Positions 1 to 64,000 of a stretch of DNA of 64,000 nucleotides are shown in pieces. The notes beneath the pieces are model-generated. The model was not told the DNA's origin, searched no databases, and saw only the letters and a program-made list of their open reading frames with translations. Every line of letters starts with the position of its first letter. Positions within the stretch are counted from its first letter, which is position 1. The translations under genes and the position numbers were made by a program. This DNA is from Mobula hypostoma (lineage: Eukaryota): positions 147,376,001-147,440,000 of the forward strand of contig NC_086097.1 in NCBI RefSeq assembly GCF_963921235.1. The letters are read 5' to 3'.

Positions 1-625
1 TTTTACATCTATCACAATAACTATCAACAATAGGAAATATTTTAGACAGTCTCTCCTTCATCAAATGATAACAGTGTACAATTTTAAATTGAGTCAGTAA
101 ATGACTAGCACAGATCAAAGAACCGTTAACCAGCTTCAGAATCCACGTCCAATCCTCCGTCATGAAAGTCAAATTGAGTTCCTTTTCCCAATCTTGTTTA
201 ATCTTAAATAAAAGACGCTTATTCCATTGTAATAATAAATTATAAATTCTTCCAATGGAACCCTTCATTGAAGGGTTCATACTCATAATAGTATCTAACA
301 GGTCAGCATCCAATATGTAAGGAAAATTACTTAAATATTTTTGTAAAAGTTGCTAATTTAAACCTATACCCTGTGATTAAGCAAATTTGGCTCCAGTTCT
401 GCAAATTTTTTTAATCTTAAAAAATTAAAACTTTATAGTTTAATTTATCGAAATTACTTTTTTAAGACTTCTTTGAGTGATCCAATTTTTTTACTTTGGA
501 AAAATAAAGGTATTAATTCATTTTTGGATTTATTTAAAGAAGATAGATTGTTGTCTTTTCAACAACTAGTTGATAAATATTCTCTTTCATACTTACAAAT
601 TTTACAATACCTTCAAGTTTGACAT
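1..625 (-). mobile_element. L1-clade LINE 3' ORF2 fragment with 5' inversion (continues off the left edge)
   Basis: Minus strand 348->1 translates to FLQKYLSNFP...KIKQDWEKEL...ICASHLLTQFKIVH...YCDRCK (L1 ORF2 C-terminus, homologous to ORF 18848-19675). Plus strand 349-625 encodes the immediately upstream ORF2 segment (WKNKGINSFLDLF...SFQQLVDKY...YLQV*H). Confidence 0.85.
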
Positions 626-861
626 CTTTGTCCTCATTTTTTAATTTAACTACAATTTAATGAATATACTTTGACTACATTCTGAACTTCTATTATTCAC
701 TTTCATGCCTAAAACAAATCTTTACTGAAAGATTAAGTCCATTTATGCCTATGTTTTCTTAGTTTTGAACATTATGGGGGCATCACACCTGGCCTTTTGT
801 TAAATTGGGATTAAGTGTATTTGCAATTTCCCCTGCAACACTATTGATTTTCCAATGACAC

Positions 862-1264
862 TGTTGCAAGGACGTGGCTGAGGACAAACCCGAGTGCAGG
901 ACTCAGGCACAGAGACAGGGTCGTGAGGCACTAGCACAGTTGCGAATGTGGAACAGGTATCCAGGAGAGTCTTTACATGGAGACAAGGTTTACACAGATT
1001 ATCCAGGAAATGGTCCAGAGCTTAGAATTGACAGTCCTAAGGAATCAGGAAACAAGGTTACACACACTACAAACATTTGTAGAATAGACCAGCAAACTGG
1101 CAGCCCATTGCTGTGACTCCAGAGCTCTTATCCTGCATTCACTAATGGGAAGGAGGTGTGTTGTAATTAATGGAACTAGGAACAATTGGAAATCAGATGA
1201 GGGAATTAAGGCCCAATCAAGCAGATGATAGCAAGATGGGAGATTGCCAGACAGGACCATGAAA
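862..1264 (-). repeat. 3' LTR of chromovirus (~403 bp)
   Basis: Ends ...TGCAACA on the minus strand. Starts TTTCATGG (degenerate TGTCATGG) directly after the polypurine tract GGGGTGGGGAGTAC (1265-1278). Homologous to 4496-4745. Confidence 0.9.
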
Positions 1265-1702
1265 GTACTCCCCACCCCAAATGAGAGCCTCCAGGCCAAT
1301 CTCCAGGCTTCTCCGGATGGTCCCGATGTATGAGGGAGGGGTCCAGATGAAGGGGCGGGGAACCCAGGAATGCTCCTCTGGGCCGTACCCTTCCCAGTCG
1401 ACCAGGTATTGGAGACCCCTGCCCTGACGGTGCACATCCAGTAGCCTCTGGACGGTGTATGCCGGATGGTTGTTGATGATTCGGGTGGGTGGAGGGGTTT
1501 CGGTCGAAGGGCACAAGGGACTGACGGAAACTGGTTTTAATTGGGAAACATGAAACGTAGGATGGATGTGCATAGACTTCGGTAGCTTAAGTCGAACTGC
1601 TGTGGGGTTGATGATACTTTCGACTTCGAAAGGGCCCAGGAAGCGAGGGGCGAGTTTCTTAGGCTCATTTTTGAGAGAAATGTCTCTGGATGAGAGCCAC
1701 AC
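1217..1702 (-). pseudogene. Integrase C-terminus with GPY/F motif and chromodomain
   Basis: [12 protein letters not shown]...[11 protein letters not shown] followed by [34 protein letters not shown]. Confidence 0.9.
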
Positions 1703-4495
1703 CTTCTGACCAGGTCGATACTCAGGCGCTGGAGTCAGATGCCAATCGGCAATCCTCTAGTTGCGATCGGCCGATTGGAGCAGGGCCGTGCTTGTGTCCT
1801 CCCAAACCTTGCAGCACCGATCAATATGGGCCTGAACAGACTGCACCACAGTCTCCTCTTCTTGAATGGGAAACAGCAGGGGTTGGTAACCAAAGGAGCA
1901 TTCAAAAGGCGATCTTCTGGTGGCAGTACTAACCAGAGAGTTGTGGGCCTACTCTACCCACGCAAGCTGGTCACTCCAGGTAGATGGGTTGTTGGTTGTT
2001 ATGCAACGTAGTGCCGCCTCCAAATCCTGGTTGACCCGTTCCACTTGCCCGTTCGTCTGAGGATGGAAGTCGGATGACAGGCTAACGAAGGCACCCAGGG
2101 CTTGGCAGAAGGACTTCCATACCTGCGAGACGAATTGGGGACCCCGATCGGAGATGATACCCGCAGGGATTCCGTGGAGGCGAATGAGAAGGTCTGTGGT
2201 GTCTTGTGCCGAAAGGAGTTTAGGGAGGGCTACAAAATGCACTGTCTTGGAGAAGCGGTCTACCACGGTGAGTACAGTGGTGTTTCCATGTGACGGGGGT
2301 GGTCCCGTGATGAAATCTAGGGCGATGTGCGACCAAGGATGACCTGGGACAGGTAGGGGACGAAGTAATCCAGCAGGTGGCAGGTGGGAGGCTTTTCCGC
2401 GGGCACAGATGGAACATGCCAAGACATAGGAACGGGTATCCTCATAGGCCACCAAAAATGTCTTTTCAGGAGAGACAGTGTCCGATCACTCCCGGGGTGG
2501 CAGGCGAACCGAGATGTGTGCCCCCACTGGAGAACCTGAGAGCTGATGGAATCAGGCACAAAAAAGCGATTGGCAGGTTCATTGCCGGGGTCAGGGTCAT
2601 CCCGTTGGGCCTCTTTCACAATAGGCTCGGTTTCCTACGTGAGGGCTGACACCACACAGGATGGTGGGAAGATGGTCTCTGGGCTGGAAACATCCTTCTT
2701 GGAATTGTACTGGCAGGAGAGCACGTCAGGTTTCCCGTGTTTGGACCCTGGACAGTAGGTGAGAGTAATCTTGAGTTGTCCAAAATACAATGAGGGGCAG
2801 TGGGTACTTATTTTTGATGGTTATGTTATTTAGGCCTCGGTAATTGATACAGGGACGAAGCAAACCATCCTTTTTCTTGACAAGGAAGAAACTGGCGCCC
2901 ACTGGGGAGGATGAGGGTCGAATAATGCCCGCCACGAGGGACTCACTAATGTATTTTTCCATGGCCTCTCTCTCCGGTTGGGATAAGTTATAAAGACGAC
3001 TGGTGGGTAATGAGGCCCTGGGGGGAAGGTCAATAGTGCAATCATATGGGCGGTGCGGAGGCAGGGGTAGAGCCCATTTTTCGCTGAATACCTGTCCCAG
3101 GCTGTGGTATTCTGCGGGAATTCTGGACAAGTCAAGAGGCTCCAAGACAGGTGAGGTCGCGGTAGCCTCCCAGGGGATGGAGCCGACTGCAGACAGGTGG
3201 TGTGGCAAAATAGGCTCCAGCTGGCTATCCTCCCAGTAGACCAGTCAATGTTAGAGTTGTGGCTGTTCAACCAGGGGTATCATGGAACTGTAGGGGCTTG
3301 AGGAGAATGGATGAGATTAAATCGTACCTTCTCTCAATGGTTTCCGGACAGAATCAAGGTCAGGGGTGTCGTACAGTGGGTGACCTGAGCCAGAAGTTTT
3401 CTGTCCAGTGCCCGGGCCTCCAGAGGGGTACTTAATGGTTCCCGAGGAATTCCGGCCTGGGAGGCTATGTCCTTGTCCAGCAGATTTCCCTTGGCACCGG
3501 AATCCACCAAGGCGGATAGGGATAGGGACTGTTGTTGATAGGTTCACAGTAGCCGGGATTGGCATCCGGGTTTGGGGAACTGAAGGGAGGGTCGTCTGAC
3601 TCACCAGAACAGATGGAGCGGGAGTTACACCAGGAGCGGACGGGGAAGAGAGGCTGGCTGAAGATGGTAAGGTGGGCTGTAGGATGACCCGAGGAGCGGG
3701 ACGACCGGTCTTCTCTCTCAGACGCTCTCGAAGTCGATTATCTAGCCTGGTGGCTTGAGAGATCAATGAGTCCAGGCTGTTTGCGTCATCCCTTGCCGCT
3801 AGTTCATCTTTTATCTTGTTAGAGAGACCCTGTCGAAATACTTCCCGTAGTGCCTCGTCATTCCACCCAGAGTCGGCCGCTAATGTTCGGAACTCTATGG
3901 AGTATTTTGCTAAGCTTTGCAAGCCCTGACAGAGAGTCAGTAGGCACCTAGCGACGTCCTTACCGCGAATGGGCTGTTCAAAAACCTTCCTCATTTCAGA
4001 GATGAAGGAGAAGAAGGAGGAACAGACCTCTGGCCTGTTGTCCCAGATCACAGTGGCCTATGCTGAGGCATCCCCTCCTAACAGCCCCATGATGTATGCA
4101 ATTTATGATCTGTCTGAGGTGTACATACGTGGCTGTTGCTCAAAAACCAGAGAGCATTGTAGTAAGAAAGCCCGGCACTTCCCTAGGTCCCCTGTGTAGG
4201 GTTCCGGTTCGGGTACGTACAGCTCTCCAGGTGATTGTGTTTCGACCCAAGGGGTGCAGCCATCCCAGGCCGTGCGGTTTGGTCAGACTGGGTTCTTGGA
4301 AGGGATGGATTAAGGGGAGATATGATACGCGGTCAACCTGCTCACTGACCTCCTTTACATCCTCAGACAGGGCACGAAGATTTTCCATGACCTCTCTGAG
4401 CAGTTGATCATGTAAGCCCAGTAGGGATCCCTGGTTGACAAGGGCCTGTTGCACAGTGTCCATGTCTGCTGGGTTCATTCTGGGTCAGTTCGTTC

Positions 4496-4745
4496 TGTTG
4501 CAAGGACGTGGCTGGGGAACGAACTCAAGTGCAGGACACAGGCACAGAGACAGGGTCATGAGACACTAGCACAGTCGCGAACATGGAACAGGTATCCAGG
4601 AGAGTCTTTACACGGAGACAAGATTTACATAGATTATCTAGGAAATGGTTCAGAGCTTAGAACTGACAGTTCTAAGGAATCAGGAAACAAGGTTACACAC
4701 ACTAGAATAGACCAACAAACTGGCAGCCTATTGTTGTGACTCCAG
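4496..4745 (-). repeat. Truncated 5' LTR of chromovirus
   Basis: Matches 862-1121 and stops abruptly at ...GACTCCAG, where a Rex1-type 3' UTR begins. The U3 part is missing. Confidence 0.88.
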
Positions 4746-4960
4746 GGTTATTATCAAAGTATGCATATGTTGGCATATACAACCCCGAGATTTATTTTCT
4801 TGCAGGCATACTGAAGAAATCCAGTAACCATAACAGAATCAATGAAAGACTGCACCAACAGGGTGGCCAACCAGTGTGCAACAAACAACAAACTATGCAT
4901 ATGCAAAAAGAAAGTAAAAGATAATATTAATAATAAATATTAAATAAATAAATAGGCAAT

Positions 4961-5245
4961 TGTGGCGACCCACTTTCTGGCACCCACGAACCGGCTCACA
5001 ACAGCGCACGCAGGAAAGGGCCGGCCCCAAAAAGGGCGCCAGGCCACCTTCACCAGCAGGGGGAAAATCCCGTGCGCAGAAAGGGTCTGGGAATATGCAT
5101 TCCCCACAGTAGTCCCGCCCCAGGGAGGGCGGGAACGGGAAGGCTTTAAAGCAGGCCGCGAAGTCTGAATAAATCTTTTTCATCACAACTCTAACTCACC
5201 GACTCCGTGTGGTTATTCTAGCGCTGTGTGTAGCACATCGCTACA
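4961..5245 (+). repeat. 5' LTR (285 bp)
   Basis: TG...CA ends, AATAAA at ~5168. About 15-16 differences from the 3' LTR by eye, many at CpG. Confidence 0.95.
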
Positions 5246-5247
5246 AT

Positions 5248-5261
5248 TGGTGACCCCGACG
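5248..5261 (+). promoter_or_regulatory. Primer binding site complementary to the tRNA-Trp 3' end
   Basis: TGGTGACCCCGACG, 2 nt after the LTR, matches the first 14 nt of the canonical tRNA-Trp PBS TGGTGACCCCGACGTGAT. Confidence 0.9.
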
Positions 5262-5285
5262 GCCCAAACGATATTTGGACCAGAG

Positions 5286-5990
5286 ATGACCTACGCTGCA
5301 TCTGTTCACGCAGTTTCGTTAAAACTGCCAAGCTTCTGGACTCTGCGACCCCAATTATGGTTGGAACAGGCAGAAGCACAATTCCACATTCGGCAGATAA
5401 CCGCGGAGTCCACTCGCTACTACTACGTGCTGAGCTCTCTCGACCAGGAGACAGCTGCACAAGTTGAGGAGTTTATACAGTCGCCCCCGGAGGACGGCAA
5501 ATACACAGCATTCAAAGCCCTGCTCATAAGGACTTTCGGACTCTTACGGCGCGAACAAGCACGCTGCTTAATGCACCTGGATGGTTTGGGAGACAGGCTG
5601 CCGTCAGCATTAATGAACGAGATGCTGGCCCTGGCTGAAGGACACAAACCCTGCCTCATGTTTGAGCAGGCGTTCCTAGAGCAACTGCCCGAGGACATAT
5701 GCCTGCTGCTGTCCGACGCAGATTTCAGCAACCCCCGAGAGGTGGCAGCTGGAGCAGATGTGCTGTGGAATGCCAGGAAAGAGAGAGGGGCATCCATCGC
5801 ACAGATCACCAAGCCGCGTGCCCAACGACAGACCAGACCAGGCCCGGCAGCAGAGCCTACAAAACCCGGCGACGGGAGTGAGGAGCCCAACGAACAATGG
5901 TGTTTCTACCACCAGCGTTGGGGCACGGAGGCCCACCGCTGCAGACCACCCTGCAAATTCCCAGGAAACGCCAGGGCCAGCCGCCGCTGA
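5286..5990 (+). CDS. gag: Gag protein with CHCC nucleocapsid motif (open frame)
   Basis: AVSLKLPSFW...QAEAQFHIRQIT N-terminus and C-X2-H-X9-C-X3-C (CFYHQRWGTEAHRCRPPC). Confidence 0.9.
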   Translation: MTYAASVHAVSLKLPSFWTLRPQLWLEQAEAQFHIRQITAESTRYYYVLSSLDQETAAQVEEFIQSPPEDGKYTAFKALLIRTFGLLRREQARCLMHLDGLGDRLPSALMNEMLALAEGHKPCLMFEQAFLEQLPEDICLLLSDADFSNPREVAAGADVLWNARKERGASIAQITKPRAQRQTRPGPAAEPTKPGDGSEEPNEQWCFYHQRWGTEAHRCRPPCKFPGNARASRR

Positions 5991-8990
5991 TGGCTACGGT
6001 GGCTGGCCATCAGGACAGCCTCCTGTATGTCTGGGACAAGCAGTCGGGACGCCGCTTTTTGGTCGACACTGGAGTGGAGATCAGCGTCTTACCTCCAACG
6101 AGTTACGACACCTGCAACAGAGAACCGGGACCCACCCTGAGGGCCGCAAATGGCAGCACAATACGAACCTACGGCACCCACATGGTGCGGCTACAGTTCA
6201 GCTCCAGCCGGTTCACGTGGGACTTCACACTGGTCGCCGTGGCCCAACCACTCCTGGGGGCGGATTTTCTGCAAGCCCACAGCCTGCTGGTCGACCTGCA
6301 AGGGAAGCGATTAGTCCACGCCAAGACTTTTCAAACGTTCTCCCTGGGTGAAGCACAGTTGCCAGACCCACACCTGGACTCCATCACGCTGTCCGACGAC
6401 GAATTCAACAGGGTCCTGGCGGATTTCCCATCAGTACTGACACCGCAGTTCACAGCAGCCATGCCCAGACACGGAGTACAGCACCACATCCGACCCAGGG
6501 ACCACCCCTCCACGCCCGTGCTCGAAGGCTTCCCCAGGACAAGCTCCGACTGGCGAAGGAGGAGTTCAAGAAGATGGAGGAATTGGGGATCATACGACGG
6601 TCCGACAGCCCATGGGCCTCCCCCCTTCACATGGTGCCCAAGGCAACGGGGGGTTGGAGACCATGCGGTGACTACCGCAGACTGAACGAGGCTACAACGC
6701 CAGACCGCTACCCTATGCCACACATTCAAGACTTCGCAGCAAACCTACACGGCGCAAGGATCTTTTCCAAGGTAAACCTCCTCCGGGGATACCATCAAAT
6801 CCCTGTACATCCGGACGACATCCCCAAAACAGCCCTTATCACCCCGTTCGGACTTTTTGAATTCCTCCGAATGCCGTTTGGTCTAAAGAATGCCGCACAG
6901 ACTTTCCAGCGGCTAATGGACGCGGTGGGACGCGACCTGGACTTTGCATTCATCTATTTGGAAGACATCTTCATAGCCAGCAGTAGTCGGCAGGAGCATC
7001 TGTCCCACCTCCGCCAGCTCTACTCCCGCCTGAGCGAATTTGGCCTTACAATCAATCCAGCCAAATGCCAGTTCAGACTCGACACCATCGACTTCTTGGG
7101 CCACAGGATTACTAAAGACGGGGCAACCCCGCTGCCTGCCAAGGTAGACGCGGTCCGCAACTTCCCCCAACCCAACACAAACAAAGGCCTGCAGGAATTC
7201 GTGGGTATGGTGAATTTCTACCACCGTTTCCTCCCCTCAGCAGCCCGAACCATGCAACCCCTGTTCACTCTAATGTCGGGTAAGGGCAAGGACATTACCT
7301 GGGACGAAGAGGCCGCAACCACTTTCGTTAAAGCCAAAGAGGCCTTGGCAAACGCCGCGATGCTAGTGCACCCCAGAACGGACATTCCTACTGCTCTCAC
7401 GGTGGACGCATCCAACACAGCGGTCAGTGGAGTGCTGGAACAACTCATCGAGGGCCGCTGGCAACCCCTGGCGTTCTTCAGCAAACACCTACGACCACCC
7501 GAACTCAAATACAGTGCTTTCCACCGGGAGCTATTGGCACTATACCTGGCAATCCGACATTTCAGGTACTTCTTAGAAGGTAGGCCCTTCACCACGTTCA
7601 CAGACCACAAACCGCTTACCTTTGCGTTCATGAAGGTGTCCGACCCCTGGTTGTCCCGCCAGCAGTGACACCTGTCCTACATCTCCAAGTACACGACGGA
7701 CATCCGGCATGTCTCGGGAAAGGACAACGTCGTGGCGACGCACTTTCCAGACTGTCCCAGGGGGTGGACTATGCAGTGCTGGCAGAGGCACAGCAGGCAG
7801 ACACTGAGATCCCCAGTTACAGGACTGCAGTCTCCGGTTTGCAGCTCCAAGACCTCCCCGTAGGCCCAGGTGAGAGGGTCCTACTGTGTGACGTAGGAAC
7901 CGGCCAACCCTGTCCTGTCGTCCCAGCAGCCTGGCGCCGGCGGGTTTTCGAGTCCATTCACAACTTAGCACACCCCTCCATCAGGACAACCGTCCGGCTG
8001 GTCGCCAACAGGTTCGTGTGGCATGGACTGCGTAAACAGGTCAGTGAATGGGCCAAAACGTGCATGCAGTGCCAAACGGCCAAGGTGCAGTGGCATACCA
8101 AGGCTCTGCCGCAGCGGTTCGAACCCACCCGCCGGAGGTTTGACCACATCCATGTGGATATCGTGGGGCCCCTGCCAGTGTCACGAGGAGCACGGTACCT
8201 CCTAACTATGATAGACCGGTTCACCAGATGGCCAGAGGCAGTCCCACTCACCGACACCACCTCCGAATCCTGCGCCCGAGCACTGATCACAACCTGGGTA
8301 GCACGCTTTGGGGTACCGGCCCACATTACCTCCGACAGGGGCGCCCAGTTCACCTCCAGTCTGTGGTCAGGTATGGCCAACCTTTTAGGGTCTCAGCTAC
8401 ACCACACAACTGCCTACCACCCACAGTCGAACGGACTAGTGGAGTGCTTCCACCATCACCTGAAATCGGCTCTCATGGCCCGCCTGGAGGGGCCTAACTG
8501 GGTGGATGAGCTTCCCTGGGTCCTGCTCGGAATCCGCATGACGCCCAAAGAGGATCTGCACACCTCGTCGGCCGAGTTGGTGTACGGCACACCCCTGGTC
8601 GTCCCAGGAGAGTTCATACCAGCCCCAAGGGGCAAGAGGAAGAACCCGCAGCAGTCCTGGACAGACTACGGGAAAGGCTCAGTAACCTGGCCCCCATCCC
8701 CACTTCACAGCACGGACAGAGCCCGACCTGCGTACCCAAAGACCTGCAGAACTGTAAGTTTCTTTTTGTACGACGGGGGGGGGGGGAACACCAGGCACCG
8801 CCACAGCGGCCCTACGAGAGGCCGTTCAAGGTGATCAGGAACAACGGGTCCACGTTCGTGCTGGACATTGGGAGGAGAGAGGAGGTTTTCACGGTGGACC
8901 GACTCAAACTGGCCCATGTGGACTTGGCGCAGCTGATCCCGGCTCAGGCACCGCGGCGCAGGGGCAGACCTCCCAAACAGAGGCCGATCC
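5963..8990 (+). pseudogene. pol: pol (protease, RT, RNase H, integrase), disrupted
   Basis: FLVDTG protease. RT has degenerate catalytic motifs (FSKVNL, YLED). Frameshifts near 6490, 7735 and 8630, stop at 7666-7668. Integrase HHCC and D,D,E motifs (HVDIV, TSDRG, GLVE). Confidence 0.92.
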
Positions 8991-9044
8991 AGACTGTGGA
9001 CATTGGGGGGGGGGGGTATCGCCGGTTCTGGGGCGGGGGGATTA

Positions 9045-9330
9045 TGTGGCGACCCACTTTCTGGCACCCACAAACCAGCTCACAACAGCGCGCGCAGGCA
9101 GAGGGCTGGCCCCAAAAAGGGCGCCAGGCCATCTTCACCAGCAGGGGGAAAATCCCGCGCGCGGAAAGGTTCTGGGAATATGCATTCCCCACAGCAGTCC
9201 CGCCCCAGGGAGGGCGTGAACGGGAAGACTTTAAAGCAGGCCGCGAAGTCTGAATAAATCTCTTTCATCGCAACTCTAACTCACCGACTCCGTGTGGTTA
9301 TTCTAGCGCTGTGTGTAGCACACCGCTACA
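9045..9330 (+). repeat. 3' LTR (286 bp)
   Basis: Direct repeat of 4961-5245, preceded by PPT and followed by TSD CAAT. Confidence 0.95.
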
Positions 9331-9900
9331 CAATAACTATTAAGAACATGTAATGAGGAGGCCTTGAAAGTGAGTGCATAGGTCATGGGAAAGTTCAGTG
9401 ATGGGAAGTTATTCCCTCTGGTTTAGGAGCTGATGGCTGAGGAATAGTAACTATTCCAGAACCTGGTGGTGTGGGACCTGAGACTCCTGTACCTTCCTTC
9501 TGATGGTAGCAATGGGATAACAGCGTGACCTGGGTGGGGTGGTCCTTGATGATGGATGCTGCTTTACTGCAACAACACTCCATGTAGATGTGCTCAATGG
9601 TGGGGAGGGCTTTACCTGTGATGCATTGTGCTGTATCAATTACTTTTTGATGGCCCATTCATTTTGTACCATTGGTATTTTCATACCAGATTGTGCTGCA
9701 GTCAGTCCATATAGTCTCCATCACATATATACAGAAGTTTATCAGGGTTTTAGATGTCACACCAAACCTTCGCAAACTCCTAAGGAAGTAGAGGTGCTGT
9801 CATACTTTCAAAATCAATCAAGTCCTCAAAGCAAGGATTTTGCAATAGAGTCCACTAAAGCACAGTTAAGAGGTGCTTTATGTTCTAGACTATTGTTAGA

Positions 9901-11762
9901 CCATAAGATAAGATATAGGAACAGAATTAGGCCATTTGGTCCATTGAGTATGCTACACAAATTCATCATGGCTGACCTAATTTTCCCCCTCGCCTCCTGC
10001 CTTTTCCCTATATCCCTTCATGCCCTGACCAATCAAGAATCTATCAGCCTCTGCCTTAAATATACTTACATACTTGTTTCAATGAGGTCACCTCTCATTC
10101 TTCTGAATTCCAGCACATATAGGCCCAAAGCCATCAAATGCTCTTCATATGACAAGCCAATCAATCCTGGAATCATTTTCGTGAACCTCCTTTGAACCCT
10201 CTCCAGTTTCAGCACATCCTTTCAAAGATAAGGGGCCCAAAACTGTTCACAATACTCCAAGCGAAGCCTTACCAGTGCTTTATAAAGTTTCAACGTTACA
10301 TCTTGCTTTTATGTTCTAGTCCCCTTCAAGTGAATGTTGTAATTGTATTTGTCTTCCTCACCATGGACTCAACCTGTAAATTAACCTTTCAGGAATCCTG
10401 CACAATGACTCCAAATTCCCTTTGCATCTCAGTTTTTTGTATTTTCTCTTCATTTAGAAAATAGTCAACCTTTTCATTTCTTCTACCAAAGTGCATAATC
10501 ATAAACTTCCTAACACTGTATTCCATCTACCTTTGCCTAGTCTCCAAATCTGTCTAATCTATGTCCTCCACCTATCTTCATATCACCTGCAAACTTTGCA
10601 ACAAAGCCATCAATTCCATCATCCAAATTATTGATGTATAACATAAAAAAGAATCAGTCCCAACACAGACCCCTTTCACTGGCAGCCAGATAGAAAACAT
10701 TCCCTTTATTCCCCCTCCTTGCTCCTGCCAATCACCCACTGCTTTATCCATGCTAGAATCTTTCCTGCAATACCATGGGCTCATAACTTGTTAAGCAGCC
10801 TCATGTGTGACACCTTATCAAAGGCCTTCTGAAAATCCAAGAGCACAACATCAACCAATTCTCCTTTTTCTATCCTGCTTGTTATTTCTTCAAAGAATTC
10901 CAACAGATTGGTCAATAAGATTTTCCCTTGAGGAAACCGTGCTGACTATGGCCTATTTTATCATTTGCCTCCAAATAGCATGAGACCTCATCCTTAAAAA
11001 TTGACTCCAACATCTTCCCAACCACTGAGATCAGACTAACTGCCCTGTAATTTCTTTTCTTCTGCCTCTTTCCCTTTTTGAAGAGCGGAGTGACAGTTGC
11101 AATATTCCAATCTTCCAGAACCATTCCAGAATCTTGTGATTCTTGAGAGACCATGACCAATGCCTTCACAATCTCTTCAGCCACCTCTTTCAGAACCCTG
11201 GGATGTACAGCATCTGGTCCAGGTGACTTATCTACCTTCAAACCTTTCAGCTTCCTAAGAATCTTCACTTTTGTAATGGTAACGTTACACACTTCATGAC
11301 CCCTGACAACACACTGCTCGAGTCTTCCACAGAGCAGACAGATACACGATACTTATTCCCTAGAACCTTCTCTCCAGTGATGTTAACTTCATGACCCTTG
11401 ACACCAGGAACTTCCACCATACTGCTAGTGTCATCCACAGTGAAGACTGATGCAAAATACTTATTCAGTTCATCCGTTATTTTGTTGTCCCCAATTACCA
11501 CCTCTCTAGCATCATTTTCCAGCTGTCCAATATTCACTCTTGCCTCTCTTTCACACTTTATGTATCTGAAGGAACTTTTGGTATCCTCTTTAATATTATT
11601 GGCTAGCTTACTTTTGTATTCCATCTCTACCTTCTTAATAATTTTTTTTGGTTGTCTTCTGTTGGTTTTTAAAAGCTTCCCAATCCTCTTACTTCTCATC
11701 ATTTTTTGCTCTATAATATACCCTCTTTTTGGCTTTTATATTGGCTTTGCCTTCTCTTGTTA
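9901..11762 (-). mobile_element. CR1 LINE, degraded ORF2 3' half with internal deletions
   Basis: ORFs 10912-11292 (KSPGPDAVHPRVLKE...NYRAVSLISVVGKMLE...SQHGFLKGKS) and 11265-11702. CR1 tail at 9901-9950. Confidence 0.9.
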
Positions 11763-12434
11763 TACTTTATTTGCTACACATGGTATCAGCGAAATCACCA
11801 CTGACTGCTCACTGTGACACACTAGTACACCCAGCTATGCCATTACTTAGAGTTTAGCTCATTAGAAGACAGAGAGAGATACAGTGAACTATCATCACCT
11901 TTCTCTGCTGCCTGAGTAGGAACATATTGCAATAGGTAAGCAATTAATAGAATAAGGAGTAAATATTATTATCAAGATTTGCTGACATAGCATACAAAAC
12001 ACAGGATTTTTTTTTTTCTGGCCTGAAAAGCTGCTGCATTTTCTTGAAAGAGGTTTAATTTACTCACAGATGTTAATGAATCAGAACCTAATGTAGAGCA
12101 TATTTTTATCCATTGTGACTAAACCAATGAGATTCCAAAAAAAATCCATTGATAGCCTTCTTAAAAATATTTGGTCATACTGCAGAAAACAGTCCTTCAG
12201 TCCACCTTGTTCATGCTATACAAGATGTCCAGCTATGCTAGTCCTATTTGCCCATGTTTGACCCAGATCTCTCTAAATCTTTTCTATCCATGTAGCTCAT
12301 AGGGTCATGAAGTGCATTAACAAGCCCTTGGCCCAGCTGTCTAGGGCAATAAAAATATCCTATCTAAACTAGCAACATACATCAAAGTTGCTGGTGAACG
12401 CAGCAGGCCAAGCAGCATCTATAGGAAGAGGTGC

Positions 12435-12470
12435 AGTCGACGTTTTAGGCCGAGACCCTTCGTCAGGACT
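12435..12470 (-). ncRNA. Minimal type I hammerhead ribozyme, core mutated (GAAA->AAAA)
   Basis: Minus strand AGTC-CTGACGA-AGGGTCTCGGCCT-AAAA-CGTC-GACT. Confidence 0.7.
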
Positions 12471-12761
12471 AGTCAGACTAAATCTTTTCTATCCATGTAG
12501 CTCATAGGGTCATGCAGTACATTAACAAGCCCTTGGCCCAGCTGTCTAGGGCAATAAAAATATCCTATCTAAACTAGCAACTAGTCAGGACTAGTCAGAC
12601 TAAATCTTTTCTATCCATGTAGCTCATAGGGTCATGAAGTGCATTAACAAGCCCTTGGCCCAGCTGTCTAGGGCAATAAAAATATCCTATCTAAACTAGC
12701 AACATACATCAAAGTTGCTGGTGAACGCAGCAGGCCAAGCAGCATCTATAGGAAGAGGTGC

Positions 12762-12797
12762 AGTCGACGTTTCAGGCCGAGACCCTTCGTCAGGACT
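12762..12797 (-). ncRNA. Minimal type I hammerhead ribozyme (Penelope-type), intact core
   Basis: Minus strand AGTC-CTGACGA-AGG(GTCTCGG)CCT-GAAA-C-GTC^-GACT: helix I AGTC/GACT, conserved CUGANGA and GAAA boxes, GUC cleavage triplet. Confidence 0.85.
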
Positions 12798-13088
12798 AGT
12801 CAGACTAAATCTTTTCTATCCATGTAGCTCATAGGGTCATGCAGTACATTAACAAGCCCTTGGCCCAGCTGTCTAGGGCAATAAAAATATCCTATCTAAA
12901 CTAGCAACTAGTCAGGACTAGTCAGACTAAATCTTTTCTATCCATGTAGCTCATAGGGTCATGCAGTGCATTAACAAGCCCTTGGCCCAGCTGTCTAGGG
13001 CAATAAAAATATCCTATCTAAACTAGCAACATACATCAAAGTTGCTGGTGAACGCAGCAGGCCAAGCAGCATCTATAGGAAGAGGTGC

Positions 13089-13124
13089 AGTCGACGTTTC
13101 AGGCCGAGACCCTTCGTCAGGACT
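13089..13124 (-). ncRNA. Minimal type I hammerhead ribozyme, intact core
   Basis: Identical to the 12762-12797 copy, 327 bp away. Confidence 0.85.
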
Positions 13125-13134
13125 AGTCAGACTT

Positions 13135-13170
13135 AGTCCTGACGAAGGGTCTCGGCCTGAAACGTCGACT
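13135..13170 (+). ncRNA. Minimal type I hammerhead ribozyme, intact core
   Basis: AGTCCTGACGAAGGGTCTCGGCCTGAAACGTCGACT; predicted cleavage after C13166. Confidence 0.85.
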
Positions 13171-13282
13171 GCACCTCTTCCTATAGATGCTGCTTGGCCT
13201 GCTGCGTTCACCAGCAACTTGGATGTATGTTGCTTGAATTTCCAGCATCTACAGAATTCCTGTTGTTTGCTATCTAAACTAG

Positions 13283-13880
13283 TCCCATTTGCCAGCAATT
13301 GGCCCATAACCTTCTAAATCTTTCGTCCATATTCCTGTCCAGTTATTATTATACTTGTCCCAAGCACCATAGATGCTACCCTATGTGTAAAGAAGCTGAT
13401 CCTCAAGTTCTTATTAAATCCTTCTTCTTCCACTTAAAACCTATGTCCTCCAGTTCTTTTTTATAAAACACTGGGAAGAAAAACTGTGTACATTCATCCC
13501 ATCTACACTCTTCATGATTTTATATGCCTCTATTAGATCACCCCTCATGTTTCTTAAACTGTATGGAATAAAGTCATAATCTGTCCAGCCTCTCCCTCTT
13601 AGTCAGTCCTTTGGATCCTGGCACCATCCTTGTAAATCTTTTCAGTGCTCTTTCCAGTTTAATACCATCTTTCCCATAACAGAGTGACAAAACACAGCGT
13701 CACCAACATCCTCCTGAACTGTCCGAATGTCTTTTAAGTGTGGTTAATGTACCTGCCTCTGGCAGTTCATTCCATAGACTGTACATACCCATCCTTCGTG
13801 TGAAAACAAATGCCCTTCAAGATCCCATTATCTATTTCTGCTCTCACCTTAAAACAATGCCCTTGATTTCCTGATTCCCC
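13283..13880 (-). mobile_element. Old CR1 3' fragments (target of the Penelope insertion)
   Basis: Degenerate similarity to the CR1 3' ends at 42200-42620 and 53080-53420. Confidence 0.6.
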
Positions 13881-14774
13881 AAAGCTGGATTTATTTGATT
13901 CACATTTGTGTTTTGACCAGTCAGATTGTAATCATTGTTAGTCCAAGTTTGATTCAATCCTGTTCAGATTTCGTCCATGTGGAACAAGAACTGCAAGTAT
14001 TTGTCTTTGATACCCTGATGATTATCTGATAGTATATTAATGCTACTCACTACCCAGGAAAGATCTGAAAACATTAAGCTTAATAATGAGATTATACTTT
14101 AATAATTGTTATCTTCCAAATAACACTGAAGCAATCAATAAATGCAACATAATTTTCTCAAAGCAATTGATAATCCTAATTCTTGCTGGCAATGTAGTGA
14201 CCTACAGATTTGATTGGTGCTTCAGAAATAAAAATATTCTACTCGAGAACTTATTTTGGACCCAGCAGTTGGCCCATAACCAATTGATTTTGCACAGTAA
14301 TTACTATTTATTAAAACTGGCAAACATTAATAACAAAACATACTTAGGGGATGAATGCTGGGCAACTGTTAGTAAAGCTCTCGACACCAGGTTGTGAAGT
14401 CCAGTCTTATGGAAATATGAGACTTGAGATGCAAGTCTCTTTATGTGTGCCATACTGAATCAAAAGCAAATTGCTTTAATATTTTTTTTAAAGCAGACTT
14501 TTATCAAAGCCCATGTTGCTAGTTGAAGTATGGAAGACTCCCTGAGTGGTGTCCCACTGTGGCAATCATATTCCAAGACTTCCTCTGTTACCTGTATGTT
14601 ATCCAGGGAGCATAATCCAGTAAGTCTGAAATAAAATTAACCATCACATTACCAAAACAACCCATGTGCTTATAAGATGATATGTCACTCTTTCTTGGCA
14701 TAATGTTACTCTACAAATGAAGGTACAAAAATACTGTAAAAAAATATCATTTAATGTTGTTATTTTGTATCACA

Positions 14775-15083
14775 TGTGGGCATGTGGCCAAGTGGTTAAG
14801 GCATTGGACTAACGACCTGAAGGTCGTGAGTTCAAGCCCCAGCCGAGGCAACATTTTGTGTCCTTGAGCAAGGCACTTAATCACACAGTGCTCTGCAACA
14901 ACACTGGTGCCAAGCTGTATGGGTCCTAATGCCCTTCCCTTGGACAACATTGGTGTCGTGGAGAGGGGAGACTTGCAGCATGGGCAACTGCTTGTCTTCC
15001 ATACAACCTTGCCCAGGCCTGCGCCCTGGAGAGTGAAAACTTTCCGGGCGCAGATCCATGGACTCGCAAGGCTAAAGGATGCC
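14775..15083 (+). mobile_element. tRNA-derived SINE
   Basis: A box TGGCCAAGTGG, B box GAGTTCAAGCC, central TGTGTCCTTGAGCAAGGCACTTAA motif, 12-bp TSD TTTTGTATCACA (14763-14774, 15084-15095). Confidence 0.9.
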
Positions 15084-16419
15084 TTTTGTATCACACACCA
15101 TGGCTATAACATTATAACCTGGTATTTTTCATTTCCCTGCATCTATGTGATCTCATAGCAGAAACAACAACCTTGAAAAGTATTGCTTTGGACCCACCAA
15201 AAAAGAGGCCTGTTTCTTTCTAAGAGTGAACATGGGAGGGGAGGTGAAGATAGCAACAAATCATTTACTGATTACAGGTCTCATACAATTAGAAAAAGTC
15301 TTCACTACTCATTTTAAAATACTGATATCCACATTTCATATTATCATTGTGTTTTCATCTATTTCCAGAAAGATTTACTAAGAATCCAGATTTCCTTTAG
15401 CCTCTACGAGCTACATTTTCATCAAACAAGGGAAGCTGTTTTCCACTGATTTACCATATCCAGACAGCTGACTGGTGATAGACACCAAAATCAATGCCAG
15501 TGGATAGGAAGGATTAGAAAAGAGCAGCAGTTCACCACAGTATGATTAAAATAAATTCTATAAGTCTTTATAAAGGGTTATGCTTTTTCAAGTGCTTTAA
15601 ATGCAATTTTCTGTTTCAAAGTAGAGTGGTTGTTGTTTGTAATCAAGCAGCAAAGCTAATTTGAAGACAAAATAGTCTAATATAGAGTAATGAGTTGAAA
15701 TGACTAAGTTATTTATTTAATAATGTTGTTTATAAGTTAAACTTTGGCAAGGGCACTCAGTAAATTCCCTGATCCTCTTTGGGAGTGATTCATGAAGTTT
15801 TACATTTCTAAATAGGTGAATGGCATCTAAATCCACCACCACTAACTGTTGCCAATAATTTTGAGATGATGAAATCCAAAAGCAGTTTTAATTTATTTCA
15901 CATAATGAATTCAAGGTTCATTTTATTTTCTTCTCCATATCTTCTTTTGTTAGCAAGATAGTGCTTTGTCACCTTTACAGACTATTCCAATTACACTTTG
16001 AAGCACTTTCAATAAACATGTTTTCTCATAAAGTGTTTCTTTGCTCAAGGTTACTGCAACTGCAATCTCCTGTTCTCCACTTTTACTAAGAACCTACATT
16101 CCTTTTCTGCTCAAATAATAATTTAGTTGGACTAGAATGAATCTACAAATATTATTGGAAATTCAATGGAAACAGAAAGTCCTATAAGAATGAAAACTGC
16201 ATTCGAATTTAAAATAGTCTGTTATGCACTCCTTGCATATGCCAGCTTCAGCCCCAGTATTTTGGCTCTGGTCACTCATGATTGATCTGAATTATTAATT
16301 ATCTTCTTTTTCTCTGAAAAGCTGACCAGCTTAATAATCCACATTGGCTTTCTCAGATCAGCTCAAGTTGTTTATAAGACCTCTTCTTCTTCTCACTTAC
16401 GATCCAAGCACAACTCAAA

Positions 16420-16775
16420 GTGGTTTAGAGTAAGTACTCTTGAAGTGCAATCAGGTTTGGAATATAGAAAACATGACAGTGAATTTGCACACATCAAGCT
16501 TCCACAAACAGCAGTTCAATTAAGGTCAACTCATTTGCTCCAGATAAGGAAAATATTCTGACCATGACGACAAGGATAACTTTCCTTTTCACCCTCAAGC
16601 TGTACCTTGAGATGTTTTATGTGTGCCTCAGAGGCTAGCTCAGGTATTAGTTTAACACCTGCTCTGAGTGACAGTGTTACATGCAATTATCAGTCTAGCT
16701 TTTGTAGTTTAATCTCTGGAGTGGAATTTGAATAGAAAGCTCTCTGACTCAGGAGATTATTACCACTGAGGCAAA
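16420..16775 (-). mobile_element. Old Deu-domain SINE (SacSINE1-like)
   Basis: Degenerate match to the recalled DeuSINE consensus (...CTCTGGAGTGGAATTTGAA...CTGACTCAG...ACCACTGAG, AATTTGCACAC...CCACAAACAGCA). Confidence 0.55.
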
Positions 16776-17473
16776 GCTAACACCATATTTTTAAGTATTT
16801 CCTAACGTTGGTTATAAACTCAATTTTTTCTGGAATTCATCATTCTAAAATCTACAATAAAGTACCTGTGCTACAATGTTACTACTGTATTCTTTTGTTT
16901 ATAAATGAAGTTGTGTTTCATTCATCCCATTTTAAGGTTCAAAATATGAACACAAGCTTGAAAACTTAAGTTGGGAACTGACGCAGGTTACTTTCTAACT
17001 GGTTTTGTTGATTTACTGACTCTACTTGTCTACATTTGGAACCATATTCAATAATAATACCTCTATTTCAAATTGAAGTAAGTCTAGAATATGACTGAGG
17101 TTAACATAATGATTCCCAGTGCTGATTTGTAAATATCATCCTTAAGTTTTGTTTTCCATTATTGAGTTTTTTCTTTGGAACAACTTTTTGTCCTTTCCCT
17201 CTCTCATGATCTTCAATATTGTCCTTTATGGAATTGTATATTAAACTCTATGGTGAATGAATGAATACTGATCAGCCAATACAAATCAGTTTTTATCATA
17301 CTAGCCACAAAGGTAGCATGTTTAATAATGCGACTTAGAAACTGTGAATTAAATTCAAATTTTCAGCTGAGAGCTATGTTGTGTATTTAATATTTCAGCA
17401 ATAGTTGAGTAATATTATAATCATATTATTTGATTCAACATTCTTTGTTACTTAAATAATTCATTATGGTTAT

Positions 17474-20400
17474 GTCCTGGGTATGACTCTAAACTGCAAC
17501 CAGTGATGAGGCTCTGATTGGGGACTTTCAGAGATTTGGGGAAAGTGAAGTTACCCCTTAGTCATTCATTTCTCCCAGGGCCACTCTGACCCGGAACGGT
17601 AGTACCTGCAAGGTTTCTTGCTCAGGATACAAGTGAAGGCTAACGGCAGATCCGGCAGGTTCAGTAACTGAATTTATGACGGAGAAGGCAGATGAGCTAG
17701 GACCTCAAACGTCAACAGCTATAGTACAAGCAGATTGGGAAGAGAAGTGGAGATTTATTTAGTTCGCCCAATGGTAGGCAATAGCAAACCACCGTTGCTA
17801 GATACTAGGTTTCCTAGAATCTATTTGCTAAGAAAACCGTGGTCAAACTCACAAAATGTATCACACAACAACAGCGTCAAGAGGATTTTCAAGACAACTC
17901 TGAAGATGGTTTGCTCCGTAGGGTTGATTCTGGCCAGCAGGGGATCCCTGATTGTCACCAAGCTACTGCTCATAAAATTCAAGTAACACAAAAGAAAATT
18001 ATTGCCACTTGGAATGTGAGAACCCTATATCAAGCAGGAAGATTGGACAATGTGATAAATGAAATGGAAAAACCAAAGATTAACATCATGGGGATTAGCA
18101 AAGTTCATTGGATAGGTGCTGGAACATGTCAGAATAGAAATAAACACTAATTTATTCTTGTGGAACATCCCATACCAATGGAGTAGGAATTCTTATGGAT
18201 GAAAACGTGGCAAAAAGTGTTTTAGGACATTGGGCAATATCAGAAAGAGTGCTCTTGTTAGATTCAGAGGACAACCATTTGATTTAGCAATTATACAGGT
18301 ATGTGCACCAACAACAGATGGAACAAATGAGGATATTGATAAGTTCTATGAAGAGCTTGAACAAGCAAAGAATGGATGCAAATCTCAAGATATTGTTATT
18401 GTTATGGGAGATCTAAATGCTAAAGTAGGACAAGGTGCTGATGGAAATACCATAGGAAAATTTGGACTAGGGGAAAGGAATGAAAGAGTTGAGAAATGGG
18501 TAGAATGGTGCAAGATGAATAATCAGGTCATTATGAATACCTACTTTAAAAAACATCCAAGACGCTTGTGGACCTGGAAATGTCCAGGTGATAACACCAG
18601 AAATCAAATTGACTTTATTACTATAAACCAAAGATTTCGAAACTCAGTGACTCAATGCAATACATATCCAGGTGCAGACTGTAATAGTGACCATAACCCA
18701 GTAGTATGTCATGTAAAAGTAAAACTTAAAAAAAAAACTAAAGAAGCAAAAACCTGAGCGATTCCTATTTTAGGTAACATATTTTTTCCTCCCTCTTTTA
18801 CGGATCGCGCTTTTCAAACTTGGAAGACTAAGGGTATTTTACGGTTTTTGGATTTATTTTTAGATGGTTCCCTTATGTCTTTTGAACAATTATCTAATAA
18901 ATATAACTTATCAAGAATACATTTTTTTAGATATTTACAAGTTAGAAATTTCCTAAGTACTATACTTTCTTCCTTTCCAATGCTTCCTCCTATATATATT
19001 TTAGATTCGATAATTAACCTTAATCCATGTCAGAAAGGTGCATCGGCTATGATTTATAATATTATTATGAAACTTAGGAAAGCTCCATTTGATAAGATTA
19101 GGGTAGATTGGGAACAGGAATTGGGGCTTACCATTTCTGTGGATGATTGGGGGCAGATTTTACAATTAGTTAATACTTCTTCTATTTGTGCTAAACATTC
19201 CCTAATTCAATTTAAAGTGGTGCATAGAGCACATATGTCCAAAGATAAGTTAGCGCGTTTTTACTCGCATATTAATCCTTTCTGTGATAGATGTTCGGGG
19301 CAGATAGCCTCTTTAACTCATATGTTTTGGTCTTGCCCTACTTTGGAAACTTTTTGGAGAGATATTTTCAATATTATTTCTAAGGTATTAAATATAGATA
19401 TCTCTCCTCACCCTATTACTGCTATCTTTGGACTACCTAAAATTTCTAGCAATCTTTCCCCTTCAGCCCGTAGAATGATTGCATTTCTTACTTTAATGGC
19501 GAAAAGATGTATTTTACAACATTGGAAAGAGCTTAATGCTCCAACTACCTTTTTTTGGTTTTCTCAGACGATTTTATGTTTGAATCTGGAGAAAATTAGA
19601 AGTAACCTTTATGATTCTTCATTTAAATTTGAACAGATTTGGGGACCTTTTATTCGATATTTTCATTTAATGTAATATTTACCCTTCTTGTTTTTTTTTC
19701 ACTGTTTTAATGGAGGTCGGGATTGAGGACGTGATTTTAAGTTTAACTCTGTTTGGTTTCAAGTTAGCCCATTGCTTTGCTTTGCTTTTAGTTAGTTGCA
19801 CGGTGGGTTTTTTTTTTGGGGTTTTTTTTTCTTTTTTTTCCATTGATATATATAAAATCTAGTATACTATTATGTTATCTTGGTTTCTTATGCTTAAATT
19901 ACATTGTTTGTAGTATTTTCTTTTTGGTATTGTTATCTTTTGGAATTTTATTATACTTTAACATTGTATTAATGTTTATATGGCTTACCTTTTTTGTATA
20001 CTTACTCAATAAAAAGATTTAAAAAGAAAGAAAAGAAGCAAAAACCTGAACAATCCCTTGACTACTTGCAATTAATTAAAAAAGAAAACTTAAGACAAAA
20101 ATTTACAATTGAAGTAAGGAATAGATTTCAAAGTCTAGAAATAGAATCTGTTGAAGATGATAGCAATCATGTAGAAATGAAATTTAACTCTCTAAAGGGT
20201 GCCTTGGTAGAATCAGCAAAGTCAGTGATTCCTAAAAAAGAAAAAAGCACAAAGAATAAGTGGATGACAGATGAAATCAGAAATCTAATGGAAGAAAGGA
20301 GACAGAAGAAAGCAAATCCTATAGAATATAAGTCCTTGGATAAAAAAAAAGTTAAAAGCTTATGTCAAAAAGCCAAAAAAGAATTGTTAAACCAGGAATG

Positions 20401-22137
20401 TGAGCGAATAGAAAGGATCCCTATTACTGGTCCATAAAGGTTACATCAACAAATCAAGAATATCACTGGTAAAAAGCTCCTTTGTTCTTCGAGTGGATGT
20501 TTGAAAGCAACAGACGGTACCATTATCATGGAAAAAGATGAGATTATGAACAGATGGACTGAGTATATTCAGGAGTTGTTTGAAGACAATCAAGGCGAAA
20601 GACCAGAAATTAGGAAAAACATTGAAGGTCCAAGTATTTTAAAATCTGAAGTTCGTAATGCAAAAAATAAGATGAAGAAAGGAAAAGCTGCAGGTCCTGA
20701 TGAATTAGTAATAGAACAAATTATCACCCTTGAAGATTATGGAATTGAAAAACTTACTGATTTAATCAATGACATTTATGAGACTGGAATAATACCAGAA
20801 GAGATGAAAAAAATCAGTATTTATCACTCTTCCTAAGAAACCTGGAGCAATAGAATGTGAGTTACATAGGACCATAAGTTTAATGAGTCATATCATCAAG
20901 ATACTTATAAGAATTTTGATGACAAGAGCTAAAAGTAAGTTATAAGCTGAAATAGGTAAAGAACAATGTGGTTTTGTGAAAGACAAAGGTACAAGAATCG
21001 CAACATTGATGTTAAGGATACTATCAGAACAAGCTATTAAGTGCAAAAAGATTTGTTTGTTTGTTTTATCGACTACACAAAAGCATATGGTAAGGGAAGC
21101 ACAATAAGTTATTTGAAATATTACAGAAAACTCTCGATCTAGATTCAAAAGACCTCTGCCTAATCAGAAATCTGTACTGGGAACAAACAGCCGCTGTAAG
21201 AATAGATGGAGAAGTGATTCAGTTTACAAAAATCAAGAGAGGCATTAGACAAGGGTGTGTTTTCTCCCCTGATTTATTTAATGTGTACAGTGAAACAATA
21301 TTACAAAAGATAAGACACATCTTGGGAATAAAAGTTGGCGGTGAAAACATCAATGATTTCAGATATCCAGATGACACTGTGTTAATTGCAAGTACGGAGG
21401 AAGAACTACGAAACTTAATTGATATAATTGTTGAAGAAAGTGCAAAAATGGGTCTATCAATTGCAAAAAGACAGAATGTATGGTGATATCCAAAAAGAAG
21501 GAGAATCCTATCTGCAGGCTGAGAATAAACGGGGAAGACATAAACCAAGTACAGAACTTTTGCTACTTAGGCTGCTGGGTGACATCAGGTGGCAAATGTG
21601 ACAAGGACATCAAAAGAAGAATAGGGATGTCAAAAGACACCTTTACGAGAATGAAGAGTATACTGACCAGTACTAAACTAGGCATGACAACCTGCCTCAG
21701 GGTACTGAAACGTTTATCCAGTTATGTTATATGGCTCAGAATGTTGGACAATATCTAGTAACGTGAGGAAACGAATTGAAGCAGCAGAGATGTGGGTTTT
21801 GAGGAGGATGCAAAGAATATCATGGATTAAACAAATATCTAACGAGGATGTCATGAACAGAGCAAACACAAAAATAGAAATAATGTATGAGATCATGAAA
21901 AGGCAACGTGACTTCATTGGACATGTGATTAGGAAAGGGGAGTTAGGATGCATGGTAATTATGGGAAAGATTGAAAGGAAGAAAGCACGAGGAAGACAAA
22001 GACAAATGATGATGGGGACAGCAGCCAGAGAACTGGAAATGAATAGCAATGAATTGATCCACTTGACCCAAAACAGGAGTGTGTGGGCCATGGCAGTCAA
22101 AGCTCAAACTGGGCACGGCACCTGATGATGATGATGA
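17474..22137 (+). mobile_element. RTE-clade LINE, near full length, frameshifted
   Basis: Endonuclease IATWNVRTL, MGDLNAKVG, NQIDFI, SDHNPV. RT GIRQGCVFSPDLFN...RYPDD. C-terminus GRQRQM. (TGA)n tail 22124-22139. Probable TSD ATGGTTAT. Confidence 0.93.
18758..20031 (+). mobile_element. 5'-truncated young L1 inserted in the RTE
   Basis: Open ORF2 C-terminus 18848-19675 with CCHC knuckle (CDRC...HMFWSC), T-rich 3' UTR, AATAAA at ~20008, A-rich tail, 18-bp TSD AAAGAAGCAAAAACCTGA (18740-18757, 20032-20049). Confidence 0.95.
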
Positions 22138-23625
22138 TGGTTATATATACAAAGTACATGAATGGCATACATCATCATACCACTGAGGTCATACATATGC
22201 ACCTTGCTAAAGCAGAAACGAAATACACGTGTTTCTCTCCCAGCTCTTTGTTTTCTTTCCAATTAATTTTATATTTTGGAATTACAAAGCATAACAGTGG
22301 TGATGAAGGTGTTATTAACAAACCTGAGATAACTACCTGCCTGTTGAAGTATAGAGAAGCTTTTGAATTTTAAAAAAAGTCCAGCAAGAGACAGGTGAGC
22401 AAAAGAGTATCACAGCATGGTTTTTTACCTCACAAGGGGAGAGAGTCAGTCAAGTTAAAAAAAAGGCAGGAAACAAGTTCTCGGGTCCATAAACAGTGTC
22501 GGATGATAATAATCATAAGTTTAAAAAGCAAACATGGCTGGCTACATAGGGAAGATAGATGCATTTGATTGCAGAAGAGATAATTGGATTTTGTACTCTG
22601 AATGGATTGAGCAGTATAGGAAATAGCTGATGAGAAGCAAGTGTCAATTTTGCCGAGTGCATTGGATTTGAAGGCGTACAGTTTCTTTAGAAGTTTAACT
22701 GCTCCAGCCAAACCAGCTAAAATAAGTTCTGTCAAAGCTTTGTGAAAGTAATGCAAAACAATGGTTGATTGCAGAACGCTTTAGGTTTCATAAGTGCAAT
22801 CAAAAGAAAGGGGATTCCATTTCCGTATATGTGGCTGAATTGAAACATTTTTCTGAGCATTGTCAATTCAATGGTGGGCTTAATGATGCACTGAGAAATT
22901 GTTTAGTTTGTGGAATTTTACATGAAAGCATTCAAAAACAACTCCTAACTGAAGCACAATTTACATTTGAAAGGCCAGCTGAAACAACTGTATCAATGGA
23001 AACCATAGAGAGTGATGCAATTGTTTACAATCAGAAAGCAAAGTCTAAATAGAAACTGGCCTGGCTGAAAGAATTGTGTTGCAATTGTGCAGGGGCACAT
23101 ATACACCAGACCAAAACAGATTTAAAAACAAAACTTGCAAAAAATGCAATAAAAGTAGAACACATACAAAGAGCACATCAGGCAGACAAAATAAATGGAC
23201 TGCACAGGTAAGAGATAAACAAAAAAAGTCAAGTTGCAGTTTCAAAAGGAGCACTAATCTGCATAATGCTGATGAAAAATCTAATTAAGAGTGATACAGG
23301 ACTTGGTAGCCTTGAGATTTACTATATGAAAACTAACACGAGACAAGCAAAATAGCTTACACCAGAAGTGAACAGTAAATTAATTGAAATGGAATTGGAC
23401 ACTGGGTTGGTCATTACAGTCATTACACAAAATGGGTTTGAGCAGCATATCAAAGATACTGAACCGAAGCCTGCAGGTATCCAATTCAGAACCTATACAA
23501 TTCAGAAAAAAGATAACTCCTGTAGGAATGACATTCATAATAATGAAATATAACAACCACAAGCTGCATTGAGCTAAAAACAGGAGGGCCAGCATTGTGG
23601 GGTCTGTTAGGGTGTATGCTGGAGT

Positions 23626-24103
23626 TATGGTATATAACAAATGCTAATTTCAACAGCAGCCAGTTTTCAGAACTAGACGTGGACTGTAGATTGAATTTAA
23701 GATGTAGCTTTGAACAATGGTCTTTGTGGAGCTGCACTTTGGGGCTGATTGCAAATAAAGAAGCACTCCATTTGACCTCAGAAGCCTGCAAATGCATGAT
23801 TGCTGCCCAGAGTCAATGGTAATTAACATTCATTTTGGATGTCTGGAGTGTGGGCGTGAAGAAGGAAGTGTTTGAAAATAATATGTAATTCAAAGGAAGT
23901 ATTATAGATATATTGTAACTGTAGAATTGTCCTGCTGTCATCTTTGATCTTCAGCATTTAAAAATCTTATGTAATATAGGGTCAGGCAGTCCTTCTCTTC
24001 CAAGAGTATCTTGAATATGATGTCTGCTGCTCATTTTGCTGAATAAAGACTTCTATATCCATTAGCTTCAGTGTCTCTCCAGTGAATTTGTTCACACACA
24101 ACA
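23626..24103 (+). mobile_element. Possible solo LTR
   Basis: AATAAA at ~24042 followed by a U5-like stretch ending ...CACAACA. 5' end degenerate and no TSD seen. Confidence 0.35.
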
Positions 24104-24167
24104 TTTAGGTCTCTCATCCAGGATACATTTGTATTCCATTGTGTGGCCAGTGATCTCAGCAGTATCA

Positions 24168-24819
24168 AAGCTGATTTATACTTGTGCGTCAAATGTATAC
24201 CATAGGTACAGCTTAGTTGTGTACCTACATCGAACCCTACGCTGTAGCCTAACATGCACCTCTCCCAAAATGTAACTACACATCGCGGCGACGCAGACCG
24301 AACAACTGTGATTGGTCCGCTTGGTAGCATCACATTTCCTCCTACACTACAATAGCTTCCCATTGGGCGACTGAAGGGTAGGGAAGGAACTCTGGCTGCA
24401 ATGCTTTCCATAAAGCTTTACAGACCTCCGAAATTATGGAGAACCCTGTGCTTGATGCCAGTTTGTAGCTAGCTGCTACAGCCTGTTGACTTCCAGCTGA
24501 AGCTAAAACTCGAATGGTGATTGCCAGTCTCCGAGTATACTGTGCGTACACTGATGCAAAATAAATGGTTGCAGATGATGAACCAAATCATCAGATCTAC
24601 CTGCCGACATCCGAAGATATTTGAATTGCATTTCCTCGTCCATGTCTCTCAGTGGCTGGACAAGTACAGAAAATTCATCCTCCTTCAGTGTCAGTCACCA
24701 TTGTTTGAAGTTTGAGTTTCAACACGAAGAAACTCATGTTGAGTTTCAACATGAAGAAACTCAACACAATGGCATAGAAACCCCACCGCCAACTAGTGTT
24801 TTGGCGGTGAATTGCAGAG
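24168..24819 (-). mobile_element. Non-autonomous PIF/Harbinger derivative
   Basis: ORF 24342-24551 ([25 protein letters not shown]...[13 protein letters not shown]) is a Harbinger transposase N-terminal fragment. Right end is interrupted by Penelope sequence. Confidence 0.7.
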
Positions 24820-26025
24820 AGATGCAATTCCTCCGTCTCCACTGCACCTGCCCACAGGATGAGGCTTTTCATTTCAGAACACCAGAAATGTCCTCCTTCC
24901 TCAAAGAAAGGGCCTTCCCTTTCTCCACCATCAGCGCTTCCACACCTGCATATCTTCCATTTCACCCCACCCTCCTGCCGCCATACCAGGGATAGGGTTC
25001 CTCTTGTCCTCACCTACCACCCTACAAGCCTCTACATCCAGCACATAATTCTCCGTAACTTCCACCATCTCCAATGAGATTCCACCACCAAGCACATCTT
25101 TCCCTCCCCCCAACTTTCTGCTTTCTGCAGGGGTTGCTCCCCACATGACTCCCTTGTCCATTTGTTCCTCCCCACTGATCTCCCTCCTGGCACTTATCCT
25201 TGCCAGTGGAACAAGTGCCACACCTGCCCCTACACCTCCTCCCTCACTACTGTTCAGGGCCACAAATAGTCCTTCCAGGTGAGGTGACACTTCATCTGTG
25301 AGCCTGTTGGTGGTCATCTACTGTATCCAGTGCTCCCGGTGTGGCCTCCAGTATATCAGTGACACCCAACACAGGTGGAGAGACCACTTTGCAAGTACCT
25401 GCACTCCATCCACCAGAAAAAGAGGGATCTCCCAGCGGCCACCCATTTTAATTCTACCTCCCATTCCCATTCCGACATGTCAGTCCATGGCGTCCTCTAC
25501 TGCCATGAAGAGGCCACACTCAGGTGGAGGAGCAACACCTTATTCTCTGTCTGGGTAGCCTCCAACTTAATGGCATGGATGTCAATCTCTCAAACTTCTG
25601 GTAATGCCACCCCTCCTTCTCCATTCCCTATTTTTATTTCCTTCTCACACTTGCTCTTCTTAAACACCTCTCTCTGGTGTTTGTCCTCCTTCTCTTTCTT
25701 CCATGGTCTTTTGTCCTATTCTATAAGATTCTCCCATTTTCTGGGCCTTTTTCTCTTTCACCAAGCAACTTCCCAGCTCTTTACTTCACCCCTCCCCCTC
25801 TTCCAGTTCCACCTGTCACTTGTCACCTTATACTTCCTCCTCCCGTCTTCTCACCTTCTGATTCTGACTGCTTTCCCCTTTTCTTTCCAGTCCTGATGAA
25901 AGGTCTCGGCTTGAAACGTCGACTGTTCATAACTTTCCATGGGTGCTGCCTGGCCTGCTGAGTCCTTCCAGCATTTTGTGTGTGTTGCTTGGATTTCCAG
26001 CATCTGCAGATCTTCTTGTGTTTGT
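24820..26025 (+). mobile_element. Penelope-like element 3' part, degraded
   Basis: Homologous to 36839-38050 (RVPLVLTYHPTS, GIY-YIG region VIYCIQCSRCGLQYI). Pyrimidine-rich 3' UTR, hammerhead and 3' tail present. Confidence 0.88.
25888..25925 (+). ncRNA. Minimal type I hammerhead ribozyme
   Basis: CAGTC-CTGATGA-AAG(GTCTCGG)CTT-GAAA-CGTC-GACTG. Helix II is AAG/CTT versus AGG/CCT in the other copies. Confidence 0.82.
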
Positions 26026-27414
26026 GCAGCATCTCTAATGTTCTGTTTGCTTAATTCTGCAAGTTTATACAGTTTCTCTTCTCAATTGTGCCTATCTTAT
26101 ATAAATAAATAAATTTTGGTGTTGATTTCTACAAAAATAGCCCCACTTACTAATTTAAATTTTACTTGCATCCATTCTTTTTCCAGGGAATACTTATGTA
26201 CATGTCTGGCATGATTCTCCCTAATGACAAATACCAAATATGGCATGGAACTATAGATTCTGCACACTGTAGACCTATTGAAAGGTGCTACAAGTTGTGA
26301 TCTAATGCTCACAGTTCAGGTGCAATGTTAGGTTGTTTTATAGTTCCACATCCCCCTTACTTTCCCCTCCTTTTCTTTCTTCTTATCTGTATCAGTGGTG
26401 TGGTTTGCTGCGAACAGTATTCTTTAATTGTGCTGAGCCACTGCTGTGAATTCTGTGAAAGGGCAAACCAGGTTCTATGACTTGAAATTGTTGACTGTGA
26501 TTTCTTAAGGCAAAAATGGTCCAATTTAGTAATTTTTTTGGCAATGATGCTTTGGCATAAAGGAAAGGCACCATACCTATTTAGTACACCAAAAATTCAT
26601 GAAATCCAACTTCAGGCTTTATTCTCAGATTCAATAAGGACCAATTTTTCCTTCCTCATGCCTGGCTGCTCCATTTTGGACTACTTAATGGAAACAAATT
26701 TAAAATCTTCAATAGAAACAATATGCTTTTCTAATTTGTTTGCGAAGTTAGCTGTATAATTATCTGCCAAGACCAACCTTGAATGAACTCCCAGGTTTGT
26801 CAAAACGTTTTTATTTCAACTTTGCTGGTGGCTGCAGTTCAATTCAAATACGGTTGTTCTCGCTTAAATCTACACAACCTACTTTTTCATTCAACCTACC
26901 CTTCCAGAAACCTTCGTGTCATTCCAACAATATTTCTAATTACTGTTATTCAACTGGGCCACAAGAATATACTGTAAATTCTATCAGCTTTATGCAAGAA
27001 ACAAGTTGGCTGTTGGTTTAACATTTTAATTTTTTCCTATTTATTCGTTGCTTTCAATATTTAAATAGATCTTCCTAATTTCTTATACTGCAATGTTACT
27101 TGCATAATCATATATCGACAGTCTTCTCTCTCCTCTGCACCTTTGTCTTTAACCTCCTGTGAAATGGTAATTCCTTTTACTCTTCCTAGAGGCAGATACA
27201 TCAGCCATTTTGATATTGTTCTATAGAACTGTCTCTTTAACTATCTATCTCTATTTTCAAAATGTCTCAGCTATTCGTCTCTAACCTCACTCCAGTGCTT
27301 TCTTAAATGTTTTTATGAATTGTTTTGTGAAATATATTTATCTAAATGTGCTGAATGAATGGGTGAGCATTTTTCTGAAATGATCACAATTCCCTGATCT
27401 TTACCAAAGCTTTG

Positions 27415-29045
27415 GATAGGAGCAAATGGTACAGGAAAGCTTTTAATTTGGAAAAGTGAATTATGATGCTATTAGCAGGAACTTGGGAGCGTAAATTGGG
27501 AACAGATGTACTCAGGAAAATGCACAATGAAAATGTGAAGATTGGTTATGGAGCATTTGCATGTGGTTCATGATAGCTTTGTCCCTTTGGGGCAGGGAAA
27601 GGGTGGTAGGGTGAAGGAACCATTGATGACAAGAGATGTGGAACATCTAGTCAAGAGGAAGAAATAATCATACTTAAGATTTAGAAAGCAAATATTGGAC
27701 AGTGCTCTTAAGGGTTGCAAGGTAGCCAGGAAGAAGCTTAAGAAACGACTTAAAATGCCGAGAAGCGGGTATGAGAAGGCTTTGGTGAGTTGGATTAAGG
27801 AAAACTACAAGCTGTTCTACACGTAGTTGAAGAATAGGAAGATGACTAGAGTGAGGGTAGGACTGATCAGGGATAAAAGAGAAACCATGTGCCTGGAGCT
27901 GGGGGAGGTAAAGGAGATCCTTAATGAATATTTTGCTTCAGTAGTCACCAGAGAGAGAGACTTTGACAAATGTGAGGTCATCATAAAACAGATTAATATG
28001 CTGGAACATGTCGAGATTAAGAAAGAGGACATGCTGGAACTCTTGAAAAACATTATGATAAATAGATGGAGTTCAATTTAGAAAGGTTCAATCCTTTGAA
28101 AGGTCAAACTTGAAGGCAGTATACAGAGTTAATGGAAGGATCTTATCCATAGATCCTTTAATATTGCAGTGCAAGTTGATATGGGGAGAAGTCGTGTTGG
28201 CCTCCATTAGCCATGAGATTGAGATCAAGAGCCATGGGGTAACTTTGCAGCTCAGTAAAACTCTGGTTAGATTGTAGGTTTTCACAAATAAACTGATGTG
28301 ACACATTTTATGTTTAAGAAAAACCGTAACAACTTATTCATTAAACTTCAAAAAAACTGAACACAAAGCACAGTAAAAGTTCTTTACATAATTATGTCAT
28401 CACATCAGACCAGCTCTTAAAGTGAATCTCAACTCAATGTCAGTGGTTGTGAATTATGTATGTTTCCACAAATGAAATTACTCTACAAGACTGCACTTGG
28501 TATATTGTGTCCAGTAGCCTTATTAAAGGAAATATGTGGAAGCTTTAATGATGGTGCAGAGGAAATTTACCAGGACACTGCTTTGATTAAAAGCGCATAC
28601 TTTATGAGGATAAGTTGAGTGAGATAGGCCTTTTATCATTGGAGCAAAAGAGACTGAGAGGTGACTAAATAATGGTGTACAAGATGCGAAGAGGCATAGA
28701 TAGAGCTGACAGCCAGATACTTTTCCCCAGAGCACAAATGGCTAATACAAGGGGGCATAATTTTAAGGGGTTTGGAAGAAGCATAGGAGGGATATCAGTG
28801 GTAAGTTTTTTTTTTACGTAGAGAGTGGTAGGTGCATTGAAAGTGCTGCCAGTGGTAGTGGTAGAGGCCGATATATTAGGGACATTTAAGAGACTCTTAA
28901 ATAGGCACATAGATGAAAGAAAATTGGAGGGCTATATGGGAGGAAAGGGCTAGATTGACTTTGGAGTAGGTTATAGGGTCGTACAACATTGTTAGTCAAA
29001 GGGCCAGTAAGGTGATACAATGTTCTATGTTGAATGTTCTATGGA
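27415..29045 (+). mobile_element. CR1 LINE fragments, degraded
   Basis: ORF 27827-28081 (EILNEYFASV) and a CR1 3' end at 28500-29045. Confidence 0.75.
28273..28487. mobile_element. Short solo LTR inserted in CR1
   Basis: 215 bp with TGTAG...CTACA inverted ends, flanked by AGAT/AGAC. It interrupts the CR1 motif CTGGTTAGAC|TGCACTTGG. Confidence 0.65.
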
Positions 29046-29427
29046 TACCAACTCCATTAGCCCTGAGAGATGAATAGTGGTTCTATTATACATTTGAACA
29101 TGGAAGCAGGGTAATGAATTCACAGGCCTGTTTCTTTTCATTATTCCTGTTTGGAACCTGGGTATTGCCTGCAAGGGCAATATTTGTTGCTTATCTTAAA
29201 TGCCCTTGAATTGTTGGTGGTGATCTGCACTCTGGGACCACCACAATAACTCTTGTGAAGTGCCTCTGCAATGCTGTTGGGGAGGCTGTTCCAAGATTTA
29301 AACTTAGCAATAATGAAGGAACAGTGATCTATTGTATTTTCAAGTTTGATTTGAAGAAGAACCTTTAGCTGGCAACGTTTCCATTTACCTGAAGCTCTTG
29401 CCCTTTTTGATCATAAAGGTCGTATAG

Positions 29428-30640
29428 CAGGGGTCCCCAACCTTTTATGCAATGCGGACCGGTTTAATATTGACAATATTCTTGTGGACCGGCCGACCGG
29501 GGGTGGGGGGGGGGTGTAGGTTTGCCAACGGACAAGAGTAGCAGTCAAATGCGTTGTTTACCCAAAAGACTACAATGACCATGAAGCCTTGCGCGGGCAC
29601 CAATGCGCATGCGCGTCGTGACCTGCCGATTTCCCCACCGCCCCCCCCCCAAGCAAATCAAACAAATCCTCTTTGGCGATTCTGTTTGTGGGGGTGGGTG
29701 TTAATCACTACCAGAATATAGGTGATAAGTGGGTAATACACTCAATTTTGTTTCTAAAAGGGTTTATCTAACAAATTTAATATTAAACACAGAGCGCATA
29801 TTTTCCTCGCATGAATATAATGATAAGTCAATTATCAGGGGAGCTTGAAGTAAGTGTTGAACGAACTCCAGTAGAAGTGGCAGAAGCAGGTTCGATATGA
29901 TCATTTAAAGAAAAATTGGATAGCTATATGGACAGGAAAGGAATGGAGGGTTATGGGCTGAGTGCAGGTCAGCGGGACTAGGTGAGAGTAGCGATCGGCA
30001 CAGACTAGAAGGGCCGAGATGGCCTGTTTCCGTGCTGTAATTGTTATATGGTTATATAGGTCACTTATAAATCAATAGCATCATAACATTTTAAGTAACA
30101 TTTGGATATTAAACGCACAACACATATTTTCCCCGTATGAATATATAAAATCATTGCAACACGCCAATATCACTGAATCAGTGGGAGCCCTGGGCTTGTT
30201 TCCCTGCAACAACACTGTCCTATCGAGGGGTGATGGGAGACAGCGATACTCAAAGGGGGTTCCTGATGTCCAGTCTATTCCGCAGGTTAGTTTTCGTTGC
30301 ATTCATTGCAGAAAACTCCGCTTCGCAGAAAAATGTTGGAAATGGAAGCAACATTTTCAGTGCTTTCATGGCTATCTCAGGATATTTAGCCTTGACTTTG
30401 ATCCAAAATGCCGATAGAGATGTTATGTTAGACATACTTTTCAGCCCGTCGTCATTTGCAAGCTCGAGGAGTTGATTGCCTGCCCACCCTGAAACGGATG
30501 ACGCGCGTGTCATGACCCCACATGTGTAATGGCTGATCAGTGGCCGTGACAGGGAATGAGGAAAGGTGCAGCTGACCAAATCATATCGCTTCCTCGCGGC
30601 CTGGCAGCGCATGCTCTGCGGCCCGGTGGTTGGGGGACAC
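29428..30640 (-). mobile_element. Non-autonomous hAT (Charlie/Buster-like) element containing a CR1 3' end
   Basis: TIR-like ends CAGGGGTCCCCAACC / GGTTGGGGGAC. Transposase C-terminal fragment FWIKVKAKYPEIAMKALKMLLPFPT..CEAEFSAM..KTNLRNRL (ORF 30250-30726). CR1 tail at ~29868-30058. Confidence 0.85.
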
Positions 30641-32752
30641 CACACCCTCTCCAAGGCAACATATCTTACTAAAATTATTGGGATACAGCACAGAATAGGC
30701 CCTTCCGACCCTTCAAGCCACGCCACCCAACAACCCCCAATTTAACCCATGCAGTGACACAGAGAGTATTTAACTCCTTACAGACAGCAGCAGGAATATA
30801 CATGATTAGGGATCAAAGCATTATATATTTGAGTTGATATACATTCTGTTTTGAGCTGGATGGAGTTCATAGCTAAGCAGCGTTGAGTTATTTGACCTTT
30901 CTTTTAATGTGTCATCACGCCAAGGGTTTGCATGGCTGTGTCATTACCACTAACCCAATATCTTTCAGTTCTCCAGGTATACAATTAGACTTTTACCTCT
31001 TTCAATATTCTTATTAGTTTCTACATAGAAGAATACAGAGTGCAAGTATATATAAAGGTTAAAAAAAAGCTACCAATGACATTATATCTATTGATAATAA
31101 CAATCTCATTACCCCGTATTCATGTAGGTTAGTCAAAGTTATATTGAAATATATTAATTTATTACAAAAGAAGAGTCTAACCCCTACCAAGACCGAAGCT
31201 GTTCATTAAGGAGAAAAAAAGGTAAAATGCCTTCTCATATAATAAAAATTAATAATAGCCAACATCTAAATTTAAACAATGAGTTGAGGGTTTTGAAAGT
31301 TTTGAAAATAATTCAGAAAAGGTCTCCACAATATTTGAAAGTCTTGACGAGATTCAGAAATTGAACAACGAATCTTCTCTAAATCTAAGCATCGCATAAC
31401 CATTGAGCATGAGTAGGAGGAGAAACATCTTTCCATTGAAACAAAAGTGCCCTCCTAGCTATAAGAGAGCTAAAGGTCAAAATATATAAATCAGATGTCT
31501 TCAGCTTGATATCTTGTCCTGCAATACTGAATAGGGCCGTCAGAGGATTAGGCTTAAAATTTACTTTGAAAAGTAAAGAAAGAGTTTGAAAAACTTGCTT
31601 CCAATATTTTTCAAGACATGGACAAGTCCAAAACATATGATTTAATGAAGCATCTCCATTTTTACATCTGTCCCAGCAGGGAGATATATCCAAATAAAAA
31701 TGAGATAGCTTATCTTTAGTCATATGGGCTCTATGTACCACCTTAAATTGTATGAGGGAATGGTGAGCACATAGCGAGGAAGTATTAACCAGTTTAAAAA
31801 TTTAATTTCAAGTTTCCTCAGATATTGATGTCTGTAAATCTTGTTCCCAGGGATTCTTGATCTTGTCTAAAGGAACATACTTCATCTCCAGTAACATATC
31901 ATAAATATCAGATATTGAACCATTATGAAGAGGTGTCAAATTAAAAATTATGTCTAGTAAGTTCTTATCTGAGCTTATAGGAAATGTGCATAATTACGAT
32001 ATTAGGAAGTCTCTGATTTGTAGATATCTAAACAAGTGAGTTTTGGGTAAGCTGACAATTGCTCAAATTAAAAAGATTTCCTCCAACAAACAGATACCAA
32101 AAACATTTAATACCCAACCTGTCCCATTCTTTAAAAACTAAATCAGTCATGGAGGGTTTAAATTAAAAAAAATAGAATAAATGGGACTAGAAAGGGAAAA
32201 TCTCAATAAACCAAAAAGTTTTCTAAATTGTATCCAGATCCTCAGAGTATGTTTAACTATTAAATTATCAGTTATTTTACTTACAAATAAAGGAAGTGAG
32301 GATCCAAGAAGAGAAATAATACAAAATTTATTAATAGAGTTAGCTTCTAAAGAAACCCATACCAGAAAATCTACACTATTAATATAATATAGCCAAAACG
32401 TAAGATATTGTATATTAACTGCCAAGTAATAAAAACTAAAATTAGGTAAGGCTAAACCTCCAGACATATCAAGTTTGTGAAGATGAACTTTATTTAAATG
32501 AGGACGTTTATTTTTCCAAATATAGGAGGATAAAATAGATTCAAGAGAGTCAAAAAAGGATTTAGGAATAAAAACGGGTAAAGCCTGAAAAAGATTTATA
32601 AATTTAGGTAGAATATTCATTTTAATAGAATTATTTCATCCAATCAACAATATTGAAAGAGGTGACCAATTTAGTATCATTTTTACATGGTTCAATAAAG
32701 TAAGAAAGTTTTCTTTAAACGGGTGTTTGTAATTCTTAGTGATTGTTACACC

Positions 32753-33432
32753 TGTCACGTGACCAGCAACAATGAATATAGAATTGAGTCAAGTTCTATA
32801 AACAAACATAAACATTTATTAAACTCTGCTCAACAGTAGCGAAAAGTATTCAAATGACTAACTTAACCGGAAGTTAACTGCCATACAGCAACTCTGGAAC
32901 AGTTCTTAAAGTGGCAAATTCGAACACAGTCTTGAAATGGTAAACTCGTAAGTCCAAGTGATTTACACAGTCAAAAAGGAGAGACTTCTCTGGAAACGGA
33001 TTTCTTCGAAGATGTGACATTACTGTTGATTCTCCAAAGGATTCACGATGAAGGAAATAAAATGGCTTAAAGGAGCTGACCTTTTCCTGGCGAATGAACA
33101 CTGCACAAACCTTCCTGATATTATAGGGTTTATCTCAGGCGCAGGTCACTATTTCTGAACGAAGATTCAATAAGGTTTATCCTGTATTAAACCGCCGAAC
33201 GACACCAACTTTATTCAATCCTTCAGGTTCCTGTACTTTAGTAAGGTCTTCACTCTCCAATACTAGACTTACAATAGAAAGTAAAACTCCACTTTAAAAC
33301 AAAACTGCATCATGCGACGAATACGCAGCATAACGGAGTAACTTTCGAATTAAATAACGAACTAAACTGTGTAACAACAGGGGTTTGCCGTTATATACCT
33401 GTTGAGAACATGTCATCACATGACTTCACTTC
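32753..33432. mobile_element. LTR-like insertion (truncated solo LTR) in L1
   Basis: Non-L1 block starting TGTCACGTGA that interrupts L1 ORF2. Minus-strand AATAAA near the left end. The other terminus is missing. Confidence 0.55.
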
Positions 33433-34740
33433 CTTCCAATTTAAAAAGGAAGCTTAGTATTAATTGATACCAAATTATTTAAAGGAAATAATTTACTCTT
33501 ATGTAGGTTCAGTTTATATCCTGAAAACTGGCTAAAACAGGAGAGTAAAGAAAGTACGCAAGGTAACGAGGTCTCAACATTAGAGGTAAAAAGCAATATA
33601 TCATCAGAATAAAGCGAGATTTTGTGAGTGATACCTCTTCTTAAAATACCACAGGTATCATTAGATTCTCAGAAAGCACTGGCAAGGAGTTCTAAAGCTA
33701 GATCAAAAAGCAAAGGACTCAACGGACAGCCTTGACTAGTTCCGCGGTGAAGTTTAAATGGTTTGGAATTTTGAAAATTAGTAAGAACCCGAGCAGAAGG
33801 AGATAAATAAAGTAATTTAATCCATCGAATAAAATCTGGTCCAAAATTAAATTTTTCTAAGGTTTTAAATAAATAATTCCATTCAACCGGATCGAAGGCA
33901 TTCTCAGCATCTAAGGATATCACATATTCCGATATCTCCTGAGAAGGAGAGTAAGTAACATTTAATACATGGCGTATATTAGAATGGGAATGTCGGTTTT
34001 TAATAAATCCAGTCTGATTGTCAGAAATAATAGAAAGTAAAATATTTTCAATCCTATGAGCCAAAACTTCAGAAAGAATTTTAGTATCAACACTGACTAA
34101 TGAAATTGGCCTATATTAAGAGCTTCCAGTTGGATTCTTGTTCTTTTTTAGGATGAGCAAAATAGAAGTTTCATAAAAAGATTGAGGCAAACTACCCAAT
34201 TTGAAAGAATCCAAAAAGACTGAGTATAACTGTGGTATAATTAATGATGAAAGAGCCTTATAAAATTCTCCAGAAAATCCATCTGGACCCGGAGCCTTCC
34301 TCAAGCATAATGAACGTATAGCCTCATAGATTTCCTCATAAGAAATGGGCTGATACATCTGTTTGCAATTATCTGCAGAAAGCGCAGGGATATTGAATTG
34401 ATCTAGAAAATTATTCATTACAGTATTATCTGTAGGAGTATCACAACTATAAAGTTTAGAATAGAATTCTCTATAAGTATCATTTATTTCAGAATAATCA
34501 GTTGTCCTATCACCATTAGTTTTGCAAATTTCTTTAATTTGTCATTTAACTACATAGGTTTTTAATTGGTTGGACAATACTTTGCCTGATTTATCTCCAT
34601 GAATGTAAAATTGAGTTTTGTCTTTAAGAAGCTGAGTTTGAATTGGATATGTTAACAGAAAATCATATTTAGTTTTAACTTCAACACGACTTTTATACAA
34701 AACAGGATCTGGAGCTATAGCATATATTTGATCCAATTGA

Positions 34741-35186
34741 AGGATGACTGGTTGAACTAGGCTTGTACTCGTTGGAATTTAGAAGATTGAGGGGAGATCT
34801 GATTGAAACGTATAAAATCCTAAAGGGATTGGACAGGCTAGATGCAGGAAGATTGTTCCCGATGTTGGGGAAGTGCAGAATGAGGGGTCACGGTTTGAGG
34901 ATAAAGGCGAAGCCTCTTAGGACTGAGGTTAGGAAAAACTTCTTCACACAGAGAGTGGTGAATCTGTGGAATTCTCTGCCACAGGAAACAGTTGAGACCA
35001 GTTCATTGGCTATATTTAAGAGGGAGTTAGATATGGCCCTTGTGGCTAGGGGGATCAGAGGGTATGGAGGGAAGGCTGGTGCAGGGTTCTGAGTTGGATG
35101 ATCAGCCACGATCATAATAAATGGCGGTGCAGGCTCGAAGGGCCAAATGGCCTACTCCTGCACCTATTTTCTATGTTTCTATGTTT
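34741..35186 (+). mobile_element. Young 5'-truncated CR1 inserted in L1
   Basis: ORF 34763-35092 (YSLEFRRLRGDLIETYKIL...FFTQRVVNLWNSLP), (CTATGTTT)n tail, 7-bp TSD CAATTGA (34734-34740, 35187-35193). Confidence 0.93.
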
Positions 35187-36901
35187 CAATTGATTGGCTA
35201 ATTCAATTCTTTCTTTATTAGCTTTATTCTTAACATTTGCAGTATAAGAAATAATTTGTCCTCTAATATAGGCCTTGAAAGTGTCCCATACAATAAGATT
35301 AGAAGTTTCTTCTTTTTTATTCTCTTCAAAAAACAAAATAATATGCTTCTCTAGAAATTTAAACAATTCCTTATCAGATAACAAAGTTGTATTAAAATGC
35401 CAAAATCTATTGGTTTGAAGTAGACCAGGGAGTTTTAAAGATAGAAATATAGGAGCATGATCTGAAACAGCAATCTCTTTATATTCACATGAACGAACTG
35501 ATGCATCTGACGATCGATAAAAAAAAATCAGTCCTGGAATATGTATGATCAACATGGAAAAAAAACGAATACTCCCTATCTAAAGGATATAAAAATACCA
35601 AACATCAACTATACCACACTTCAATAAAAAGGATTGAATAAACAAAGCTGATTTATTCAGAGACACTGGTTTAGAAGATGATCGGCCTAAAATTGGGTCT
35701 AGCCAACAGTCAAAGTCTTCTCCCATCACCAAAGAAAAAAGATTCAGATCTGATAAAAATGAAAAAAAAAAGCTCAAAGAATCCTGGATCATCTATATTT
35801 GGGGCATACACATTGGCAAATACTATTAATTTATTATCTAGTTTTCTGAAAATATAGCAAAACATCCATTAGTATCAGACACTACTTTACGTTGGACAAA
35901 GGCAAGTGTATTATCTATAAAAATCGAAACTCCTCTAGATTTGGCCTGAAAAGAAGAGTGAAAACAAAGTCCATTCCAACGGCTAAAAAAAAATAGATTA
36001 TTACATTTGTGTATGTGAGTTTCTCGTAAAAAGAAAAGAGACCTTAAATTTCTTAATATAAGCAAAAATCTTACTATGTTTAACAGGGTGATTTAACCCT
36101 TTTATGTTAAAACTGAGTATATTAATAGTTTGGTCCATTTTTAATATTATTTAAAGGAAGGGTAAAGTGTAAGTTAACAACCAAGCCATAAGCCCTGAGA
36201 AATGGTAACCAAGCAACAAGTTGGCTAAAAATTCGAAAGCAGTTTCTGGGAAATAAATACCCACCCCACCCACCTCCCAAAGAAAGAAAACCAACCAATA
36301 GAAAGTCGGCATCTAAAGCTATGGGCAACCTCCCAAAAAACCTGGTGAGGACTCCAATTAGTTTCAAGGTTATTCATATTCCAACCTAGACTAAATAATA
36401 CCTAAACAAGAGATTTAATTGTCCTATATCAAAAGTACAGTATAGGTTCCCCCCGCCAACCGAAGGTAGAGCGTTCCTATGAAACGGTTCGTAAGCAAGA
36501 ATATCGTAAAGTGAATAAGCAATTACCATTTATTAATATGGGAAATATTTTTGAGCGTTCCCAGACCCAAAAAAACCCTACAAAATCATGCCAAATGACA
36601 CGTAAAACCTATAAAAACAGTAACATATAGTAAAAGCAGGAATGATATGATAAGTACACAGCCTATATAAAGTAGAAATACTTTTCTGCAGCACTGTCTA
36701 GCGCAGCGAACATCTCGCGGAAGCGCTCTTGGCAGAATCACTCTGTCCAGTAACCTTTAAGCTATGAAGCTGTCAAATCGTACCAAATAACACATAAAAA
36801 TACAAAGCCTATATAAAGTAGACATAATGTATGTACAGGCAACATACATCAAAGTTGCTGGTGAACGCAGCAGGCCAAGCAGCATCTATAGGAAGAGGTG
36901 C

Positions 36902-36937
36902 AGTCGACGTTTCAGGCCGAGACCCTTCGTCAGGACT
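36902..36937 (-). ncRNA. Minimal type I hammerhead ribozyme in the Penelope 3' pLTR
   Basis: Identical to the intact copies in the 12.3-13.3 kb array. Confidence 0.85.
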
Positions 36938-37235
36938 AACTGAAGGAAGAGTGAGTAAGGGATTTGAAAGTTGGAGGGGGAGGGGGAGATCCAAAATGAT
37001 AGGAGAAGACAGGAGGGGGAGGGATAGAGCCGAGAGCTGGACAGGTGATAGGCAAAAGGGGATACGAAAGGATCATGGGACAGGAGGTCCGGGAAGAAAG
37101 ACAAGGAGGGGGGGGGTGACCCAGAGGATGGGCAAGAGGTATATTCAGAGGGACAGAGGGAGAAAAAGGAGAGTGAGAGAAAGAATGTGTGCATAAAAAT
37201 GAGTAACAGATGGGGTACGAGGGGGAGGTGGGGCC

Positions 37236-38594
37236 TTAGCGGAAGTTAGAGAAGTCGATGTTCATGCCATCAGGTTGGAGGCTACCCAGACGGAATATGA
37301 GGTGTTGTTCCTCCACCCTGAGTGTAGCTTCATCTTTACAGTAGAGGAGGCCGTGGACAGACATGTCAGAATGGGAATGGGATGTGGAATTAAAATGTGT
37401 GGCCACTGGGAGATCCTGCTTTCTCTGGCGGACAGAGCGTAGATGTTCAGCAAAGCGGTCTCCCAGTCTGCGTCGGGTCTCACCAATATATAAAAGGCCA
37501 CATCGGGAGCACCGGACACAGTATATCACCCCAGTCGACTCACAGGTGAAGTGATGCCTCACCTGGAAAGACTGTTTGGGGCCCTGAATGGTGGTAAGGG
37601 AGGAAGTGTAAGGGCATGTGTAGCACTTGTTCCGCTTACACGGATAAGTGCCAGGAGGGAGATCAGTGGGGAGGGATGGGGGGGACGAATGGACAAGGGA
37701 GTTGTGTAGGGAGCGATCCCTGCGGAATGCAGGGGGGGGGGAGGGAAAGATGTGCTTAGTGGTGGGATCCCGTTGGAGGTGGCGGAAGTTACGGAGAATA
37801 ATATGTTGGACCCGGAGGCTGGTGGGGTGGTAGGTGAGGACCAGGGGAACCCTATTGCTAGTGGGGTGGTGGGAGGATGGAGTGAGAGCAGATGTACGTG
37901 AAATGGGGGAGATACGTTTAAGAGCAGAGTTGATAGTGGAGGAAGGGAAGCCCCTTTCTTTAAAAAAGGAAGACATCTCCCTCGTCCTAGAATGAAAAGC
38001 CTCATCCTGAGAGCAGATGCGGCGGAGACGGAGGAATTGCGAGAAGGGGATGGCGTTTTTGCAAGAGACAGGGTGAGAAGAGGAATAGTCCAGATAGCTG
38101 TGAGAGTCAGTAGGCTTATAGTAGACATCAGTGGATAAGCTGTCTCCAGAGACAGAGACAGAAAGATCTAGAAAGGGGAGGGAGGTGTCGGAAATGGACC
38201 AGGTAAACTTGAGGGCAGGGTGAAAGTTGGAGGCAAAGTTAATAAAGTCAACGAGTTCTGCATGCGTGCAGGAAGCAGCGCCAATGCAGTCGTCGATGTA
38301 GCGAAGGAAAAGTGGGGGACGGATACCAGAATAGGCACGGAACATAGATTGTTCCACAAACCCAACAAAAAGGCAGGCATAGCTAGGACCTATACGGGTG
38401 CCCATAGCTACACCTTTAGTTTGGAGGAAATGGGAGGAGCCAAAGGAGAAATTATTAAGAGTAAGGACTAATTTCGCTAGACGGAGCAGAGTGGTGGTAG
38501 AGGGGAACTGATTAGGTCTGGAATCCAAAAAGAAGCGTAGAGCTTTGAGGCCTTCCTGATGGGGGATGGAAGTATATAAGGACTGGACATCCAT
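37236..38594 (-). CDS. Penelope-type reverse transcriptase + GIY-YIG endonuclease (N-terminally truncated)
   Basis: MDVQSLYTSIP, GVAMG, RYIDD, FLDL, then GVIYCVRCSRCGLLYIGET. The frame stays open upstream to the truncation at ~38949 (FYLLPKIHKP..GRPIVS). Confidence 0.93.
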   Translation of the reverse strand: MDVQSLYTSIPHQEGLKALRFFLDSRPNQFPSTTTLLRLAKLVLTLNNFSFGSSHFLQTKGVAMGTRIGPSYACLFVGFVEQSMFRAYSGIRPPLFLRYIDDCIGAASCTHAELVDFINFASNFHPALKFTWSISDTSLPFLDLSVSVSGDSLSTDVYYKPTDSHSYLDYSSSHPVSCKNAIPFSQFLRLRRICSQDEAFHSRTREMSSFFKERGFPSSTINSALKRISPISRTSALTPSSHHPTSNRVPLVLTYHPTSLRVQHIILRNFRHLQRDPTTKHIFPSPPPAFRRDRSLHNSLVHSSPPSLPTDLPPGTYPCKRNKCYTCPYTSSLTTIQGPKQSFQVRHHFTCESTGVIYCVRCSRCGLLYIGETRRRLGDRFAEHLRSVRQRKQDLPVATHFNSTSHSHSDMSVHGLLYCKDEATLRVEEQHLIFRLGSLQPDGMNIDFSNFR

Positions 38595-40014
38595 GGTGAA
38601 AATAAAGCGGTGGGGGCCAGGGAACTTAAAATCATCGAAAAGTTTAAGAGCGTGAGAAGTGTCACGAACATAGGTCGGAAGGGATTGAACAAGGGGTGAT
38701 AAAACAGTGTTGAGGTATGCAGAAATGAGTTCGGTGGGGCAGGAGCAAGCTGAGACAATAGGTCGGCCAGGACAGGCAGGTTTGTGGATCTTGGGTAGGA
38801 GGTAGAAACGGAAAGTGCGGGGTGTGGGAACTATAAGGTTGGTAGCAGTGGATGGGAGATCCCCTGAGTGGATAAAGTCGGTGATGGTGTGGGAGACAAT
38901 GGCCTGGTGCTCCTTAGTGGGGTCACGATCGAGGGGTAAATAAGAGGAGGTATGTACAGTGTAGTTTCACTTGCTGGAATCAGGAAGACTCCAATAAATT
39001 GCAGTTTCGTCACAGTGAAATCTTTTAAAGTCACAAAAGACTGCAGGTGCTAGAATATGGAACAGAAAACAATCTGCTGGAGGAACTCAATAGGTTGAAT
39101 AGCATCATCGAGACGATAAATGAATTATCGACCCAGAATACCAGTCTAAAAATGCTCACACAAGCCGAGTTTCATTTCCAACCAGGATGACTATCTGCTG
39201 ATGTGAAAATCCCTGCTTTCATCTGTGTTTAAGGTCAGCTTTCAGTGTCAAGTTCTCTGCTCCATTACAGTTTCTTTTACTGGAATGACTGCCATATGGT
39301 TCTCTTCATGGAGTCAATAGTTCTCTTCAAGTACCGACAAAATTCTTTCCATTCTTTGATTATTTTTCCAATTTCAGCTTGCGTTGACATATGGTATTAC
39401 ATTCGTATGATTGTATATTGTTAGTAGTTATTTTACCTCTAAGAAATAAAAATATATATACCATCTGGCCCTTCAGGCCTGTTTCACAGTTCAATACAAT
39501 CGTGGCTCAACATTCAAATTTATCTGCCTTCACCCCTTATCCCTTGATACCTCAACCCTAAGAACTATATTTAACTCCTTGAGTATGTGTAATGATTTAG
39601 CTACAACTACTTCTTATGGTGGAGAATGCAACAGATTCACTGATACCTAAGTGAAAAATTTTCTTAATCACATTGATATATGGCTTCCTGTTATTCTTTG
39701 ATGTGACTTTGAGTTCTGGATTTTCAGACCATTGGAATCATCCATTCTATATCTAATTTGCCCCATCCTGATAGAACTTTGTGAGTTTCTATGATGTCCC
39801 CACTAAACCTCCTAAACTGTAGTAATTACAGTATAACCCAAATTCACTAAATCTCTCTTCATAAATCAGCCTTGCAATTCTTTCAAGTTCTCTTACATAT
39901 TTAAATATGATATTATATGTTGCACCATTGTGTAGTTGGAACTTCACAAAACCTCTTTCTACTTTTGGAGACTGGAATTGAATATGTGATCTTTACTGTT
40001 CACCTGCTCACTTT

Positions 40015-40016
<2 letters not shown>

Positions 40017-40058
<42 letters not shown>

Positions 40059-40157
40059 CCCCTCTCTTTGCACTCTCCCCTCTCCCCACTCTCTCTCTCC
40101 TCCTTCTCCCCTCCCCCCCCCATCTCTATTTCTCTTTCTTATTCCCCCTTCCTCCCC
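40017..40157. repeat. (CT)n microsatellite and pyrimidine-rich tract
   Basis: About 17 pure TC units followed by C/T-rich low-complexity sequence. Confidence 0.95.
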
Positions 40158-40159
40158 GC

Positions 40160-40760
40160 TAAAGCTGTGGTCAGCTTGAGTGACATTGTGAGTTGGCCTT
40201 GTTCCCTTACTTGCTCTGTCTTGCTTGCTAATGGTCTTGATCCTGCTGCACAGCAAGTAAGAGATTTATCATTTCGCATTCATTGCACATCTTTTCTCTA
40301 CAAGTTAGGCATTTGTCCTTCTCCCACTCATTCTGTTCGATGCATTTTTAGCACAGTTTACACTGCTGTTATTCAGTTCTCCCTTGTTTCTGTTTCTGTT
40401 TCTGCAACTGCAAAATTGCTCAATGGCACTGACTTGGAACAGCTCAGTGGCCCCATAGGATTTAACATTGACATTGTCAAGTTCAATGTCAGTTTCTCTT
40501 AACAGGTGCACTCTCAACCCTGCCTTTCAAATTCCACACGCAATCCCTTCCTGTACCAACAAGTCCCTCAGATTTTCAAAATTACAATTTGCAGCCAGCA
40601 ACTTCATCTCAGCCAAGTATGTGTCAAACATTTCCCCATTCACCTGATATTTCCTGATCATCATACGGCCATCTGCCCATCATCTCACTACATAAATGAT
40701 AGCAAAATTTCTCAGATGATTTGATTACTCAATAATGTTCTCTGCTTTAGCTTCAAACCA
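40160..40760 (-). pseudogene. Highly degraded Gypsy (Mag-like) gag remnant
   Basis: Minus-strand translation GEMFDTYLAEMKLLAANCNFENLRDLLVQEGIACGI*...HLLRETDIEL, plus a Cys-rich knuckle remnant near 40280-40320. Confidence 0.6.
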
Positions 40761-42199
40761 AATATAATGATTTTGTATCTTTTTAATTTCCGTTGTCAGC
40801 TAAATATAAAGTGAGAATTCTTCATTCCACTGTTTTCATTTATTTGAAATTTACTTGCCTCAAAATGCAGCTTTTGAGTCAACTTCATTTACCCTGTCCT
40901 CCAACTTTCTAATGAAGACTAGGCCTGATACTTTTGGTCATTTGGTTGTACATCTGATGTGTGCTTTCTTCATAGGTTAAATCAAGTGTACAGTCACATT
41001 ACCATTGGCATTCTATAAAAAGCAGATTAATAGGCACATTTTTTTTCAAATCTCGTCATTCTCCTTTTTCTCTTAGCACAGAATGTGTAGTTCTTCTCAA
41101 ACCAAGACGGTCTTCCAAGCAAAACTGCATTTATGATACATATAATGTTCACAAACTGTTTTGTGAAAGCAAGTTGTGTTATGTTATTCCTGCAACTTGT
41201 TCTTCCTTATGATAAAATACACTTTTGTCACATTCTGCAGGTTCTTGTTGAGTTATATTACGAGATGTCTCCGAACGACTTACAGTCTGCAATCCTGTCA
41301 CTCTGCATCATGGCAGCACAGTCTATCCTCCACAGACTTCATAGGCATACTTGTTATATTACCACAGTAAATGATAAATGGTGTTAAATTTTTTTTACAA
41401 GAGCTAAGGCAAACTTAGCACAGTAAATTCCATACATTTTCGCAAATGTCAGGCACAGGCACAAATTAGAAAAATTTCCAAACATTGATCAAGCATGACC
41501 ATATTGAATTCACAAAATTATATTTATCAGCAACATTACAGGCACATTCTTTCCTGTGCTGTACCTTTTCCAACATTAGAATATATCTACTAAAGATAGA
41601 GAGGTAGTAATACACTGTCACAAAAACAGAAGATTCAGCAGGTAGAATTGTATCTGTAGAGTAAAAATTGGAGTTATCATTTCAGATCAATAATCTTTCA
41701 GAACCTCAAGCTGATATTTGTGCTGTAATGTGATCCTTAAAAAAGCTCTGAGCTTACAATCCAGAGGTTTCCTTTTATTGTGGCCCTGAGATGGGTTTCA
41801 AAAGAACCCTGGTTGCCCATAATGAATTCTATATTTGATCTGAGAACTCATGACTTTGGTTATTTGGGACTGAGGTGGGTAAAGTTAATCTGCTGTACTT
41901 TTCTATGAGGCGTAGGCATGAATGACTGAAGGCACAAGAGCTGAAACCAAACTGGAAATCATATTGCATTTGCAGAAATCTAAAGATCCCCAGCCTTTTT
42001 TTTTACCAAGTATTCTTCATTTATACCTAGACAGCCGTTCCTGACAAATAGGCGTCTCTTACCTCAAGTGCATTTTGAATCCATGAAACTCAGGGCCTCT
42101 TTGCCAGCCTCTCATTTTGACAGATGAGGCCAGTCACAAATAGACTGGTACATTTTAGGAGAGATACAGTAGTTCAAAAGAGATATAGTTTCTTCTATA

Positions 42200-42620
42200 A
42201 CTAGAATCATAGAGTCATAGAATAATCCAGCATTGATACAGGCCCTTTGGCACAACAAGTCTCTACCAACCACAGTAGTCACTTAGCTAGTCCCAATTTC
42301 CTGTCTTTGACCCATATCCCTCTAAAGCCTGCCCAACCCTGTACCTATCCAAGTGTGTCTTAACTGATGCTATTGTACTTATCTCAGCCACTTCCTCTGG
42401 CAGGTAATTTCATACAACCACCATCCTCTGCACAAAAAGGTTGCCCCTCAGATGCCTTTTAAATCTTTCCCCTCTCACCCTAAATCTATGTCCTCCTAGT
42501 TTTGAATTTTACAACCATGAGTAAAAGATGGTAACCATCCACTTTGTCTATGCCTCTCATACTATTAAACATTTCTATAAGGTCACCCACCATTCTCCTA
42601 TGTTCCAAGGAATAAAGCCC
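42200..42620 (-). mobile_element. CR1 3' fragment
   Basis: AGAATCATAGAGTCATAG tail and typical CR1 3' sequence. Confidence 0.7.
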
Positions 42621-42916
42621 TTACTTCGGGAAACAGCACAGAAATTCACTCCTACTTTACACACATTCGACACTATCTCACATATGGGAGTTGTTTAACA
42701 GTTTTCTCAAAAATTGACATATTTAATAGTTCCTTTATCCTCAAAATACATCCGATAACTTTTTGCACCCAAAGGATAAATTGGTCATGGTTCCTAAACC
42801 TGTGAGCTTTAGTTAAATGTCAAATGGCAGAGACCTCAACTGGGCTGAACAAGAACCATTTTCGGTGTAAAATGAGAGAATCCTGGGTATGCATGCATGT
42901 GCTAATGGTGAAAGTA

Positions 42917-43687
42917 CAAGGGGTGGTTCGTAAGTTTGTGGCCTGAGGTAGAAGGAGTCAATTTTAGAAAACCTAGCACATTTATTTTTCAACATAGCCC
43001 CCTCCTACATTTACACACTTAGTCCAGCAGTCGTGGAGCATACGGATCTTGGACCTCCAGAAAGTGCCTTCAGCAGGGATGATTGATAAGTTTGTGGCCT
43101 AAGGTAGAAGGAGATGAGTTATACAGCTCTCGTTACAGGCATGTGCAGTTCAACTCTTTGAGTGATTATGCAGAAAGTTTGAAGTTAATAACTCATCAGT
43201 TAATAACCCATCAGGGGTAATTGATAAGTTTGTGGCCCAAGGTAGAAGGAGATGGGTTATTAACTTCAAACTTTCTGCATAATCACTCAAAGAGTTGAAC
43301 TGCATGTGTATGTAATGAGAACTGTATAACTCATCTCCTTCTACCTTAGGCCATGAACCTATTAATCATCCCTGCTGTGGACACTTTCTGGAGGTCCAAG
43401 ATCCGTATGCTCCACGACTGCTGGACTAAGTGTGTAAATGTAGGAGGGGACTATGTTGAAAAATAAATGTGCTAGGTTTTCTAAAATTCACTTCTTTTAC
43501 CTTAGGCCATGAACTTATCAATCACCCCTGCTGTGGACCACTTCTACAAAGAAGGGATCCGTATGCTCCACAACCGCTGGACTAAATGTGTACATGTAGG
43601 AGGGGACTATGTTGAAAACTAACTGTGCTAGGTTTTCTAAAACTGACTCCTTCTACCTCAGGCCATGAACTTATCAATCACCCCTTG
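42917..43687. mobile_element. Tc1/mariner-derived palindromic MITE
   Basis: TA flanks. TIRs CAAGGGGTG...AAGTTTGTGGCCTGAGGTAGAAGGAG and its reverse complement. TIR-like unit reiterated internally. Confidence 0.88.
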
Positions 43688-44109
43688 TATTTGCATTTAC
43701 ACATCTAGTTGCTGCCAGGATCCTGCTGAATGGAAAGATAACGATTAATCAGTTATCGATGTTCATTTTGAATTCCAGACACAAGCTGGTGTCCTGCCCA
43801 GACTTCAGACCCCTCTATGCAACTTTAAATTGAATGAAGGCATCCTCAGAGGTACATGTTAAAACAGCAGTAACTACCCTAACTTCTACTTCTTGCTATA
43901 ATTGTAAGTAAATGTGGTTTCAGTGCATTCACATATTTGGTGTGGGCCAAGTGTGCTAAAATAGATCTGCTTCAAAACTTTGGAGGTCTGATTGGGCTTC
44001 CTTTAACTAAGTTGGACATAAGTCAGAGAAATGAGAACACAAACTGTGAGAGAATGAATTGGTGGGGATTAAACACCTCATTTGAACTCCCTGCTTTTGG
44101 CTGGTATGA

Positions 44110-44285
44110 TACCTCACTGGTTTAGCGATCTGGGTTTCATCCTGATTTCTGATGCAGTCTATACAGAGTTTATGCATTCTCCCTGTGATCGTGTGGGTTT
44201 CCCACAGGTACTCTGGTGTCTTCCCATAGTTCAGTGAATCACTGCATGAGAGGTTACTTGACCACTATAAATTATCCCACTGCCC
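44110..44285 (+). mobile_element. Degraded V-domain SINE
   Basis: GAGTTTATGCATTCTCCCTGTGATCGTGTGGGTTTCCCACAGGTACTCTGG resembles the conserved V-SINE core. Confidence 0.6.
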
Positions 44286-44399
44286 GAGTGGAAAAGAGAG
44301 CAGCAGGTTGCAACAGCAAAATATAGAGCATTGACCAATGAGCAATCTGCATTTGGGATTGATTAGCAAGAGGAAATTAAAGGAAGGCAAGGTAAGTGC

Positions 44400-47300
44400 A
44401 GGAGACATTGTCACAGCCGCCATCATCTGAGTGGCAGAGTCAAAATAGTGATCTTGAAGTTTTAGCTCTTTGAAGCTTCAGCGAAGAAAAGCTTCAGTCA
44501 GAGAAAACAAAGGAAAGAAAAGCTTGAGGTTACGTTTTTTTTTCCTTCCCTTCTTTATATTTGCTCAGCTAGGACAGTAGAGATGCCAGGGAGGATAATA
44601 GAATGCAGCTCCTACGAGATGTGGGAAGGCAGGGAGACCTCCTGTGTCTCTGTTGACTACAACTGCCAGAAGTGTATCCAGCTGCAGGTTCTAACAAACC
44701 ACCTTCAGGAGTTGGAGCTGGAACTGGATGAACTCTGGATCATTCAGGAGGCTGAAGGGGTGATAGATAGGACATATAGAGGGGTAGTTACACCCAAGGT
44801 GCAGGATACAGGAAACTGGGTGACAGTCAGGAAAGGGGAAAGGGGTTAAAGAGCCAATGCAGAGTATCCCTGTGGTCATTCCCTTCAACAATAGATATAT
44901 CACTATTGGAATGGGGTGGGAGAATGACCTAACAGAGGGGAAAGGGGAGAAGAGGTGTACTGTGCTGATAGGGGATACATTAGTGAGGGAAATGGACAGA
45001 AGGTTCTGTGGGCAAGAATGAGATTCTTGTATGGTATGTTGCCTCCCGGGTGCCAGGGTCAGGGATGTCTCAGACTGAGGCCTCAGCATTCAGAAGTGGG
45101 AGGGTGAACAGCCAGAAGTCATGGTCCACGTAGGTACAAATGACATGGGTAGGATGTGATGAGAATCTGCAAAATGAGTTCAGGGAATTATGAATTGAAT
45201 TGAATTGACTTTATTTCTTACATCCTTCACTTACGTGAGGAGTAAAAATCTTTATGTTACGTCTCCATCTGAATGTGAAATTTATAACAATTTATAATAA
45301 ATTGAACAGTCAATGTAACATAGAAATACACTCAAATCGGTGTGAGTTAATCAGTCTGATAGCCTGGTGGAAGAAGCTGTCCCAGAGGCAGTTGGTCCTG
45401 GCTTTTATGCTGCAGAACCGTTTCCCGGATGGTAGCAGCTGGAATAGATTGTGGTTGGGGTGACTTAGGTCCACAATGATCCTTTGGGTCCTTTTTCTCA
45501 CACCTGTCTTTGTAAATGTCCTAAATTATGGGAAGTTTATAACAGATGCACTTGGCTGTCCGCACCACTCTCTGCAGAGTCCTGTGATTAAGGGAGATAC
45601 AGTTCCCATACCAGACAGTGATGCAGCCAGTCAGGATGCTCTCAATTGTGCCCGTGTAGAAAGTTGTTTGGATTTGGGGGCCCATACCAAACTTCCTCAA
45701 CCATCTGAGGTGAAAGAGGCGCTGTTGTGCCTTTTTCACCACACAGCTGGTATGTACAGACCACGTGAGGTCCTCAGTGATGTGGATGCCGAGGAGCTTA
45801 AAGCTGTTTTTCCTCTCAACCCCAGATCTATTGATGTCAGTAGGGGTTAGCCTGTCTCCATTCCTCCTGTAATCCACAACCAGCTCCTTTGTTTTCGCAA
45901 CATTGAGGGAGAGGTTGTTTTCCTGACACCATTGTGTCAGAGAGATGACTTCTTCCCCGTAGACCACCTTGTTATTGTTTGAGATTAGGCCAATCAATGC
46001 AGTGTCATCCACAAATTTAATTATCAGATTAGAGCTGTGGGTTGTGAGACAGTCATGGGTATACAGGGAGTAAAGGAGGGGACTTAGTACACAGCCCTGA
46101 GGGGCTCCTGTATTGAGAGTCAGAGGGGCAGAGGTGAGGGAGCCCACTCTTACCACCTGCTGGTGATCTGACAGGAAGTCCAGGATACAACTGCGCAAGG
46201 CAGGGTCAAGGCTGAGGTCTCTGCGTTTCCTGTCGAGCTTAAATGGATGCTGAATGCTGAACTGTAGTCCAAGAACAGCATTCTCACATAAGCATCCTTC
46301 TTCTGCAGATGTGTAAGGACAGTATGTAGGGCAGTGGCCATTTCATTGTCTGTCGATCAGTTGTGTCGGTAGGCGAATTGTAGGGGGTTCAGTTTGGATG
46401 GCAGCATGCTGCAGATGTAGTTAGGTGCTAAATTAAAGGGCAAGATCTCCAAGGTTGTGATCTCAGGATTGGTTGCTATGCCACATGCTAGCGAGGCCAG
46501 AATTAGAAAGATTATACAGTTTAATATATGAGCTAAGGAGTTGGTGTAGAAGGGAGGGCATAAGATTTCTGGATCATTGGGCTCTCTTCCAGGGAAGGTG
46601 GGACCTGTACAGAAGGGATGGTTTGCACCTGAACCTATGGAGAACTAATATCCCAGTGGGAGCGTTAGTTAATGCTGCACAGTGGAGTTTAAACTAGAGT
46701 TGCAAGGGGATGGGAACCAGAGTGCCAGGACAGTTAGTGAAGAGGTTGTGGAGGCAGATGTTGATAAGACCTCAGACAAAGTTAGGAATCAAAAGGTTAA
46801 GCATGATGCGACTAGTGTCCTGAGCTGCGTATATTTCAATGCAAGAAGTATCAAAGGAAAAGTGGTTGATAGTGCTGAAGATGAGGGAGCTGGTTTACAA
46901 ACAGAGGCAATGTGTAGTGAGGAGAGGCTGTTGATAGGGCAAAGTTGCAGTCAGTAGGATGTGTTACACCATAAAAGGTGGGCAAAATCAAAAATAGTGA
47001 ATATAGGACTAAAGGTGTTATATTTGAATGTGCACAATAAGGTAGATGAACGTGTAGCACCCTATGTCACCTTTTTTTTATGACTTGGTAAAAAAATTAA
47101 ATTAAGTCATAAAAAAAAGGTGACATAGGGTCAGATGGTGTTGAATCATGGTGGATAGAGCTGAGGAACTGCAAGCCTAAAAAGACCCTGATGGGAGTTG
47201 CATACAGACACCCAAAACAGTAGTAAGGTTGTGGTCTGCAAATTACAATGGGAGATAGAAAATGTGATACAAATGGCAATATTACAATAGTCATGGCATA

Positions 47301-49685
47301 TTTCCATATGCAGGTAGATTTGGAAAATCAAGCTGGTGCTAGATTACAAGAGGGGGAATTTCTAGAATACCAGTGAGATGGCTTCTTAGAGCACCTCAAG
47401 GTTGAGCACTAGGGGATCAGTTATTCTTGATTGGGTGTTGTGCAATGAACTGGAATTGATTAGAAAACTTAAGGTAAAAGAACCCTTAAGAGTAAGTGAT
47501 CATAATATGATCAAATTAACCCTGAAATTTGAGAAGGAGAACCTAAAGTCAGAAGTATCAGTATTACAATGGAGTAAAGGGAATCACAGAGGCATGAGAG
47601 AGGAGTTGCCAGAATTGACTAGCAATGGCTGGAATTTCTGGGGGCAACTCAGATAGTACAAGGTATACACAGTACATCCCAAAGTGGAGAAAGTATTCTA
47701 AAGGCAAGATGACACAATCATGGCTAACAAGAGAAGTCAGAGCTAAAACAAAAGCCCAAGATAGCATATCATAGAGCAAAAATTAGTGGGAAGTTAGAGG
47801 ATTGGAAAGATTTTAATCTCCAACAGGAAACCAAAAAGTCATTAAGAGATAAAGATGGAATACAAAAGTAAGCTAGCCAATAATATTGAGGAGAATACCA
47901 AAAGTTTCTTCAGATACTTAAAGTGTAAAAGAGAAGCAAGAGTGGATATTGGACAACTGGAAAACGATGCTGGAGAGGGATAATGAAATGGCGGGTGAAC
48001 TGAATGAGTATTTTGCTTTGGTTTTCACTGTGGAAGACAGTGAAAGTTCCAGGTGTCAGGGGTTATGAAGTTTAGTAAAGTTACCATTACTTGAGAGAAG
48101 GTTCTTGGGAAACTGAAAGGTCTGAAGGTAGATAAGTCACCTGGACCAGATGGTGTACAACCCAAGGTCTTGAAAGTGGTGGCTGAAGAGATTGTGGAAG
48201 CATTAGTAATGATATTTCAAGAATCATGATATTCTCGAATGGTTCCAAAAGACTGGAAAATCGGAAATGTCACTTTACTCTTCAAGAAAGGGGAGAGGCC
48301 GAAGAAAGGACATTATAGGCCAGTTAGTCTCACCTCAGTGGGAGGGAAAATATTGGAGTCAATTGTTAAGGAGGAGGACTCAGGGTACTTGGAGGCACCT
48401 GAAAAAATAGGCTGTAGTCAGCAGGTTTCCTCTAGGTAAAATCCTCCTTGACAAATCTGTTGGAATTTTTTGAAGAAATAACAAGCAGGATAGACAAAGA
48501 AGAATCAGTGGATGTTGTGTATTGGATCTTCAGAAGGTCTTTGACAAGGTGCCAGACATGAGGCTGCTTAACGAGATACAAGCCCGTGGTATTATGGGAA
48601 AGCTTCTAGCATGGATAAAGCAGTGGCTGATTGGCAAGAGGCAAAGAGTGGGAATAAAGGGAGCCTTTTCTGGTTGATTCATGGTGACTAGTGATGCTAT
48701 ACAGGGGTCTGTGTAGGGACCAATTCTTTTTATGTTATATGTCAATGATGTGGATGATAGAATTGATAGATTTGTTGCAGTTTGTAAATGATATGAAGAC
48801 AGGTGGAATGGCAGGTAATTTTAAGGAAGTAGAAAGGCTACAGAAGGTGTTGAACAGACTAGGAGAATGGGCACAGTGTGGCAAATGTAATATACTGTCG
48901 GGAAGTGTATGGTCATGCACTTTGGTGCAAGACCTGAAAGAGTTGATTATTTTCTAAATGGAGAGAAAATACAAAAATCAGAGGCACAAAGGGACTTGGG
49001 AGTCCTTGTGTAGGATTCCCTAATGGTTAATTTGCAAGTTGAGTCTGTGGTGAGAAAGGCAAATGCAATGTTAGCTTTCATTTCAAGAGGACTAAACTAT
49101 TAAAGCAAGGATGTAAAGCTAAGACTTTACATAAAGCACTGGTGAGATCTCACTTGGAGCATGGAGGGCAGTTTTGAGTCCCTTAGAAATGACGGGCTGA
49201 AACTGGAGAGCGTACAAAGGAGGTTCACGAAAATTATCCTAGTTTTCAATGGCTTGTCATATCAAAAGCATTTGATGGCTCTGGACTTGTATTCACTAGA
49301 ATTCAGAAGAATATGCGGTGGCCTCATTGAAACCTATCAAATGGTGAAAGGCCTTGATAGAGTGGATTGGAGAGGATGTTTCCTATAGTGGGAGAGTCTA
49401 TGACCAGAGGGCACAGCCTCAGAATAGAGGGGCATCCTTTTAGAATGGAGAAGAGGAGGAATTTCTTTCATCAGAGGGAATTCTTTGCCACAGGCAGCCG
49501 TGGAGGCCAAGTCTTTATGTACATTTAAGGCAGAGATTGATAGATTCTTGACTGGTCAGGGCATGAAGGGATACAGGGAGAAGGCAAGAGATTGGAGCTG
49601 AGAGGAAAATAGGAACAGCCATCATGAAATAGCAGAGCAGAGTTGATGGGCCAAATGGCCTAATTCTGTTTCTATGGTCTTATAT
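44400..49685 (+). mobile_element. Near full-length CR1 LINE (ORF1 zinc finger/esterase + ORF2), degraded
   Basis: ORF1 44583 (ECSSYEMWE...CQKCIQLQ..LQELELEL), esterase remnants (IGD, HVGTND, DGLHLN), ORF2 LDWVL/SDHN, YRPVSLTS, 3' tail at ~49670. Confidence 0.9.
45191..46418 (-). mobile_element. Rex1/Babar-like LINE inserted in CR1 ORF1
   Basis: ORF 45521-46198 (TGAPQGCVLSPLLYSLYTHDC...KFVDD...KKAQQRLFHLR), MLFLDYSSAF, (TTCAA)n tail at 45191-45208. Confidence 0.92.
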
Positions 49686-50994
49686 AAGATGGAGGCAGGT
49701 GGATCAAGGTGAAATTGATAAGCATATGAAAGAACATTAGGAAAATTATTGGGAGAATGGACAGTACCGAAAGAAATTAATAAATTTGTTTTCAAAACAA
49801 TTATAGTCACCCACCATTCTTGAAAATAGCTTTAAACTATAAATACTGAAATTTAACCTTCATATCGTAATAGGAATTGAACTTATGTATCCAGGTTGTT
49901 AATCTAGTAGACTAACATCTGAGTTATTTCTTCCCTCTGGTTGGTTAGCTGCATAAATATAAGCTGTGTCTATTGGAACTATTGCATACAACTTTGCTAA
50001 ATGTGTAATGGAGAAATGAAAGGCTAAGATGTTAGAGATTGTTAAGAGTAGAATTTTGGAGGTGAATTGACTAGTGGATGAGACCAGAGATGCATTTTAC
50101 AGCAAATTCCATTTAATTTATGTAACCAGTGTCAAATCATTGAAATTTTTCCTCTGTTGTACCTATTCTTGGGCTATGCTATTACTTCTTTCCATCTCTG
50201 GAAAACTCTGGTTCCAAAACTTTCATATATTCCACTATTCCTTAGTGCATTGCAGCCCAGATGCACTTTGCAAAAAGCTCACAAGACTCACCACAATGAA
50301 TTTTCTCTGTAAACAGTAAAGCTTTCATTAAGCATAGTCATTCACCTACAGACCTATGTCATCTGTTTGTGCGTGCACCTAGCAGTACAAGAAGTGTTCT
50401 CATCATGCAGAAATGACTTAAAATAGCAGGCAGCACCAAATTAATGTGCAGACGGCAGCGTAATTGACAAGAGCAGGTTATCCTGCACTGTGATCTCAGC
50501 ATTTATTTATTGGGGTTAAACGATTTAACCTCCATAAAAACTAATTAGACCTGGATGAAAAGGAAGAAGTCCCAACAGCATACAATTAAGGTAGCCTTGC
50601 ACTAGCAAGATACAGTTCATTAAATTTCATTTACTTAGACTGACATATAAAGTAATACTCCAGAAAGAAAGCAATGGATCATTACATTTACAAATACATT
50701 AATAGTTTACCTTGCGCATCAACAAATCTTGCTCCATCATAACCGTCTACATAAAATGTTTATTATGAACATGTGCTTCACAGAGTTGATTTATTAAACC
50801 CCAAGCAAAGTTAATCTAAATATGTCCTGTGATTCTAAATTCAAAGGTACTAATGTGGAAGTAGTTATCTTCCTATGTGTTCAGGGTAAAAATTGCATTT
50901 ATAATGGTGATTTCAACATAGAAACTTTTGATGCTTCAGGAAAATAAGTCAGCATCAGTCCTTTTCAAAGGTAAAATGAATGTAAAGTGTGCAC

Positions 50995-52630
50995 TGAATC
51001 AGAACCAAGTTTATTATCACTGTCTTATATGACAGTGAGGAGTGGACAAGAGATCAGCCATGTGTAAAAGGAGGCCCTCGATACTTCAGCAGATCGCAAG
51101 CTGTCAATATTTTGTGCAGTTTGTTGCCTTGTGCCAACAATACACTGCAAAGGTACAGAAGTGCTTTAAATTACAAAATAGTGAAAAAAAAGCATTATGA
51201 GGTAGCATTCATGAACCATTAAGAAATCTAATAGCAGAGGGGAAGAAACTGTTTCTGACTCACCGAGTATGTGTCTTCAGGCTCCTATACCTCTTCTCTG
51301 ATGGTAGTCATGGGAAGAGAGCATGTCTTGGGTTGGGAGGGTTCTTAATGATGGATGCCACATCCTTGAGGCACTGCCTCTTGAAGATGTCCTGGATGGT
51401 AGGAAGGGTTGTATCTGCGATGAAGCTAGCTGAGTCTACAGAGCTCTGCATCCTTTTGCAATCCTGTGTATTAGAGCCCCACACCAGACTGTGATACAAC
51501 CAGTTAGCATGCTCTCCGCTGTCTATCTATAACAAGTTGTAAGACACAATTTCACTGGCTCTCCACTCTCCTTTGAGGCGTTTAGGCAACGAGCCGCTGT
51601 TGATTGGTAGCAGCTCGGTGTTCAATGCCACCATTCCCTCATTATTCATCACCCAACTTATATACCTGGGTCACGATTATTGTGGATCGATGATAAAATC
51701 TGCTCCTCGTTGACCATCAATACAGTTGCACCTCAAAGCTGCGTGTTTAGCCCGCTGTTTTACTCATTCTACAGCCCTGACTGGGTGACCAAGCACAGTT
51801 CAAATGCCATCTATAAATTCACACGTGGCAGCAATGTTATGGATAAAACCTCAAAGGGCACTGTGTGATAGATCAACTGGTCGAGTGGGTTTGTATACAA
51901 AATCTAAACTCCAAATGAAGCAAGAGCCACTGCCATGACTTTTGCATGTTTGCATCAGCGTGTTGGGCCCAGGATAGATCCTCCAAGACCCAGGAATGTA
52001 AAGCTGCTCACAATTTCCTGCACTGACCCTTCATTGAGGACGGGTGTGTGTTCTCCTAACTTCCTCTTCCTGAAGTCCACAGTCAGTTCCTTGGTCTTGC
52101 TGATGTTGAATGCCAGCTTGTTGTTGTGAACCCCCTCAATCAGCAAATCTCTTTCACTCCCCTATACTTCCTATGGCCATCTGAGATTTTATCCGCAGCA
52201 GTGATGTCATCTACAATTTTATAGATAACATTTGAGCTGTGCTTGACCATGCAGTCATGGCTGTAGAGAGAGAGAGAGAAAGTAGAACAGTGGGCTAAAC
52301 ACGCATCTTTAAGTTGCATTTATGTTAATTGGCAGTGAGGAGGAGATGTTATCATTGATTTCTTGATGAGAAAGTCAAGGATCCATTTGTACCAGTGGTA
52401 CAAATGACTAGTTTTAAAAACTTGGTGGTTAACATTGAGTATATGATAGTATTGAACACTGATCTGTAATCAAGAAATCAACCTGATGGATGTTTTTCCA
52501 TTGTCTAGTTGCTTCAAGGTAAAGTGGAGCGCCAGTCAGATTGTGTCTGGTGTAGACCTTTTGTTCAGTAGGCAAATTGCAACAGGTCCAAGTCCTTGCT
52601 GAGGAAGGAATTGATTCCAGTGATAACCAA
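50995..52630. mobile_element. Cluster of degraded Rex1-like fragments in both orientations
   Basis: ORFs 51308-51499 (-), 51680-51868 (+, APQSCVFSPLFYSFY) and 51955-52146 (-, NISKTKELTVDFR). Confidence 0.75.
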
Positions 52631-52677
52631 CATTGAACTAAACAACACTGGAGCTAAATCTAACTGACCCAAAGATA

Positions 52678-52739
52678 CAGTACTGTGCAAAAGTCTTAGG
52701 CCTACAGTGTATAGTGCCGAAGGCTTTTGCACACTACTG
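52678..52739. mobile_element. Tiny Tc1-type MITE
   Basis: CAGTACTGTGCAAAAG...CTTTTGCACACTACTG inverted ends, TA on the left. Confidence 0.75.
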
Positions 52740-52904
52740 TGAGCTGAGTTTTATATAATTTCCTTTGTTGGTTAATTTTCATTTGATTTGAAGCACATGG
52801 TGGAAAAAAAAACATCCATCTCCATCCTCTATTTATTTGCCCTTGAAACAGCAATATCTGTGAGTCTTAAGTTTTTGTAAATATTGACAAACATTTAGTA
52901 GATA

Positions 52905-52971
52905 CAGTACTGTGCAAAAATCTTAGGTAACCTAGCTATATCTATGTGCCTAACACTTTAGCACAGTACTG
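52905..52971. mobile_element. Tiny Tc1-type MITE, second copy
   Basis: TA-CAGTACTGTGC...GCACAGTACTG-TA. Confidence 0.8.
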
Positions 52972-53079
52972 TACTTGTTACTGAATATTAAAATCTTTCT
53001 ATGCACTGCTGCACTATTGCTAGTGTTTGATTACCTGGATTAACTGCTGTGAGTTAGAGTTTTTCATCATCTTTTAACT

Positions 53080-53420
53080 TAGAAACATAGAAACATAGAA
53101 AACATACAGCACAATACAAGCCCTTCGGCCCACAAAGCTGTGCTGAACATGTCTCTACCTTAGAACTACCTAGAATTTACCCATAGCCCTCTATTCTTCT
53201 AAGCTCCATGTAGCCATCCAGGAGTCTCTTAAAAGACCCTATTGTATCTGCCTCCACACACTCACCACTCTCTGAGTAAAAAACTTACCCCTGACATCTC
53301 CTCTACCTACTTCCAAGTATCTTAAAACTATGCCTTCTCGTGCTAGCTAACTCAGCCCTGGGGAAAAGCCTCTGAATATCCAGATGATCAATGCCTCTCA
53401 TTATCTTGTACACCTCTAAA
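53080..53420 (-). mobile_element. CR1 3' fragment
   Basis: (AGAAACAT)n tail. Reverse complement resembles 59300-59680. Confidence 0.85.
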
Positions 53421-54094
53421 CTTCTATTAAGTTTATGCTGCCAGCTGATGAAAATGCAGATATGGAAGCATCTGGGACATGAATGGAGAATTGGACAAGT
53501 TGTCTTTCACAAAGAAATCGAACAATGGGGAAAGAAAAGCATTAATAGGTTCATTTAATACCCTTCACTAACTTCAACGAAAACCATTTGGAATGGGCAA
53601 AAGATCAGCCATTTAGAAGACAGGAGCAGCTCAATACTTCAGCAGCTTACGGGCTGTTAAGATGCCATAAAAGTTCAAGACTAGTGCTTGATTCTCATTT
53701 GAAGGATCACCTTCATCTCAGGTGCAAGTTTGTCCCGCCATCCCAGACTGGCCTGATTGAGCATCTTCAGTTGTTCTACAGAGACTCTTCAAGTGATGAT
53801 AAAATGTGTTCCTGCTTCCGCTACAGCTGTTTATCGCCAGTCAGAATGGGAAATTTCCTGCTCGAATTTATGTCCATAAGAGCATTTAGGTAATCATAGC
53901 TGCCCAGGTTGGCAGAACTGAGAAAAGGTCATACACACTAGTGTAAATCATGATCAGAAATATGGAAGTTAATCCCATAACTGGCACATTTGCAACTGGA
54001 AATGACCTCCATCATGACCTTATCTGGGTACAATTAAAAAAATAGGACTACAGATTGCCTAAAATGGACACTAAATAACCCAAATTCTAGACTG

Positions 54095-54630
54095 TAACCA
54101 TAAGACTGTAAGATATAGGAGCAGAAGTAGGCTATTTGGCCCATTGAGTCTGCTCCACCACTCAATCATGGGCTGATTCAATTCTTCCAGTCATCCCCAC
54201 TCCCCATGCCCTGGCTAATCAAGAACCTATCTATCTCTGTTTTAAATGCACCCAATGACGGCCTCCACAGCCACTTATGGCAACAAATTCCACAGATTTA
54301 CCAACCTTTGACTAAAGTAATTTCTCCACATCTCTGTTCTAAATGGATGTCCTTCAATACTGAAGTCATGCCCCCTTGTTCTGGACTCCCCTACCATGGT
54401 AAATAACTTTGCCATATCTAAGCTAGGAAGATGCTGCCTGGCCTGCTGCGTTCACCAGCAACTTTTATGTGTGTTGCTTGAATTTCCAGCATCTGCAGAA
54501 TTCCTGTTGTTTGCCATATCTAATCTGTTCAGGCCTTTTATCATTCAGAATGTTTCTAGGAGATCCCCCCTCATTCTCCTGAACTCCAGGGAATACCGCC
54601 CAAGAGCTGCCAGACGTTCCTCATATGGTG
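54095..54630 (-). mobile_element. CR1 3' fragment carrying a micro Penelope insertion
   Basis: CR1 tail CCATAAGACTGTAAGATATAGGAGCAGAAG, interrupted at 54422-54512. Confidence 0.8.
54422..54512 (+). mobile_element. ~90-bp Penelope 3'-end insertion
   Basis: Similar to 13185-13269 including the tail. Flanked by duplicated GCCATATCTAA (54411-54421, 54513-54523). Confidence 0.88.
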
Positions 54631-55514
54631 ACGTAAGAGGAACGATACAGATTCTGTATTTTAATTATAAATGTAACTGAGTGATCAATGCCTCAGGGAA
54701 TATAGACCATTCAGAATCAATTATCTACTGGAGCTCTACCTCAAATTATTTTCAAACAGCTCTTGGCTCTGCAATTGTTTGGCACCGGAAAATACAAATC
54801 AGACTTACTGAATTAAAGAGATGCCTGCTGTGTGACAAGCCACATATGTGGAGTTGGAAGTACTTACAGCTGCAGAATTCTCATCTCCCCAGTGTTTTAG
54901 TGGGATATTTTAGCACAAAACAGTTAAAATGAACGTTATACATGAGGCACATCATTAAAATTAATTCACTTGTCAGTCAATTTTACTTTGGCACACAGCT
55001 ACCATACGCTATTGTTTCCATCAATAAGTAAACATTTCAAAAGCCAAGTCGTATGTCACAGAGATGGAAAGTGTGAGGTAACTGTAAAGTTTTGGAGCAG
55101 CCATGAGTTTGAGTCTGAGTTTTACTTCAGCTTATTTGATTCATACTCAAATTCATAGAGGCCAAACAGAAGAAAGTCCTGGGGTGCAATGCAGTGCAAT
55201 CTCATACAATAATTGTATGTGAAAAGCATCTTGAGAATATTGTCAAGATGGAGGACCACAAGGTAGTCCAGTAAGTAATTCAGAAACATCCTTCAAAGAC
55301 GATATAACTGGAACCCATAAAAGAGGAAAATGCACTTTTGGGGAAGATACGTAAGGCTCTAGTCAGGATTGTAGGCCAGAGAATCTGGTTCAAGAATTCA
55401 CTGAAGGTTAGGGCCACACATCTATTCTTCCCCGTTTGGTCAGCACTTCCTGATAATGGCTACCTCTGATGGATGGACTCTCCCTTTAGGCAGAGAAATA
55501 ATGAGTAATGTCAC

Positions 55515-56150
55515 ATTGTAGATTAGCAAAACAGCAATGGCTGGAGTTTCTGTGGACAATTTGGAAGACAAAGGATAGATACATCCCAAAGAAGAAGTAC
55601 TCTAAAGGGAGGATGAGACAACCATGGCTGACAAGAGAAGTTAAATGAAGCATAAAAGCCAGAGAGAGGACAAATAATACAACAAAAATTATTGGGAACT
55701 TTGAGGACTGGAAAGCTTTTAAAAACCAACAGAAGGCAACCAAAAAAGCCATTGGGAGTGAAAAGATGAATTGTGAAGATAAGCTAGCCAATAATACAAA
55801 AGAGCATACAAGAAGGTTATTTAGATATCTGAAGAGTAAAAGAGAGGTGAGAATGGACATTAAACCAATGGAAAGCTAATAATAGATTACAAAGAAATGG
55901 AAGTTTAGTTTAGTAATATTTGTGTAAGTCACTATGGAAGACACTAGCAGTATGCCAGAAATTCGACAGTGTGAGGGGGCAGAAGTGAGTGTAGTTGCTA
56001 TTACTAAAGGAAGGGCTTGGGAAGCTGCAGGGTCTGAAGGTAGATAAGTCACCTGGACCAGGTGGACGACACCACAGGGTTCTGAAAGAGGTAGCAGACT
56101 AGAATGTGGAGTCATTAGACGTGATCTTTCAAGAATTATTAGATTCTGGA
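55515..56150 (+). mobile_element. CR1 ORF2 internal fragment
   Basis: Homologous to 47620-48240 (GTAGATAAGTCACCTGGACCAG). Confidence 0.8.
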
Positions 56151-58282
56151 AACACTGACCAAACGGGGAAGTATGAATGTGTGGCTTTAACCTCCAGTGA
56201 ATTCTTGCATCAGATTCTCTGTGTGGTATTCTTGACCAGTGCCTTGTTCATTTCCTCCAGAAATTCAGTCTTCTATTTTGTGTGTCGCTGTTGTATAAGT
56301 CAATCCACTTTTGACCTTCCAAATGTTCAGTCACAGAGTAGTACGGTTTGGCCAAGCTCACCCATGTTGGTCATGGTGCCCAACAAGCTAGCCTGCAGTT
56401 GGCCTGTCTATTTACTTTTTGAAATGTTATTATTTAAAATTATAAGTATCAAATTTTTAAATGTTATTGTTGTACTTGCCTCAGCCACTTCCTCTGGCGC
56501 CTCATTTATACACCACCCTCTGACTGAAGAATTTGACTCTCAGGTTCCTTTTAAATTGTTCACCTCTCATCTTGAAACTATGCTCTCTAGCTTATGGCTC
56601 TACTTCGCTGGGAGAAGGTATCTGTGTGTTCTCTTTATCTATACCCCTAATTCACGCTTCAATCTCCTACTTTCCAAGCAATGAAGTCCTAGCCTGCTCA
56701 ACCTCAAGTCCTGGCAGCGTCCTTGTAAACTTTCTTGGCACCCTTTCCTGTAACAGTGTGACCAAAACTGTACACAATATTCCAAGTAGTCTCACCAATG
56801 TCTTGTACAACTAAAACATAATGTCTTAGCTCCTATGCTCAGTTCCTGACCAATGAAGGCCAGCATGCCGTGTGATATATACTGTATTCACTCTTTGGGT
56901 TTTTGGTGACCTTGCTTTCTAAATATAGCAATTGCCATTTATAACATCAAAAGCAGTTGTAAGTAAACTTCCGACTAACAGTTTCTTTAGTTCCTGGTTG
57001 TAAAAGGAAGTCTGTCTTCAGTTCTTAAAATGTAAATAGAAGCTGTAATCAGCTTGAAATTTAAAATAAAATCATTCTTGAAAGAACAGCTTGTCCAAAC
57101 AAGCTCTGTATTTTGCAGGTTCTCTTCTGTGAGAGCAAATGCTAGTTCCTAGCATCCTCTCTTGCTGCTGTAGATATGCTGTATAAGGACAAGGGTTGTT
57201 TAATTTGTTTTTTTCAAGCAGACAAGCTGACTCTTAAGTTGTTTAGTTCAAGGAAATTTACAGAAGAATTGGATAATATCATTTAGCATATCGATAACTG
57301 ACATGTTTTAGTTAACGATTGATGTACTCAAGAGAAGTTAGCTTTACAGCATGAATTGTGAGCTGTGAACATTAAGCTAAGATGTAGGTCTCCAAAAATG
57401 CTTTAAGACCATCTGTGTTAAAAGGATATCTGAGGAAGTATCATGTGCGTGTGAGTTCACAAGCAGTAGAGAAAAGGTATAAATATAAGGCGCAGTTCAA
57501 GCTTATTGAGAATGGGGTAAAGAACATGAAGAAGCCATGAAAGAAACAAGGGGTGAAACTGAACCCATTCTTCCAGCTTCAGTTTCTGCAACAGGTGATT
57601 TGTTAGTCTGCAACTTTTTGAAAATGCTTAAGAATGAAATCCTCTGTGAGTTTGATATGTTTTTTTTAAGAGTGTTGCTTGGATTTAAACATGTATCACT
57701 GTAAATTAATGAACTCTGTTTTAAACTATTTTGTTAGCTGCAATTATCTTCTGCTTGCTAGGGAGATGGGACCCACCACTCGAATAGTAGATATTGACAG
57801 CTGAACCTGCTGTGCAGAATAAACAGTGAAGTAAACTGGTTTTTCAAGACTGGGTAGTGAGCACACTCCCTTTAGTGAGAATATCCATGGCTATTTATAT
57901 CCAATAGGGCTTAAAGTCTTCATTTGACTTTAGAACTTCATGGTCAGCGAACCAAACATGATCACAGGCAAACTGCCTGCCTGCTACACTGCTTTCAGTG
58001 AACAATGCTTCTCCTCCCTCTTCCGCTTAGTTAGAAGATGAATCTGTGGTTCTCAGACAGGAATAGTCCGTAGGTGACTTCATTGTTAGCCTGATTCCTC
58101 CAGAGTCTGCTTCCAGGCCCTCATTCTCTTGGTCTTCTTCTCTTCCTCTGCATCAATTGTGGGCTGTCCCCTGAGTGTCTATGTGTGTGCTGGGCAATAA
58201 CACAGAAGATGCTTTTCACTGTATATTCCGATGTACTAGTGATAAATAAATCTGAATGTAACTCTAATTCTGAATCTAAATT

Positions 58283-58450
58283 CGTAAATCTCTTACTATC
58301 TCTTCTTTCAGTTAGTCCTGATGAAGGGTCTCAGCCCAAAACGTCAACTGTACCTCTTCCTACAGATGCTGCCTGGCCTTCTGCGTTCACCAGCAATTTT
58401 TATGTGTGTTGCTTAAAATTCCAGCATCTGCAGATTTCCTCGTGTTTGCG
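58283..58450 (+). mobile_element. Penelope 3'-end fragment with decayed hammerhead (58314-58349)
   Basis: AGTCCTGATGAAGGGTCTCAGCCCAAAACGTCAACT (GAAA box mutated), followed by the tail. Confidence 0.82.
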
Positions 58451-58954
58451 GTCCTCTGTTTGATGGATTATGCAACAGGCAGTACACTCTGATGAAGTAT
58501 TCGCACCTGACAGCCATATAGTGCAGTACATGTCTAGTCTATTGACAGCAATAAAATATGAACTTCAAAAGTTTAATGGTCTTATGCAGAACAATCCTTG
58601 TACTTTCATCACTGTCATTATGCCACTACTTGGCTGGTGTGCTTGGAGTGCAAAGAGTGAGAAGCCATGAATTTAAAGTATAAAGCTCAAAATTCAAAAA
58701 GTTCAAAGTAAATTTATAATCAAAGTACATGAATGTCACCATATACATCCCTGAGATTCATTCTGCTGTGGTCTTTCACAGTAAATACAAGAAACACAAT
58801 AGAAACAATAAAAGACCGCCCTCAATAGGACAGGCAAAAAGTTAATGTGCAAAGGACAATAAACTGCACAAATACAGTAAGAAAAAAAGAGATAATAATT
58901 ATGATAATAAATAATAAACAACATTATTGAAAACATGAGGTAAGAAGTCCTTAA

Positions 58955-59683
58955 AGACGCTTGGCAGTTTGAGGGATCAGAGGGATCTTGGGGTCCGAGT
59001 CCACAGGACACTCAAAGCAGCTGCGCAGGTTGACCCTGTGGTTAAGAAGGCATATGGTGCATTGGCCTTCATCAACCATGGGATTGAGTTTAAGAGCAGA
59101 GAGGTAATGTTGCAGCTACATAGGACCCTGGTCAGACCCCACTTGGAGTATTGTGCTCAGTTCTGGTCGCCTCACTATAGAAAGGATATGGAAGCTGTAG
59201 AAAGGGTGCAGAGGAGATTTACAAGGATGTTGCCTGGATTGGGGAGCATGCCTTATAAGAATAGGTTGAGTGAACTCGACCTTTTCTCCTTGGAGCAACG
59301 GAGGATGAGAGGTGACCTGATAGAGGTGTATAAGATGATGAGACGCATTGATCGTGTGGATAGTCAGAGGCTTTTTCCCAGGGCTGAAAGGGCCAGCACA
59401 AGAGGACACAGGTTTAAGATGCTGGGAAGCAGGTACAGAGGAGATGTCAGGGGTATTCTTTTTAAAACACAGAGAGTGGTGAGTGCGTGGAATGGGCTAC
59501 CGCCAACAGTGGTGGAGGTGGATACAATAGGGTATTTTAAGAGACTCCTGGATAGGTACATGGAGCTTAGAAAAATAGAGGGCTGTGGGTAACTGAAGGT
59601 AATTTCTAAGGTAAGGACATGTTCAGCATAGCTTTGTGGGTTGAAGGGTCTGTATTGTGCTGTAGGTTTTCTATGTTTTTATG
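58955..59683 (+). mobile_element. Young 5'-truncated CR1
   Basis: Open 207-aa ORF2 C-terminus 58969-59592 (RDLGV...LVRPHLEYCAQFWSP...RMRGDLIEVYK), CTATGTTT tail. Confidence 0.92.
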
Positions 59684-59920
59684 ATTAAAAGTGAGTCCAT
59701 AGGTTGTGAGAACAGTTCAGCGATGGGGCAAGTGAAGTTGATGAAATTAACTCCTCTGATTCAATGAAGTTGATGAAATTAACTCCTCTGCTTCTAGCAC
59801 CTGATGTTTAAGGGGTACTATCTGTCCCTGAGCCTGGTCAAGTGTGCCCTGTACCTTCTTTCTAATGGTAGCACCAGGAAGAGAGCATGGCCAGGATGGT
59901 GAGGGTCATTGATTGCGGGT

Positions 59921-60042
59921 GGCGCTGTGACAGCGATCCACGTCGACGATGGGCGCTGCGACAGCAATCCACGTCAACGGTGGGTGTTGTGACAGTGATC
60001 CATGTAGATTGTTAATGCTGCGGCAGTGATCCATGTAGATGG
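59921..60042. repeat. ~30-bp minisatellite, 4 diverging units
   Basis: GCTGTGACAGCGATCCACGTCGA / GCTGCGACAGCAATCCACGTCAA / GTTGTGACAGTGATCCATGTAGA / GCTGCGGCAGTGATCCATGTAGA. Confidence 0.8.
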
Positions 60043-60304
60043 TGGAGAGGCTTTACCCCTCCTAGACAGGACCATATCGACTACTTTTTGGAGGCTTTTC
60101 CACTCCAGAGCATTGGTGTTTCCATTCCAGGGCATGATGCAACCAGTAAACAAACTCTCCAACATACATCTATAGAAGTTTGTCAAAGTTTTAGATGACA
60201 TGGCAAATCTTCACAAACTTCCGAGAAAGTCGATGGGTTTCCATGCTTTTGCTGTAATGACACCTACATGCAGGACCCAGGACAGATTCTCTGAAATGAT
60301 GAAA

Positions 60305-61539
60305 TCTCAAAGGCTCTTCACACGGTTTTAGACCACCTGGACAACACACTTATGTCAGGATGTTGTTCATCGACTATAGCTCAGTATTTAATACTATCAT
60401 CCCCACAATCCTGATTGAGAAATTGCAGAACCATGGCCTCTGTAGCTCCCTCTGCGACTGGATCCTCGACTTCCTAACCGGAAGACCACAATCTGAGCGG
60501 ATTGGTGATAACACCTCCTCCTCGCTGATAATCAACATTGGTGCACATTAAGGGTGTGTGCTTAGCCCACTGCTCTTCTCTCTATATACCCACGACTGTA
60601 TGAGTCGGCATAGCTCAAACACCATCTATAAATTTGCTGATAATACAACAATTGTTGGTAGAATCTCAGATGGAGACGAGAGGGTGTACAGGAGCAAGAT
60701 ATGCTAACTAGCGGAGTGGTGTCACAGCAACAAACTGGCACTCAACATCAGTAAGATGAAAGAGATGATAGTGGACTTCAGGAAGGATAAGACAAAGGAA
60801 CACATACCAATCTTCATAGAGAGAACAGAAGTGGAGAGAGTGAGCAGTTTCAAGTTCCTGTGTGTCAAGATCTCTGAGGATCTAATATGTCCCAACATAT
60901 TGATGCAGTTATAAAGAAGCCAAGACAGTGGCTATACTTCATTAGGAGTTTGAAGAGATCTGGTATGTCAAGAAATACACTCAAAAACATCTATAGATGT
61001 ACCGTGGAGAGCATTCTGACAGGCTGCATCATTGGGGGGGGGGGGCACTGCTGCACAGGACTGAAAGAATCTGCAGAGGATCGTAAATTTAGTCGGCTCC
61101 ATTTTGGGTATTAGCCTACAAAGTACCCAGGACATCTTCAATGAGCGGTGTCTCTGAAAGGCAACGTTCATTATTAAGGACATCCAGCACCCAGGACGTG
61201 TTGTTTTCTCACTGTTACCATCAGGTAGGAGGTACAGAAGCCTGAAGGCACACACTCAGTGATTCAGGAACAGCTTCTTCCCTTCTGCCATCCAATTCCT
61301 AAATGGACATTGAACTTTTGGACACTACCTCACTTTTTTAATATATATTATTTCTGTTTTTTGCACTATTTTTAATCTATTCAATATACATATACTGTAA
61401 TTGATTTATTTATTTATTTATTATTATTATTTTATTTTGTGTTTTTTTATTCTTTTGTATTATGTACTGCATTGAACTGTTGCTGCTTAATTAAGAAATT
61501 GCACGACACGTGCCAATGATAATAAACCTGATTCTGATT
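60305..61539 (+). mobile_element. Rex1/Babar-like LINE inserted antisense in the older copy
   Basis: [15 protein letters not shown] (60360), (ATTCTG)n tail, TSD CTGAAATGAT(G/A)AAA (60291-60304, 61540-61553). Confidence 0.9.
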
Positions 61540-62849
61540 CTGAAATGATAAAACCAAGGAATTTAAAGTACTGCCTCTCCACCTCTGATTTCCCCAATGA
61601 GAACTGGTTCATGGACCTCCGTTTTCCTCCTCCTGAAGTCAATAATCAGTTCCTTGGTCTTGCTAAGGTTGAATGAGAGATTGTTGTTGTGGCACCACTC
61701 AGTCAGATTTTCAAACTTCTCCTATCTGCTGAAATGTCACCATCTTTGATTCAGCCAGTGACTACAGTGTTCTCAGCAAATTTAGATATGGCATTGGAGT
61801 CACATGGTCATAAGTATAAAGTGAGTGGACCAGTGGGCTAAGCCCACAGCTTGTGGTACACCTGTGTTAATGGAGATTGTGGAGGAGATGCTGTTGCCAA
61901 TTCAAACTGACTGGGGTCTGCAAGTGAGGACACTGAAGATCTAGTTGCACAAGGAAATATTGCGGCCAAAGTCTTGAAGCTTATTGATTAGTTTTGAGGG
62001 GACGATGGTATTGAATGCCAAGGGATAGTCAATGAAGAGCATCCTGATGTATGTATCTTTGCTGTGCAGATATTCCAGGGATGAGTGAAGAGCCAATGGA
62101 ATTGCAGCTGCTGTTGACCTGTTGTGCCCATAGGCAAACTGGAGCGGATCCAAGTTACTTCTCAGGCAGGTTACTTCTCTGTTACATCACCAATTCCTCA
62201 AAGCACTTCATCACAGTGGATGTAAATGGTACTGGGTGATAGTCATTGAGGCAGATTACCAATGCTCTTCTTCGCCACCAGTATAAGTGAAGCTTGCTTG
62301 AAGCTGTTGGGTACCTCAGACTGCCAATGCAAGAGTTTGAAGATATGGATTACTACTTCAGCCAGTTGATCAGCACAGGTCTTTAGTAGTTGGCCAAGTA
62401 CCTGGTCTGGGCCAAATGCTTTCTGTGGGTTCACCACTCTGATGGATGCTTTCATGTTGGCTTCGGAGTCTGAATCACAGGGACATCGGGGTCTATTGGA
62501 GTCCATGAAGAGGCCTCCATGTCTTGACACTCAAAGGGAGCATAATAGGCATCGAACTCATCTGGGAGCGAAGCTTTATAGTCTCCCATGTCATTTTGTT
62601 TCACTTTGTAGGAGGTGAAAGTATTCAAGCTCTGCCACAGCTGTTGAGCATCCTGCAGTGATTCACGTTTGATCTGGAATTGTCACTTCACATGTAAAAT
62701 GGCTTTCTGGAGATCACACCTGGACCTCTTGTGCTTTATTTGGTTGCCAGACCTAGATGTCACTGATCTGGCTCTCAGCAGATTGCAGATCTCATGATTC
62801 ATCCGGGGCTTTTGGTTGGGGAAGATTCTGAATGATATTATGGGGACAC

Positions 62850-63105
62850 ACATTTTTTTAATATAGAGTATTTCTCTTTTTTGCACATTTTTAAAAATCT
62901 CTTCAATTTATTATTCAATTCTAATAATAAATAAACAAGTAATTGATTTACTTGTTTATTCATTATTATCACATTTTATTTATTAATTATTATTTTTTTC
63001 TCTCTCTGCTAGAATATGTGTTGCATCGACCTGCTGCTGCTAAGTTAACAAATTTCACGTCACATGCCAGTGATAATGAACCTGATTCTGATTCTGATTC
63101 TGATT
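62850..63105 (+). mobile_element. Rex1-like 3' UTR fragment
   Basis: Homologous to 61320-61540, ends in (CTGATT)n. Confidence 0.8.
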
Positions 63106-64000
63106 GTCTATGACTTTTTTTTTAACATCCGTGACAATATTGGTGCAATGGTTCAGATTCTCTGATGACTCCTTGAACATTGGTCCAGTCCACTGACTCC
63201 TTTGCCTCCCATGATTACCCCTTTGTTTTCCTTTTCTCTGGAGCGTTTCTCTTTAGCCTCTGCCTGTATGCAGGTAGGAGAAGGACAACCGAGTGCAAAA
63301 CGCTGTCCAGGTGTGGAACAGTAGGAATTCCTAATTGTAGTATAACTGTGGGAACCCTGATGCTTCAGGTGATATGTTGATGATAATTGGGCAAAGATTT
63401 CTTCAAGCAGGCCCGATGGAAATCCCCAATGATGACATGAAATGCTTTGGGTTAGGCTGTTTCTTGCTTGCTGATGGTGGCACTCTGTACATCGAGTGCC
63501 TGCTTAACAGTGGCCTTTGACAATATGTAAACTGTGGCTAGGATCATGAAGAACTTCCTTGGTAAGTAGAACAGTCAATCATTAGACGTTCCTGGTCAGG
63601 GGAATCAGACTGTGACAAGACTGTTGTATCCAAGCACTACAAAGAGTTTATCATGAAACACAAATCTCCACCTTTTGACTTCTCTGAATCAGCAGTATAG
63701 TCCATCCTATGTATCAAGAAGTGATTGTAGCCCCAATCCCCATTAAATGATTAAGATCTTTCTTTATCAATAGAAAGTGTTTTCCTCCACTAAATGTGCA
63801 GATCATTGTAGGTTCTGAGAAGATATGCCCACAAGAAAATGAATTTCAGCTTTGTATATAGTGACATATATGTACTTTGATAATAAATTTACTTTGAACT
63901 TTGAAGTCTTTGAAAGTGGTGAATTTTATATTCACTGGCAGCTCTCATTACCTCTTCATAAAGCAAACTGCTTGGGATTTTCTGTGGCAGTAGCACAAAC

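Follow-up and report, generated by a model that had tools for sequence, protein, structure and literature searches.

A hammerhead ribozyme motif recurring every 327 nt next to copies of flanking host DNA raises the question whether the locus at positions 12273-13282 of the window is a retrozyme in the making or the trace of an insertion that was multiplied where it stood. The window is the whole stretch of DNA analysed here, 64,000 nucleotides of Mobula hypostoma (NCBI RefSeq assembly GCF_963921235.1, contig NC_086097.1, positions 147,376,001 to 147,440,000 of the forward strand), and coordinates refer to it unless another locus is named. We consider it quite probable that the array is a short head-to-head Penelope-like insertion, and that three successive tandem duplications likely multiplied it on site, along with 100 bp of its left flank. 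The array is probably inert. The insertion type as such is known; what is unusual is the amplification that contains the flank.

Layout and parts of the array

By sequence alignment and repeat finding the array reads A-B-A-j-A-B-A-j-A-B-[inverted B + tail] across 12273-13282, which is the layout that an earlier, sequence-only reading had drawn. Repeat finding assigns to the array a tandem period of 327 with 2.6 copies. A is present in five copies of 100 nt each (starting at 12273, 12478, 12600, 12805 and 12927) and B in three copies of 99 nt each (starting at 12373, 12700 and 13027). B2 and B3 are identical to window positions 36840-36938 over 99 nt and B1 differs solely at 12446, again as the sequence-only reading had it. 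Its length for A, about 104 bp, has to be corrected to 100 nt for the flank part (12273-12372), as the larger number counts the first bases of B; that A ends at the insertion site is right. The description of the flank as old CR1 remnants holds in part: the right flank resembles the 3' end of a LINE in the window, presumably of CR1, but A searched alone for repeat similarity gave no match. Positions 12175-12297 resemble a dispersed old repeat at 65-74% identity.

The first copy of A (A1, 12273-12372, plus strand) is the original left flank. It ends in the left copy of a 13-bp target-site duplication (CTATCTAAACTAG, 12360-12372, plus strand) and carries a derived A at 12310, where a related organism has C. 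It is followed by B1 (12373-12471, minus strand), a tailless Penelope-like terminal repeat end whose hammerhead core is mutated from GAAA to AAAA at 12446, and by the left half of the palindrome-centre filler (12472-12477, plus strand), which has a 2-nt CT microhomology to the start of A and at which the 205-bp unit of the first duplication ends. The flank copy A2 (12478-12577, plus strand) has the ancestral C and a derived A at 12519. The segment j (12578-12599, plus strand) consists of the first 3 nt of B, a 3-nt filler and a 16-nt copy of the B-end junction, and is the seam of the 122-bp duplication. Positions 12600-12926 (plus strand) hold the second 327-bp unit (A3, B2, A4, j), which was copied from 12273-12599 when two substitutions had already occurred there. 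Next come A5 in the ancestral state (12927-13026, plus strand) and B3 (13027-13125, minus strand) with an intact hammerhead at 13088-13125 and a predicted cut at 13093/13092. The 8-nt centre of the head-to-head palindrome (13126-13133), the arms of which are 101 nt long and 99% complementary, leads to the inverted arm with its 37-nt tail (13134-13269, plus strand). A fourth hammerhead, likewise intact, lies on the plus strand of this arm (core at 13139, predicted cut 13166/13167), and the right copy of the target-site duplication (13270-13282, plus strand) closes the array. The plus-strand hammerhead and the 13-bp target-site duplication are additions to the earlier description.

The Penelope-like insertion frame

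The outer ends of the array are those of an ordinary head-to-head mini-insertion. Its left arm has no tail, its inverted right arm carries the 37-nt tail, and the 13-bp target-site duplication encloses both; the arm sequence B matches 36840-36938 at 99-100%. The earlier characterisation of the array as a Penelope end joined to captured target-site DNA is supported. The genome contains 1,682 head-to-head junctions at the hammerhead, 876 with at most 25 nt in between and 806 with 26-55 nt. For comparison 87 loci were examined, of which 22 were not called two-armed and were left out. One tailed and one tailless arm were found in 64 of the 65 two-armed loci and target duplications of 12-16 bp in 59 of the 65 (lengths approximate; offsets and one mismatch allowed).

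Another member of this Penelope-like family, young and 5'-truncated, lies at 36840-38949 on the minus strand, has a 10-bp target duplication and contains an open frame of 576 aa. The reverse transcriptase match of this frame stays just below the Pfam cut-off (27.8 vs 29.6 bits), and a motif that was read by eye, and for which Pfam gave no match, is presumably of the GIY-YIG type. The copy was used as a reference and is not a shown donor. Exact copies of the hammerhead core of the array number 39,517 in the genome. The statement that B is the end of the Penelope at 36839 is thus correct as a sequence match and falls as a derivation from that particular copy, the role of which as donor is untraceable among so many identical cores. 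For the same reason the intact cores of the array are uninformative on selection.

The frame resembles the inverted pLTR insertions known for Penelope-like elements that encode an endonuclease, which have a tail of 30-40 bp on one side (PMC8557442, PMC3846280, PMC11167929). As far as these are described in the cited texts, both have head-to-head arms, a tail on one arm, a target-site duplication, a minimal hammerhead within the terminal repeat and a short palindromic centre. In contrast to them the arms of the array are merely 100-136 nt long, its left arm is repeated three times, and five flank copies lie inside the target duplication. An anole Penelope protein is reported to cut and extend both strands in vitro, with two internal start sites bracketing the tail, and to require RNA beyond these start sites, while the anole ribozyme needed protein to cut (PMC11167929).

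Older or shorter ends of related Penelope-like copies were also seen at window positions 25889-26024, 54429-54514 and 58286-58449, one of them with an intact-looking hammerhead at 25893. At 36938-36962 (minus strand) and at many head-to-head loci a pyrimidine run ending in CAG lies just upstream of helix I. In many copies TACTAAC precedes this run, and we take the two to resemble a branch point and a 3' splice site. Most inverted arms among those listed end within ~27 nt of the pyrimidine-CAG point. For the Penelope element of Drosophila virilis an intron end at helix I was reported (PMC4209133).

Order of events

Starting from flank, B, the 8-nt centre and the inverted arm, a model with three tandem duplications (205, 122 and 327 bp), a 3-nt filler and three point mutations rebuilds 12100-13400 at 1,301 of 1,301 positions. 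Six mismatches of the model are accounted for by the three mutations, which are C to A in A1 (passed on to A3), G to A in A2 (passed on to A4) and C to T in B1. The first duplication (205 bp) begins where A begins, reaches halfway into the palindrome centre and is joined at CT; the second comprises 122 bp with the 3-nt filler, and the third 327 bp.

The derived variants are common to A1 and A3 and to A2 and A4, with the polarity taken from a related organism. There, A is single copy, and a contig that crosses it with the depth of the flank has C at position 12310 and G at 12314; in another run of this organism the contig alignment ends before B. From depth and alignment stops we infer an empty insertion site in the relative. 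As the relative shows the state of A5 to be ancestral, the 327-bp duplication is later than the first two mutations, and the ribozyme spacing is for that reason a late DNA event. The 327-bp period is accordingly the last step of the series and later than the others, a local duplication of DNA rather than the product of an RNA circle.

As a mechanism we propose, starting from the ends as they are shown, that the endonuclease of the element would have nicked both strands 13 nt apart. At each nick reverse transcription would have begun, entering the template at one of two internal start sites, and the tailless and the tailed arm would have met just past the hammerhead, giving the palindrome with its 101-bp arms. 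The 205-bp duplication may then have arisen when synthesis switched templates at the 2-nt microhomology, leaving the palindrome centre and resuming where A starts, and a second switch may have duplicated 122 bp with the 3-nt filler. These two duplications could have taken place during repair of the insertion or afterwards, plausibly at the hairpin. The one breakpoint at the palindrome centre, taken with general knowledge, suggests a hairpin-induced template switch; a second flank-containing duplication (L122, see below) speaks against such a trigger, as its breakpoints lie in the flanks and not at its palindrome centre. One substitution each in A1 and A2 preceded the duplication of the 327-bp block, an order that is shown by the variants, and this block was probably duplicated by unequal exchange. 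The core of B1 would have mutated after that, and the presence of one hammerhead per 327 nt would be a by-product.

Comparable rearrangements are known from L1 twin priming and L1 insertion sites (PMC11702581) and from the templated insertions of polymerase theta (PMC2895639). Like the cases described in these sources, the array presumably arose by reverse transcription from both ends of a staggered cut; it likewise retains a discrete target duplication and has duplications and flank-templated sequence at the site. It differs from them in the element class, in a copied flank of 100 nt as compared to the 3-8-nt runs of the fly enzyme (PMC2895639), and in the additional later duplication.

Hammerhead motifs and their predicted folding

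The minus-strand hammerheads are located exactly 327 nt apart, two with intact cores and one with GAAA changed to AAAA, and the earlier claim to this effect stands on core consensus and stems. Besides the motif in B3, an intact minimal type I hammerhead is found in B2 (12761-12798, minus strand, predicted cut 12766/12765). The motifs possess the CUGANGA / GAAA / NUH core, helices I and II and a palindromic helix III, and three of the four are intact. Helix I has 5 bp, helix II 3 bp, and helix III is a palindromic ACGU without loop; the predicted motif fold has -11.0 kcal/mol. An Rfam scan of the window returned no hammerhead family at E<=1; the call is based on core consensus and stems. The two predicted cuts on the minus strand (13093/13092 and 12766/12765) would fit the 327-nt piece that had been expected between the intact ribozymes. 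The predicted monomer (12766-13092, minus strand) contains neither the tail of the element nor the sequence downstream of the tail, in place of which it carries host DNA.

The active hammerhead fold is not the predicted minimum. Forcing both hammerheads to form costs 15.8 kcal/mol, or 23.9 kcal/mol with the inverted arm in the RNA, as against 10.8 kcal/mol in an element-only array. The fold is thus predicted to be disfavoured in the array, and more so with the inverted arm. Folding programs miss the hammerhead fold in the parent element too.

Distribution of the chimera in the genome

A search of the one assembly, in which 40 of 2,016 candidates were scored, found the A-B chimera at full length only at this locus. 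A-j-A has one candidate locus in the same assembly, and the flank-Penelope junction pattern with one mismatch allowed has five matches in the genome, all five inside the array. On the question whether the chimera has moved elsewhere, no second site was found in this assembly.

Element-end direct repeats within 400 nt occur 412 times in the genome. Upstream flank reaching beyond a target duplication was seen in two of 81 distinct direct-repeat spacers, which came from part of the 412 matches, 20 of them hand-picked, and from further loci; these two are the array and L122. Many other unique spacers separate distinct insertions with their own target duplications. Among 86 other inverted or snap-back loci none has at least 25 nt of flank copied inside the insertion, three flagged rows being other repeats. 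Flank capture as a general habit of this Penelope-like family was rejected on these counts. Accidents of flank copying appear to recur but to be uncommon, and none was seen to have moved.

The second case, L122:1377-2142 (G000:C1:150280360), is a 383-bp tandem duplication that includes a whole inverted mini-insertion and ~149 nt of flank; both of its minus-strand cores are altered at the cut motif. At L154:1393-1699 (G000:C52:96609296) an inverted 31-nt copy of the left flank plus the target duplication lies between the arms. A literature search over titles and abstract starts, with most subscription journals outside its scope, yielded no description of a Penelope end amplified with target flank; the supplements of a recent preprint on retrozymes (10.64898/2026.07.22.740005) may list units like that of the array.

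Alternative readings of the array

Palindromes and tandem repeats are prone to mis-assembly (PMC8557442), and among the contigs listed none spans the whole array, so that a simple two-armed insertion could have been expanded by the assembler. We looked at this through contig depth in two DNA runs (X1, X2) of one sample, which may be the source of the assembly; contigs were placed on the unique flank and the first A only, to avoid the repeat family, and their depth is not a copy number. The three variants of A have depths of 29.4, 28.9 and 14.4 with a flank of 14.7 in X1, and of 27.3, 25.5 and 13.3 with a flank of 12.4 in X2. The variants therefore stand 2:2:1 in both runs, which is the ratio in the assembly with its five copies of A, and the shared part of A is at ~5x flank depth (70/14.7 in X1, 65/12.4 in X2). 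In both runs a loose end ahead of 12273 shows the junction of the B end to A (12472-12477). Since the depth ratios are independent of the assembler, the array is not made by it; the contigs give five copies of A and not the single unit that an artefact would leave, and this reading, already largely refuted, is scarcely credible. The depths suggest that the array is on both chromosomes of the sequenced animal. A real array could also have been produced as a whole during a single integration, by a rolling-circle mechanism or by repeated template switching with a chimeric RNA or cDNA. That one target duplication encloses the entire insert would agree with this, as would the fillers at other head-to-head loci, which resemble repeated short templated runs as in polymerase theta end joining (PMC2895639), and the existence of element-only arrays with repeated identical junctions (L169, L144). 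However, the derived base in A1 is also in A3 and absent from A2, A4 and A5; the first copies were therefore already in place when the 327-bp repeat was made, unless another allele served as their template. Moreover the copies contain the target duplication and the centre filler, and hence a finished complementary strand served as template. We regard a single event as improbable.

The remaining alternative is a nascent functional retrozyme, in which a transcript of the minus strand would be cut by the two intact hammerheads acting as a dimer, and the released 327-nt RNA would be circularised for the Penelope reverse transcriptase. In favour of this, two intact cores follow one another in the array, each with a 5-bp helix I and an ACGU palindrome as helix III, the unit size and the GC content of 44.6% are within the range of animal retrozymes (PMC7229834), and by period and motif fold the array falls under the sequence rule of Li et al. 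2026 for a retrozyme, tandem units with two consecutive complete hammerheads (bioRxiv 10.64898/2026.07.22.740005). In a rotifer, pLTRs were enough by themselves for unrelated cargo to be moved (PMC3846280), and the array is apparently on both chromosomes of the sequenced animal. Also the folding costs have to be read with a caveat as to inertness, as folding misses the parent hammerhead as well and the anole ribozyme is protein-assisted (PMC11167929). Against these points stand the lack of a second copy in the one assembly searched, those same costs, the decay of one of the three minus-strand cores, and a monomer without tail and element sequence beyond it, where the anole enzyme needed RNA past its start sites (PMC11167929). 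The motif is of the minimal Penelope type and not the canonical type I hammerhead of Cervera and de la Pena 2020; hammerheads of this minimal type cleave weakly, also when they are dimeric (PMC4209133), and eight of nine predicted Xenopus dimers did not cut (10.64898/2026.07.22.740005). In the presumed RNA runs X15 and X16 there is no contig cover on A-only bins, a blank which counts neither way. A functioning retrozyme is in our view very improbable. With the chimera unmoved, the period arising from a late DNA duplication, the unit tailless and one core mutated, the proposed birth of a retrozyme as a functioning element is not upheld, and the fallback of the sequence-only reading, an inert integration scar, fits best. 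Judged from its sequence, the array would be an integration scar amplified in place, retrozyme-like in layout and probably inert.

Relation to retrozymes

The array has several features of the animal non-LTR retrozymes (PMC7229834; 10.64898/2026.07.22.740005): tandem units of ~300 bp with less than 50% GC, derivation from a pLTR, and one type I hammerhead per unit. Unlike them it is a single locus with a minimal hammerhead instead of a canonical one, two thirds of its unit are local flank, and an inverted complementary arm is attached. The preprint derives animal retrozymes from Penelope ends via local amplification and unequal crossover, for which the support in its text consists of co-occurrence and sequence similarity only (10.64898/2026.07.22.740005); the array fits this route. 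The cargo between Penelope pLTRs in Adineta vaga (PMC3846280) is similar in that non-element DNA lies between terminal repeats within one target duplication, but it came from elsewhere, whereas the cargo of the array is the target's own flank copied in place.

The array is a base-by-base record of the proposed first step of retrozyme origin. It comes with the order of events and with a relative in which the site is presumably empty, and illustrates how a retrozyme-type unit could take up host DNA that is foreign to the element. Retrozyme screens that use such sequence rules will count dead scars too. As biology the array is probably a neutral one-off. That a retrozyme was caught here at birth, with a Penelope end and its own target DNA welded into a 327-nt unit that is cut and circularised, is highly doubtful; if it were true, the more than 1,600 palindromic Penelope mini-insertions would keep generating locus-specific ribozyme repeats as seeds of new retrozyme families.

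Element-only arrays and other observations

Tandem hammerhead arrays that consist of element sequence only were found at six loci (L169, L144, L118, L145, L110, L123). In most of them the tail and as much as 175 nt past it belong to the array, and a target duplication is present at five of the six loci. L169:1416-2308 (G000:C36:141144986) contains three intact cores 265 nt apart, and L144:1974-3239 (G000:C2:157816556) four 310-nt units with an alternating variant. Another element-only junction is the same at exactly three sites on three contigs (L166, L168 and L177; G000:C12:116733780, C22:61153131, C52:61311350). Its unit of ~301 nt has two hammerhead-bearing ends, and two of the sites have their own target duplications; it is possibly a small mobilised derivative, or else a recurrent junction. 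The element-only arrays (L169, L144, L166/L168/L177) are better candidates for living retrozymes than the flank-containing array.

Two further types of rearrangement were seen. L125 has an insertion without target duplication; directly at its 5' junction stands a 96-nt stretch copied from a sequence 500 nt away (826-921 and 1322-1417). The loci L183 and L184 (G000:C99:1795590, 2067010) are near-identical, in opposite orientation and nested in another copy, and consist of three tandem 75-nt tail fragments plus an inverted arm.

Pfam was run on 99 of the 178 stop-to-stop frames of at least 75 aa in the window and returned retroelement-type domains and two weak matches below cut-off; no host gene around the array was identified among these 99 frames. 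A DUF1908 match at 26360-26596 was inspected and is not believed. The window also contains two LTR-retrotransposon remnants (1220-4057, minus strand; 5169-8831, plus strand) with matches to gag, protease, reverse transcriptase, RNase H, integrase and chromodomain, and a 156-bp tandem repeat at 43328-43685 with 2.3 copies and 85% matches.
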